From positions 102,750 through 166,749 of IMG/VR virus record IMGVR_UViG_2833096052_000002: a stretch of 64,000 bases of DNA; one strand, given 5' to 3'. Of this stretch, positions 1 to 64,000 are shown one piece after another. Source of the stretch: a virus (Duplodnaviria; Heunggongvirae; Uroviricota; Caudoviricetes). The notes under the pieces were generated by a model. The model saw nothing but the letters and a program-made list of their open reading frames with translations, was not told where the DNA came from and did no database searches. Position 1 is the stretch's first letter. Each line of letters opens with the position of its first letter. A program made the translations under genes and the position numbers.

Positions 1-89
1 TGTTGTTCGAGTTCGCAGATTTTGTCTATATCTGCCTTTGTGTAAACATTTGCTTTGAGCATAGAGTTACGCATTTCTTCTATTGTCAT
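1..89 (-). CDS. Hypothetical protein, runs off the window edge
   Basis: ATG at 89 preceded by a GGAGG RBS on the minus strand; frame open to the edge (MTIEEMRNSMLKANVY...). Confidence 0.5.
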   Translation of the reverse strand, partial: MTIEEMRNSMLKANVYTKADIDKICELEQ

Positions 90-104
90 GGCTATTTGCC
101 TCCC

Positions 105-407
105 TTACATGGTTTTTAATTTCTCTTGAAGCTCAGCTATTTGAGCCTGGACTTCTTGCTTTGCCTGTTGCTTCTCTATATAATTACTATCTGGGATGAA
201 TTCCATTATCTCATCAGGCATACATTGAAAATAATCGCAAATACGACAAATAATTTCTAATGTAACATTTTCATTATGCAATAATTTATTTAATGTATTA
301 GAATTTATATTTGCTTGTTCTTTAAAATCTTTTTGTTTTATGTTTTCGCTTTTCAGCTTATTAAAAAGCCTAGTATATTCAATACGCATTTTCTTATATG
401 CCTCCAT
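105..407 (-). CDS. Cro/C1-type HTH transcriptional regulator
   Basis: HTH_26-like pattern IKQKDFKEQANINSNTLNKL...VTLEIICRICDYFQC-PDEIME. Confidence 0.8.
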   Translation of the reverse strand: MEAYKKMRIEYTRLFNKLKSENIKQKDFKEQANINSNTLNKLLHNENVTLEIICRICDYFQCMPDEIMEFIPDSNYIEKQQAKQEVQAQIAELQEKLKTM

Positions 408-482
408 TAGTTATTCACCTCCTATGATAGCATATAATTTCGCTTTTGTAAAAGGGCAAAGTTGTCCCTTGCCCTTGGCAGA

Positions 483-746
483 CTACTCTTTTACATTGAA
501 ATTTTGTAGAGTATACTTTTCCAATGTGCAACACATATAACAGAAAATAGCGTTCTGATACAGTTCGTCATCTTCTGCAATACGTTTCCAGTTTGCACGA
601 GTATCATCTGCATTTGCCTTTAGTCCTCCACCATATTCCTGCCATATAGTATAACGTGAGCCTACGTTCATTTCAGACAGCATTTTATCCATCTGACGTA
701 AAGACTCTATTCTACGGTTTACAGACCATTCATTGATTTTTAGCAT
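483..746 (-). CDS. Hypothetical early protein
   Basis: 87-aa ORF with AGGAGG RBS, co-oriented with neighbours. Confidence 0.65.
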   Translation of the reverse strand: MLKINEWSVNRRIESLRQMDKMLSEMNVGSRYTIWQEYGGGLKANADDTRANWKRIAEDDELYQNAIFCYMCCTLEKYTLQNFNVKE

Positions 747-863
747 GGTAATCCTCCTATTTTGCCTTTATAATTTTACCATACTATCGAACCTCCATTC
801 TAGTGCTAGTATGCACTATGAAAAGGCAGAATTTTAGTGTACTCTGCCTTTCGGTACTGCATA

Positions 864-1382
864 CTAATCTCTAATATTTGACGCAACAACACTTGCATTT
901 CCGTGACCATACCAATGCGCAGTTTCAGTGACCTCATTCCAATGCAAAGGATTATTGATCTGATATGTGTTAATTCGTGAACCCGTTCCCTTTTTATGCA
1001 AAGCATAACTTTTCATCATATTTTGGCAATCATCAAAGGACAGATTCTCCCTTTGAATTTTAGGAATATAGTTCAACTTTTCGCAGACAGATTTTACCCA
1101 CTTATAGCATGGATGATCTGCATTTACTAGGCACAAAGTCCAATGTGTTCCATTGAAAATATTCACAGGTAACTTTCCGTTAGTGAGCCTATAGTCATTG
1201 CATACCCAAAATATACGTTTTCCTTGCTTATCCGTGAAACGTCCATAGATTGAGCCTGGATAGATTGCAAAATTATCTGGAAATTGTGTAACATTTCCCT
1301 TACAAAGTCGAATGTAAAATTTGGGTTTGTGTTTGATTTTTGACATAGTTATACCTCCTAAATTCAGACAGACTTTGAGCAT
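864..1382 (-). CDS. Hypothetical early protein (start may be the MSKIK ATG after GGAGG)
   Basis: 172-aa ORF in the leftward early block. Confidence 0.65.
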   Translation of the reverse strand: MLKVCLNLGGITMSKIKHKPKFYIRLCKGNVTQFPDNFAIYPGSIYGRFTDKQGKRIFWVCNDYRLTNGKLPVNIFNGTHWTLCLVNADHPCYKWVKSVCEKLNYIPKIQRENLSFDDCQNMMKSYALHKKGTGSRINTYQINNPLHWNEVTETAHWYGHGNASVVASNIRD

Positions 1383-1406
1383 GGTTTTTTCATTTTAAAA
1401 GTTAAA

Positions 1407-1458
1407 GGATGAGCAGGGAATCGAACCCTGCACACCTACTATTTGCGCAGTATCATCC
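1407..1458 (-). ncRNA. tRNA-like minihelix (acceptor-like stem plus T-arm)
   Basis: Minus strand GGATGA...CAGGG-TTCGATT-CCCTG-C-TCATCC; no D or anticodon arm; begins at the stop codon of the upstream ORF. Confidence 0.5.
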
Positions 1459-2273
1459 TATTTTGTTTCAGTTTTCTCTTCTGTAGTTTCCGGTTTGATG
1501 ACTTCATGTTTTGACGCATTATCTAATACTACTGCACAAAGAGTTGTAAAAGCTGCAATCTGTACTTTTTTATTGCCTGACTTGTCTGTATAGTTAAAAT
1601 CGGAGAATTTTACAATTTCTACCCCATCCTTCTTAGACTTAGACTGCTCACGTTTAGCAGAACCGCCAAAAGTTGCAAGGAAGTTGCGGAGATCCTTATC
1701 TGTAAAATCGGATTTTTTAGTTTTGATACCATAAAAATGGTCACCTTCAGAACCGATTAACTTGTTGAATACAGGGCGTAAAGCGTCTTTTAAATCCTTC
1801 ATAGAACCCTTGTTATAGTAAGCCTGTACCGCCTTAGAAATATCCACACCGCCTTTTTCAGTGTCGAAAATATCAGCATCAAGCTGTACATTTTTATAGA
1901 TAGCATGAGCCATCAAAGTAATATGTACACGGTCAGTTGGACAAAGTGCGGTCACGTTGTCAATCGGTAAAAGTGTAGCAATTTCATCTTTTAAAGCAAT
2001 AATCTCTTCACGGTCTTTGATGAATTGACCTGCATCGTTACCTAAAGTCTGATTGATAATACTAGCGTCACAAGTCATAACGTCAATATCAGCGTGTGCA
2101 TCCTCTAATGCTTTTTTACCATCCTTGAATGATTTTTTATCCTGCATCCGTGATAATTCAGTGTTACGAACTAAAGTTCTAACGTGTCCTGCAAAGTCGA
2201 AATTTGTGTCCTTTAAAGAGTTAGTTTTTGAGTAGAATTTTTCAGATTTTAACATAATGTCTCCTTCTCTCAT
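1458..2273 (-). CDS. Hypothetical early protein
   Basis: 271-aa ORF with codon usage typical of a highly expressed gene. Confidence 0.75.
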   Translation of the reverse strand: MREGDIMLKSEKFYSKTNSLKDTNFDFAGHVRTLVRNTELSRMQDKKSFKDGKKALEDAHADIDVMTCDASIINQTLGNDAGQFIKDREEIIALKDEIATLLPIDNVTALCPTDRVHITLMAHAIYKNVQLDADIFDTEKGGVDISKAVQAYYNKGSMKDLKDALRPVFNKLIGSEGDHFYGIKTKKSDFTDKDLRNFLATFGGSAKREQSKSKKDGVEIVKFSDFNYTDKSGNKKVQIAAFTTLCAVVLDNASKHEVIKPETTEEKTETK

Positions 2274-2312
2274 TTAACGCATGAGTGCAATATATTTTTA
2301 TTTTTGGTAAAA

Positions 2313-2397
2313 GTCGCAAGCGGATTTGAACCGCTTCTCAAATGTGCTTAATTCACAACCGCTTAAAAAAGCGTAGACTGAGCCTGCTCAATGCGAC
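2313..2397 (-). ncRNA. tRNA-like cloverleaf element, non-canonical
   Basis: GTCGCA/TGCGAC outer stem, TGAGC/GCTCA and CGCTT/AAGCG hairpins, T-arm AGCGG-TTCAAAT-CCGCT. Confidence 0.5.
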
Positions 2398-3165
2398 TGG
2401 ATAATTCAACATTTTTCATGTTTACTTGGTGGCTTATTATTGTAATGTGCGGATGTGCTTATTGTAATAATTTACAATTACACTGTATAGCTTGCGTGTC
2501 CTGCTATACTTATGTCATATTGCCATACTTTTAACGCTTGACATATAAAGCGGTACTGTATTATTTAATCTTATTAGGTTGATACAACCTTTTTAAATGT
2601 GGTATAATAAACCTACTATGTAATTTAATGTTTTTACCACAAAACAAGTGATACACTTGTAAAGATTATTTAATACGTTTATAAGTTGCGGTATAGATTT
2701 TAACAACTATCTAACTAAAATAGATAATAACGTTTATTTTCTACGTGTTTAAATGGTAAATAGTTCGTGCCTCCGAACCTACTACATACTAACTTAAGTA
2801 CTAGTTTTTTGTTACTACATGAGTTTATCAAGGTTTACACCTACAATTCTAATAGGTTCGTTCTACCATTCTACGGGGAACCTATAACCGTTGAGTTCGC
2901 GGTTGTGACTTTATCTCACATAGTTTTCTGACATACATTTTGCACTTGTCGTGTCCGACTTGTGAACCTGCTTCACAATGCCTTGCATGAATGGCTATAT
3001 GAGCCTTTTTATCAATCCTATGCAAGTAGGATTCTTGCTATCATGTAGCAAGTGTTGAAATATTGACTTGTCAATCACTACTGAATGAAGTAGTAATTAG
3101 GTTTCCGACACCCTTAACGTATGAACTTATAAGGGGTTTTGCCCCTTGTCCCTTCGGACAACTGT

Positions 3166-3194
3166 ATAGTAAACCTTTTTAATAACTTTTGCAA
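3166..3194 (-). promoter_or_regulatory. Putative sigmaA promoter driving the leftward block
   Basis: Minus strand TTGCAA-17 nt-TACTAT. Confidence 0.55.
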
Positions 3195-3269
3195 GCCTTT
3201 TTATTAACTTTTTATCATTTTGTTAAAGTTGTATAGTTTTGGTGTGATTTTGGTGTGTGTTATTGTGAA

Positions 3270-3342
3270 TTATTCACAATTTGTGGATAACTATGTGGAT
3301 AAGTTTTATTTGATTGTTGATAACTTATAAAAATGTGGATAA
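3270..3342. promoter_or_regulatory. DnaA-box cluster (origin-like)
   Basis: TTATTCACA 3270-3278; TGTGGATAA at 3282, 3294 and 3334; near match TGTTGATAA at 3315; followed by an AT-rich tract. Confidence 0.75.
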
Positions 3343-3913
3343 CTAACGATAACGAAACTATATCAGATAATAATATAAATACTATATAACATAGTTTTTA
3401 TTACTATATATAATGGTTTTTATGATTCTGAAAACAATGGTTAATATATATCTATTAGTCACTGTTTTTTACCTAACCGGGGGTAGATAAAACTAACTAA
3501 TAGGACTGGAAATGCAGCAAGCTCTATAGCTGATTCATCCACACACCAACTCAAAAATCCATTCTTACCCAATCCTCAAAATCCCAACAAAATCAAGCAA
3601 AATCCCAATTTCCCCATTTCAAACCCTTTATCGTACCCCATATCGTCAAAGCCCACTAAAATCAAGCATTTCAACCACTTCACAACCCCAAAATTAAACT
3701 CTCATCCCATCAAAAATCCACCCACAATTCCAAAATTTTCCCTATTTATAAGCACTTTTACCGATAACAAATTTTTACACAAAAATCGCCCAAATCATCT
3801 CTCACCGCACTTCCCACATAGGGGTACTCAAAAACTACATACAAAATCACTCCAATAAGAGAATAATTATATAACCAATACAAAAAATAATTATTCGACT
3901 TAAAGGAGAAAAC

Positions 3914-4891
3914 ATGAATACATATTTAATACCAACAACAGCAGCTTATTGTTATGAACCTTACGACCATATCTATCTCGTATATGCCAACACCCCATTA
4001 GAAGCATATAGAAAAGCACAAACAGAATTACAAGGCGAATACATACTACAAAAATCACAAAAATATGAATCATACCCATTTGAATTATATAAACCAAATG
4101 ACACTGCTATTTTCCCATTTCCAGAATCTCAAAAATATGATATACTTACAGAAGCGTTTAAGAATACAAAAGGAGCTAAGCATATGGGGCATTTTAATGT
4201 AAACTGGAATGAATATACTGAACCTTTATCTAAAAAAGCAGATAAAGAAATTTGGTCAAATCCGACCTATCCTAATAATGGTATACTAACTAATTATTTA
4301 GTTCATACCTATAAACGTCTTAGAACAGAAAGACAAATTATAAGAAAAGATAATTATGCCTTATTTAATACAGGACTCTTTACAAAATATTATGAATCAA
4401 TATATGCATATTCTGATCAGGAGTATAATGTATCATTTCTTACTGGGCATGAATTAAATCAACATGGAATATCTGAACGTCCACAAAAAGCCAATTATTT
4501 TGAAGATCCTTCTCTTCTATTGTTTGATTGGCATTATCCAATAGACATACATTTCAAGCATATTTTGGAAGATGAAAGGAATAAAGAAAGATTACCAAAA
4601 GGATTTTTAGAAAAAGAAAATAAAATGTGTATCTTAACAGGTGCGGTTGAATTAATGAAACGTAGAGTTTCAGCAAACTATAAATTAGCAATTCCACAAT
4701 GTTATGAAGATAAAATCCAATTATTACTTCCTTTATGTTTAGACACAGACGAAGGAAAACCTGATATAGCTCTTGCAGTCACAAAATTAGATAATTGTTA
4801 TCAAGGATATACATGTTTAACACTTGATATGGCATATAATAATGCTCGTCTCATAGCTAAACCAGAGTCTAGTTGGTTATATTCTAAATAA
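3914..4891 (+). CDS. DUF3825-domain protein
   Basis: C-terminal motif LLLPLCL...DIALAV...YQGYTCLTLDMAYNNARLIAKPESSWL. Confidence 0.7.
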   Translation: MNTYLIPTTAAYCYEPYDHIYLVYANTPLEAYRKAQTELQGEYILQKSQKYESYPFELYKPNDTAIFPFPESQKYDILTEAFKNTKGAKHMGHFNVNWNEYTEPLSKKADKEIWSNPTYPNNGILTNYLVHTYKRLRTERQIIRKDNYALFNTGLFTKYYESIYAYSDQEYNVSFLTGHELNQHGISERPQKANYFEDPSLLLFDWHYPIDIHFKHILEDERNKERLPKGFLEKENKMCILTGAVELMKRRVSANYKLAIPQCYEDKIQLLLPLCLDTDEGKPDIALAVTKLDNCYQGYTCLTLDMAYNNARLIAKPESSWLYSK

Positions 4892-4904
4892 AAATTAATT
4901 ATTT

Positions 4905-4938
4905 AAGGCAGATTGATTACTCAGTCTGTCTTATTTTT
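4905..4938 (+). terminator. Intrinsic terminator
   Basis: AAGGCAGATTG/CAGTCTGTCTT stem followed by a T-rich tail. Confidence 0.6.
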
Positions 4939-5492
4939 ATGCCAAAATATACACCCACACTCTCTAACGCTCATATTAGCCCAAATAAGCCATTCTAATT
5001 TTTAGGTAACAATCTCTCCACGCACTTTCTTTTACATACCTTAAAAGCTAAAATACAAGGTCATATTTTTTAACTTCAAATCTCAAACCATACAATATAA
5101 CTAAATATTTCATTACTAATGCAACGTATTTTATACAAAATGTATAACATTCATTCTCATAATACTCTCTATAAGCTGAAAATCTACTGTCCTGACAGTA
5201 TGTAGAAAATTCTAACCTATTACCCTTACACTTTATTGGTTAAACAATATATTTTTAAATCTACTATTCTAATAAGGAAAAATAACAATGTATGTAATGT
5301 ATGTAATGTATGCATATGTGCGTAAGCACAAGATATAGTCCCTTGATAGGGACGGTCTTTTCGCAGCGTAAGCAAGAAAAGAATATCTTTAGGGTAGATA
5401 ACTGATAACAAGCCAATAAATAAAAATCCAAATAGAGAATATATAATTAACCAATCAATCTCAGCCAATACAAAAACAGAAAGGATCAAAAT

Positions 5493-5882
5493 ATGATAAA
5501 AGAACAAGAAATACCAAAATATCTCAAATCAACAGAAAGTAATATCTCAAAGAGTAACCGCAAATCAAAGCACAAACATCAATACGAAGAATGTCTGCTT
5601 CAATACAGATCCACATTTATAGGAAAAACTCGTCTTAATACAGGTTTATATACCTACTGTACTATTTGTGGAAAAATAAATGAGCGATTCAAAGAGAACA
5701 AATCTATTGTAAAAAATTATATCAGAACAGTAGATACTCCAATAGGCAAATGCTACTCTCATATTTCTGGCGAAGAATTATATGAAAAGTACCATGACAA
5801 ATTACCAGTATTCTTTATAGAGGATATTTACAAAGAGAAGTATGTTAATTTGGAACAGAATAATAATCAAGATGGAGAATAA
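5493..5882 (+). CDS. Hypothetical protein with CxxC
   Basis: 129-aa ORF with RBS. Confidence 0.6.
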   Translation: MIKEQEIPKYLKSTESNISKSNRKSKHKHQYEECLLQYRSTFIGKTRLNTGLYTYCTICGKINERFKENKSIVKNYIRTVDTPIGKCYSHISGEELYEKYHDKLPVFFIEDIYKEKYVNLEQNNNQDGE

Positions 5883-6989
5883 ACTTATAGGCACATCATA
5901 CATGTACCCAAATGAAAATATTAACCAAAACACCACGTACATAAACCAACTAATAACAATCAAGCAAAAGAAAGAAGGAATTATTATAATCGGAGTATAT
6001 TCTATAACAAATTTAAAAACTAATAAATTATATATTGGGGAAAGCTTTGATATTGATAAAAGATGGATTAACCATAAAAATGATCTTTTAAATAATCGAC
6101 ACGCTAATTATTATCTTCAACAAGATTTCAATAAGTTTGGGAAGGCATTTTTTAAATTTAAAGTTCTGCAAGAAGTTGAAAGAGATAGTATCACTATTAC
6201 TCAATCAAAATTATTGATGTTGGAAAATGCTTATATAGAAAAATATAAAAAAGAAAATTATGAATTATATAACATAGAAAATACGTTGAAAGATGTTTTA
6301 TCAAATAAAAGAAAATTATTGTTCTGCGAAGAAATTGCAAATTATGTTGTAGTGTCTCAATTTTTAAAAATAAATATGTATATGATTATACGAATAAAAG
6401 ATTTAACTATTGTCAAAGAGATACAATTGAAAATTTAATATTATCTAATTCTTCAATCAAGGGGAAAGAAAAAGCAAAGCAAGTTGCAAGTATAATATTA
6501 AAAGAATTAATTGATCAGAATCTATATGAAAACTTTATAGTTGAAAACACTTACTCTATTTATCTATATCATAAAATTCAAGAACGCAAAATCATAGAAA
6601 TTAATTCTAAAGGTCGAGAATATATATTAAGTCATTATGACTTTAATTCATTTTTATTAAGAAAAAGAACTTCTGAATCTAAAATTCATATACAACAATA
6701 TCCATTTGAAAATAAAATTAAACCAGAAGATCAAAATAAAATACAGGATGTTTGGCATGGACTTAAAGAGAAACATATTCTGCCACCAGAAAATAAATAT
6801 AATGATTTTCGAGATATGCTTATAAAATTAAATTTAATCATTATTGATAATAATAAGAGAACAAGAGCGACTGAATTTGCAATGAAAAATAAATATTTTC
6901 TAGTTGTTAAGTATAATAAAGCTAAAGACATTTATCAGTATGTTATATCTCATGATGGTCTAAAATACATTTCAGCTAATATACAATAA
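5872..6989 (+). CDS. GIY-YIG endonuclease-domain protein split by a -1 frameshift near 6361-6370; C-terminal part antirepressor(KilA-C)-like
   Basis: GVY..TNLKTNKLYIGES..IDKRW..H motif; zero frame stops at 6438, while the -1 frame is open 6309-6989 with no suitable start of its own. Confidence 0.65.
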
Positions 6990-7227
6990 ACGTTTTTAAT
7001 TTACAGAGTAATTTGTGAAACAAATTGCGCTGTAAATAGTCTGTCTTATTAAATAAGTTATATATCTTCTTTCAGTTCGGCAAAGTGGGTTCCACCCCAT
7101 ACCAATTTCAAAAATAAAACAAACAGGTGGGGGTTCAGACCTACTTTACTGAACGCTCGCAAATTTCTCTTCTACTTAATTTCAAATGGAGAATAAATAA
7201 ATATTACCTATAAAGGAGGAATTTTTA

Positions 7228-8034
7228 TTGCAACAGAAAACAGAATACTTTACTCGTTTTCCAAATAACTATATTCAAGGAAACATTAAAACTAAATATG
7301 GAGTTAGTCGTAAATTCTATATTACTTACATCCTTATTGATAAATATAGATCTTACGAAGACTATAGTTGGATTACTCTTAGAAAAGTTTTAAATTTCTA
7401 CGGATACAAGACACACAAACGCAGACCGAAAGCTGTTCAAGAAATTCTTGATGTACTGGAATATATGATTAACAACAAAATGATTGAAGTTCAACAGGAT
7501 CTTGATACGCTTGGATATGATACTGGAATTGAAATTAAAATCATCCCTGAAAATTTTGATGCTGCTGATAAATTCTCAAAAATCACATCTTCTCAGCTTG
7601 ATTTTATTATGATGAACGAATCTAGTATTAATAAAGAGAATATATTAATGGCTTTTCTTTATATTAATTCGTATATTTTCATTCGTCCAAAAAATAAAGA
7701 TAATGAAGAAACTATGTATAACCCTGAAACTAAACCAGAAGCTTTTTGGCGAAGTATAGAATCTATGTCAAAAGAATTATCTATGTCTAAGGATACAATT
7801 AATCAGTGTATCCAATATCTCACATCTTCTATTGGTGACAAAAAACCTCTTCTTATAAAAAAAGAAGTCGGCAGCGTTCAACCAGATCCAAAAAAACCAC
7901 CACAAAATGTACCAAATATATATGTACTTAATAAAGAAGGATACGAGCAAGAAATTGAATGGGCTATTGCTAAGATGTTGGAAATCTATAATGTAGACTC
8001 ATTTGGAGAAATCAAAAACGGCAATAAGTCGTAA
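7228..8034 (+). CDS. Hypothetical DNA-binding protein (wHTH, possibly replication-initiator-like)
   Basis: 268 aa, TTG start with AAGGAGG RBS; HTH-like segment SIESMSKELSMSKDTINQCIQYL; function inferred. Confidence 0.55.
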   Translation: MQQKTEYFTRFPNNYIQGNIKTKYGVSRKFYITYILIDKYRSYEDYSWITLRKVLNFYGYKTHKRRPKAVQEILDVLEYMINNKMIEVQQDLDTLGYDTGIEIKIIPENFDAADKFSKITSSQLDFIMMNESSINKENILMAFLYINSYIFIRPKNKDNEETMYNPETKPEAFWRSIESMSKELSMSKDTINQCIQYLTSSIGDKKPLLIKKEVGSVQPDPKKPPQNVPNIYVLNKEGYEQEIEWAIAKMLEIYNVDSFGEIKNGNKS

Positions 8035-8131
8035 ATAAAACAGAGAATAAACATATGTAACCAATTAACGCAGCACTTAAAGGAGCTGATTGCGATGAAC
8101 AATAATTTTAAAATAAAAGGAGAACTAATTA

Positions 8132-8332
8132 ATGAACAGAACCGTAACAATTACATCAAAGAACCATAAATATGCAAATACATATGGGGGAAATATTTGT
8201 ATATCAGATTTTTGCACTGATTATGAAGGTAGTCGAAATATTTCAGAACGTATTGAATCTGCCTGGCGATTTGATAGGTCATGTGCAAGAAACAGAGTTG
8301 TATTAGATGATTATAAGGAGAGACAAAAATAA
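8132..8332 (+). CDS. Hypothetical protein
   Basis: RBS; stop overlaps the next start. Confidence 0.55.
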   Translation: MNRTVTITSKNHKYANTYGGNICISDFCTDYEGSRNISERIESAWRFDRSCARNRVVLDDYKERQK

Positions 8333-8634
8333 TGGCAGATATAAATATGAGCGTATCAATTGAGGAGCAGGAAATTTGTATTAATGCAATGCGTGATGAG
8401 AAATTTGCAACAATATATGCTTCCGATTCTACATATATTACGAAATTGGACAAGTTATGTAAGGAAAGCCATGGCATGTACTCTCTCATTGAGGATACTG
8501 GCAGAGGTAAGAAATATTTATTAAAGGATAAAACTCTTATCAGTTTCAGAGCAAAGAAACGTGAACTTACAGATGAGCAAAAGAAACAAGCTGCTGAACG
8601 TATGAGAAAATATCAAGCTAATAAATCTAACTGA
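8332..8634 (+). CDS. Hypothetical protein
   Basis: TAATG coupling, RBS. Confidence 0.7.
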   Translation: MADINMSVSIEEQEICINAMRDEKFATIYASDSTYITKLDKLCKESHGMYSLIEDTGRGKKYLLKDKTLISFRAKKRELTDEQKKQAAERMRKYQANKSN

Positions 8635-8772
8635 GATACCCTTTCTAGCCAGAATTTCTAATGTAGACCATTGTACAGAAAATTCTACCCTTATTCATGG
8701 AGAAATACTCGTCTAAGAATTACATTTTTCAAATTACAATAAACAACAATAAATAGAAAGAAGGATTACATT

Positions 8773-9126
8773 ATGTTAAGAAACTATTACCAGGGAACTA
8801 TGATTACAGTTGAGTTACCAAAGAATCAATATAAAGGTTATGTGGTTGACTGCGTATACAGATATGTCAAGGATATGAACAAGTATGCACTGAGCATGTG
8901 GCTTCGTAATACTGAAGTTGATGACAGAATGCAGATTTGCTCACAGGAAATTAATACTCAATACATTACAAGCACAAGAGAGAATATAAAGAAGGATGTG
9001 TGTGCAATTGTTGAACAAGCTGCCAATAGCTCATATTTTGACAAGTCGATTGAGACTTATGAATATACACAGAAATGTTTTGAGCGTGGTAATGCTGAAT
9101 TTGAGAATGAGGAGAACAGATCATGA
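8773..9126 (+). CDS. Hypothetical protein
   Basis: 117-aa ORF with RBS. Confidence 0.7.
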   Translation: MLRNYYQGTMITVELPKNQYKGYVVDCVYRYVKDMNKYALSMWLRNTEVDDRMQICSQEINTQYITSTRENIKKDVCAIVEQAANSSYFDKSIETYEYTQKCFERGNAEFENEENRS

Positions 9127-9353
9127 GCTGTCCATATTGTAGAGGAATAGGTGAACATGATTACAGATGTCCTCTTTGGCAGCCAAGTAAAAAGGCAAAA
9201 GTTAAATGTGGTTATTGTGATGAGTATATTCTTGAAGGTGACGATTACGTTGAGATTAATGGATGGACTTATCACAAAGACTGCTTAACTGTTAATAGGT
9301 TGCTTGATTTAATGGGAGTTATCACAAAGGAGATGTCATATGAATTGGATTAA
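9123..9353 (+). CDS. Small Zn-finger-like protein
   Basis: CPYC..H..C and CGYC...HKDC motifs, ATGA overlap. Confidence 0.65.
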   Translation: MSCPYCRGIGEHDYRCPLWQPSKKAKVKCGYCDEYILEGDDYVEINGWTYHKDCLTVNRLLDLMGVITKEMSYELD

Positions 9354-9532
9354 AAGAAAGATAAAATGGATTATTTATAAACTTGATGGACTTGTGCCTA
9401 AGATACATAACTTGCCTGACGTTGTGTACATTAAATGGATGGGCGAGGAATTTATAATTAAAAAGTAAATAGAAATTTCATTTGGAGAATATATAAGTGA
9501 AACATAATAAATAAAAGATAAAAGGAGGATTT

Positions 9533-12091
9533 ATGGCTGGTATTAGCGTACCTCAATATGAGATTTTTAAAATTGGAACAAATAAACTAAAGTATTCTAA
9601 TTGGGATTTACAGATTACCAAAGAAGAGGCTTTCAAATATCAGGAACTCATATCACTGTTTGAAGCTCAAGAGTTCCGTATAATGGCAAATAAGATTTTA
9701 GAAAAACCTATTTGGAGTATTGATTTTTCAAAGATATTTATGCAGGTAGTTGTTGATAAAAAATCTGATTTTGCAAGAGTGACTTGTAAAAAAGGTGTTA
9801 CCATAAATGGTGTTAATTATAAACGCTTTGTTGGAACTACTGGGGGATTAAAAAACAATACTCTTCTCTTCTGCAATTCACAATACATTGACAAATTAAA
9901 TGAATTATGTGAATGTAAGAGAAATCCAGAAGCTAAATTAGTTCCTGCAAAATATGAAGCTTACAAAGCATTAACATGTTCTGCATCACAACCGATTTGT
10001 GATCCACATGGAATTTTGGTCGTAAAAGATTGTATTACACAATATTTTGCAGATGTTATATCACTCGATGATGGTGACGATTCAAAAGAACCAACAAGAG
10101 AAATTATTAAAGATAAAGCTCTTGAAAACAATGTATCTGACGGTTTTAATCTTTGTACTATACAATATATGCAGCGAGTAGCTGAATCTTTAGGTCTTGA
10201 TTATATTCCTGGTGGTGTGTGCTTGAGAAATGCATGGCTCAAAGGAATGCTCTATCCGTTCCCTATTTATGAATTTATTGAAAAATACAATAATGGTAAT
10301 TATATGATTGAAGATATTTGGGGAAATATACAAGATATTCGTCAATGTGAAATGATTATCACAGAGTCTTCTCTTAAATTATGGGGAGCGTATGATAATA
10401 TTGAGCAATATGTGAATGCGTATAAGGAATGTGGATACGAATTTTCTGTAACAAAAATTTCACCACATGTTCTTGAAGAACAGAGAGAATTGAATTACCA
10501 ATATCTCCAGTCTTATGAATTTACAGACGAAGATGTTGAGGAATTGTGCGCACCAACAATCAACTATTTAAAAGATGCTATGTGTGGCGACTACTCTTCT
10601 ACTGTTAAATTTCTTGGTATTAACGAAAATACTGATGTAAATTCATGGCAACGTGCTTTGTATACAAGCGAATATATGTTGGGAGATCCATATATAATCG
10701 ACTCTGTACATAGATATATCAAGAAAAAAATGAATGATGCGAAAATTGGTAAATTATTTGTAAAAGGTAACTATCAGATTGCAAGCGGTGATCCATTTGC
10801 TCTTATGCAATCTATTTGTGGTTTGAAAGTTACAGGTTTATTAAAAGCAAATGAATGTTATTCAAAATTTTGGATTGATAAAAATGAAGATGAAATTGTA
10901 CTCTTTAGAAGTCCAATGACAAGTCATAATAATATTCGAATGTGTAATATCAATAATTCGGATGAATGTCGGTATTGGTATCAATATATGAATACTATCA
11001 TGATTATAAACGGTTGGGATTCATTTTGTATGGCTGAGAATGGAGAAGACTGGGACTCGGATCTGAACTTTTCTACTAATAATCCTGTTATGAAAAGACG
11101 TTATAGATACCTACCTGCTATCGAATGTGTCCAACGAAATGCGGAAAAAATTGTTGTTACTGAAGTTGCCGTTAAAAAGACAAATAAAGCAGGTATGGGA
11201 AATCAAGTTGGAACAATCACTAATTATGTCACATCTATGATGGAAGTTCAATCTCATTTCGAGAAAGATTCACTTGAATATAAAGAATTAGAATATAGAA
11301 TAGAATGTGGTCAGCTCTATCAACAAAATGAGTTGGACAAAATTAAGGGCATCATTGCAAAACCAATGGAAAGCAGTTGGTACAATTTAGGTGCTTGCGG
11401 AGAGAATAAATATTTGCAATCGCTTTGCGCATACAGAAAGCCCTACTTTATGATTTATGTTTACGATGAAACAAAAAGACAGTACAAGCAATACATTAAA
11501 GAAAGTAATGCTAAATGCTATGCTATCTATAAATGTTCTATCGAGGATTTGTATAACAAAGATAGTCTTACAAAAGAACAAGAAGATTTTCTATTTTGGT
11601 ACGAAAGAAAAATGCCAGTTGGTACAGGAAATTGTTCTATGAACCAGATTTGCAAATATGTTGAAAGTCAGTTAGACGGATATAAGTCTCAGCTACATAA
11701 AGACTCTTCATTTGATTATAATATACTAAAAGTAAAAAGACGTTGTACTGAAGAACATAGACAAGCTCTGCGAGAACTTGAACAATATTATTGTGAATGC
11801 ATTAAAGAATATAAAAAGAAACAGGGAAAAGAAAAAGGAATACAGCTAAATAGAACTGATATCTTTGATAAACAGGATGAATTCGACAAATATTATCAAC
11901 GTGCAAGTATGGTTGAACTGTTTAAGAAGAAAGCCGAAGAAATATGTCCAAACGATGATGAACGTATGAACATCATTCTTGATATGACTTATGGATATAA
12001 AGGTAATAGACAGTTTTGTTGGGATTGTATTGGAGAACTAATTATTAAACGTTTAGAAGAAATGGAGGAAGAAGTTGTATATACTGAATGA
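9533..12091 (+). CDS. yonO: YonO-like single-subunit DNA-dependent RNA polymerase (two-barrel, RdRP-like family)
   Basis: 852 aa; LFRSP..SHNNI motif followed by the metal-binding loop GEDWDSD (DxDxD); position upstream of the morphogenesis genes as in SPbeta. Confidence 0.85.
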   Translation: MAGISVPQYEIFKIGTNKLKYSNWDLQITKEEAFKYQELISLFEAQEFRIMANKILEKPIWSIDFSKIFMQVVVDKKSDFARVTCKKGVTINGVNYKRFVGTTGGLKNNTLLFCNSQYIDKLNELCECKRNPEAKLVPAKYEAYKALTCSASQPICDPHGILVVKDCITQYFADVISLDDGDDSKEPTREIIKDKALENNVSDGFNLCTIQYMQRVAESLGLDYIPGGVCLRNAWLKGMLYPFPIYEFIEKYNNGNYMIEDIWGNIQDIRQCEMIITESSLKLWGAYDNIEQYVNAYKECGYEFSVTKISPHVLEEQRELNYQYLQSYEFTDEDVEELCAPTINYLKDAMCGDYSSTVKFLGINENTDVNSWQRALYTSEYMLGDPYIIDSVHRYIKKKMNDAKIGKLFVKGNYQIASGDPFALMQSICGLKVTGLLKANECYSKFWIDKNEDEIVLFRSPMTSHNNIRMCNINNSDECRYWYQYMNTIMIINGWDSFCMAENGEDWDSDLNFSTNNPVMKRRYRYLPAIECVQRNAEKIVVTEVAVKKTNKAGMGNQVGTITNYVTSMMEVQSHFEKDSLEYKELEYRIECGQLYQQNELDKIKGIIAKPMESSWYNLGACGENKYLQSLCAYRKPYFMIYVYDETKRQYKQYIKESNAKCYAIYKCSIEDLYNKDSLTKEQEDFLFWYERKMPVGTGNCSMNQICKYVESQLDGYKSQLHKDSSFDYNILKVKRRCTEEHRQALRELEQYYCECIKEYKKKQGKEKGIQLNRTDIFDKQDEFDKYYQRASMVELFKKKAEEICPNDDERMNIILDMTYGYKGNRQFCWDCIGELIIKRLEEMEEEVVYTE

Positions 12092-12860
12092 AAAAGAATA
12101 TATTAGAGAGATATTAGTGTCTGGTAATAAACCAGACAATATCTCGAATGGATATCTGATAACATTGATTGCTAAGTATTATTTTGATAGAGGTAAAGAT
12201 CCAAATATTCTAATTGATACAGTCAAAGCAAAGATGCTTGAATTTAATATTGAAGGATATCAAGAATATAGATATGCCAATAAAATCAAAAAAACATGTA
12301 TTGATTTATATGATTCAGAATCAAAAAATCTCTTTAGGGAACTTGAGTATGTTCCTATCTATGAAAAAGAATTAAAAGTCGTGGAATCTCTTCCAAATGA
12401 TCGCCAAAAGAAATTTATGTTTACATTATTTGCTATTGCAAGATATATGAATAGCGAAGGATGGATAAATAAAAAAGACTCAAGAGGTCTTTCAGAAGTA
12501 TTTAAACTTGCCAATGTTACTCTCTCATCTGATAAAAGGAATGAATTGTTACATGAGTTATATAGTAATGGCTATATTCATTTTGGGAAAAAGGTGAATA
12601 ATCTTAATATCAAAATAGATTTAGGAGACACTGATGATGATGTTGCTTATAAAGTAACTCAATTTGAAAATATTGGTAATCAGTACATAGGAAATTTTAA
12701 AAAGGGATATAAACAGTGTGCAAATGGATGTGGAAGAAAAATCAAGATAAAAGGTACAAATGATAAGTATTGTAAGTATTGTGCAAGAGAAAAACAACTC
12801 GAATGGCAAAGGAATAGTATGAGGAAATCAAGAGAAACCTCAATGTGTGAAGTTTCTTAA
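12075..12860 (+). CDS. Hypothetical protein with C-terminal Zn finger, coupled to the RNAP gene
   Basis: Overlaps the RNAP stop; CANGCG...KYCKYC. Confidence 0.7.
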   Translation: MYILNEKEYIREILVSGNKPDNISNGYLITLIAKYYFDRGKDPNILIDTVKAKMLEFNIEGYQEYRYANKIKKTCIDLYDSESKNLFRELEYVPIYEKELKVVESLPNDRQKKFMFTLFAIARYMNSEGWINKKDSRGLSEVFKLANVTLSSDKRNELLHELYSNGYIHFGKKVNNLNIKIDLGDTDDDVAYKVTQFENIGNQYIGNFKKGYKQCANGCGRKIKIKGTNDKYCKYCAREKQLEWQRNSMRKSRETSMCEVS

Positions 12861-13191
12861 ACCTCTGAAAACACTTGATTTATAAGGCCTTTTGGCACAT
12901 TTTCACAAAAAATTCATTTTTCTTAAATGTAGATATAGTGAAATATTCACAAAAAACATGATACAAAAACGATTGTCATGGAAGAAACAAACCGACAATC
13001 TTTGTATATCTGCTCTGCTGCTCTTTTGAGTAGCATTGCAGATTTAGAATGAAATCAGCTTTTCTTGGCTGATAAAACAGAGAATAATAAAATGTAAACA
13101 TCAAGTACATATTCATTGTACCTTACCTTCTATAATCGGTGACTGTACTACAGTTCTTATAGTATGGTCACTGATAATTCTTAAATATTAT

Positions 13192-13265
13192 AGCGGAGTG
13201 ACGAGCAATGGAAGCTCACTTGGCTCATAACCAAGAGTATGCAGGTTCGAGTCCTGTTTCCGCAA
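13192..13265 (+). tRNA. tRNA-Met(CAT)
   Basis: Anticodon arm CTTGG-CTCATAA-CCAAG, T-arm GCAGG-TTCGAGT-CCTGT, unpaired 1:72; CCA not encoded. Confidence 0.85.
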
Positions 13266-13274
13266 CTCTCCTAC

Positions 13275-14122
13275 TTGTAGGCGGCAGGTTTCGTGTCGTT
13301 AAATAAACTTAGCAATAAGGATAAAGCAGGAATGTCTTTAGTTTGCATAAGACACTGCGACTGCATATAGCAGTTTGACGGAAAACACAGATAATCTATG
13401 CCAAACCTAAAATCAGAGGGCTACTGCTAATGATATGGTTTGGTAGGGGCGATGAAAAACGCTCTGTATTAACATGGAAACATGGATATGATTACTGTCT
13501 TATTGGTGCGATTTCCGCAAGAAAAAGTGCTGATATTGATTGTTGCAACGTTTCTTAATGCGAAAGCAAGGAACAGAACAATGAAGTAAGTCGATAGCAA
13601 GACGAACAGAATGGTGACGATTGGGCTGTACTCAAAAGGTACGGATGGTCAAATGTACACCTCATCGTTCATTTTTATGCAAATATTAATCGAAACATAC
13701 TTTTGAAGAAGAAAATATAATGATATTTGAAGAAGAAAATATAATGATATTTATTAAAAATTATTGAAAGGTAAATTGATTAAGAACAAGCAAAAGTGTG
13801 TATGACCGCAAAGAGACAAACAACTTATTCATCTGTAATATGGTGACATATAGCACTCGCAAGGTACTATATGAGAAAATACGAGTAGACGCAACCGTAA
13901 GAGATTTGCACTCTCTGAACCTCGCAAGGAACGATGTATTGAAAGGAAATCTATAATGCTTTGTGGTAAGAGTTTGCCAATTTTTGCAAAATTGGTGTTG
14001 TTGTTACCTACAGCCTAATCGACTGTGTGATAAATTGTGTCCAACCACAATAGATGGTAATGTATTAGGTCAAATATCTCAGCCTAAAGAAATAAAGTCT
14101 CATACTTCGGTATGGGTTTTTT
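13275..14122 (+). ncRNA. Candidate large structured ncRNA (GOLLD/ROOL-like size and context)
   Basis: About 850 nt without a credible ORF between two tRNAs; GNRA hairpins (CATG-GAAA-CATG 13473, TGC-GAAA-GCA 13559), GCCAAACC/GGTTTGGT stem; ends in CTCATAC-TTCG-GTATGGG-T6. Confidence 0.55.
13702..13752 (+). repeat. Perfect 24-bp tandem duplication
   Basis: TTTGAAGAAGAAAATATAATGATA x2. Confidence 0.9.
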
Positions 14123-14127
14123 ATTTT

Positions 14128-14202
14128 GAGTGTGTAGCTCAGTTTGGCAGAGCACTCGACTTTTAATCGAGTTGTCGATGGGTTCAAATCCCTCCACACT
14201 CA
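14128..14202 (+). tRNA. tRNA-Lys(TTT)
   Basis: GAGTGTG/CACACTC acceptor, CTCGA-CTTTTAA-TCGAG anticodon arm, TTCAAAT T-loop. Confidence 0.9.
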
Positions 14203-14410
14203 CTCTCTTCTGCTATTCAGCAGGAAATAAATCAAGAAAGAAGTGAAAATTATTAAGTACATTTCAAAAAATGAAATTGAAAAATTATTATCTGAAGGTG
14301 TAATTAGAAACACAAGACGAGGATATGTAGATCGCAGAGGCGAGCATATTGGATATTACAAGACTTGTGGTGGAAAGCGTTACATTGAAGATAAATATGT
14401 CAAGTAGGTT

Positions 14411-14728
14411 TTGCTTATGAAAAATCGAATTGAATATAAAGGATTTTATATTGACAAGACTGAAAATGGCTATCGTATCTGTAGACAAGAAGATACAGAA
14501 AAACATACTCATCTCTTAAATCTTAATCCATCGTATAAGCTTATAGACAATGTGTTGTCAAATAAAATTCCTACTTGTTGTGGATGTTATTATTTGGAGT
14601 CACATGCTAGATTAAGCTATGATGAAAATTATATTAGGAAGATTCGTGAGTATATCAAAGTGAAACAGAATAAAAGTAAACAAATGTATTACAATCCTAG
14701 CAGAAAACGTTCTGGTGGGAATTTTTAA
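14411..14728 (+). CDS. Hypothetical protein
   Basis: 105-aa ORF. Confidence 0.6.
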   Translation: MLMKNRIEYKGFYIDKTENGYRICRQEDTEKHTHLLNLNPSYKLIDNVLSNKIPTCCGCYYLESHARLSYDENYIRKIREYIKVKQNKSKQMYYNPSRKRSGGNF

Positions 14729-14749
14729 TTTTATGGAGGAAAAGGAATT

Positions 14750-14977
14750 ATGGCAGCTAGTAAATTAAAATTTACAAGAACAACTACAGATAAATTAACA
14801 GTAAAGGCAGGTACGCTCTCAGAGGATTGTACTACTATTACATATACTGATGAGAATGATATGGAGCAGGAGGTAAAAGTAGCTGATCTGCTTACCTCAT
14901 TTAAGAATCAGGTAATTGATTTTACTGTTGCATTAAAAACAGATGAGGAGCTGGATGTTCCGTCTGATGAAGAGTAA
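14750..14977 (+). CDS. YonK-like small acidic protein
   Basis: Size, acidic C-terminus and position directly before the phosphoesterase, as in SPbeta. Confidence 0.55.
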   Translation: MAASKLKFTRTTTDKLTVKAGTLSEDCTTITYTDENDMEQEVKVADLLTSFKNQVIDFTVALKTDEELDVPSDEE

Positions 14978-14987
14978 TAGAGAGTAG

Positions 14988-15968
14988 GTGGACATTATAA
15001 TCGACTTACATAGATTAGAAAATGAAACAGATTTTGAATGGAAATTGAGATGTTGTCTTGCAAAAAAGCGCAAGGAAACAGATATGGATTGGATTGAGAT
15101 TCGAGATATGCTTGGATTGAACATTACACCAGATCAGCTTAGAAAACAGGCTGTTGGATATGAAGAGTATGATAATTATATTCATGGCTATCAGGGTGTA
15201 GCCACTACTATCCTATCTGTGTCAGATTTACATGTTCCATTTCAGTTACCATATGAGTTACTGAAAGATTATCGTGGAGTTGATATCTTACAAATTAATG
15301 GAGATGTTGTAGATTGTCAAGCATTATCGAAATTTTCAAAACAGTATAGAATTTCACCAATGGAAGAAATGATTCAAGGTAGACAATATCTTATTGATTT
15401 AATTGAGTATATTCGTCCTAAGAAAGTAGTATGTAATTATGGCAATCACGACAAGCGATTTGCTAATTATTTTGCAAAGAATTTAGATACTGACATCTTG
15501 GAGCTTATGCCTGATACATCTTTGGAACTTATTTTTGTAGATGGATTTAAACACTATGACAAACGCAGTAAATCAAAGATTTGGTATGAATCACTTGTAA
15601 ATATTTTTGATGATATTGATATTCAGTATATTGATGACTGGAAATGTAAGATTGGTAAAACTTGGTTTGTTCATCCATTAGCATATAGGCAAGGGATGCT
15701 TGCTACTGCTGATAAGGCAAAAGATTATCTACAGGATACTGATAAAGAAGGATTTGATTGCGTTACGATGGCACATACTCATATGATTGGTGATTCAAAA
15801 CGTGGATATGTGAGACTTCTTGAACAGGGAGCTTTTGCAAATGTAGATAAGATGAATTACATGGATGGTAGATTAACAAAGCCACAGAAAGAAGGTTTCG
15901 CTGTTATCTGTCAAGATAAAGACGGTAATTTGATAGATGCTAAGACGAAAGTTATATCATTAAATTAA
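14988..15968 (+). CDS. Calcineurin-like metallophosphoesterase with N-terminal helical domain
   Basis: Motifs SDLH, GDVVD, GNHD, AHTH. Confidence 0.88.
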   Translation: MDIIIDLHRLENETDFEWKLRCCLAKKRKETDMDWIEIRDMLGLNITPDQLRKQAVGYEEYDNYIHGYQGVATTILSVSDLHVPFQLPYELLKDYRGVDILQINGDVVDCQALSKFSKQYRISPMEEMIQGRQYLIDLIEYIRPKKVVCNYGNHDKRFANYFAKNLDTDILELMPDTSLELIFVDGFKHYDKRSKSKIWYESLVNIFDDIDIQYIDDWKCKIGKTWFVHPLAYRQGMLATADKAKDYLQDTDKEGFDCVTMAHTHMIGDSKRGYVRLLEQGAFANVDKMNYMDGRLTKPQKEGFAVICQDKDGNLIDAKTKVISLN

Positions 15969-16252
15969 ATAACAATTGTAGTCCACTGTTCGGTTCAGTT
16001 TGGAGTAATTGTGAAAGCAGATATTCACAGCTATAATTAATATACGACTAATATATTATTCATTTTTGTTTATTTTAACATTTTTAGATAATATATTAGT
16101 CTTTTTGGTTAATGAAACCACTATCAGAGTGAGTGTACCTTATATGGACGCTACCCTCTTATTATTTTGGCAATAAATTAAGATATTGCCGAAAAATATA
16201 AAACAAAACACTCGAAAAAATATAAACGAAGATTAAAAGGAGAAAATTTAAA

Positions 16253-16534
16253 ATGAACAAGACAGATTTAATAAAAAATGTAAGTACACAGATTGATGGA
16301 GCTACACAGAAAGATGTTGCTGTTATTGTAGACACAGTACTTGAGACAATTGTTAATACAGTTGCTTCTGGTGAGAAGGTATCTCTTGCAGGATTTGGTA
16401 ATTTTGAGGTTGCTGAGAGAGCTGCAAGAACAGGTAGAAATCCAAAAACAGGCGAGCCATTAGAGATTGCAGCTTCTAAGAGTCCAAAGTTCCATGCATT
16501 AACTGGTTTTAAGAATGCAGTTAAGAATGCTTAA
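16253..16534 (+). CDS. hup: HU family DNA-binding protein
   Basis: MNKTDLI...VSLAGFGNFEVAERAARTGRNPKTGE. Confidence 0.95.
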   Translation: MNKTDLIKNVSTQIDGATQKDVAVIVDTVLETIVNTVASGEKVSLAGFGNFEVAERAARTGRNPKTGEPLEIAASKSPKFHALTGFKNAVKNA

Positions 16535-16545
16535 TCTGAAGGGAT

Positions 16546-17145
16546 GTGAATTGTTTGAAGAAAAATAAATATGAAGACATTCAGATGATTGATCTTGAGG
16601 ATAAAGTTGATGATATCACTGATATTTTTATCAATCGCTTATATCATACAGACAAAACCGTTGGTGTAGTTGTCAATAAGGAAATTGCTGAATATATTCT
16701 TGATGAACTCGTGAAAATTGACGAGACAAGCATTAAAGAAGTTGACCTTGTTGATTATATGAATATAGACGAATATTTAGTATCTGTCGATGATGATGGC
16801 GTAATCACTGTTGTTCCTATTGAGGACTTTTGTGTTCTTGATAATACAGACATTTTTTATATTGATATGGATGGTGATATTAAACAGGATGTCATTGATT
16901 ATTGTGTAAATGAGGATAAGGAAGTTATTCTGTTTGGACAGGAAGATGACTGCGATGGTGATTGTAAGAACTGTCCTGCGCATGATGAGACTTACTTACA
17001 TACTTCTAAAGACGAAGATGGAAATGCTCACGGATTTACTGCTAGTAGGTCAGATGGCGACTCTTATATGAGTTATTCTTACTACTCTAGCGATGAGTTA
17101 AGTCATGAAGATATTCAGAAGATGTTAAAGGCTTTTGGATTTTAA
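16546..17145 (+). CDS. Acidic hypothetical protein
   Basis: 199-aa ORF directly after hup. Confidence 0.7.
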   Translation: MNCLKKNKYEDIQMIDLEDKVDDITDIFINRLYHTDKTVGVVVNKEIAEYILDELVKIDETSIKEVDLVDYMNIDEYLVSVDDDGVITVVPIEDFCVLDNTDIFYIDMDGDIKQDVIDYCVNEDKEVILFGQEDDCDGDCKNCPAHDETYLHTSKDEDGNAHGFTASRSDGDSYMSYSYYSSDELSHEDIQKMLKAFGF

Positions 17146-17193
17146 TATTTGATTTTTAGAGTGTGTGGTTAAGGCTGCACACTCTTTTTGTAT

Positions 17194-17277
17194 GGGTGGA
17201 TATGCCTAGAGGCGAGGGCAAGAGACTGTAAATCTCCCACATGAGAAACACCGTAGGTTCGACTCCTACTCCACCCA
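17194..17277 (+). tRNA. tRNA-Tyr(GTA)
   Basis: GGGTGGA/TCCACCC acceptor, CTGTAAA anticodon loop, long variable arm, TTCGACT T-loop. Confidence 0.88.
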
Positions 17278-17521
17278 CTATTGCCAGAAAGAGAAATCTT
17301 TCTCCTATTAAGGATATCCATATAAGGAGCGTATGGCGGTGAGTTGACATCGTTAACAACTTGCGTGAACCTCAAGAGTGGTCAAGAGTGATAAAAACTC
17401 TCAAAAAAGTGTAAGGCTTTTGTATAATGGGCAAGCATTTAAAATCAATTATTTCTGTTGAGAAACAGAGAATAAATATATGTGCTCATGATTGGTGTCA
17501 TAGCTGATTGTGGGATTTATG

Positions 17522-17625
17522 GAACAGTAGGTACTTGGAGTAGCTACCAAGTATATGAGGCAACCTACACACCTCTTCTACTGTTCTATTTTTATTGTAT
17601 GTGTAGGGGAAAGTGTAGGAAAATT
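17522..17625 (+). promoter_or_regulatory. Structured 5' leader (three-way junction plus pseudoknot/anti-RBS doublet), copy 1
   Basis: GAACAGTAG/CTACTGTTC outer stem; loop CCTACAC complementary to GTGTAGG x2 just before the ATG. Confidence 0.55.
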
Positions 17626-18909
17626 ATGGGAACAAGAATGTTAAAGGTTGGAGATAAAGAAGTCCAATCTACTAAAGTAACTTATGACGATTTGGTTATT
17701 TTGTATAATCAATTTATTGATACTTATGGTGAAGTGCCAGTATATTCAAAATGTGACTCAAAACATAATATGCCACAAGGCAGAATTATAACTCGTGTAT
17801 TAAAAGAAAATAGTATCACCTATAATGATTTCTTGTTACAGTTTGGTAAGGTATCTCACGTAAGGACAGAAAGTAAAGATTATGATTTATATGTCAAAAG
17901 ATTTAAAGAAGTAAGTGATAATATTGGTCATGCTTTATGCGGAAATGAGTTAATGAATAATAAATATGGTTTACCAAATCCAATTTGGTTCGTAAAATAT
18001 TGTCCAGATAAAAATGTGAAAAAATATGATGATTTCGTGCGTTGGTGTGGTTATGAAAGCAATAAGCTCAAAAAAGAAAAAGAAGATATTGCGAATGCAC
18101 TTATAAATCTTGAGAAAGAATTAGGCAGACCAATTTTGCGAGAAGATATTTCACTTGAGAAAATTGGTTTTTCAATGATTGTATTAGTAAGAATGTTTGG
18201 TGGTCTTAATAAAGCTAAAGAAGAAATTGGTCTTATGCCTACACCAACAGATAAACCTCTTTATCCATTTGAATATTATAGGAATACTATTACAGAGGCA
18301 TTAAATAATCTATATGAAAAAACTGGTAGAAAATTTCTTACATGGCAAGATTTAGAAAGTGGTTTATATCATAAAAACAATATTGAACATAAATCAATGA
18401 CAAAAGCATTTAAGCGTGAAGGTTTAAATGTATTTGCTTATATTAAAAGCTTTGGATTTGAAATGAATCCAAATAATTTTAGTTTTAAATACACGTTTGA
18501 TGATGGTGAACGTGCTGTATCAACTATGGAATTTGATTTTTCTACACATATACGTTCTCTTGGATATGAATATAACAAATCATATTTTAGAGATGTAATG
18601 TATAAGACTTTTACAAATAGTGACAAGAAACGAAAAACAAATTGTGATTACTGTATGCTTTTGCCTAATGGTAAAAAGTTATATGTTGAAATTGCAGGTG
18701 TTATACCTAACGACACGGCAGATTGGAGACATTATGAATACAAGTACAAACGTCATCAAGAGTATCAACAGAAAATGTTATACAAAGAAAAAATACTTAT
18801 AGAGAACAAATGTAATTATCTATTTCTGTTTTCATCTGAAATGAAAAACGGAAGTTATAAAGAAATATTGCAAAATAAAATAAATGAGATTTTACAAGAA
18901 GTAGCTTAG
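17626..18909 (+). CDS. Homing-endonuclease-like protein (repeated helical domains plus C-terminal PD-(D/E)xK-like nuclease)
   Basis: Repeats such as FGGLNKAKEEIGL; C-terminal CDY...LYVEIAG; start moved from 17482 to the ATG after the leader. Confidence 0.55.
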   Translation: MGTRMLKVGDKEVQSTKVTYDDLVILYNQFIDTYGEVPVYSKCDSKHNMPQGRIITRVLKENSITYNDFLLQFGKVSHVRTESKDYDLYVKRFKEVSDNIGHALCGNELMNNKYGLPNPIWFVKYCPDKNVKKYDDFVRWCGYESNKLKKEKEDIANALINLEKELGRPILREDISLEKIGFSMIVLVRMFGGLNKAKEEIGLMPTPTDKPLYPFEYYRNTITEALNNLYEKTGRKFLTWQDLESGLYHKNNIEHKSMTKAFKREGLNVFAYIKSFGFEMNPNNFSFKYTFDDGERAVSTMEFDFSTHIRSLGYEYNKSYFRDVMYKTFTNSDKKRKTNCDYCMLLPNGKKLYVEIAGVIPNDTADWRHYEYKYKRHQEYQQKMLYKEKILIENKCNYLFLFSSEMKNGSYKEILQNKINEILQEVA

Positions 18910-18956
18910 CTTACCACTACTCTACTTCTTTTTATTATACGAAAGGAAGTGATTTA

Positions 18957-19973
18957 GTGGCACATGTAACAAGGGTAAAATATTTTACCAAGGATAAGGA
19001 GAAATTTATAAATCCTGATAACTTGAAGAAATATAAGAAGTATCTCCAATCAAATATTATAAAAAATCAGGATGTTAAAGATACTACATATAAAAGATAT
19101 GAAGGATTGTTTCGTCATTTCCTTATGTGGTTAGGTGAAAATTATGGAGATTTAGATTTGTATTCAGATGAGTTTATGGAAGATGCTGTTGATATTATGG
19201 AGAACTATATTATGTTCTGCCAAGAAACACTTCTGAATCATAAAAAGATTATTAACATGAAAATTTCTGCCGTTAGCTCATTCTATATTTGGTCTATGAA
19301 ACGTGGTTTTGTAAAATATCATCCTTTTGATGGAAAACTCGATAGAATGAAGAAAGCTAATGAGGAACATATTTTAAATTCGTATTTCCTTACAGAAGAA
19401 CAAGTTCAAACAATCCGTAGAGAGTTATCTGAAAATGATAAGTATTCAATTCAAGATCAGATTTTATTTGAGGTAAGCTTCGATTCTGCCAATAGAATTG
19501 GCGCATTGTTAAGATTGCAGTTATCCAAACTTGATTTAGAACATAACATGTTTATTGATATAAGAGAAAAGGAAGGATACCGTACACAGGTAGTTTTTGG
19601 TGATGTTGCAAAAGAACTTATTCAAGAGTGGCTTGAAATGAGAAAGAATGATTATGACCATTTGGAATGTGATTCATTGTTAATTACAAAATACAATGGA
19701 GAATATAAACCTATGGGTGATAGCGCAATCAGAGATAGAATGAAGAAATATGGTGAAATAATTGGAATTTCTGACTATAGACCTCATTGCCAACGAAAAT
19801 CTCGTCTAAATTTGGTTTATGAAGAGACTGGCGATTTAGCATTAGCAGCCGAGCTTGCCAACCACAAATCGACAGAAACAACCCGTTCCTTCTATTGTAA
19901 ACCTAAAACTAAGGCAGAAGTTATGGAAAAAATCAATGCTTTAAAAGAGAAAAATGAGGCAGAAAGTAAATAA
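18957..19973 (+). CDS. Tyrosine recombinase (XerC/D-like)
   Basis: Catalytic R (SANRIG), HxxR (HCQR), H (LANH) and Y (RSFY). Confidence 0.9.
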   Translation: MAHVTRVKYFTKDKEKFINPDNLKKYKKYLQSNIIKNQDVKDTTYKRYEGLFRHFLMWLGENYGDLDLYSDEFMEDAVDIMENYIMFCQETLLNHKKIINMKISAVSSFYIWSMKRGFVKYHPFDGKLDRMKKANEEHILNSYFLTEEQVQTIRRELSENDKYSIQDQILFEVSFDSANRIGALLRLQLSKLDLEHNMFIDIREKEGYRTQVVFGDVAKELIQEWLEMRKNDYDHLECDSLLITKYNGEYKPMGDSAIRDRMKKYGEIIGISDYRPHCQRKSRLNLVYEETGDLALAAELANHKSTETTRSFYCKPKTKAEVMEKINALKEKNEAESK

Positions 19974-19995
19974 ATCTGAAAAACTTACTATATAC

Positions 19996-20960
19996 AAAGA
20001 TTAGGTTGCGCCTTTACAGGCATATTGGATGGTGGCATTCAATAGCGTAAAACCTATGTCAACGTAAACCGACATTAATTTCCTAATCTTTTTTGCTTTT
20101 AAATGGAGAATAATTATAAGCCGAATGCTCTGAAGCCATAAGAACTCAACAAGGCTCTGTGAAAATCAGACGGACAGGTAGACTGATAGCACTACTGAGT
20201 TGCGAACCTCACCAAAATCGTATTATGTAGAGGTTACGAAGCCTGTAAAAAATCACATAACTAACATAGTAGAATGATACTAGGTATTATTCATTTTATA
20301 AGTGAGCTGTCACTGACCGATATGTGACATAAATATAAAGGTCGGTTTGCGAAATTATTGACCTTTGGAATGGTCTAAAACTTCCCACTGCTACTGCTTA
20401 TTGGCGGTGTTATGGAGAGGTCTTGCCTTAGTAGACGATTAACAAATGCGGTTGCCACCACCGTTAAGTGTGGAACGATGAAGTTTGGTGTACCTCTATC
20501 AAAGACGTTGAAACGAGGAATAGCCGACACGATGCATTTCGCCAAATAAACAAATAAGACAGAGTAAGGAATCTTGAAGTCGGCAATCTTATCCTACCAT
20601 CACCACGGATAATCGGTTTCTTCCAACATGGAATGGTGTCCGTGCTTCTCTGCGTTAGTGAGAACCTTTAATAAGTAAAACACAACTTCTATTAGTCGTT
20701 TTGTAAGGTATGGATTTATCGCTAAATTCGTATCTGATTTTTTGAGATAGAAATAGCGAATGACTGCTTGGCGGTCTGTCGGATAAAAGACATTAAACAT
20801 TATCAAGTGATGGAACGTAGCGTATCTATTCTTAAATGTACCATCTAAAAAACGTGATACGCACAAAATAAGCAAGAATGGAAATTACAGTATGTGTTTT
20901 TATTCTAAATAACTGGATGTGTACAGTCCAATATCAGCTAGTTAGTGCTTTATGTTGATT
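19996..20960 (+). ncRNA. Candidate structured ncRNA region preceding the tRNA array
   Basis: About 960 nt with no credible plus-strand ORF; multibranch AAAGATTAGG/CCTAATCTTT element at 19996-20091 and many hairpins downstream. Confidence 0.4.
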
Positions 20961-20964
20961 TTAA

Positions 20965-21036
20965 TGACTCGTAGCTCAATGGTAGAGCACTCGACTGTTA
21001 ATCGAGGCGTTGTGGGTTCAAGTCCCACCGAGTCAG
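20965..21036 (+). tRNA. tRNA-Asn(GTT)
   Basis: TGACTCG/CGAGTCA acceptor, CTGTTAA loop, TTCAAGT T-loop. Confidence 0.9.
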
Positions 21037-21040
21037 TTAT

Positions 21041-21112
21041 GGCTCTATAGTATAAAGGTAATTATACCCGACTGTCTATCGGAAGATTTGGATTCGATTC
21101 CCAATAGAGTCG
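21041..21112 (+). tRNA. tRNA-Asp(GTC), atypical
   Basis: GGCTCTA/TAGAGTC acceptor, loop CTGTCTA (T at position 37), A.C mismatch at 53:61. Confidence 0.72.
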
Positions 21113-21117
21113 TTTAT

Positions 21118-21189
21118 GGGACGTTGGACAAATGGCTAAGTTACAGCCCTTTCACGGCTGCGATGCGAGTTCGATCCTCGCACGTCCTA
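21118..21189 (+). tRNA. tRNA-Glu(TTC)
   Basis: GGGACGT/ACGTCCT acceptor, CAGCC-CTTTCAC-GGCTG arm. Confidence 0.88.
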
Positions 21190-21409
21190 TTTTATGCGGT
21201 AAACCTGAAGCCAAAACCTATTTTTTGGATGCATACAAAATTTAGGTGTGTAAGTTCATCACTTGCTACCGCCCTATCAAATTATCCGTAGGCAACAACT
21301 ACGCAGATCATTCTGATAAAGTCGTAATGAAAATAGTTTCATTTAGTTTAGAGAAAGATAATTTTTAAAGAAAGAGTCATTTCCTTTGGAGGTGGCTCTT
21401 TTATTATAT

Positions 21410-21483
21410 ATGTCCTTAGTTTAATTGGTTAGAATATCAGACTCCAAATCTGAGAGATGTGGGTTCGACTCCTACAGGGCGTG
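21410..21483 (+). tRNA. tRNA-Trp(CCA)
   Basis: TCAGA-CTCCAAA-TCTGA arm, TTCGACT T-loop, G.U-rich acceptor. Confidence 0.82.
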
Positions 21484-21851
21484 TTTGTGTCAACTAAGAT
21501 ATGTGCACATTCTTAGACTATACTGGTGTATAGGTGGCACTGAAACTGTGACGACAGTTGACTTGTTTATATGGTTCAAATCCATTCGCCTTATATATGA
21601 AAGAAATGAATGCGCAGATTTTAAGTATTATATAAGGTCAGGCGTTGGTATAAGCGAGGTTCGATTCCTCTACTCAAGTCTTGAAATGAAGTGAATTGCA
21701 CATTCATTGGAAATTTAATATTGGAAATTATGAGAAGTCATTTTGTATGAAGTGGCTTCTTTTGTGTTGTGATGGAATTAAAAAAGAGAATAAATATATA
21801 GCCAACTATGAGAGGATTGTTACTGTTTCGATTGCAGATAGTTGGATTATG

Positions 21852-21954
21852 GAGTGAGAAGCTGAAGAAGTCATGAGCTTCAGTATAGTAGATACTCGCA
21901 CTACTCTCTCACTCTATTTTAATTGGTTTTGCGAGTGGAAAGCGAGAAAATGTT
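21852..21954 (+). promoter_or_regulatory. Structured 5' leader, copy 2 (same architecture, different sequence)
   Basis: GAGTGAGA/TCTCACTC outer stem; loop ACTCGC complementary to GCGAGT...GCGAG before the ATG. Confidence 0.55.
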
Positions 21955-23283
21955 ATGAATGGAATACCAAATGATCCAAAAGAATTTTTGGAACGAGTTA
22001 ATAAAATTAGTCCAGAATTTGAAATAACTGGAAATTATACAAAATTATCAGAAACATATTTACATTGCAAATGTAAAAAATGTGGACATAAAAGAAATTA
22101 TTCTGCAAAAACTTTATTGAAAACCCAACATTGCAGATATTGTGAAAGAATGAAAAGGTATGATGGCATATTTAATATATCTGATAATGAATTTAAGAAA
22201 AGAGTCCAGTCAAAATATCCAGATTTAAATATTACTGGTACATATAAACATGGACAAAAAGAAATTACATGTATTTGTAAAAAATGCGGATATAAAAATA
22301 GAATAAGAACATTATCATTATTAAATGGTTCATATAAATGTACAATCTGTGAAAATGGAAAAGAAAATATTCAAATAGGTGTGAATGATATAAAGTCTAT
22401 TAATCCTGTCTTATATGATTGTCTTGTTGATAAATCTATCAATGAAAAATTCACAATAAACAGTAGAAATAAAACAGATTTTATTTGTCCTTCTTGTGGT
22501 CAAATAATTAAGAATAAGACAATAGATCATGTTAATAAACGAGGTCTTAAATGTAAATGTCAAGATGGCAATAGTCTTGGTGAGAAATATTTATATCAGG
22601 TGTTGAAATCTGTTGATATAAATATAGAATCTGAGAAATATCTGAATAATAATTATTCTTACAGATATGATTTTTATGGTAATTATAACGACATTGAATG
22701 GATATGTGAATTGAATGGTAAACAGCATTATGAAAAATCATTTCACACATTAGGTGGAAGAACCTTAGAAGAAGAAACCAAAAATGATAAAGAAAAACAA
22801 AAATATGCTTTGGAACAAGGCATTAATAGATATATCGTAATTAATTCAAAAGAATCTGGTTTTAATCAATTAAAAGACGCTATCATCAATAGCGATTTAT
22901 CAAAAATATATGATTTTTCAAATGTTAATTGGGTTGAATGTTATAGGCAATCATTAATTTCTGATGTTTTTAAAATTGCTGATTTATGGAATAATGGTTA
23001 TAAAGTAATGCAGATATGCGATATAACAGGACTTGCTAAAAATACGGTAAGAATGTTTCTTACTAGAGCCAATGATATCGGATATTGCAAATACGATCAT
23101 ACGCAAAGTACAAGAAAATATGTCAAATGCATTGAAACAGGCGAAATATTTAAATCTTTGAGAGATGCTGAAAGAAAATATAATATAAAACGAGGATATT
23201 TGTCTAGTTGGCTAAAAGGGAGACATACTCTTTCTGTTGCAAATTATACATGGGAATATATTGAAGAAGAGTCGGTTGCTTAA
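21955..23283 (+). CDS. Homing-endonuclease-like protein: Zn-ribbon repeats, DUF559/Vsr-like nuclease, NUMOD1-like C-terminus
   Basis: Multiple CxxC pairs; YRYDFY...CELNGKQHY; C-terminal VKCIETGEIFKSLRDAER. Confidence 0.72.
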   Translation: MNGIPNDPKEFLERVNKISPEFEITGNYTKLSETYLHCKCKKCGHKRNYSAKTLLKTQHCRYCERMKRYDGIFNISDNEFKKRVQSKYPDLNITGTYKHGQKEITCICKKCGYKNRIRTLSLLNGSYKCTICENGKENIQIGVNDIKSINPVLYDCLVDKSINEKFTINSRNKTDFICPSCGQIIKNKTIDHVNKRGLKCKCQDGNSLGEKYLYQVLKSVDINIESEKYLNNNYSYRYDFYGNYNDIEWICELNGKQHYEKSFHTLGGRTLEEETKNDKEKQKYALEQGINRYIVINSKESGFNQLKDAIINSDLSKIYDFSNVNWVECYRQSLISDVFKIADLWNNGYKVMQICDITGLAKNTVRMFLTRANDIGYCKYDHTQSTRKYVKCIETGEIFKSLRDAERKYNIKRGYLSSWLKGRHTLSVANYTWEYIEEESVA

Positions 23284-23294
23284 TCGGCTCTTTT
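23267..23294 (+). terminator. Intrinsic terminator overlapping the nuclease stop codon
   Basis: AAGAGTCGGTT/AATCGGCTCTT stem followed by Ts. Confidence 0.6.
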
Positions 23295-23329
23295 ATTTAT
23301 ATTGGAATGAAAAGAAAGAAGGTGAAATA

Positions 23330-24388
23330 ATGGCTAATTTAAGACAAGCGAAAACAGATGATGAAATTAAAAAGCTAACTGTAAATTCGGTAAAATCGGC
23401 TTACCATGAATTAGCTTTAGACTACAATCATCTTCTTAATTTGGATTATGTATATTGTCCTCATTGTGGAAAATGGAAAACTGTAAAGGCATTTTATTCA
23501 TCTACAGAGACAGCAAGTGGAATTGAACATTTTGCATGTAAAGAATGTTTAATAGATATGTGTACTGATAAAGATAAAGATGGAAATCGAATAGACAATA
23601 AACAAAAAACTATAAATACGTTTAGAAGACTTGATTGGGTGTTTATTGATTCTGATTATGAGTCACAAATTAATACATTAGCTGAAGGTGTTGGTGAAAA
23701 AAATCGTGCCACGGCAGCACAACAATATATTGTTATGGTTAAATCGCTACCACAATATAAAAATAAACATTGGTGCGATTCAGAATTAAGTGTTGAAGAT
23801 GATATAGAGAATAATTCTGAAGATGTAAAAATCGTACAAAAAACATTACGTGCAGCAAAAAAGAGATTTGGTACGGATTATAACAATGAAGAACTGATGT
23901 TCCTTGAGAATGAGTATCAAGACTGGATTTCGAGATATGACTGCTCCCAAAAGGCGCAAGAAGAAACATTTCAGAATTTGTCAATATTAAAACTTATGAA
24001 ACGAAATGCAATTAAAAAAGGGGCTTCTACAAAAGATTTAGATTACTCATATCAGCAATGGCTTGATACAGGTAATTTAAAGCCAAAACAAAATACTCTT
24101 GATACGTTTTCAGACGCTCAAACGATGGGTACATTAATTCAGAAATATGAGGAAACACGCCCTCTTCCTGATATAGATCCAGAACTTGCAGATGTTGATA
24201 AAATTGGTACTTACATAGATGCTTTTTATAGAGGTCACGCATCAAAAATGCTTGGTCTGAAAAACAGATTTTCAAATATATATGAACGAGTAATGGCAAA
24301 ATATACTGTTAATCCACCATCTTATGATGAGGAATCAGATAGTGAAATTCTATTTGATAAGATTTTTGGTAGCAAGGATGATGAATAA
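23330..24388 (+). CDS. Probable terminase small subunit-like protein
   Basis: Directly upstream of the large terminase; two CxxC; start at ATG 23330 after an RBS. Confidence 0.5.
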   Translation: MANLRQAKTDDEIKKLTVNSVKSAYHELALDYNHLLNLDYVYCPHCGKWKTVKAFYSSTETASGIEHFACKECLIDMCTDKDKDGNRIDNKQKTINTFRRLDWVFIDSDYESQINTLAEGVGEKNRATAAQQYIVMVKSLPQYKNKHWCDSELSVEDDIENNSEDVKIVQKTLRAAKKRFGTDYNNEELMFLENEYQDWISRYDCSQKAQEETFQNLSILKLMKRNAIKKGASTKDLDYSYQQWLDTGNLKPKQNTLDTFSDAQTMGTLIQKYEETRPLPDIDPELADVDKIGTYIDAFYRGHASKMLGLKNRFSNIYERVMAKYTVNPPSYDEESDSEILFDKIFGSKDDE

Positions 24389-24390
24389 TT

Positions 24391-26166
24391 ATGGCTACCA
24401 CAAAGAAAGAAAAGAAAAAGTCATTACAAGAAGTATATCAAGAAAAATCCGAGCGTGTTTTAGAAGGGGTTGCTTATTGGGCTTCATTCTATAGAAAAAA
24501 TCCACAGCGGTTTGTACTCGAATATCTAAATGTGAAATTAAAGCTGTTTCAAAAAATCTTAATATACATGATGATGGTTAGTACAAACTTTATGTATATT
24601 GCTAGTCGTGGTTCTGGTAAGACATGGCTAACTTCTTTGTATTGTGTTGTACGCTGTATCTTGTATCCTGGAACAAAAATCTGTGTTGCTTCTGGGTACA
24701 AATCTCAATCACTAGAGGTCATTCAAAAGATAAATGATGACTTTATGAAAAACTATGGATGGGGTTCCGCAAATCTCCGATCTGAAATTTCTGAAATTTC
24801 TACTTCTATAAACAATGCTCATGTTGTTTTTCGAAATGGTAGTTGGATAAAAATTGTTAGTTCTAATGACTCGGCTCGCCATAACCGAGCAACGCTTATA
24901 GTCGTGGACGAATTCAGAATGGTTGATTTAAATACAATCAATACCGTTCTTCGTAAATTCTTAACTGCACCACGTTCACCTGGTTATCTTAATAATCCAA
25001 AATATGCTCATCTTCAGGAGCGTAACATTGAGATGTATATGTCATCTGCGTGGTACAAGTCTCATTGGAGCTTCGAGAAATTAAAAGCTTACTATGCAAA
25101 TATGCTTGATGATACTAAGCGTTACTTCTGCGTTGGATTACCATATCAATGTGCCATACGAGAAGGTTTATTGTCTCGTGAACAGGTCGAGGATGAAATG
25201 TCTGAGGCAGACTTTGATCCTACTGCATTTAAAATGGAAATGGGTGCTGAATGGTATGGTGACACTGATGGTGCTTTTTTTAAATTCGATGATATATCTC
25301 CAAGAAGAAAAATCAGAAATTCTTTTTATCCTCTTGAAATTTATAAAAATCATCAAATTAAAATTCCAGAATTAGTTCCAAATGAAAAACGAATATTATC
25401 TGTCGATGTAGCTTTACTTGCAAGCAAACGGCATAATAATGACGCTGCCGCATTAATAATTAATTCGGCTATTCCAACTGAAAAAAATGATTATATATCA
25501 AATATCGTATATGTAGAAACTCATGAAGGAATGACAACAGATGAACTAGGTATTCTTGTTATGAGATTATTTTATCAATTTAATTGTACTGATTTAGTAT
25601 TAGATACCAATGGTCAAGGTATTGGAGTTTATGATTTTATAATTAAACCTCAATATGATGCTGAATATGGCATTACATATGAAGCGATGACTTGTATTAA
25701 CGATGATAATATGGCTGATAGATGTAAAATCAGAAATGCTAATAAAGTTATATGGTCTATTAAAGCCACAGCAGATTTTAACACAAAAGCTGCGATTGCT
25801 TTACGAGCAGGGTTTCAAAATGGCTCGATTAATTTACTTACTTCTGAATTTGAAGCTGAAGAGTTAGTTAAAAAGATTCGTGGATATACAAAAATGACAA
25901 GTAAAGAACAAGCCATGTTAAAATTACCATATTTACAAACTTCGCTTATGGTAAATGAATTAATAAATCTTGACCATGAAATAAAAGGTACAAATATAAA
26001 AATTATTGAAAAGCCTGGTATGCGTAAGGATCGTTTCTCGGCATTAGAATATAATTTTAAAATCACTCAAGATTTGAGCATAAAATTAAAACCTAAAAAC
26101 CAATCCCCATCCGACATAACAAAGTTCTTCTCAATAAGAGCACCAAAGAAAGTAACAAGATTTTAA
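24391..26166 (+). CDS. terL: Terminase large subunit
   Basis: Walker A ASRGSGKT, Walker B LIVVDEF, nuclease motif LSVDVA. Confidence 0.92.
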   Translation: MATTKKEKKKSLQEVYQEKSERVLEGVAYWASFYRKNPQRFVLEYLNVKLKLFQKILIYMMMVSTNFMYIASRGSGKTWLTSLYCVVRCILYPGTKICVASGYKSQSLEVIQKINDDFMKNYGWGSANLRSEISEISTSINNAHVVFRNGSWIKIVSSNDSARHNRATLIVVDEFRMVDLNTINTVLRKFLTAPRSPGYLNNPKYAHLQERNIEMYMSSAWYKSHWSFEKLKAYYANMLDDTKRYFCVGLPYQCAIREGLLSREQVEDEMSEADFDPTAFKMEMGAEWYGDTDGAFFKFDDISPRRKIRNSFYPLEIYKNHQIKIPELVPNEKRILSVDVALLASKRHNNDAAALIINSAIPTEKNDYISNIVYVETHEGMTTDELGILVMRLFYQFNCTDLVLDTNGQGIGVYDFIIKPQYDAEYGITYEAMTCINDDNMADRCKIRNANKVIWSIKATADFNTKAAIALRAGFQNGSINLLTSEFEAEELVKKIRGYTKMTSKEQAMLKLPYLQTSLMVNELINLDHEIKGTNIKIIEKPGMRKDRFSALEYNFKITQDLSIKLKPKNQSPSDITKFFSIRAPKKVTRF

Positions 26167-26188
26167 GAAAGGAGGTATATCATATAAT

Positions 26189-27763
26189 TTGAGTAATACA
26201 AAAAACACAAAACAGCCTATAGTACAAAAGGTCTATACAAAAACTGACGAGTCTGGTTATGAAGTAGAACGAAAACGAGCGCAAAAAATAAATTTTGCTA
26301 AGTTTCAGGAATTGTTGCAGAGGAATGTAGGTAAAACTTTTACAAAAACATTTACTACTTATACCAAAGAATTACTTCGAAATTATATCAGCTCGCCAAA
26401 TAACAGTCAGGATAATCTTAGAGAAATATCACGATTCTTGTGTAGATATTCAATGCTTTATAAGAAACTTCTTATGTATTATCCGTCAATGCCTCTTTTC
26501 TATTATAATATCACTCAGTTAAATGATTTCACAAAAGAAATTGATTCAACTAAATCCATTAAAAATTATCAGAACTTATTAAAAAACTTCTGTAAGTTCG
26601 AATTAGCTAAAGATTCATATTCACAAATGTATATGGCTTTAAGAGATGGATTCACTGTTTGGGAATTATACGATTCTGATAAAGACGGAAAAATATGGAT
26701 GCCATTAGATGTTCAATATTGTCGTATTTATGGCAAGACACAAGATAATCAGTGGATTGTTTATTTTGATGCTGCTTATTTTGATAAGAATGATAATAAA
26801 AACTATATCTATGGTGTAAATAATGATGGAGTTGGTACATGGTCTGAACAGCATATTAAAGGATATGAAGATTATAAAAACAATGGTCGTGATTATGAAT
26901 GGTATAGACTAGATCCTAATTCTGTATTTTGTTTAACTGCGTGTCCAGATGATGAGTTCTATGCTCCTCTTCCATTTTTTCTGCCCTTATTTGAGCTGAT
27001 ACTTGATGATATTGATTTACAGGAGCTTATTAATAATCGTACAGCACTTGAAAATTATGTACTTCTTGTAAGTAAAATCCCAACTGTTCCTAATTCTGAA
27101 AATGTCGATGATTTCTCGTTAAGTCTTGAACTTGTTCAACAAATGCAAGCACTTATTGATGAAGTTGTCCCTGAATTGGTCGGCACTGCATACAGTCCGA
27201 TGGATTTGGAAATGATTACATTCCCTAAGTCAAATACAACCGAAGCAAACAATGAATTAGCCCAGTCTGTTCAGAATATTTTTGCAAATGCAGGTGCTTC
27301 TCAGCTTGTTATTAGTGGTGGCTCAAGTACAAATTCGGTTGGACTTAAACATGCTATTCAAAATGATATAAGTACATGTTGGGTTTTAGTTAATAAAATT
27401 GAATCTTGGTATAATCATTATATTAAAAATGTTCTATCTGATGGATATTCGTTTAAGATACATAAAATTACTTGGTATAACCAAGAAGAATATCAGTCTG
27501 CCATGAAAGATGCTGCCACTCTTGGTGGTTCAGCTCTCGATTATCTCACAAGTCTTATGGGAAATCCTTATGAAGCTTATTGTAAATTAACCTTTGAAAA
27601 TGCAATTGGAATTAAGAATTTAATGATTCCACTTCAGACTTCATTTACACAATCTAATAAAAAGGATTCTGGTGGACAAATCAAGAATGATGATGATTTG
27701 TCAGACAGCGGCATAGAAACTAGGGATAACGACAAAAATGCTGGTACTTCAGCAAATAATTAG
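26189..27763 (+). CDS. Portal protein
   Basis: 524 aa directly after terL; SPbeta YonE-like position and size. Confidence 0.8.
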   Translation: MSNTKNTKQPIVQKVYTKTDESGYEVERKRAQKINFAKFQELLQRNVGKTFTKTFTTYTKELLRNYISSPNNSQDNLREISRFLCRYSMLYKKLLMYYPSMPLFYYNITQLNDFTKEIDSTKSIKNYQNLLKNFCKFELAKDSYSQMYMALRDGFTVWELYDSDKDGKIWMPLDVQYCRIYGKTQDNQWIVYFDAAYFDKNDNKNYIYGVNNDGVGTWSEQHIKGYEDYKNNGRDYEWYRLDPNSVFCLTACPDDEFYAPLPFFLPLFELILDDIDLQELINNRTALENYVLLVSKIPTVPNSENVDDFSLSLELVQQMQALIDEVVPELVGTAYSPMDLEMITFPKSNTTEANNELAQSVQNIFANAGASQLVISGGSSTNSVGLKHAIQNDISTCWVLVNKIESWYNHYIKNVLSDGYSFKIHKITWYNQEEYQSAMKDAATLGGSALDYLTSLMGNPYEAYCKLTFENAIGIKNLMIPLQTSFTQSNKKDSGGQIKNDDDLSDSGIETRDNDKNAGTSANN

Positions 27764-27769
27764 TTTGAG

Positions 27770-27964
27770 GTGACACACATGAAAAACGATTCTCAATTTC
27801 TATTCACCTCGGATGAGGTAACAAAAAATAATCTAACAAAATTAGGATTCTCAGAAATTCCATCTGGGGGTTCTTTTTTTATATTTATTAATGATTCAAC
27901 TTTAAAATTCGATGACACTATTCCAGTAGATAAAATCGGATTTACAAATAAGTTGATGTTTTAA
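27770..27964 (+). CDS. Small hypothetical protein
   Basis: GAGGTG RBS, in operon. Confidence 0.55.
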   Translation: MTHMKNDSQFLFTSDEVTKNNLTKLGFSEIPSGGSFFIFINDSTLKFDDTIPVDKIGFTNKLMF

Positions 27965-27976
27965 ATCACTCCCTCT

Positions 27977-29692
27977 TTGGGAGAATTTCACAGAAGGGAG
28001 GTAAAAATACAATTGAATAAAAAACTTCTTACTTTAGAAGATCTTTATAGTTTCTATAGTCAGAAAAAAAAGTCAATGACATTTAGTGCAGATAAGTCTG
28101 GATATAATATAGCAGTTCAGTCTTTGGCAACATTTGAGTTAAATGATGACTTATCAGAAGGATTGCTTTATGGAAAAATTAGGGCATTTCACGATTTAAC
28201 AAACAACAATAAGTCTCATATAGAGACAGATGTTCTTGAAGAAAAAATGATGTCAATTAAAGATCGTCCAGTTATGGCAGATATTGTAGATACGGACGAA
28301 ACCGATGAAGACGGAAACCCTATCAAAGATTTTTCAGGTCATACAATGTATTATGACGAAGCATTGGACAAGATGATATATAAGGAAATTCCTATTGGTC
28401 ATTTTATTCATCCTGAAAGCATTCATCTTGAATATGATGAAGAATATGATAGAAATTTCGTGTGCGCAGATGTTGTAGTGTACGAGGAGTACACAGACGC
28501 TTGTGATATATTGCGTAGACGCAAAACAGTTGACTGTTCAGTTGAGCTTTGTATTCGTAAGATGCATTGGGATAATACTGATAAAACACTTCATCTTGAC
28601 GATTTTTATGTACAAGGAACAACACTTCTTGGATCTCATACCCTACCAGGTATGTCTGGTAGTAAGTTATCCATTAAAGATTTTTCTGAAGAAAACAATT
28701 CTTTATTCTCTTCTATTTCAGAAGATGAACACTCTAAATTAATTGAAACTCTGGATAATCTTAACAAAACTTTATCCAGTCTCAATATAAATTCAAAAAC
28801 TAATCCAACAGTTGAAAAATTTGAGAAAGGAGGAAGTACAGAAACCAACATGACAAAATTTGAAGAATTACTGGGAAAATACAATAAAACTGTAGAAGAT
28901 ATTACTTTCGAGTATGAAGGTTTATCTGATGAGGAGCTTGAGGAAGTATTCTCTACTACCTTTGGTGAATCAGAGCCTACACCTGACACAGTTTTAACAG
29001 AGTCAGATAAGTCAGATGACGATACTGATGACGACACAGACGATAGTACTACAGATGAGCCAGACGACACCACAGATGATGATAAGGACAAAGATACATA
29101 TTCTAAGACTTTTGAATTATCACACGAAGATGTACGTTCTGCATTATATCAGCTCTTAGCTCCAATCGAGGAGACATTAAATGAGTATTACTGGATTATG
29201 TCTGTATATGATGATTATTTTATTTATGAGTCTTGCTGTGGAAATTACTACAAACAGGCTTACACAAAAGAAAATGATACTATTGCTTTTGATGGCGAAC
29301 GTCAGGAGTTATTTGCTGAGTTTGTAACTGCCGATGAGAAAGCCGAGTTAGAAGATATGAGAGCTAATTACTCTTCTATTTCTGAAAAGCTTGCTAGATA
29401 TGAAGAGGCAGAGGAAATCGCAGATAAGATGACTGTTTTCGAAGATCAAGCATATAGCAAATATCTTGAGACGGATGAGTTTAAGCAACTCATGAACGTT
29501 GAAAATGTAAAGAAATTCACAAAGGATGAGTTAGTTGAGAAAGCAGACGCAGCCCTTGGTAAGGTAGTAAAAACTACAAAAACATTCTCTATGGATACAG
29601 AGGAATCACATAAGGAGACAAAGCCTTCTTTCTTCGCATTTGCTAGAACCGAGCATGAATCATCATTCTTAGATGGATTACTTAAGAAATAA
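27977..29692 (+). CDS. Prohead protease/scaffold-like protein (YonD-like)
   Basis: Between portal and capsid genes; acidic D/T-rich linker and helical C-terminal half. Confidence 0.65.
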   Translation: MGEFHRREVKIQLNKKLLTLEDLYSFYSQKKKSMTFSADKSGYNIAVQSLATFELNDDLSEGLLYGKIRAFHDLTNNNKSHIETDVLEEKMMSIKDRPVMADIVDTDETDEDGNPIKDFSGHTMYYDEALDKMIYKEIPIGHFIHPESIHLEYDEEYDRNFVCADVVVYEEYTDACDILRRRKTVDCSVELCIRKMHWDNTDKTLHLDDFYVQGTTLLGSHTLPGMSGSKLSIKDFSEENNSLFSSISEDEHSKLIETLDNLNKTLSSLNINSKTNPTVEKFEKGGSTETNMTKFEELLGKYNKTVEDITFEYEGLSDEELEEVFSTTFGESEPTPDTVLTESDKSDDDTDDDTDDSTTDEPDDTTDDDKDKDTYSKTFELSHEDVRSALYQLLAPIEETLNEYYWIMSVYDDYFIYESCCGNYYKQAYTKENDTIAFDGERQELFAEFVTADEKAELEDMRANYSSISEKLARYEEAEEIADKMTVFEDQAYSKYLETDEFKQLMNVENVKKFTKDELVEKADAALGKVVKTTKTFSMDTEESHKETKPSFFAFARTEHESSFLDGLLKK

Positions 29693-29779
29693 TTAAAAAT
29701 GAATATTAACAAATCAATCGGAACGTCAATAGACGTTCTTTTTTATTGAAAAAATTTATTAAACAAGGAGGAAATTTAA

Positions 29780-30367
29780 ATGGCAATTTTTACTAATTTA
29801 GTTGCAAAAGAGCAGAAGCTTCATGGACTGTTCGAGTCTAGTCAGCTTTTAGCAACAGACGTAGGAAATATTTATGACGCACTTGTAAGAGACGAAAGCA
29901 ATAACCCTATTTCAGTAGACAATGGTGTTGCTTTAAAGATCGGAGACTACTCAGGCAATGGTCTTGAGGAAAGGTATGCAACTATTGCAAAAATTACAGA
30001 CAAGATTGCTGTAACAGGCGCACCAGCAGAGGTTAAGACAGCACTTACAATTGAGCAGGGACAGGCTTATAACTACACAAACCCAGCAGGCAAGCCAGTA
30101 AAGACATATCAGATTGCTGATCCATCTGTACATATAGATATCTTTGGTATTGCTTCTTATCAGTTCACAGATGATAGTGCAGAAAAAGTTAAGGTTGGAA
30201 ATCTTGTAACAGTTGATGGTAAGGGTGCGTGGTTAGCTTCTGAGGCTACTGATCTTGCTACTCTTCAGGGTACTAATGGTTTCATTGGAAAGATTCACAG
30301 TCTTTCAGTAGGTACATATTACACAATCGTTCGTATTCAGGTTCTTCAGAACAAGGATATTGCGTAA
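29780..30367 (+). CDS. Head decoration/capsid-stabilising protein
   Basis: Directly upstream of the major capsid gene; highly expressed codon usage. Confidence 0.6.
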   Translation: MAIFTNLVAKEQKLHGLFESSQLLATDVGNIYDALVRDESNNPISVDNGVALKIGDYSGNGLEERYATIAKITDKIAVTGAPAEVKTALTIEQGQAYNYTNPAGKPVKTYQIADPSVHIDIFGIASYQFTDDSAEKVKVGNLVTVDGKGAWLASEATDLATLQGTNGFIGKIHSLSVGTYYTIVRIQVLQNKDIA

Positions 30368-30387
30368 GAGAAGGGAGGATTAAATAG

Positions 30388-31491
30388 ATGAAAGATATTA
30401 CATGTTTCAGTGCTAACGTTTTAGCACAGTTTGACAATAAATATGACAATATGCTTGAGTTCAACTCACTCATGATGGACGCAAGCAATAGCGTATATGA
30501 GAAGTATTCTAAAGAGGATACACAGACAATTCTTAGAAAGCAGTTTGATAAGATTCTTGGTCTTAACTTCAAAGAGGCTAATTCTATGAAGCGTAGACAG
30601 GCTTGGAGAGATCATAATAAGGAAATCGCTACTCTTATCGAGGATGTAATTGCTGATAAGATGAACTCAGGTTGGAACACAGCTAATGCTCGTTTCATGG
30701 AGTATGTTGACGAAAGAAATATTGCTGAAGGAGATGCAAATGAGTTCTTCGTAGAAGATAACTCTCTTCTGACAGTTTCTAAGTTCGCAGGAAACCACCA
30801 TGATCTGATTAGAAGCTCAGTAAAGCCTGGTAAGGCATTCTCTATTGATACATCATTTTATGGTGTAAAAGTTTATACAGATTTCGTACTTTTCCAGACA
30901 GGTAAAGTTGATTTCGCTGCTCTTGTAGATAAGATGTATAAGTCTATCGAAGAGAACAGATATGCTGCTCTTTACACAGCATTTATGGGAATGGACGCTT
31001 CTCTTCCAACAGATATGATTCTTCAGACAGCAGTTTCTGAGTCTACAAAGGATTCTATAATTGCTCAGATTGAAGCTGTTGCTGCTGCTACAGGCAAGGA
31101 TGTTATTCTTGTTGGTACTAGACCAGCCATTCAGAAGCTTCAGGGTACTGTAAATTACAATATGTTCTCTGATTCAATGAAAGACGAGAGAAACCAGAAT
31201 GGTATTCTTGGTAACTGGGAGGGTTATGAATGCTTACCTCTTGCTCGTGTTAATAAAGCTGGCACAAGAGAGAACGTATTCTCTGCCGAAGATCAGAAGA
31301 AGATTTTCATTCTTCCTGTAGATCCAGAGTTTAAGCCAATTAAGAGAGTAAACGAAGGAGATGTTATGTACTACGAAACAGGCATGGACGGTCTGAAGAA
31401 AGATATGACTGTTGATGCAGAGGTAGTATACCAGGAAGGTATTGGTGTAGTAATTAACGAACTCTTCGGAGAGATTAAGATTACTGCCTAG
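30388..31491 (+). CDS. Major capsid protein
   Basis: 367 aa, strong RBS, highly expressed codon usage, followed by a terminator. Confidence 0.82.
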   Translation: MKDITCFSANVLAQFDNKYDNMLEFNSLMMDASNSVYEKYSKEDTQTILRKQFDKILGLNFKEANSMKRRQAWRDHNKEIATLIEDVIADKMNSGWNTANARFMEYVDERNIAEGDANEFFVEDNSLLTVSKFAGNHHDLIRSSVKPGKAFSIDTSFYGVKVYTDFVLFQTGKVDFAALVDKMYKSIEENRYAALYTAFMGMDASLPTDMILQTAVSESTKDSIIAQIEAVAAATGKDVILVGTRPAIQKLQGTVNYNMFSDSMKDERNQNGILGNWEGYECLPLARVNKAGTRENVFSAEDQKKIFILPVDPEFKPIKRVNEGDVMYYETGMDGLKKDMTVDAEVVYQEGIGVVINELFGEIKITA

Positions 31492-31512
31492 TATTAGATT
31501 AATATAAAAATA

Positions 31513-31545
31513 TGGAGAGTGGAAATATTCTACTCTCCTATTTTT
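31513..31545 (+). terminator. Terminator after the capsid gene
   Basis: GGAGAGTGG/CTACTCTCC stem followed by TATTTTT. Confidence 0.65.
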
Positions 31546-31559
31546 AAAGGAGAAAACGG

Positions 31560-32234
31560 ATGAAAGTATATGAATTAGCAAAAGAACTAGGTATTACTCC
31601 AAAAGAATTAATATCTTTTTTAAGAGAGAATGGATATAAAGTATCTAGTCATATGCAGAAACTTGATGATGATGCTATTGATTTTACAAACAATAATTTT
31701 GTAAAAGTTAATAATACACCTACAGATAATAAAGCTGTGACAACATCAGAAAATGAGTCTGCAAAACCACAGCCTGTAAAAATACATAAAACATTTAACC
31801 CTAATGACGAGATTCCATGTAAAAGTGTTACTCCGTGGAAATTAACTGCTGTTGGAGTTGATAAAAACACTGTATATCATTGGGAATATTTTGGGGACAT
31901 TGAATATATTAAATATCGCGATTTACAGGCACTTAGAAGAACTGAATATGTAACAAAACCTAGTTTTATTATTATGGATGAAGATCTTGTAGAGCAATGG
32001 AAACGAGAACTTGGTGACAGATATAAGTATTTCAAATCTATCGATTATCCAGAAGAATATTTTGACATGGATGATGATGAGTTTAAAGATATGATTAAAT
32101 CAGCACCAGAATGGCTTGGTGAAATTGTAAAGGTAACAGCAATGACTATGATTCGTGCTGAGAATTATCCGTCTATTGAGAAGATTAAAACTATTGATGA
32201 TATGCTAGGAACTTGTATAAAAGAATTCATTTAA
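31560..32234 (+). CDS. Head-module protein with N-terminal IF2_N-like domain
   Basis: MKVYELAKELGITPKELISFLRENGYKVSSHMQKLDDD matches the IF2 N-terminal repeat pattern. Confidence 0.75.
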   Translation: MKVYELAKELGITPKELISFLRENGYKVSSHMQKLDDDAIDFTNNNFVKVNNTPTDNKAVTTSENESAKPQPVKIHKTFNPNDEIPCKSVTPWKLTAVGVDKNTVYHWEYFGDIEYIKYRDLQALRRTEYVTKPSFIIMDEDLVEQWKRELGDRYKYFKSIDYPEEYFDMDDDEFKDMIKSAPEWLGEIVKVTAMTMIRAENYPSIEKIKTIDDMLGTCIKEFI

Positions 32235-32245
32235 GGAGGTAATAT

Positions 32246-32704
32246 ATGCCTTCTCTTAAATACGAAGATATATACAAAAGGGCATTAACTATGATTGATG
32301 ACCTCGAACTTGCAACTTATACAGAAGAAGACTTTTATGACATTCTGCGTGAATGGTTGCATACAACTGCTTCTTTCCCACTTCTTAGGAAAAAATTCAG
32401 TGTGTATTCTTTTGATGATGAAATTATGAGTATCAATTTCACATTAACAAACAGTGTAGATGATTTCTATGATTCTGAATTTGTTAAAACTATTTTAGCA
32501 AAAGGAATTATCATTAGTTATTTTCCATCAAAATTAGAGAATACAAAGAACTTAGCAACTATGATTGGTGGCAAGGAAGAAAAAAAACTTATAGATAATT
32601 ATTCAAAAAATATGGAAAGGCTCACACAGTTAAAGCGTGAATGGGAACTTGAATTGTCTCGTCATACCTATTACTTTGGTGAGTATGGTGGTTCTAATGG
32701 ATAA
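32246..32704 (+). CDS. Putative head-tail adaptor
   Basis: Synteny and size. Confidence 0.5.
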   Translation: MPSLKYEDIYKRALTMIDDLELATYTEEDFYDILREWLHTTASFPLLRKKFSVYSFDDEIMSINFTLTNSVDDFYDSEFVKTILAKGIIISYFPSKLENTKNLATMIGGKEEKKLIDNYSKNMERLTQLKREWELELSRHTYYFGEYGGSNG

Positions 32705-33044
32705 ATTAGTTCCACATAAATATGGAGAATTTAAAATTTCTCAAGTTAATTACTATAAGCAGAAATTACGAAAAAAAATATTCTGGTTAGTTTTATATAC
32801 AGATAAAAACACAAAAGCCGATTTTGAAAATATAGATGTTGTGGAATATCATAAAAATCTATTATTTGAGATTTCTAACTGTAATAAACTACTACTCTAT
32901 CCAAAAGATTTTGTAGAAATTATTAACAGTCTTGAATGTGCATTGTCTATATTACAGTCAGAAGAATTTAATTTTAACAAATATAAGAAACTTGTGTTTG
33001 ATGCTGGGGCTTTGCTTCAGAGAATGAAAGTTGGTGATGAGTAA
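32697..33044 (+). CDS. Hypothetical virion morphogenesis protein
   Basis: Coupled start at 32697. Confidence 0.55.
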   Translation: MDKLVPHKYGEFKISQVNYYKQKLRKKIFWLVLYTDKNTKADFENIDVVEYHKNLLFEISNCNKLLLYPKDFVEIINSLECALSILQSEEFNFNKYKKLVFDAGALLQRMKVGDE

Positions 33045-34300
33045 TGTCTATATACGATTTTTACCAACGAAAAATGAAAGTTAATGGAAACTCTACTGGG
33101 AAGAATTATTCTACCCTTGGCGAAAAATTAAAATCTGATTCAGATACCCTCATGGAACTTACGTGGGATAACGATCTTGCAGCAAAGACTTGTTATATCT
33201 ACGATCATTTTCATGACGACTTCTTCACAGATGAACATGGAATTACACGTTCACTTGCTGAAGGTATGACATATGAAAATACCAATAAGACAAAGATTGA
33301 CGCAAAGTTTATTATCAAATCTTATCAGTCAATGGATAAAGACCAAGTGGAATACTATCTTATGTTTCGTCCAAGTCAGCCTGTAAGATTCAATGAAGGT
33401 GATGCCCTTTACTATTATGAGATTGATTTTAGGAAACGCTATGGAGCGACATTTCCAATAGGACTTTTCGTGGATGTTCCAGATGATAGAGGGATTTATC
33501 ATAAGTGGATTATCTGTCGTGATGAACCTGCAAATCAGTTTCCAAAGTATTTGATTTTACCAGTAAATTATGAACTTACATGGATTGAAAAGAATAATGA
33601 TAAACGTATCAAGAGACGTATGTGGTGTTGCTTAAGACAACAGAATTCCTACACTATAGGCACTTACACTGACCGATATTTTACACACACAGATAATCAG
33701 AATAAGATATGGTTGCCAATGAATTCTATTACAGAGAAGTTTTGGTACACTTCTGAAGATTCTAAAAATATGCGAGTTGTAGTAAGTGCTTTAACAGAAC
33801 ATCCTACTGTATGGACGGTGACTAAGGTTGAAAATTCAATGCCATTTGGTATTCAAAAGCTTACTATATATACGGCATTTTGGAATGAGCATACTGATTA
33901 TGTCAATCTTGAAACAGGCGAAATGTATGCAGACTATTTCGATTCAGAAATCGCTCCGACAGATCCAGATACCAAACCAACTCTATCCCCAGTTACAAAT
34001 ATCTTAGCTACGATTACTTCATCGGTATCAACAATTAAAGTTGGTGGCTCTTATCGTACACTTAATATCAAACTTTCAAATAATTCTGGTGATAGTAAAT
34101 TAAATTTCGATTGGCATTTTGAAATAGATGGTGAAGAATATAAAGGTATTATCAGAAATGACATTTCTTTCTGCCAAATGAAAATAAAGTTTCCTGATGA
34201 TTACGATTATGTTGGCAAGATTCTGACCATTTATTGCACTATTACAAATGAGACTATTACAATTGAAAGTAATAAGTTACAATTAGAAATAACAGATTAA
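33044..34300 (+). CDS. Putative head-closure/neck protein with C-terminal Ig-like domain
   Basis: Synteny; beta-rich C-terminus TIKVGGSYRTL. Confidence 0.5.
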   Translation: MSIYDFYQRKMKVNGNSTGKNYSTLGEKLKSDSDTLMELTWDNDLAAKTCYIYDHFHDDFFTDEHGITRSLAEGMTYENTNKTKIDAKFIIKSYQSMDKDQVEYYLMFRPSQPVRFNEGDALYYYEIDFRKRYGATFPIGLFVDVPDDRGIYHKWIICRDEPANQFPKYLILPVNYELTWIEKNNDKRIKRRMWCCLRQQNSYTIGTYTDRYFTHTDNQNKIWLPMNSITEKFWYTSEDSKNMRVVVSALTEHPTVWTVTKVENSMPFGIQKLTIYTAFWNEHTDYVNLETGEMYADYFDSEIAPTDPDTKPTLSPVTNILATITSSVSTIKVGGSYRTLNIKLSNNSGDSKLNFDWHFEIDGEEYKGIIRNDISFCQMKIKFPDDYDYVGKILTIYCTITNETITIESNKLQLEITD

Positions 34301-34309
34301 GGAGGTAAT

Positions 34310-34966
34310 ATGATAGAAGATAAAATAGTATCTAAAACTGATTTGCTAAACAAACTTCGAGCATATAGAAGAACTCCTGATGACGATAATATTGTTTACA
34401 AACAAAAAATTGAAAAGGCATTATTGTCGAATCCTTATCTGTTATATGCTCTTAATGAAAAAGATTTAGAATCCGAACTTTTTAATGATAAGGGAAATAT
34501 AAATTGGGAATGGGATGAAAAAAATAAAAAATATGAACCGCTTGGAGAATGGGATAGATATTTTGGAAGCAATTCAAATATCCGTCCTTTTTTATTTATT
34601 CCAGATACTCAAACGGAAGTAAAACATTATATATGTTATCAAGTTGGTTTTGATGAAATCCCAAGATATTCTCAAATAAATAAAAATACAGAAATAACAT
34701 TTACAATATTTGTTCATGGAAATGACCGTATGGATAAACTTACAGGCTTGCCTCGTCATGATTTAATAGCTTCTATTATACGAGAACAATTTAATTGGTC
34801 TAATATCTTTGGGTTGCAGACAAAATTAATCTCATCTAAAGAATCTATGACAGATAATAACTATGTAGTAAGAACATTGGTATTTCAGATTTACTATGAT
34901 ATTAATGGAATTACATATAGTCCGTTTGGTGAGCAATCGTACATAAGGAATAACGAATCTTGGTAA
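34310..34966 (+). CDS. Putative tail terminator/completion protein
   Basis: Synteny. Confidence 0.45.
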   Translation: MIEDKIVSKTDLLNKLRAYRRTPDDDNIVYKQKIEKALLSNPYLLYALNEKDLESELFNDKGNINWEWDEKNKKYEPLGEWDRYFGSNSNIRPFLFIPDTQTEVKHYICYQVGFDEIPRYSQINKNTEITFTIFVHGNDRMDKLTGLPRHDLIASIIREQFNWSNIFGLQTKLISSKESMTDNNYVVRTLVFQIYYDINGITYSPFGEQSYIRNNESW

Positions 34967-35892
34967 TAGGCAAGGAAGAACACTATGAGAATGATGAACT
35001 AAAGATATATCGTGGTGAAGATTTTATAGTTCAAAAACATATTATCTTACATCAACCTACATTGGGTGAAATATGTGATTTTTCAGAGAAAGATTATTAT
35101 TCAATGTTGTATAACTTTACAGCTACGCCACAATCTTTAAAGGTACAATTATGGGAAGGTGGAATAGATTATACTGAAATACAACCATTTCAATTATTCT
35201 ATACACTGCTCTATAAAGCATTCCCAATTAAAAAAACTTCTATTATATTTGGAGATTTAGATTTTTCTAAATTTCAGGTTCGACAAAAAGAAGATGATGA
35301 TTCAATTTTTTTGTATCAAGCAATTCCTACAGGAAATATTTATGAATTAATTGGTAGTAATATAAAAGGTAAAAAGTTACATCATTTTACAAGTTTAACT
35401 GATGCTGCAAAATTCGTTAATACAGATGAAGATACTTTAATAGATCAATTATCAGAAGATAATAGATTTGGCAATTATGTCTTTGATGAGGTATCTTTAG
35501 AACCAGTAATAATAGATGAATTTACCTATAATATGATAATTGATTATCTTTGCAAAACACATTTCATTGAAAGAGATTTTAGAATTCCAGCTAATAATTC
35601 TACTAAAATGGTGCTAATAGAAGATGCAAAAGAAGAAATGGAACGAGCAAAAAACAAAGAATATCATTCTCAATTAAAAAATATGATATCCGCTATGATC
35701 AATTCAGAAGGATTTAAATATAATCATGAACAAGTTTGGAATATGAAAATTAATGCGTTTATGGATTCTGTAAAACGTATAGGAAAAATTAAAAATGCAC
35801 AATTATTGTTGCAATCTGGCTATTCTGGTTTCGGAATAAGCTTTGATGACATAGACAAAAAACAAATAGATTGGCTTGGAGAACTCGACTAG
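34960..35892 (+). CDS. Hypothetical tail-module protein
   Basis: 310-aa ORF in operon. Confidence 0.55.
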   Translation: MVIGKEEHYENDELKIYRGEDFIVQKHIILHQPTLGEICDFSEKDYYSMLYNFTATPQSLKVQLWEGGIDYTEIQPFQLFYTLLYKAFPIKKTSIIFGDLDFSKFQVRQKEDDDSIFLYQAIPTGNIYELIGSNIKGKKLHHFTSLTDAAKFVNTDEDTLIDQLSEDNRFGNYVFDEVSLEPVIIDEFTYNMIIDYLCKTHFIERDFRIPANNSTKMVLIEDAKEEMERAKNKEYHSQLKNMISAMINSEGFKYNHEQVWNMKINAFMDSVKRIGKIKNAQLLLQSGYSGFGISFDDIDKKQIDWLGELD

Positions 35893-35934
35893 AGTTCTTT
35901 TTTATTGCCACAAAATTATTAAGGAGGAATAAAA

Positions 35935-36735
35935 ATGGCTAACTTTAACCCAAATGAATTAATTCTTGAGAAAATTAGAGCCGTAGAGGAATATGATCCT
36001 GCTACAATGGAGCTTACTGGTAGATACACACAGGTCGAAGATCCGTCCCTTAAAACAAGTGCCGATGGTACAGATGTTACTGATGCAATGGGTACACCAA
36101 TCCAGACATTCTATCAGGCACAGAAAGGTACATTTGATTTCACTAACTCACTCTTCTCTCTTGACCTTGCTGCTTCACAGTTTGGTTCAACAAAGGCAGT
36201 AGCTTCTGATACAAAGAAGATTAAGATGCCTGTATCTGAGACAATTGCAATTGGAGCTGGTGCAACTGTAGAACTTAAATATGTTCCAATTGGTACAAAG
36301 GGTGCAGAGGTTAAGTATGTTAAGGTTATTAATGATAATAACACATTCGGTAAGACATATACTGTATCTGCTACAAAGGGTGAAGACAAGTTCACTATTG
36401 ATGCAGCTAACAGAACAATTACTCTTCCAGAGGGAACAACTGGTCGTGTATTTGTAAACTATGAGAAGGAAACAGCTACAGCAGTTCAGGTAATTAAGAG
36501 AACTGATGGTGTACCAGAGGTTAAGACACTTCTTATCCATGCAATCTTCCACGATCCATGTAATAAGAATCTTGTATATGCTGGTGTTATCCGTTGTCCA
36601 AGAGCACAGATTGATCCATCAAGCGTAGAGCTTTCTCTTAAGTCTGATGGTAAGCATCCAGCTTCTTATGTTCTTAATAAGGAGTACTGTGCTGAGGATG
36701 GTAAGCTTTTTGATATCTTAGTATCTGAGGACTAA
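35935..36735 (+). CDS. Major tail tube protein
   Basis: Strong RBS, highly expressed codon usage, flanked by terminators, beta-rich. Confidence 0.75.
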   Translation: MANFNPNELILEKIRAVEEYDPATMELTGRYTQVEDPSLKTSADGTDVTDAMGTPIQTFYQAQKGTFDFTNSLFSLDLAASQFGSTKAVASDTKKIKMPVSETIAIGAGATVELKYVPIGTKGAEVKYVKVINDNNTFGKTYTVSATKGEDKFTIDAANRTITLPEGTTGRVFVNYEKETATAVQVIKRTDGVPEVKTLLIHAIFHDPCNKNLVYAGVIRCPRAQIDPSSVELSLKSDGKHPASYVLNKEYCAEDGKLFDILVSED

Positions 36736-36790
36736 TTAAAAAATAAGAGTGGTTGAAATATACCACTCTTTTTGTGAAAGGAATTATTAT

Positions 36791-37132
36791 ATGTCATTAG
36801 AAAATAACGCAATTTGCGCAATATGTGGAAAACCTTATAGAGTTTGTCATACATGTCAGAATATTAAAACTTATACTCCTTGGAGAACAGTAACTGATAC
36901 TCTTCCACACTATACAATTTATCTTGCGATTTATGAATATAATAAAACAAAAGATAAAGCAAAAGCAAAAGAAGAATTATTAAAATGTGATTTATCCGAG
37001 TTGGATAGTTTTGATAAAGATGTTAAAAAGGTCATTAATGAAATTTTAGGAGAAAATAAAAAGACAGTTAATACTACTCCTAATAAAGAACAGATTTCAA
37101 AATCTGATAATAAGCTGGTACAGAAGAAATGA
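36791..37132 (+). CDS. Hypothetical protein with Zn-binding CxxC motifs
   Basis: CAICG...CHTC; ATG after an RBS. Confidence 0.6.
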   Translation: MSLENNAICAICGKPYRVCHTCQNIKTYTPWRTVTDTLPHYTIYLAIYEYNKTKDKAKAKEELLKCDLSELDSFDKDVKKVINEILGENKKTVNTTPNKEQISKSDNKLVQKK

Positions 37133-37493
37133 TTATATTGAATAGTAAGTTAAATTTTTTGATTGTATAGGGTTACGCATTTACTATTCAGTATTTTGTG
37201 TAGCCCTATTTTTTACGCTTATTAAGCAATATATAAATAGAATGGAGTGAACGGATATTAAAGAATATAGTGACGTATTCAATTGGGAATACGATTCAGA
37301 AGATGTAATTTACATTCCTAATATGACTCAAAATTGTATGTATTTAAGTTCACCTTTGTCACGAGGGAAATTAGTTGATATTTTCCCAGGCAGAAATAAA
37401 CGTGTTGTTTTTGCATGGTTAAGATCAAAAGAAATAAATGAGTTATATAAAGAATGGAATAGTAAGAAATTTGATGAAGAGGAGGACTAATCA

Positions 37494-37868
37494 ATGAAAG
37501 ATTTTTTAGGAAGCTTAGATTGGATGACACTGCTCTCTGCTATTTGGACAGTAATTTTAGTTCCAATTGGAACACAACTTTATAAATATTTGAAAACAAA
37601 GAAACTTGATAAGTATGCCTTGATTCTTTATAGAGAAGTTAAAAATGCTGTCAAGTCAGTATATGAAACAGAGGTCAAAGACATAAAGGGTACTGACGCA
37701 TGGACTGAGGATAAAATGAATGAAGTTAAAGAAATTGCAAAACAGAAAGCAATTCAGGCACTTAATCAGTCAGTATATAAATGTCTCAAAGAGGCTAATA
37801 GTGATTTCGAGGATTACTTAGATTCACTCATTACAACCTCATTGTACGATCTTAAACATGAAAAATAA
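37494..37868 (+). CDS. Holin-like membrane protein
   Basis: One N-terminal TM helix and charged helical tail; directly before the endolysin. Confidence 0.55.
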   Translation: MKDFLGSLDWMTLLSAIWTVILVPIGTQLYKYLKTKKLDKYALILYREVKNAVKSVYETEVKDIKGTDAWTEDKMNEVKEIAKQKAIQALNQSVYKCLKEANSDFEDYLDSLITTSLYDLKHEK

Positions 37869-37938
37869 AATATGATAAATGAGTTGGAGACTTAAAGAGT
37901 CTCTTTTTTATTGTAGAAAATTAGGAAGGAGGATAAAT

Positions 37939-39066
37939 ATGTCTTACGTTATAAATGAGATATGGGCTTCTAGTACAAATTATGGAGCTACTAGACCTAC
38001 AAGTAATATTAAATATATTGTAATTCATTACACAGGTAATAATGGAGATACTGCTGAAAATAACGGAAAATATTTTCAAGGTGCGCACAGAAGGGCTTCT
38101 GCACATTATTTTATAGATTCAGATTCAATAGTACATTCTGTTCCTGATAATAGAATTGCATGGTCTGTTGGTGGAAATAAATATAATAATGCTGGTGGAA
38201 GACTTTATGGAATTGCAAAAAATGCAAATACTTTAAATATTGAGTTATGTGATGACACAAAAGATAATATAATTTATCCAAGCAATGCAACAATTGAAAA
38301 TGCTTTAAACTTAGTTAGGGAGCTTATGAAAAAGTATGGAGTTTCGGAATCAAATGTCATAAGACACTACGATGTCAATGGCAAATTATGTCCTAGTTAT
38401 TGGGTAGACAATAGCCGATGGGAAAATGAATTTCATTCTAAAATTTCTCATAGTTCAACTTCTTCTATTACTTCTGCCCCTACCCCATACAGAGTTAGAA
38501 AGTCATGGTCTGATGTAAAATCACAGACTGGTGCTTATAACAATTTGGATAATGCAAAAAGAGAGTGTGGAACTGGATATAATGTTTATGATGCAAATGG
38601 TAATGTAGTGTACTCTAATGGTGGCAATACTACACCAACTCCAAAGCCATCTGTTTCTACTCAGTCAAAGCCAAGTGGAAATTCACTCGTAAGATTAGGA
38701 CAGCAACACGCTATTAATTTTACAGGACATACAATTGCTGTTGATGGACTTGTCGGAAAAGAAACCAACAGAATGAAAGCTAGAGTTTTACAACATGCTA
38801 TAAACCTTGATTATAAAAAAGGCATTGGGGAAGATGGAATATTTGGTCGCAAGTCTAAGGCAGCTCTTGGTTCTCATTATGTTAAAAAGGGAGAAAGACA
38901 GTATATGGTAACTGCGGCTGAGATACTTATGTATCTTAATGGTATTGATCCGAATGGTGTAGAATGTCCTGGTAAATATGGTAATGGTCTTGTAAGAGCT
39001 TCAAGACAGAAGTTTGGAGATGATGGTCTTAAAATTACAGCATCTGAATTCCTCAAGTTAATATAA
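37939..39066 (+). CDS. Endolysin, N-acetylmuramoyl-L-alanine amidase (Amidase_2) with C-terminal cell-wall-binding domains
   Basis: IVIHYT, ASAHYF, AWSVG, NIELC, IRHYDV..K.CP; PG-binding-like DG..G..T repeats. Confidence 0.9.
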   Translation: MSYVINEIWASSTNYGATRPTSNIKYIVIHYTGNNGDTAENNGKYFQGAHRRASAHYFIDSDSIVHSVPDNRIAWSVGGNKYNNAGGRLYGIAKNANTLNIELCDDTKDNIIYPSNATIENALNLVRELMKKYGVSESNVIRHYDVNGKLCPSYWVDNSRWENEFHSKISHSSTSSITSAPTPYRVRKSWSDVKSQTGAYNNLDNAKRECGTGYNVYDANGNVVYSNGGNTTPTPKPSVSTQSKPSGNSLVRLGQQHAINFTGHTIAVDGLVGKETNRMKARVLQHAINLDYKKGIGEDGIFGRKSKAALGSHYVKKGERQYMVTAAEILMYLNGIDPNGVECPGKYGNGLVRASRQKFGDDGLKITASEFLKLI

Positions 39067-39078
39067 GGAAAGGCTCAG

Positions 39079-39579
39079 ATGGTGCAAAATGAAATGGATG
39101 AAATAAAAGCATTAATGAATTTAGATTTTCCAACTGTTATCTTGGGCGTATTTATAATAATCTTAGGCTTAGATAAGATAATATTTTTACTTCAGAAAGC
39201 GAAGAAAGCTTTACGTGTAAAACTTGGTTATGAAATTGACAAAGAGACTCTTGATAAAAGAATAGCCACGCTGGAAAAACATGATAACTGGCAATATAAA
39301 GAGATAACCAAAATGTCTAAAGGCATAGAGAATATTGAATCCGAGCTATTAGACAATAACTTGGAGAGAAAACGCAAATATATTTTGGATTTTTGTTCTT
39401 CTCTGTCAAATGGTCAGAAACAAAACAAAGAGGCTTTTAATAATGTCTTCAAGACATATAAAAAGTATGAAGAACTGCTTACAGCTCATAACATGGAAAA
39501 TGGTCAAGCAGAAGAAAGCATCAAGTTTATTTCTGAAAAGTATCAGGAATTTTTAAGAAACGGAGAATTCAAATCATAA
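39079..39579 (+). CDS. Single-TM lysis-cassette protein
   Basis: N-terminal TM plus coiled coil, after the endolysin. Confidence 0.5.
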   Translation: MVQNEMDEIKALMNLDFPTVILGVFIIILGLDKIIFLLQKAKKALRVKLGYEIDKETLDKRIATLEKHDNWQYKEITKMSKGIENIESELLDNNLERKRKYILDFCSSLSNGQKQNKEAFNNVFKTYKKYEELLTAHNMENGQAEESIKFISEKYQEFLRNGEFKS

Positions 39580-39638
39580 TATTTTTATCATATCATAAAA
39601 TTCAATAACTTAACTTATGAATTTCTTTCTTATTATAT

Positions 39639-39872
39639 ATGTATAGAAAAACAGATTATACACAGACTAAATACATGAAGAATGAAATAGGCAGATATAG
39701 GTATCAACAGAATATTTCAATATCAGAACTTGCGAGACGTACAGGATTATCAGCAACTGCAATATCTAATCTTGAAAATGGATATACTTCTGATATACTA
39801 CTCTCTCATGCAATATCTTTATCTCATGCATTACATGTTGATTTGTACGATTTGTTTTGTATTAAAAGATAA
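39639..39872 (+). CDS. XRE-family HTH regulator
   Basis: ISISELARRTGLSATAISNLENG. Confidence 0.85.
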   Translation: MYRKTDYTQTKYMKNEIGRYRYQQNISISELARRTGLSATAISNLENGYTSDILLSHAISLSHALHVDLYDLFCIKR

Positions 39873-40117
39873 GGAGAATTGGTATGGAAAAAACATTTTA
39901 CAACGTAATCTGTGAAGAATTGGAATTATTAGGAGGTAAAGTAATTCATATTGACAAGAACTTTGGAGATATGAATGAAGTACATAATTTCGTAATAAGT
40001 AATATAGGTAAATATCCTAATGCGCATTGGGAACTACGACCTATCATATTTAAAATTTAATATTAAAGGAAAGAGCAGTTTCTTCGGAGGCTGCTCTTTT
40101 GTTATGTAAAGGAGTGA

Positions 40118-40570
40118 ATGGGAATAGCAAAAGCTAAATCGAAATATCATGTAGATATTTCAGAACAAGGTAAGAAAAATCGAACATATAAAGGCGTGAC
40201 TTACGATAGCCTAACGGAGCTTAGATTTTTGCAAGAATTTATTGAGCCTAGAATGAAAAGTGGAGAAATATTATCATATGAACGCCAAGTAGAATATGTT
40301 CTTCAAGAAAAATTTAAATATAATGGAAAGACAATTCTACCAATTAAATATCGAAGTGATTTTAATGTAATATGGGCTGATGGTACTTTACAAGTTTTCG
40401 ATGTGAAGGGAAATCCCGATTCCATGTCGTTACTTAAAAGGAAAATGATGTGGTGTAAATATCCAGAGGCTAATCTTACATTTATATGCCGTAATTTAAA
40501 ATACGGTGGATGGGTAGAATTTGATACTTTAAAGAAACTTCGTAAAGAAGCTAAGAAAGCAAAATCATGA
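40118..40570 (+). CDS. DUF1064-family PD-(D/E)xK nuclease-like protein
   Basis: YDS..E..F...ERQV.Y.LQ...IKYRSDF...DVKG. Confidence 0.75.
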   Translation: MGIAKAKSKYHVDISEQGKKNRTYKGVTYDSLTELRFLQEFIEPRMKSGEILSYERQVEYVLQEKFKYNGKTILPIKYRSDFNVIWADGTLQVFDVKGNPDSMSLLKRKMMWCKYPEANLTFICRNLKYGGWVEFDTLKKLRKEAKKAKS

Positions 40571-40761
40571 CAGACAATGAGATACATAAGTATCTAATAA
40601 AACATAACTGGGCTGTTAATTCTCATGAGTTTATATCAATTATGAACGAAAGCCCTCAGATAGAACGGACTGAATATAATAGTCAAAATGATATATTAAC
40701 TGTTTACACTCACGACTATGTATTTTCATGCAAGTGGGTGTTGAATGAGATAAAGGAATGA
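40567..40761 (+). CDS. Hypothetical protein
   Basis: ATGA overlap with the previous gene. Confidence 0.5.
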   Translation: MTDNEIHKYLIKHNWAVNSHEFISIMNESPQIERTEYNSQNDILTVYTHDYVFSCKWVLNEIKE

Positions 40762-41375
40762 AAGGAACATTAATTATGGAAAAGATTACAATTAAAAATT
40801 TTATAGATGAGTTCAATAAGCGTGGCACAGAGTCATTAAAGGATCAGTATATTAAAGATAATCTTGAAATTATACCTTATGTGCCATTTATTAAAAAGGA
40901 TGCACTTATCGGTAATTTGCTGAAAACAACTATGATTGATAAAGAGACAGGAAACATAAAAGTAAATTCTTCTGCTGAATATTTGTTAATGACAAGAATT
41001 TTTATTGAGAACTACACAAACCTTACTGTAGAGACTGAAGGATTCTTTGAGGAATATGATGAGTTAAAGAAATCTGGACTGTTCGATATTCTTCTTATTG
41101 GCAACGATGTTACCGCTCCACTTATTCCATATGAGGAAATTGCAGAGTTTAAACATTTGTTATCAATTAAGAAATCGGATATTTTGCAGAACAAATATGA
41201 GATCCACAGCTTTATCACAGAGCAGGTGGAAAGATTTAAGACTCTTGGCGAAGCTACTCTCACACCGCTTGTTGATGCCGTTAGTAAGAAACTTGATAGT
41301 TTGTCTGACGATGATTTGAGAAAGATTCTTGATGATTATAAACTTAAAACTACTGCAAATTTTAAAGAGGTGTAG
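40758..41375 (+). CDS. Hypothetical protein, possibly tail assembly chaperone
   Basis: Acidic helical protein upstream of the tape measure gene. Confidence 0.5.
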   Translation: MKGTLIMEKITIKNFIDEFNKRGTESLKDQYIKDNLEIIPYVPFIKKDALIGNLLKTTMIDKETGNIKVNSSAEYLLMTRIFIENYTNLTVETEGFFEEYDELKKSGLFDILLIGNDVTAPLIPYEEIAEFKHLLSIKKSDILQNKYEIHSFITEQVERFKTLGEATLTPLVDAVSKKLDSLSDDDLRKILDDYKLKTTANFKEV

Positions 41376-41704
41376 AATTTTAAATTTCAAAGGATGGATA
41401 TTAAATGATAAGTGGAATTTTATATGGACTTTTATGTGGATGGATTCTTACATTATTTCATGTAGATGACATCTGTATAGAAGTTTTACAACCTTTTATT
41501 CCATTTGTATTGACTACAGCTCATTATTATTTTGTATTTGGCATTTGTGGTTTGATATACGGAATAATTCATAATGGTTAAATATTTAGGCTCTATACGT
41601 GTCACAGCGTATAGAGCTTTTCTTATGGAGAGTGATTACTACTACTCTCCTATTTTAGTGTAAAAATAGTGAAATTATAGTGAAAATTTTGGAGGTGATG
41701 ATAA

Positions 41705-42310
41705 ATGGGAAATAATCAAAGTTCATTTTATCAAGGATATATGAAAAAACTTCAAGAACGAGCAAAAAAGGCAGTAAAAGAAGCACAAGAAAAATCTTTT
41801 TCTGAATATTTTGATGTTGCTGAAAAGAAAATTAGAAACATATATGAAGATGTAATTACTGATTTTTATAATAGTTATCCAGATCCGTTCTATGATAGGC
41901 GTGGTAGTTTGTACAACTTGATTCAAACAAAAAAGTCTTATGATTATTTATCTATTTGGTTTGATCCTTCATTAATATCATACAGAAATGGATATGCAGG
42001 AGAAAATGGTCTTTATGATCAAGTGTTTAGACAAGGCTGGCATGGTGGCGCGAATATTAATGGAGAAATGTTAGTTCCTTGGACTGCTCCACCAGTTGAA
42101 TACGATGGCAACAAAACACCTTGGTCTTTCCCTAAACCTTGGAATAAAAGAGTTGGTATAAAACATGGTTGGAGACAAGCAGAAAAAGCCCCAATATCAC
42201 CACTTCAAGATTTTAAAAGAAGAATAGATCAATATCAAAAAACAGAATATCAAAAAGATTATGAAAATGTATGGAATAAATATAAATCAAATATAAAAAT
42301 AGACATATAG
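41705..42310 (+). CDS. Hypothetical tail-associated protein
   Basis: RBS; directly precedes the tape measure gene. Confidence 0.55.
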   Translation: MGNNQSSFYQGYMKKLQERAKKAVKEAQEKSFSEYFDVAEKKIRNIYEDVITDFYNSYPDPFYDRRGSLYNLIQTKKSYDYLSIWFDPSLISYRNGYAGENGLYDQVFRQGWHGGANINGEMLVPWTAPPVEYDGNKTPWSFPKPWNKRVGIKHGWRQAEKAPISPLQDFKRRIDQYQKTEYQKDYENVWNKYKSNIKIDI

Positions 42311-42320
42311 GAGGTATAGA

Positions 42321-45300
42321 ATGGCTGACGAAATAAAATTGAAAGCACCCACTGTCGAACAGCAAGTTGTTGTTAATATCAATGGTGAAGATAAATTAAA
42401 ATCATTTGCAGACACTCTTGATAAAATTTCTAATAATAAAAACCTTCAAAAATATTGGAAAACTCAACAAGATTTAATAAATGCTACTGCTGATGCTTAT
42501 GGTAATTTTCAAAAGAAAGCTTCTAAGGACAATGCTTCTGAGTTAATTAAGGTGACAAATGCGCTGAAGGCTATGTCTGGAACTGACTTATCCCATATTT
42601 TACCTGATTTTGACAAAATATCAAAGAGTATGGCTGAAGCCCAAAAGGTTGCAGGTGATATTGATAGTGCTTTTTCCGTAAAAGGATTTAAGGAAGCGTT
42701 TGATTCTTTTGAAGCATTAAAGGCGTATGGAACAGATATTCAAAAATTATTTAGTCATTTTGGTGTAAGTTCTGACATTGGTGAATTACAGCAAAATGTT
42801 CGCTTGTTAGAGGGTGAGGTAGAAAAACTCACTAGAAAATTAAGTAATGCAAGAAATGCCAATGAAGAGTTACGAAATGAATTTGAAAATTTTAAAGTTG
42901 GTTCTGGTTTTGCCGACAAATTAGATGAACTGGATAGATTAAAATTAGATATGCAAAACATTCGTAATGAAGCTATCCAGACATTTAATCAATTTTTAGA
43001 TGCAAATAAAATTGATAGATATGATTGGTTTAATGATGATCGATTTGCCGAATATTTTGAAAAATTAGAAAATGGTACTCTTACAGCTACAGATGCAATA
43101 AGACGATTTAAGTCAGAATATTCTTATCTTCTTGAAGAGAGTTATAAGTCAAGCGGAGATTCATTTGGACTAGATCAGTTACAAGCTTTTTCTACAAAAC
43201 TTGATTCAATTTTTTATCAAGTAGAGGAAACATCAAATAAAATTAATGACATTCTTTCTAATGGTGTAATCGCAAAGTCAGTACAAAATCTTAGTGAAGA
43301 CACTACTCTATCTGATTCTCAACGTTCTATATTCGGAAATATTCTTCAGGATGAAAAATCTCTCAAATCAATTACTGCTTTATTTCAGAAATTAATAGAT
43401 GAAACTAACCAGACTAAAAATACTGAAATTTGCAATACTGAGCAATTTGCAAAAATTGAATCACTATTTACAAACATTGAGTCAAGCTTATCTTCTATCA
43501 AAGGTGTCTTAGTTGATGTTGGCGATGGCGAAGAATTATCTCCACTTCTCAGTGAAATCAATAATATACAAACTGCAATTGTAGGATTATCTTCAAGTCT
43601 CAATAATCTTCATTTTAACATGAATATTGATATGGGAACAGATAATCAGATGGAAGCAAAGATCCAAGAAAAAGCTGCAAAAGCCCTCAATGCTTATGAA
43701 AAGCTTTTTAATGGATTAAAAATGTCTGGTTATGGTGGTGAAGTTGTCAATAACAAATTCTTTGATTTTGACATAAATAAATTTGACACAACAATTGGAA
43801 AAGTTAAAGCCTATAAAGATATAATCGAAAGATTAAGAAAAGAAGCCAAGGAATATTATGGTGGTACAGATTTATTACGAACTCAGACGGATGATAAATT
43901 ATGGCGTTCTGCTTCATCTGCTGGTGGTCAACTTACACAAGCAATAAATGAAACTGCTAAAAACAAGACTGATAATCCGTTGACTGAATTATTTGGAAAA
44001 ACCGATTTGTCTGGTGTTATTGAACAGTTAAATACCATTATTTCTAAGCTTGATGAGATTTCTGTATCTGCAAAAGGATTCACTGAGACATTTAAAAATG
44101 GTTTAAATGTAAATGCTTCTGTAGAGGAAATCGAAAAACTTACTAATAGAGTTAAAGAGTTAGAAGCTGAATTAGCAAAGATTAAAACTCCTGCTACCAC
44201 TATTCCGTCTGAGGACATGAAAGACGCATTTTCTAAGACCTCTGAAAACTTAGAACAGGTTGCACAATCTGAACAAAAAGTACAGCAAGAAGCTGTGGCA
44301 ACTGACAAGGCACTTGATAATATCAGTTTTACTCCTAATACAGAGGGTTTTGAAGATATAATTGCCAAGTTTGGAATACTTCGTGAGCAGGCAGAACAAA
44401 TTACAAAGATAGTTAAGACTACTAAGCAAACTGCCGATGGTACACCAAATATTTCGTATAAGGCAACATTGAGAAATGGTAGTTCTTATTATCTTGGTGA
44501 GAATAGTACACCACAAGTTTTAAATGCAAGTGAAACAGTATATGATGCAAAAGCAGATAACGCAAAGAAACTTGAGCGAGAAAAACAGATTTGGAACGAA
44601 CTTACGATTTCTCTTGAGAGATATGCTACTATTCAGAAAAGAATTGCAAGTAATAATGCTTTGAGTACAGATAATGAGGAAGCAATAAAACTTCTTGAGC
44701 ATATTCATGAATTACAGAGAAATGATATTCTTCCAACAGAGAAATTAACTGCTTCTAACGAAAAATTACAACAGATAAATCAAACTGTTACAGATTTAAA
44801 AGCGAAACTCAAAGAATCTACTCTTGATTCTTTACAAGGTTCTATTGATAAGTATCAGAAAGTCTATGATCAAAGAAAAACCTATTCTTCTGATTTTACT
44901 CCAAGTGAACAATATACCAAAAACTTAACTGAGCTAGATACAGCAATTGGAAATCTCGTAGAGTATAGAAACACATTAAAAAATGTTAGTGAAGTTACCG
45001 TAAAACAAGAGGCTGAATTAAAAGGATTGGTTATGGCATGTGAAAAAGCTTCTGATTCTTTTAAGTCACTTTCTGCCTCTGAAAAAGGTGCAAGCCAGAT
45101 TGCCATTGATAAATTAGTTCAGAGAATTAATAAGGATTTAGATGAGTGTACAAATTACTCTAAGGAAGCAAAACTTGGATTAAGAGCATTGCGAGATGAA
45201 TTAGAGTCTGCCAATCCAAGGAATCTGAAAGAGATTACATCTGAAATCATTAATATTGAAAATGCGGAAATCAGAGCTGGTCGTGCCGGTAGAAGTTTCT

Positions 45301-46505
45301 TTGACACTTTAAAGAATAGCGGATTCCATCAGATTGCTGCTCAGATGGCAGGTATGTTTGGACTTTATGATGCTATTAATATTGGTAAAGAAGGTTTTAA
45401 TGTTGTAAGAGAACTTAATACTGCTCTTACAGAAATGCGAAAAGTATCTGATGAGACTGTTCAAAGCTTGAAAGATTATCAAGTTACTACTTTCGATACG
45501 GCAGATGCGGTTGGTACAACTGCAAAACAGATACAAAATTCCACAGCAGATTGGATGCGTCTCGGAGAATCAATGAATCAAGCTGCGGAAAGTGCAAAGG
45601 ATGCAAATGTTCTTTTAAATGTATCAGAGTTTGAAGGAATAGACGAAGCAACGGAGTCTCTTGTATCAATGAGTCAGGCGTATAAAGATCTTGATAAAAT
45701 GGATATAATTGATGTTCTCAATAATATTGGCAACAATTATAGTATCTCGACAGATGGATTAGCAACTGCTCTTAAAGATTCCGCAAGTGCATTAGTAACT
45801 GCAAACAACGATCTTAATGAAGCTGTTTCGTTGACTACGGCTGGTAATGCTATAACTCAAGATCCATCTAAGGTAGGAGCAGGTTTAAGAACGATTTCTC
45901 TTAGATTGGTTGGTACAGAGGAAGCTAAACAGGAGCTTTCAGATTTAGGCGAAGAAACAGATGGAATGATTACTACTGTTTCTAAACTTAGAGATACAAT
46001 CATGGATGCAACCAAAGCTGCATCGTCAGATGGAAAGGGTTTTGATATTCTTGATTCTAATGGAAATTATAAAAGTACATATGAAATCATGCAAGGACTC
46101 GCAGATTTGTATGACAATATTGTAAAAAAAGATAAAGAACTAGGAACAAATAATCTTAATCTCTTACTGGAGACTATAGCTGGGAAAAATAGATCGAACA
46201 TTGCCGCAAGTATTCTTCAGAATGGAGATATGCTTCGTTCGGTGTATGAAGATGCTCAAAATTCAGAAGGATCAGCAGAAAAAGAATTAAACTCTTATCT
46301 TGATAGTATTGATGGCAAAATGGCACAGTTGGAGAATCGTGCCCAGGAGTTCTGGTTTAAAATAATTGACTCCGAAACTATCAAGAATGGAATTGATTTA
46401 TTATCTACACTTATTAAAGGTGCTACTGATTTTGTAGATACAGTTGGATTGTTACCAACTGTTCTTGCAGGAATTAGTACAGCACTATCATTTAAAAATG
46501 TCGGT
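42321..46505 (+). CDS. Tape measure protein, exon 1 (1395 codons, ends ...SFKNVG)
   Basis: Coiled-coil N-terminus and TMP core (ELNTALTEMRKV...GAGLRTISLRL...GSAEKE); the ORF runs 28 codons into the intron. Confidence 0.85.
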
Positions 46506-46860
46506 GGGAATAAAATGCATTTCCCGATGAATATACTCGACAACATACATAATTTACTTTGGATACAAAGGTTTAGAGTATGTTATCCGTGAGATACACG
46601 GTGATAAACACCCTATAACGTCTGAATAGACTTGTATGCCATAAACATACAACTGGGAATTACGTAAAACTCACACTACTCTCCTATTTTGGTAACAAAT
46701 TAGGCTATAGTGACAATGTGTGAACTCGTATGGTCAGGTCGGAAGCTTCCTTATTATAAGGAATAACCGCCACAGTAATGCTATGGGTGAGATTCAGTAT
46801 ATGAAATGATACTGATGAGAATAGACATTCGGTGCTATTATGGATCGTAGCCATAAAATT
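46506..46860 (+). ncRNA. Ribozyme core of the intron
   Basis: P3 CACCCTATA 46609 / TATGGGTG 46782; P7 CAGTAATG 46773 / CATTCG 46826; P8 TCAGTAT 46794 / ATACTGA 46809; P9 TATGG/CCATA. Confidence 0.65.
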
Positions 46861-46963
46861 ATGAGTTAGGAACTTATCTCCTACTTCTACGTTAAGTTTG
46901 AACCAACTGTTCCTTGGTAGATAAGATGGAACAAAAAAAGAGAATAATAAAATAGGAACTGCT

Positions 46964-47191
46964 CTACTCAGTCCCTACTTCATTTTGCTCGTGCAAATCA
47001 ACCTCTAAAGAGGTGTCATCGTATTGAGCTTTTATGCTAACTTCTTTATATTCACAAATTTTATCTGTAATGTGTTGGATTGTATTGCACACAAAGTATA
47101 CAGACGTTCCAAGCAGAGCACACACAGAGATAACTGCAATAAGTTTATATAAAGAGTTACACTTAACAGCATATTTAATCATCTTACTCAT
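46964..47191 (-). CDS. Small single-TM protein (intron cargo)
   Basis: AGGAGG RBS before ATG 47191; hydrophobic segment LIAVISVCALLGTSVYFV. Confidence 0.55.
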   Translation of the reverse strand: MSKMIKYAVKCNSLYKLIAVISVCALLGTSVYFVCNTIQHITDKICEYKEVSIKAQYDDTSLEVDLHEQNEVGTE

Positions 47192-47580
47192 AACAGTCAC
47201 CTCCTATCATTGTCTTTGTTTTGAACATCGTACTATTGATAGGTTGGTGTTTGTTTGAGGAACACCTTTTAAAAATGGAAGTGACCGTATTTTCATTTGA
47301 AGCTGTAAGTATATTATATATCATATTGGAATATTCTGGTAGAGAGAACATATATTCCAAGAAATCTCGATTTCAATTAAAAAATAAAAATGACACTACT
47401 CTATTTTGAGCAATGCCATTTTGTAGGGAATATATCTTGCTTGATATAAACATATCATAGCACATATTCTGTTATTTGCAAATACTTTTTCTGTTTCAAA
47501 CAGAGAATAATAAAATAGAGAGTAGAACACTCTACTCTCTTCTATATAAAATGATATAATATTCCCACCAGATTTTCTAA

Positions 47581-47661
47581 CTACGCACAAAGCTTAATGA
47601 CAATAATTAAAGCCATTACTGCAATGATAAAACCAGCGTTCACTTTTATCTTACATTTCAT
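47581..47661 (-). CDS. 26-aa hydrophobic peptide (intron cargo)
   Basis: AAAGGAGG RBS before ATG 47661; MKCKIKVNAGFIIAVMALIIVIKLCA. Confidence 0.5.
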   Translation of the reverse strand: MKCKIKVNAGFIIAVMALIIVIKLCA

Positions 47662-47972
47662 GGTAATTGTCCTCCTTTCATGTTTATAGACTTCTACGAA
47701 ATCCGCATTGAAAGGCATAATGCTCAAGCTAGTGCCCGATGCAACGACCATATAGTTATACTCATCTGGCTCTCCAACACTTATCTTTTGGATAAGTATT
47801 CCACCCAAGAATATTATATCACTGTTTTTTCAAGTGTAAATCCAAAACATATGTTTTGTCGATCTATGTAATACGAAAAATAATTAAAATTTTTCAAAAA
47901 TCTTTACAAAAAAATTCATTTGTGTTATCTTCAAAATAGTAAAAATTTTCAATTTTTGAAGGAGGTAACACG

Positions 47973-48950
47973 ATGAAAGTTTCAAGAGAAAATTGTCCAG
48001 TTAAGCCATTAATAGGAAAAATGAAACGAGAGAAAATTGTATTAAAGCACAAATTGCAAAGAAGAGAATCTGTTTGGTCTAATCCAAACAAATCATTGCT
48101 TATTGACTCTCTTTTAAGAGGATATATTGTACCACCAGTTTATACTATTTCTGAAGATGGTGTACAATATGTTATTGATGGTGTACAGCGATTAAGCACG
48201 TTAAAAGGATTCTATAATGATGAGTTTGCAATATCTAAAAAGGCAGAACCAGTTATAATTGAAGGAACTGAATATAGCATTGCAGGATTGAAATTTAGCA
48301 AACTTGACCAAGTTGTAAAGGACGAGTTGGACAGTTCTGCTATCACAGTATATGAAATTACGGAATATACAGACAAAGATGTAAGAGAAATGTTCCGAAG
48401 GCTCAATTCAGGAAAACCTCTGAATACTTCACAGAAGCTTACACCTGATATGTCGGATGAACTCAGTAATGCTATCTTTGATATTGTCTCTCTTCCATTT
48501 TTTGAAAAGAGACTGACATCTGCTCAGTTGAAGAGTTCAGTCGATCAGAGTATTGCACTTGAAACACTGATGCTCTGCTCCACTAATAAAGATAACGATT
48601 TTGCTTCATTTAGAGGTAAGGATAAAGAGAATTTTATCGAATTCTATAATGACAAAGTTGAACCTGAAAAGATTGAAATCATCAAAACCGCAATCAATAA
48701 ACTTGATGAATCTCTTGAAGAAGATGTAAAAATTCCAAAGACAAGTATTTCTGTATTGTGTTTTGCAGCATATAGAATTTGTAAAGACAAAAAGAGCTTT
48801 GAGAAATTTGCTTTGAAAGTAAGTGAATTCTTGACAACATACAACGATAATACTGAATACAAGAATAATCTTATGAATGGTACTAATTCTGCCGAGTCTG
48901 TCAGATTTAGATTGGATTATTGGAGAGAAATTTTAAAAACATTACAGTAA
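47973..48950 (+). CDS. DUF262-domain protein (ParB/Srx-like) (intron cargo)
   Basis: QR..VW...KSLLIDSLLRGYIVPPVY...VIDGVQRLSTL...F.RLNSG.PL. Confidence 0.85.
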   Translation: MKVSRENCPVKPLIGKMKREKIVLKHKLQRRESVWSNPNKSLLIDSLLRGYIVPPVYTISEDGVQYVIDGVQRLSTLKGFYNDEFAISKKAEPVIIEGTEYSIAGLKFSKLDQVVKDELDSSAITVYEITEYTDKDVREMFRRLNSGKPLNTSQKLTPDMSDELSNAIFDIVSLPFFEKRLTSAQLKSSVDQSIALETLMLCSTNKDNDFASFRGKDKENFIEFYNDKVEPEKIEIIKTAINKLDESLEEDVKIPKTSISVLCFAAYRICKDKKSFEKFALKVSEFLTTYNDNTEYKNNLMNGTNSAESVRFRLDYWREILKTLQ

Positions 48951-49101
48951 ATATTTAAAGAGTAGTCGGTTGGCTACTCTTCTTTCATATTTACAATATT
49001 CCTTCGAATATATGTTTTCTATAGATTTATGGTAAAAATTGGTATATAATAATACAAAGGTCATAGATGACATATAGTTTTAACTAAATAAAGGGATAAG
49101 C

Positions 49102-49443
49102 ATGTCAAAAAGAACAAATAATGGGAAACTAAAAAGCCTAAAGGACAAACATGATAAGAAAATTTCAGAAATTGCAGAACTTGAAAAGAACATTGTTAAT
49201 CAAGTTTTTGATAATTATATAGATCCAGAAGCTCAAAAAGAATTGTTGAACGATGCAAAGACTTTTCACTATTCTGAGACAAAAATATCAAATGTCCAAA
49301 AGGTATTTGAAAATTTTAATACGGACACTATCGAATATAATGTTGCTGTTGATATTATAGATATGGAAACACATATACAGCAACATAAAAAAGAAGGGCT
49401 GTTCTCCAGAATTGCCAATGTTGTAATGCCAGAAGACGACTAA
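49102..49443 (+). CDS. Hypothetical protein (intron cargo)
   Basis: 113-aa ORF with RBS. Confidence 0.65.
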   Translation: MSKRTNNGKLKSLKDKHDKKISEIAELEKNIVNQVFDNYIDPEAQKELLNDAKTFHYSETKISNVQKVFENFNTDTIEYNVAVDIIDMETHIQQHKKEGLFSRIANVVMPEDD

Positions 49444-49480
49444 CAAAAGCATAACAAGACATCAGCAAGAGGGAACATAT

Positions 49481-49804
49481 ATGAATGAATTAAATATCTA
49501 TAAAAAATTTAACTATAATAAATTATTAAAAATTTCTAATTTATATTTTAATACAAACTACAAATGGTATAATAAAAAAACGGTCTTTGCTCCTGAAAGG
49601 GGGCGATATACCGTTTCAATAAGTAGGTATAATGTTAGAATTTGTTATTGGAATGATACTTCTACCGAATTTGAAAAAGATTATTCTTTAATAAAAAAAT
49701 ACCTATTTGAAATTCTTGAAAATCAAAAAACAAATATTATTTGTTTAGGTGAATGTAATATTTTAGACAACTTTACTTTTATAAATAAAATACAATTAGG
49801 ATGA
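49481..49804 (+). CDS. Hypothetical protein (intron cargo)
   Basis: 107-aa very AT-rich ORF. Confidence 0.55.
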   Translation: MNELNIYKKFNYNKLLKISNLYFNTNYKWYNKKTVFAPERGRYTVSISRYNVRICYWNDTSTEFEKDYSLIKKYLFEILENQKTNIICLGECNILDNFTFINKIQLG

Positions 49805-49813
49805 GGTTGAGAA

Positions 49814-50224
49814 ATGAGTATACTTAGTAATGTAGAGAATACATTTGCGGAAAAAGGAATAAAATATTTGAAAGGAAATAATTCGAATTCTAATATCTTA
49901 AATGTCCCATATAGAGGTATTAATAATGAAAGTAATCATATTAATATTTATATGGATATAGATGAAGAGCAACAAGTAATAAAATTTACTTTTGAAGGAA
50001 AAGCGAATAATAATCATGAAATTTCTGATATTAAGTCAAAATTACTAGATATAAATGCTACATTAAATTTTGGAAATTTGTCAATGCGGAATGATAGTGA
50101 CACCATAGAATATCGAATTGATTACAAAGTTGAGGAAGACTCTTTTTCGTTTGATGAATACAACAAAAATATAATTCGTTGTATTAATGTTTATGAAAAT
50201 CTTAAGGAAAATGATTTGATCTAA
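49814..50224 (+). CDS. YbjN/T3SS-chaperone-fold-like protein (intron cargo)
   Basis: KLLDINATLNFGNLSMRND..IEYRIDY pattern; fold call is an inference. Confidence 0.55.
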   Translation: MSILSNVENTFAEKGIKYLKGNNSNSNILNVPYRGINNESNHINIYMDIDEEQQVIKFTFEGKANNNHEISDIKSKLLDINATLNFGNLSMRNDSDTIEYRIDYKVEEDSFSFDEYNKNIIRCINVYENLKENDLI

Positions 50225-50225
50225 T

Positions 50226-50642
50226 ATGCCAGACAATAACAATTCAAGTAAAGACAATTTTATGTACTACCTTTTTCAATTGGTTGTATGGGTTATTATG
50301 CTAATATTGATTTTATTAAGAATTTTTACATACAAAACTATATCAAACAATTGGATTTGGATTATTAATTATGCTGGAATGTCAATAGCATTCATAAATA
50401 TTTTAGTAAATAAATGTTTTAACTTAAAGGAAAAGAAAAGTAAAAAATATAAACCTTTTGTTGGATTTACTGTAGTATTGGTAGTTATAACATGTATATT
50501 GGCGATTCCTGTATGTTTATTACAAAGTAATCAATATTCTCAGTCATTAAATGATATTATTACATTATTGGCATTGTTCTTTAGTTTATCTAATGATATA
50601 TGGAATCGGATTCTTAATTTTTTTGCAAATATAATAAAGTAA
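50226..50642 (+). CDS. Four-TM membrane protein (intron cargo)
   Basis: Four hydrophobic segments. Confidence 0.7.
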   Translation: MPDNNNSSKDNFMYYLFQLVVWVIMLILILLRIFTYKTISNNWIWIINYAGMSIAFINILVNKCFNLKEKKSKKYKPFVGFTVVLVVITCILAIPVCLLQSNQYSQSLNDIITLLALFFSLSNDIWNRILNFFANIIK

Positions 50643-50669
50643 AGAGCAGGATTAATCTCCTGCTCTTTT
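50641..50669. terminator. Bidirectional intrinsic terminator between convergent cargo units
   Basis: AAAGAGCAGGA-TTAATC-TCCTGCTCTTTT. Confidence 0.75.
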
Positions 50670-50871
50670 AATATTCTCACTACTCTTCCATCCTATTTAA
50701 ATTTTGAAACGCTCTATCAAATTCATCACATATTATCATTTTTACAGCAGAATATACAATCAAGTCTTTTTCATTGTCGGTAAGTGTTCTGATGTAATTT
50801 TTTAGTTCTTCATCATTCATGTTTCTCATTAAAAATATTTTGTCTGTTAATTTTGACATATTGGTATTCTC

Positions 50872-51207
50872 TTATTCTTCTGATTTACCCAATTCTTCTT
50901 CCATTTTATCAAAATCTAATCCATATCTCTTTTCAAGTTCGTTAAGTATATTATATATACCTTTACCAATGAATAAATGATTAGATCCGAATACATACTT
51001 CATAGTATGAATTTCTGATGGAGAAATTGAAGTAATAGAGCCACGGTATGTTCTCATATTTTCTTTTTGATATACTTTTACAGGATATCTATATCCAAGA
51101 CCTTCGATTCCTGTATAACCATCATACGAATTTGGATTATAACACTCTCTTCCAACTTCATATTCAAGTTTGGCTATTAGTGATGCAATGTTCTGGGTAT
51201 TTTTCAT
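50872..51207 (-). CDS. Hypothetical protein (intron cargo)
   Basis: GGGAGG RBS, 111 aa. Confidence 0.7.
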   Translation of the reverse strand: MKNTQNIASLIAKLEYEVGRECYNPNSYDGYTGIEGLGYRYPVKVYQKENMRTYRGSITSISPSEIHTMKYVFGSNHLFIGKGIYNILNELEKRYGLDFDKMEEELGKSEE

Positions 51208-51222
51208 TGGTGTTACCTCCCT

Positions 51223-51580
51223 TTAAAAATCTGAATTGCATGAATTACAGTGCCACTGCTTACCTATCTTCTTACTTGCTAATCCGAACATAGCAGTTGA
51301 AGTCATGCGACTTACTGTACCAATTTTTGATGTATTGGTTGAATGACAGTATGGACACTCGACTTTTGGTTTTGATAAAGGAAAATTCGGATCTTCCATT
51401 GGATTATATTTTGGTTGATTTTTACGTTGTTCAGCTAATTCTGTATCGCAATCAACATTATCTATAAAATTTAATCTTCCACCACACTTCAAACAAAATT
51501 TACTATACGGTTTAGATGATTCAAAAAAATAAATTTTTCCACATTGTTTGCATTCTAACATATCTTTGTTAATTATCATG
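51223..51580 (-). CDS. Multi-Zn-ribbon protein (intron cargo)
   Basis: CKQC, CLKC, CPYC, CNSC; AGGAGGG RBS before ATG 51580. Confidence 0.75.
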
Positions 51581-51604
51581 TAATTACCCTCCTGATTATT
51601 ATTT

Positions 51605-51633
51605 ATTATACTCTTCAAACAAGTATAAAGCAA
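51605..51633 (-). promoter_or_regulatory. sigmaA promoter antisense to the tape measure transcript, 14 nt from the 3' splice site
   Basis: Minus strand TTGCTT-17 nt-TATAAT. Confidence 0.65.
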
Positions 51634-51647
51634 TTAAAAATAGTACG

Positions 51648-64000: not shown

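Follow-up and report, generated by a model that had tools for sequence, protein, structure and literature searches.

A structurally unusual group I-type ribozyme core at a split giant tape-measure gene of a phage

The split tape-measure gene and its insertion

The DNA analysed here, a stretch of 64,000 nucleotides referred to as the window, is part of a 178-kb record of a gut phage in IMG/VR. It carries a tape-measure gene in two parts, which are separated by an insertion with a structured RNA element at its 5' end and a set of cargo genes behind it. Seven tRNA genes are found further away (13193-21483), upstream of the structural module. The main features of the locus are the following:

42321-46505, plus strand: exon 1 of the tape-measure gene, 1395 codons
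46499-46505, plus strand: last seven nucleotides of exon 1, UGUCGGU, the 5' strand of P1
46506-46932, plus strand: predicted ribozyme core
46933-51640, both strands: cargo of about ten ORFs with terminator-like sites, mosaic among relatives
47973-48950, plus strand: GmrSD_N/DUF262 ORF of 325 residues, the largest cargo gene (Pfam 5.2e-17; phrog_2598 1.1e-36)
51641-51647, plus strand: predicted intron 3' end, comprising UAGUAC (the P9.0 partner) and the terminal G51647, a conserved junction in relatives
51648-57296, plus strand: exon 2 of the tape-measure gene, in a frame that is open from 51573

The frame of exon 1 comprises 1423 codons (42321-46592) and continues past position 46505 for 29 non-conserved codons up to a stop at 46592; in the related locus L004, the corresponding read-through tail, as read from the sequence, has nine codons. 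The frame of exon 2 contains no ATG, GTG or TTG before 52005, leaving 119 open codons without a start. Brevibacillus phage Sundance has an uninterrupted tape-measure protein, a single one of 2528 residues, to which parts of both frames can be aligned: residues 954-1395 of exon 1 correspond to its residues 653-1090, and residues 106-292 of the exon 2 frame to its residues 1111-1275, colinear with exon 1. In two more distant relatives, L075 (2523-13826) and L078 (2439-17114), the tape-measure frames are unbroken, with 3768 and more than 4892 codons, respectively, and to our knowledge rank among the longest phage genes. On the basis of the colinearity with Sundance and of these unbroken frames, the two frames of the window are best understood as halves of one giant gene, and 46506-51647 as an insertion that needs to be removed.

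Altogether, 80 related loci with exon 1 were collected, and in every locus where exon 2 could be placed an insertion lies between the exons. An intron-less allele with an identical junction was not found among the close relatives, and downstream of the junction in L075 no similarity to exon 2 was detectable. In several relatives, further insertions of about 1.6-3.2 kb are present inside exon 1 (8615-10238 in L079 and L080, approximately 9014-12212 in L030, and others in L073, L081 and L083), which probably represent extra introns located elsewhere in this gene. Neither megablast nor blastn gave a real match among 50,697 phage isolate records.

Fold and covariation of the core

The original prediction, made from the sequence of the window, had placed a group I-type core with the canonical order of helices at 46506-46860. 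The sequence elements named in it are all present where it had located them, in an agreement far beyond chance (27 homologues). The region is indeed the 5' core of the intron, although its extent was given too short, with a conserved P9 domain continuing to about 46932. In the following list, helix numbers refer to the scored structure, and both-side changes are base pairs in which both partners vary among the homologues:

46506-46525, plus strand: hairpin within the P1 loop, GGGAA...UUCCC (helix 2; 4/4 pairs change on both sides)
46529-46534, plus strand: P10 guide GAAUAU, complementary to AUAUUC, the first six bases of exon 2 (51648-53)
46535-46542, plus strand: internal guide sequence, the P1 3' strand, ACUCGACA, with A46535 opposite the splice-site base U46505
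46543-46583, plus strand: P2 with the inner hairpin P2a (helices 4-6, including P2.1, with 4, 4 and 3 both-side changes)
46587-46601, plus strand: P2.1; GAUA(C) occurs in the terminal loops of both P2/P2a and P2.1
46609-46617, plus strand: P3 5' strand CACCC(U)AUA, pairing with UAUGGGUG at 46782-89
46620-31, plus strand: hairpin "P3.1" in J3/4, GUCU-GAAU-AGAC, 4 bp with a GAAU loop (helix 8)
46632-52, plus strand: hairpin "P3.2" in J3/4, UUGUAUG-N7-CAUACAA, 7 bp with a 7-nt loop (helix 9)
46653-46737, plus strand: P4 (CUGG/UCAG), P5, P5a, P5b and P5c (helices 10-14; P4 invariant)
46740-46772, plus strand: P6 (CGG/CCG), P6a and J6/7 (CCA) (helices 15-16)
46773-46789, plus strand: P7 5' strand (C46773, bulged A46774, G46775, bulged U46776, AAUG ending at 46780), followed by P3'
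46794-46815, plus strand: P8 (helix 18; all 7 pairs change on both sides)
46816-25, plus strand: J8/7, with AAUAG invariant across the alignment
46826-31, plus strand: P7 3' strand CAUUCG, pairing with 46773-46780
46832-46837, plus strand: P9.0 strand GUGCUA (GUACUA in most relatives), complementary to UAGUAC at 51641-46
46839-46932, plus strand: knotted P9 domain, with P9 at 46839-55, P9.1 at 46867-83 and P9.2 at 46902-18
46886-90, plus strand: CUACG, pairing with the L9 loop CGUAG (both partners change together in L088 and L096)
46920-25, plus strand: GAUAAG, pairing with the L9.1 loop CUUAUC in a loop-to-strand interaction
46928-32, plus strand: GGAAC, pairing with the L9.2 loop GUUCC (eight complementary variants among relatives)

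The structure was evaluated on an alignment (A1) of 27 distinct homologous cores obtained from two pattern scans of viral contigs. One of the patterns fixed P7 and P3', while the other fixed only ATAAAC...CTGGGAA...CTACTC and left P7 and the 3' strand of P3 free; the seven cores retrieved with the latter supply the covariation in P3 and P7. A pattern scan of genome contigs contained no family member among the at least 120 matches listed (nhmmer). The scored, pseudoknotted structure comprises 104 pairs in 20 helices. Counted on the 27 sequences, 95.6% of its cells pair, both-side changes affect 55 of the 104 pairs, and a covariation score of 0.291 is reached, versus 30-44% paired cells, 8-14 both-side changes and scores of 0.035-0.086 in controls in which the 3' partners were slid by 1-3 columns; among 500 shuffles, none matched the observed values. 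Compensatory changes are found in several hairpins already in relatives at 84% identity and, over the whole set, in each of P3, P7, P3.1, P3.2, P5, P5a, P6, P6a, P8, P9 and P9.1. Both the level of pairing in comparison with the slid controls and the compensatory changes in P3 and in P5 to P8 bear out a group I-type core with the canonical helix order.

Covariation in P3 and P7 had been named beforehand as the point on which this fold could fail, and it is found in both helices, with one compensatory pair in P3 and two in P7. In P3, the pair A46610-U46788 is replaced by G-C in seven sequences, and C46612 is replaced by U in one, giving a U.G pair. In P7, the 5' strand of which pairs with CAUUCG at 46826-31 (helix 17), A46778-U46828 is replaced by G-C and G46780-C46826 by A-U in the same seven sequences that carry the P3 change. 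Because these seven all belong to a single clade (the L120 group), the number of independent events behind the P3 and P7 covariation is small. An alternative P3 involving CAUA at 46646-49 was discarded, given that this strand covaries within the hairpin P3.2. As P4 is invariant, the alignment neither supports nor opposes its pairing. In the adjoining arm, P5 and P5a each have four pairs changed on both sides, and P5a contains a conserved A-rich bulge, ACAAU, on its 3' side (46713-17). Four pairs are likewise changed on both sides in P6a, and in P6 the pair C46740-G46769 is inverted to G-C in L096.

The usual P7 of group I introns reads GACUA/UAGUC, and J3/4 usually consists of three nucleotides. 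The core of the window departs from both. The atypical P7 of the original prediction, CAG(U)AAUG/CAUUCG, stands as a doubly bulged helix, and the guanosine-binding motif is retained in it: C46773-G46831, the bulged A46774 and G46775-C46830 are invariant in 27/27 homologues. P7 ends at 46780 and P3' starts at 46782, leaving only C46781 between them; since P7 thus abuts P3', the hairpins P7.1 and P7.2 are absent. The two extra hairpins that had been proposed between P3 and P4 are confirmed by compensatory changes in helices 8 and 9. P3.1 is paired in 100% of the cells with two pairs changed on both sides (L096, for instance, reads AUCC-UAAU-GGAU), and P3.2 is paired in 98.9% with five pairs changed on both sides, a pattern which indicates that both helices are under selection.

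Guide sequence, splice sites and cargo

The sequence of the joined exon ends is matched by a complementary strand at 46528-46542 (UGAAUAUACUCGACA). In the best register of P1, U46505 pairs with A46535 and G46504 with C46536, while U46537 is bulged, so that A-C-(U)-CGACA faces UGUCGGU. Importantly, the exon codon and the guide co-vary among the relatives in four variants (GUCGGU/GCCGAC, GUUGGU/GCCAAC, GUAGGU/GCCUAU and GUGGGU/GCCCAC). A U.G wobble at the 5' splice site is near-universal in group I introns, and the U-A pair noticed in its place is real in the window copy; yet it is limited to this copy and five near-identical ones, with U.G in 20 of 26 family members. The distribution marks U-A as a derived state that has replaced the U.G wobble, which probably slows the first step of splicing.

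On the 3' side, P10 (GAAUAU/AUAUUC) forms a duplex of -5.0 kcal/mol. The guide GAAUAU is read at the corresponding place in related loci, and the exon 2 start AUAUUC in L100, a locus of the core's own family, as well as in ten loci that carry introns of two sister classes, A2 and B (see below). P9.0 comprises 6 bp directly after P7, with a duplex energy of -7.6 kcal/mol, and the arrangement GUAC.../...GUACG also occurs in L100 and in classes A2 and B. With the junction given as a slash, UAGUACG/AUAUUC is found in frame in the ten loci (L011, L014, L015, L016, L020, L048, L051, L064, L065 and L067), in which the exon 2 protein is about 30-60% identical to that of the window and the inserts are 3158-6348 nt long; in L100, the insert is 5829 nt long and the junction reads CAGUACG/AUAUUC. 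Thus, what characterizes a group I 3' splice site is found here—the terminal G51647, the complementarities of P9.0 and P10, and a conserved junction. For the L118/L120 group, L093 and L172, candidate 3' splice sites were dismissed, with motif matches attributable to chance and stops following directly.

Splicing at 46501/51644, which is also in frame and would use a G46517.U wobble, a GCAUUU guide and G51643 as the terminal base, was considered and rejected, because the guide that covaries with the exon is 46535-42 and the relatives have U.G at 46505. Moreover, the P10 guide adjoins 46535-42, and the conserved 3' junction is GUACG/AUAUUC.

Taken for itself, the stop 29 codons past 46505 could mark the ordinary end of a gene, in which case two tape-measure-like genes would be expressed separately without any intron, and the structured RNA would serve in processing or regulation. 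We give this reading hardly any credence, considering that exon 2 would have to do without a start codon for 119 codons, that the guide spells both exon ends and covaries with the exon, that a conserved 3' junction, in frame, persists in divergent contexts, and that both parts are colinear with single tape-measure proteins. From these comparisons, we regard it as highly probable that the segment from 46506 to about 46932 is a group I intron ribozyme and that the intron, 46506-51647, interrupts the giant tape-measure gene after K-N-V-G.

While the fold, its conservation and the complementarity between guide and exons can be read from the alignment, we infer catalysis, the order of the steps and the roles of the additional elements as follows. 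The guide at 46529-46542 would hold the end of exon 1 (P1) beside the start of exon 2 (P10), and the P3-P8/P7 pseudoknot together with the P4-P6 arm would build the guanosine site at G46775-C46830. Free guanosine would cut after U46505, the 6-bp P9.0 would fetch the 3' end from 4.7 kb away, and G51647 would enter the guanosine site used in the first step, with the exons being joined in frame. The lineage would have kept the P1-P2-P2.1 front of its family, the long P5 arm with the A-rich bulge and the knotted P9 domain, and would have acquired P3.1 and P3.2 in J3/4 as well as the unusual P7 with its two single-base bulges.

The original prediction had further seen in J8/7 a mimic of the intron 3' end which, by pairing locally with the P9.0 strand, might keep the ribozyme switched off until the distant 3' end is transcribed. 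The likeness is real, AAUAG being common to J8/7 and the 3' end, and a hairpin of J8/7 with the P9.0 strand can form at 46820-46839 (-3.2 kcal/mol). This hairpin is, however, confined to 7/27 sequences, which belong to a subgroup with about 99% identity to the window; for the other 20, the local minimum-energy folds are different or near zero. Because it is present in seven near-identical sequences and in none of the other 20, it is not a conserved design feature. The invariance of AAUAG in J8/7 has reasons that apply to all group I cores, and the true P9.0 duplex is far stronger than the local hairpin. A hold-off of the ribozyme is therefore unsupported, and we consider it very improbable.

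Directly behind P9.0 follows the knotted P9 domain, in which P9 and P9.1 each have four pairs changed on both sides (helices 19-20). The variants of L9.2 and its partner include AUCCC/GGGAU, GCUUC/GAAGC, AUCUC/GAGAU, UGCAUU/AAUGCA and UGUGCA/UGCACA. The domain (46839-46932) is common to three intron classes, A, A2 and B, and has no match in Rfam. Its probable role is to shield the fold of the ribozyme from the variable cargo that follows.

The GmrSD_N/DUF262 ORF also occurs, at about 90% identity, in the cargos of several relatives whose ribozymes belong to other classes. It is the sole cargo ORF with a family match above the cut-off; a second one has a weak, sub-threshold match to a zinc ribbon. 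No homing endonuclease or transposase family was found among the ten cargo ORFs in Pfam and PHROGs scans. A motif, ACAGAGAAUAAUAAAAUAG, followed by a hairpin is recurrent in many of the cargos (46940-46984, 47387-47422 and 47505-47540 in the window, and also in L024, L029, L034 and L061); read on the minus strand, it has the make-up of an intrinsic terminator behind small minus-strand ORFs.

On the sense strand, terminator-like hairpins are located at 48958-81 and 50641-68, and opposite-strand genes with their own terminators lie near the intron 3' end. Since a sense transcript has to pass these hairpins and opposite-strand genes, cis-splicing of the full 5.1 kb is not assured. The two halves of an otherwise genuine core might instead be joined in trans, with one transcript for exon 1 and the core and a second for the 3' end and exon 2, meeting via P9.0 and P10 (12 bp), or with the assistance of a phage or host protein; the unusual length of P9.0 (6 bp) and the U-A splice pair, suggestive of a weakened first step, would fit such a scenario as well. 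We judge it improbable, however, given that no promoter for a separate sense transcript was identified just before 51641, that promoter-like matches are not enriched (47 vs 35 +/- 6.5 in shuffles), and that phage late transcription commonly reads through intrinsic terminators.

Sister introns and known systems

The same tape-measure codon, K-N-V-G, is occupied by at least nine unrelated-looking intron front ends, including at least eight other ribozyme classes (clusters from L004-L083); the insertion codon lies at about position 9200 of the loci L004-L083, equivalent to position 46505 of the window. Two of these classes, A2 (e.g., L010 and L033) and B (e.g., L006 and L015), are 85% identical to the window core over the first 100 nt, sharing P1-P2-P2.1, and have in common with it the P5c hairpin, the P9.0 motif and the knotted P9 domain. 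In contrast to the window core, they have an ordinary short J3/4 and P-/Q-like sequences near the consensus (AAUAAUCGGGAAC and GGAAUCCGAUGGG in L010). Aligned by eye, their P7 is likewise doubly bulged and consists of different base pairs (CUGCAGCG/CGCUCG and CAGAGAGUG/CAUUCCG). In class B, the largest class (35 loci), the last base of the exon is C and stands opposite the guide A, so that a C/A pair replaces U.G. Because these sister introns share the scaffold of the window core and yet have an ordinary J3/4, the simplest reading of the alignments is that the window core represents a derived lineage within one intron family at this codon.

A further proposal was that the core might constitute a new subclass of group I introns. 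The covariance model RF00028 returned no group I match for the window, for eight related loci or for four loci with canonical-looking cores, and with the 481-nt core alone nothing was obtained at the gathering score or at E<=10. In control runs, the T4 td intron scored 40.3 bits, below the 50-bit cut-off, and the T4 nrdB intron (L312, 18956-20720) was unreported at E<=1. As td stays below the cut-off and nrdB is missed, the silence of RF00028 is weak evidence, and the model does not provide a strict criterion; arguments of the type "no Rfam match" need caution in the case of phage introns.

In the strongest version of this proposal, none of the subgroups IA-IE accommodates P3.1/P3.2, the doubly bulged P7 and the triply pseudoknotted P9, and the core with its 26 relatives would form a distinct subgroup in which J3/4, normally the strand behind the triple-helical scaffold, is replaced by two stacked helices, a second bulge is present in the guanosine helix, and P9 acts as an insulator. 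P3.1/P3.2 would then mirror P7.1/P7.2 of the IA introns on the opposite strand of P3, and the P9 domain would let the ribozyme fold whatever kilobases of cargo follow. Such a subgroup would be in line with the lack of an RF00028 match at any threshold, the absence of similar DNA from the 50,697 phage isolate records, the missing IA hallmark P7.1/P7.2 and the selection on the extra helices. Against it, RF00028 also misses nrdB and scores td below its cut-off, the sister introns on the same scaffold have an ordinary J3/4, the overall layout presumably resembles the IC1-type architecture, and the optional elements catalogued for group I introns already include a pairing named "P3.1" (PMC3873408). 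A new subgroup is therefore not established, and we hold it to be rather unlikely. The core is real, well conserved and structurally unusual for a group I ribozyme, and to us it looks like a divergent branch within a known type.

RNA folding and catalysis are classically studied on group I ribozymes, and a natural family which tolerates helices in J3/4 and a second bulge in the guanosine helix would show how far their architecture can be stretched. The same holds for its tolerance of U-A or C/A where the U.G wobble is expected, and of a 3' splice site 3-6 kb away from the core. The knotted P9 domain together with the long P9.0 suggests how a ribozyme may carry a large, exchangeable gene island within an essential phage gene, and is relevant to the storage and exchange of accessory genes by gut phages. 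Furthermore, since the standard Rfam model misses these introns, the giant tape-measure genes of phages from metagenomes are annotated as two genes and an island.

Among the known architectures, the layout of the window core recalls, as we take it, the IC1 type represented by the Tetrahymena LSU intron, with P2 plus P2.1, a long P5 arm with an A-rich bulge, and P9.1/P9.2 as peripheral helices which in both cases are presumably joined by loop-loop or loop-strand pairings. It would differ from what we assume for IC1 in the sequence and the bulges of P7, in a linear P5 arm instead of the three-way P5abc, in the extra J3/4 helices, and in P9 pairings that stay within the domain, none being seen with L2/L2.1.

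Subgroup IA is defined by the pair P7.1/P7.2 (or P7.1a) between P7 and P3', which the window core lacks. Like the window intron, the T4 td intron (IA2) lies in a phage protein gene, and the two have in common a bulged base ahead of the G-binding pair, J8/7 sequences of the AGAUAUAG type and a P9 hairpin. In the alignment, however, td has a P7 of GACUA/UAGUC and visible hairpins P7.1/P7.2 between P7 and P3', whereas the two extra hairpins of the window core follow the opposite strand of P3 and precede P4.

Group I introns in tape-measure genes are known from prophages of the Bacillus cereus group, where TMP-IVS1, -IVS2 and -IVS3 have different cores at one shared homing site (Tourasse & Kolsto 2008, PMC2504315). 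In being group I introns and in their placement within a tape-measure gene of a prophage, they match the window intron. They belong, however, to IA1 or IA2, are compact and contain at most one homing endonuclease gene (PMC2504315), whereas the window intron is devoid of P7.1/P7.2, includes helices in J3/4 and accommodates unrelated genes amounting to about 4.7 kb.

[quoted passage not shown] 2014, PMC4227781). Their cores are of the IA2 type with P7.1/P7.2, and their passenger is an IS200/605 or IS607 element (PMC4227781; PMC3984707). In the window, where a transposase family was not found among the cargo ORFs and the core is one without P7.1/P7.2, a 5'-ribozyme layout of the same kind (core 46506-46932, cargo 46933-51640, 3' site 51647) instead encloses a mosaic gene island, 3-6 kb in size.

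Follow-up and report, generated by a model that had tools for sequence, protein, structure and literature searches.

How a temperate phage can carry a 4.7-kb island of accessory genes in the middle of an essential tail gene is the question raised by a locus in positions 102,750 to 166,749 of IMG/VR record IMGVR_UViG_2833096052_000002, a stretch of 64,000 nucleotides that we refer to as the window. The record, a provirus by classification, represents a ∼178-kb, low-GC siphophage from gut-type samples, whose tape-measure gene breaks off at 46505/46506 and resumes at 51647/51648. Comparison of the two halves with homologous genes, and of the intervening 5,142 nucleotides with those of relatives, indicates that the gene is probably interrupted by a group I-type intron (Table 1), which seems to provide a safe place for additional genes.

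Table 1. Features of the interrupted tape-measure locus, numbered from the first letter of the window.
Feature	Position	Strand	Details
Tape-measure exon 1	42321-46505	+
Putative group I-type intron	46506-51647	+	5,142 nt
Intron 5′ end	46506-46542	+	P1 extension hairpin 46506-46510 with 46521-46525, plus internal guide sequence
Guide, P10 part	46528-46534	+	TGAATAT
Guide, P1 part	46537-46542	+	TCGACA
Peripheral 5′ helices	46543-46729	+	P2 46543-46548 with 46578-46583; P2a; P2.1 46587-46591 with 46597-46601
Long hairpin	46672-46676 with 46718-46722	+	Encloses 46683-46704
Candidate catalytic core	46730-46831	+	Order P3-P7-P3′-P8-J8/7-P7′
P3	46730-46733 with 46781-46784	+
P4/P5-like hairpin	46737-46771	+
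P7	46773-46780 with 46826-46831	+	Two bulged nucleotides
P8	46794-46799 with 46810-46815	+
J8/7	46816-46825	+
P9-type 3′ domain	46832-46935	+	Conserved across three ribozyme classes
P9-domain hairpins	46834-46851 and 46852-46863	+
P9-domain helix	46873-46879 with 46919-46925	+	Encloses conserved GTTTGA (46896-46901) and hairpin 46902-46918
Cargo ORF	46964-47200	-	78 aa, small membrane-type; own terminator; family in 7 introns
Terminators	46984-46946, 47422-47387, 47540-47517	-
Divergent promoter/leader region	47810-47970		Upstream of DUF262 gene; conserved blocks 47837-47970
Near-consensus promoter	47840-47813	-	TTTACA-16-TATAAT, extended TG, 11 of 12
NsnA-like cargo gene	47973-48950	+	325 aa; ParB/DUF262 NTPase domain and helical C-terminal part
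Terminator	48958-48981	+	After DUF262 gene
Four-gene cargo operon	49102-50642	+	49102-49443, 49481-49804, 49814-50224, 50226-50642; 113, 107, 136, 138 aa; very AT-rich; last a multi-pass membrane protein
Bidirectional terminator	50641-50668	both	Cassette joint
Three-gene cargo cassette	50680-51579	-	50680-50859, 50872-51207, 51223-51579; 59 aa, 111 aa, 118-aa double zinc-ribbon protein
Intron 3′ end	51606-51647	+	Hairpin 51606-51612 with 51622-51628, A/T-rich linker, then ATAGTACG; terminal G at 51647
Tape-measure exon 2	51648-57296	+

Exon 1 begins downstream of a strong ribosome-binding site and aligns with the tape-measure proteins of Sundance and L076 up to its end, where homology to 77 relatives stops (46504/46505). 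Its last codons are AAT GTC GGT (...KNVG), and the annotated ORF extends into the intron as far as a stop at 46592. Exon 2 starts with ATA TTC ACA (IFTTIQ...) in a frame that is already open before 51648 and spans 1,884 codons, in a genome of 31% GC. It has no usable start codon of its own, and a Shine-Dalgarno sequence is missing both at 51648 and ahead of the ATG at 52005. The Sundance tape-measure protein remains colinear with the locus on either side of the break, and the tape-measure genes of L076 and L073 are uninterrupted. Conceptual joining of the exons (...AATGTCGGT to ATATTCACA..., predicted junction peptide NVGIFTTIQNDTSK) gives a product of 3,280 residues whose alignment to L076 (42% over 256 aa), like that to Sundance, runs through the junction.

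The two ends of the interruption have the features of group I splice sites. The P10 part of the guide sequence is complementary to the first seven nucleotides of exon 2 (ATATTCA) and the P1 part to TGTCGG of exon 1, with the two elements adjacent and in canonical order, while the final U of exon 1 and the final G of the intron are shared by all 44 relatives. In at least six lineages the P1 guide tracks synonymous changes in exon 1, such that the exon ends GTCGGT, GTTGGT, GTAGGT, GTGGGT, TTGGGT and GCGGTGGT are accompanied by the guides GCCGAC, GCCAAC, GCCTAT, GCCCAC, GCTCAA and GCTACCGT, respectively. The weight of these matches comes from their constant position and covariation, as in any single lineage they are not rare compared to shuffled sequences (p 0.03-0.5). 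A U.G pair at the splice site is near-universal among group I introns. In its place, the window copy has a U opposite C, or a U-A pair with a bulge, and the guide variant responsible, ATACTCGACA, is unique to this copy; the commonest intron class (30 contigs) has a C opposite A.

The first ∼430 nucleotides of the intron form the putative ribozyme, with helices of the candidate core in the order of a group I pseudoknot. RNAalifold detected compensatory changes in P2, P2a and P2.1 (20 sequences, three classes) and in P7 and P8 (columns 305-308/355-358 and 319-329/338-348), and in all in 23 of 52 predicted pairs, including P7, P8 and a pseudoknot in the P9-type domain. In the latter, the GTTCC loop of hairpin 46902-46918 pairs with GGAAC (46928-46932), a pairing preserved in L006/L017, where both strands have changed (ATCCC with GGGAT, columns 451-455/474-478). 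Reading the alignment by eye, the P7 form C-bulge-G-bulge-stem is common to all three classes, and the long hairpin upstream of the core covaries between classes. These helices covary among intron lineages inserted at the same codon, where the sister introns L028, L013 and L025/L026 have canonical R/S-type core sequences. A search of 551 nt with the Rfam group I model gave no match to the window intron at thresholds up to E = 10, but since the model also misses these canonical-looking sister introns, the negative carries little weight. A point against the assignment is that no P4-P6 domain was convincingly delineated.

Apart from the terminal G, the last ∼42 nucleotides of the intron consist only of a hairpin followed by a linker. 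The loop of the hairpin, CTTCAAACA (51613-51621), is complementary to the conserved GTTTGA of the P9-type domain, and 42 of 44 relatives have the hairpin, its loop constant and its stem in at least ten different versions, all complementary. We propose that the late transcript would read through the cargo island, and that the guide would form P1 with the last nucleotides of exon 1 and P10 with the first of exon 2. The distant 3′ hairpin would dock via its UCAAAC loop onto GUUUGA, bringing the 3′ splice site to the core, and splicing would then yield a single tape-measure protein. A search for RNA reads turned up none. Because all sequence from the end of the P9 domain up to the 3′ hairpin would leave the mRNA, gene gain, loss or exchange there would be harmless to the essential tail gene, and the slot would therefore have filled with prophage accessory genes of the moron, exclusion or defence type. 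As a matter of logic only, the design may also tie virion assembly to retention of the intron.

A point against splicing in cis is that a transcript running from the core to exon 2 must pass two terminator hairpins on the plus strand and a minus-strand cassette oriented towards it. The same elements would suit a split intron spliced in trans, in which a transcript of exon 1 and the ribozyme ends at an internal terminator, a transcript of exon 2 and the 3′ hairpin starts within the intron, and the halves meet via P10 and the loop-receptor pairing, so that the island is never in precursor RNA. The sole end-to-end links that we found are indeed pairings of an intermolecular type, P10 (7 bp) and GUUUGA/UCAAAC (6 bp), and a weak plus-strand promoter-like site is present at 51573-51602. 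A start from this site would, however, fall inside the 3′ hairpin, and the relatives have no conserved plus-strand promoter motif upstream of the hairpin, their upstream 45 nt being unrelated. Terminators of large phages are often read through late in infection, and we know of no natural trans-splicing group I intron in bacteria or phages. We therefore consider trans-splicing unlikely. It is also unlikely that the window ribozyme is dead or poor at splicing, which would leave a broken tail gene, a defective prophage and an island inserted in a dead gene. While a guide variant found in this copy alone, with no U.G pair, points in that direction, the long exon 2 frame is still open, P3, P7, P8, P10 and the 3′ hairpin are intact, and the CheckV completeness of the record is 100. 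The most abundant class likewise does without U.G, and therefore a non-canonical pair seems to be tolerated.

That no splicing occurs, and a moron island lies between two genes for separate tape-measure polypeptides, would agree with the stop of ORF1 within the intron, the 1,763-codon ORF opened by the ATG at 52005 and the Rfam negative. We find this quite improbable, as neither 52005 nor 51648 is preceded by a ribosome-binding site, ∼120 conserved codons upstream of 52005 would go missing, and the homologues are single genes; guide pairings to both exon ends, covariation, the terminal G and a structured 430-nt leader would also be left unexplained. Removal of the 5.1-kb segment at the DNA level before late expression, as a transposon or recombinase-excised element, appears very improbable. 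In its favour are cargo that forms a mosaic and moves among relatives, and the three tyrosine recombinases encoded by the record, yet all three recombinases lie outside the intron, the segment holds no recombinase or transposase gene and no terminal direct or inverted repeats at its junctions, and its ends show covariation of the RNA type.

Under the preferred reading, a cis-spliced intron, the cargo lies in the removed segment. The initial annotation had described about nine accessory ORFs on both strands of the P9 region, with no homing endonuclease, and closer inspection bears this out. Nine credible ORFs are present between 46860 and 51640, most with a clear Shine-Dalgarno sequence (GAAGGAGG before 47973; AAGGGAGG before 51207 and CAGGAGGG before 51579, both on the minus strand), while two TTG-started ORFs (47396-47590 and 47581-47808) are doubtful and have no ribosome-binding site. 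All nine lie between the proposed splice sites, as the annotation required of spliced cargo, and 3′ of both the core (the P7 3′ strand ends at 46831) and the P9-type domain (ending near 46932), making placement in the P9 region reasonable. Profile searches of the window ORFs gave no LAGLIDADG, HNH, GIY-YIG or NUMOD match. The 325-aa protein matches Pfam GmrSD_N (5e-17), PHROG 2598 and, over nearly its whole length, PADLOC NsnA (6.9e-32), and is the only defence-family match in the window; the other eight ORFs matched no known family, including the four-gene operon searched against Pfam, PHROGs, PADLOC and NCBIfam, in which ORF 50226 is translationally coupled to the preceding one. The Menshen defence system consists of NsnA, a ParB-DUF262 protein with a C-terminal helical DNA-binding part, the ABC ATPase NsnB and the effector NsnC (PMC12065111). 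Unlike in Menshen, the NsnA-like gene has no NsnB or NsnC beside it and stands alone within a phage intron.

Comparison with relatives shows a constant shell around changing contents, as the initial annotation had predicted for core, ends and cargo. The tape-measure site is interrupted in 77 of 79 relatives, and the 44 with both junctions yielded 39 distinct introns of 3.2-8.9 kb with 116 ORF families. Copies of one ribozyme class with cores 97-99% identical carry 15 cargo architectures, one architecture is shared by two different cores, and the four-gene operon occurs only in the window copy among the 39 introns. Cargo content is not entirely free, since 32 of 39 introns have the NsnA-like gene and 26 of 39 the zinc-ribbon family, which always adjoins the 3′ end. 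Searches of the pooled cargo with PADLOC and Pfam found NsnA-like, AbiQ/ToxN, MazF/PemK, NYN, CapP/CapH, DUF3800 and DUF4145 matches, with defence-type families among them, and no homing-endonuclease family among 51 pooled families from relatives; the intron, which lacks such an endonuclease, is fixed in the clade. The idea of a protected slot for morons or defence genes thus draws its support from the comparative evidence, with a single defence-family match contributed by the window copy.

Phage group I introns with an ORF 3′ of the catalytic core, such as that of T4 nrdD/sunY, hold one homing-endonuclease gene of ∼0.7-1 kb. Like these, the window intron sits in an essential phage gene and has a 5′ core, P1 and P10 guide pairing, a terminal G, and coding sequence looped out downstream of P7/P9, so that a short remote 3′ domain must dock on the core. 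Unlike in these, its 4.7 kb of cargo comprise nine genes, arranged on both strands as five transcription units and with no endonuclease family, and differ between near-identical ribozyme copies; the window copy is also without U.G, and its core is missed by Rfam. Known phage moron and defence hotspots, such as those of P2/P4, are intergenic. Like the window island, they have conserved flanks and are rich in exclusion, toxin and defence genes, and their cassettes vary, bring their own promoters and terminators and often run antisense to the late operon, whereas the slot described here is inside the tape-measure coding sequence and its harmlessness would depend on RNA splicing. The closest analogue we would name is the giant ND5-717 group I intron of hexacoral mitochondria, which carries many unrelated genes in a peripheral loop, reaches 18-19 kb in mushroom corals and illustrates that a ribozyme tolerates a multi-gene insert (PMC6545197). 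The genes in ND5-717 are the organelle's own essential genes, in P8 and in a fixed arrangement, and the intron is removed through back-splicing of a permuted transcript (PMC6545197). Those of the window intron are accessory, in the P9 region, on both strands and swapped among phages.

The joints between cassettes offer a possible route for this swapping. The island had been credited with its own terminators and promoter, and terminator-like hairpins are enriched (6 compared to 1.6 ± 1.3 in shuffles) and positioned at cassette ends. The promoter claim holds for the one near-consensus minus-strand site, but promoter-like sites overall are not enriched (47 compared to 37 ± 7). More than 35 relatives retain the bidirectional terminator at 90-97% conservation between differing flanking genes, and the divergent promoter/leader region is kept in most relatives even with a diverged DUF262 gene. 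Cassettes may be exchanged among related phages at these conserved promoter and terminator joints, and in an independent sample contigs break at the module borders 46480/46932, 50674 and 51660.

The 178-kb IMG/VR provirus that contains the window (CheckV completeness 100) has ∼31% GC and seven tRNA genes, and its tail genes are similar to those of large Firmicute siphophages, including Brevibacillus phage Sundance, Enterocloster phages and the Lactococcus 949 group. The flagged region is bounded by two very long ORFs, ORF1 and ORF2. The Sundance tape-measure protein is a single ORF of 2,528 aa that matches ORF1 up to ...SFKNVGG, and the alignment resumes a few residues on, in an open frame upstream of the ORF2 ATG. 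This exon 2 frame is open from before 51600, and no ribosome-binding site was found at the ATG at 52005 or at the inferred exon 2 start, while ORF1 has TAGGAGG. Two distant relatives, L076 and L073, have an uninterrupted tape-measure gene, which in L076 is an exceptionally long ORF of 5,413 codons (L076:4439-20677). A conceptual join of 46505 to 51648 reads ...ALSFKNVG-IFTTIQNDTSK..., and the joined protein aligns with L076 without a break through the junction (42% identity over 256 residues), as it does with Sundance. The predicted spliced RNA would join exon 1 ...AATGTCGGT to exon 2 ATATTCACA..., giving the predicted junction peptide NVGIFTTIQNDTSK in a tape-measure protein of about 3,280 residues. 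On these alignments, ORF1 and ORF2 are one gene. The segment between them is probably a splicing intron with variable cargo.

Coordinates of the tape-measure locus and associated features (window positions unless marked as genome)
Feature	Position	Remark
Tyrosine-recombinase (phage integrase family) genes	∼19386-19901; genome 77129-77587, 175029-175508	three in the provirus
ORF1	42321-46592	
Exon 1	42321..46505 (+)	
P10 guide	46528-46534	TGAATAT, with exon 2 ATATTCA (51648-51654)
P1 guide	46537-46542	TCGACA, with exon 1 TGTCGG (46499-46504)
P2, P2a, P2.1, long hairpin	46672-46722 (long hairpin)	5′ to P3; read in window coordinates
P3	46730-46733 with 46781-46784	
Hairpin with A-rich internal loops	46737-46771	between P3 and P7
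P7	46773-46780 with 46826-46831	
P8	46794-46799 with 46810-46815	
J8/7		10 nt
Small membrane ORF		minus strand
NsnA-like gene	47973..48950 (+)	conserved divergent promoter region and terminator
Four-gene operon		very AT-rich; ends at a bidirectional terminator
Trio ending with double zinc-ribbon protein	50680..51579	minus strand
Promoter/terminator blocks	47837-47970, 48912-49055, 50627-50697 (including 50641-50668)	75-97% conserved in dozens of relatives (the third over 50641-50668)
3′ hairpin	51606-51628	
3′-hairpin loop	51613-51621	YTCAAACA
Exon 2	51648..57296 (+)	
ORF2	52005-57296	

The splice sites were placed by comparison with 79 related loci, 44 of which have both junctions. Nucleotide homology with the window ends at 46504/46505 in nearly all 79, and in 77 the gene is interrupted at the insertion codon, the two exceptions being the most distant relatives (∼60% identity); a stop follows soon after this codon in 77 of the 79 loci. 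In all 44 loci with both junctions, exon 1 ends in ...GG(T/C). The intervening sequence closes with ...AGTA(C/T)G, immediately followed by ATATTCA..., and its last nucleotide is therefore a G (51647 in the window). About 22-37 nt inside the window intron lies TGAATAT-AC-TCGACA, a P10 part followed by a P1 part, which as read from the sequence is the canonical group I order. The P10 element keeps its position in introns of the L003, L005, L032 and L014 classes, without covariation because the start of exon 2 is invariant.

No fewer than seven intron lineages occupy the insertion codon. The P1 guide of six of these tracks synonymous changes at the end of exon 1, with GTCGGT facing GCCGAC, GTTGGT facing GCCAAC, GTAGGT facing GCCTAT, GTGGGT facing GCCCAC, TTGGGT facing GCTCAA, and GCGGTGGT facing GCTACCGT; the first base of each of these guides is a G that forms a U.G wobble. 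Taken singly, the P1 match of a lineage is unremarkable against shuffles (p 0.03-0.5), and the argument for P1 comes from the constant position of the guide (+33 to +43) and the covariation. The U.G splice-site pair is absent from the window copy, where the exon U (46505) lies opposite C, or opposite A with a bulge, and from the most common class (L014), where C faces A; seven further lineages inserted at this codon do have it. Both cases genuinely break the group I rule, and the window intron may splice poorly without the pair. In several classes, TGTTTTGAA lies just 5′ of the guide and could pair with the loop of the 3′ hairpin or with the start of exon 2, the loop being similar to the first exon 2 bases (51648-51659) in relatives (ATATTCAAAACA); such an interaction may be regulatory, or a pairing that substitutes for another.

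A structured stretch of ∼430 nt opens the intron and occurs in three related classes. An RNAalifold consensus of 20 sequences contains 52 pairs, and 23 of these show compensatory changes. The element order P3-P7-P3′-P8-J8/7-P7′ is that of the group I pseudoknot, making this a candidate core, and P7 and P8 are among the helices with compensatory changes. The C-bulge-G-bulge-stem form of P7 recurs in all three classes, which represent just three independent lineages between which the P3 register shifts. A clear P6 could not be assigned, and what is seen of a possible P4-P6 domain is the hairpin at 46737-46771 and the long hairpin upstream of it at 46672-46722. The P9-type domain ends near 46932 and contains an invariant GTTTGA and an internal pseudoknot kept paired through a double change. 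Rfam returned no group I or group II match in the window, the 6.6-kb region, the 551-nt 5′ part or ten relatives, a negative that for RF00028 holds at the gathering score and at E up to 10; it is weak evidence, since Rfam is also blind to sister introns whose R and S core sequences are canonical. Megablast and blastn searches of the region and core against 50,697 phage records gave nothing useful, and a P9-motif pattern scan of viral contigs found the same phage group and chance matches only, with no intron copies in any other gene. Different ribozyme types are found at exactly the same codon in L028 (L028:11188-11600), L013/L023 (∼540-740 nt into the introns) and L025/L026, all of which have cargo cassettes in common with the window, and some of which have a textbook CAGAGAC...ATAGTCC core undetected by the Rfam group I model. 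An element AAACCAAG(A/T)AAATCTCGATTTC, absent from the window, is present just after the P9 domain in the L005, L014, L013 and L025 classes (e.g., L014:11600-11630).

On the 3′ side of the cargo, only ∼42 nt remain, consisting of the hairpin, a linker and ATAGTACG. The hairpin has at least ten different stems in relatives, all complementary. Its loop, (N)YTCAAACA, does not vary in this way and can pair with the GTTTGA in the P9-type domain. Both observed loop variants, UCAAGC and UCAAAU, can still pair through G.U, and the receptor and loop also occur together in introns of the L013 type, whose ribozyme core is a fourth one, unrelated to the others. We infer that the UCAAAC loop would dock over a long range on GUUUGA, placing the distant 3′ splice site at the core.

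Other explanations for the split gene were considered and rejected. A group II intron is opposed by the lack of a reverse transcriptase, a GUGYG start and a domain V. An intein is opposed by the stop codons and frame change, and translational bypass by the 5-kb length, which is far too long. A recombinase-excised element was likewise rejected, as there is no recombinase inside the segment and there are no end repeats. The NsnA-like or the zinc-ribbon protein as mobility factor of the intron was rejected too. Neither is universal (32 and 26 of 39 distinct introns, respectively); the alternative first gene (F25) is unrelated, and the minimal introns of L038 and L044 have the zinc-ribbon gene alone. 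The NsnA-like protein, moreover, has no recognizable nuclease domain.

The cargo of the window comprises nine credible ORFs in five units and no homing-endonuclease family, in keeping with the initial annotation, which had counted about nine accessory ORFs without a homing endonuclease. The NsnA-like protein matches Pfam GmrSD_N and, over almost all of its length, PADLOC NsnA (6.9e-32; residues 2-323 aligned to positions 45-381 of the 385-position profile). The Menshen system, NsnABC, has three genes; its sensor is NsnA, in which a ParB-DUF262 NTPase is fused to a helical domain that binds DNA (PMC12065111). While the NsnA component is matched here, the NsnB ABC ATPase and NsnC effector are not beside it; the downstream ORFs are of 107-138 aa with no ATPase or nuclease family, and no nuclease domain is recognizable in the NsnA-like protein itself (cf. 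PMC12065111). Pfam, PHROGs, PADLOC and NCBIfam gave no match for the remaining eight ORFs. The intron contains two plus-strand terminators and convergent transcription, so that either late read-through or trans-splicing has to be assumed.

Of 44 complete introns in relatives, 39 are distinct; these are 3.2-8.9 kb long and hold 116 ORF families. Only the NsnA-like and zinc-ribbon families are widespread, and among the 39 the four-gene operon occurs in the window intron alone. Within the largest ribozyme class, 25 introns share a core at 97-99% identity yet have 15 different architectures, and one cargo architecture is found behind two different cores. The expectation that core and ends would be conserved while cargo varies was borne out, and PADLOC and Pfam checks found defence-type families in the pooled cargo. 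The pool includes ToxN/AbiQ, PemK/MazF, an NYN nuclease, a CapP-like peptidase with a CapH-like HTH protein, DUF3800, DUF4145, DUF6173 and DUF3825; we infer cargo functions from family names in relatives only. Minus-strand genes adjoining the 3′ end are often of lipoprotein or membrane type. The genes beside the conserved promoter/terminator blocks differ among relatives, and contigs of another sample break exactly at module borders, which points to exchange of cassettes by recombination at these joints.

Phage introns are usually regarded as small selfish elements with one endonuclease gene. Those known with a gene 3′ of the core have a single endonuclease gene, whereas the cargo here is multi-gene, and no LAGLIDADG, HNH, GIY-YIG, His-Cys or similar endonuclease was found in the window ORFs or in 51 pooled cargo families. 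Intron-less alleles that could serve as homing targets are likewise absent from close relatives, the gene being uninterrupted only in the two most distant of the 79 loci. No report of a phage intron as an accessory-gene island, or holding morons or DUF262 genes, was found in the literature. A group I intron of coral mitochondria is likewise multi-gene, but its genes are essential and located in P8, and the intron is removed by back-splicing (PMC6545197).

We tentatively propose, as a single claim that we hold at a little less than even, that group I introns in phage structural genes would constitute a previously unrecognized class of accessory-gene hotspot; that the ribozyme shell would have outlived its homing endonuclease and been kept for licensing a freely exchangeable, multi-kilobase island of exclusion and defence genes in an essential gene; and that the UCAAAC-GUUUGA contact would let the 3′ splice site be found over 3-9 kb or even in a second transcript. 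The island would then be inherited together with the one gene that the phage cannot lose. The intron shell is fixed throughout a clade of large gut phages and encloses 3-9 kb of swappable genes, some of them related to abortive-infection toxins and defence sensors. Annotation pipelines report such loci as two tape-measure fragments and hypothetical proteins; if splicing is confirmed, apparently broken structural genes would be a new place to seek phage accessory and anti-phage genes. The intron would also be a bacterial-world counterpart of the giant coral mitochondrial intron, and a natural system for a ribozyme finding a splice site kilobases off, past terminators and antisense transcription. 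A practical design is suggested as well, in which payloads are inserted into essential phage genes without disruption.

The tape-measure gene as a whole seems to be an intron hotspot. Two further insertions were observed in relatives, a 3.2-kb one at L031:11017-14227 (window ∼46317) with an 841-aa ORF without known family, and a 1.7-kb one at L079:10663-12180 (window ∼45920), whose 428-aa ORF has NUMOD1 and I-HmuI-like domains, as homing endonucleases typically do.
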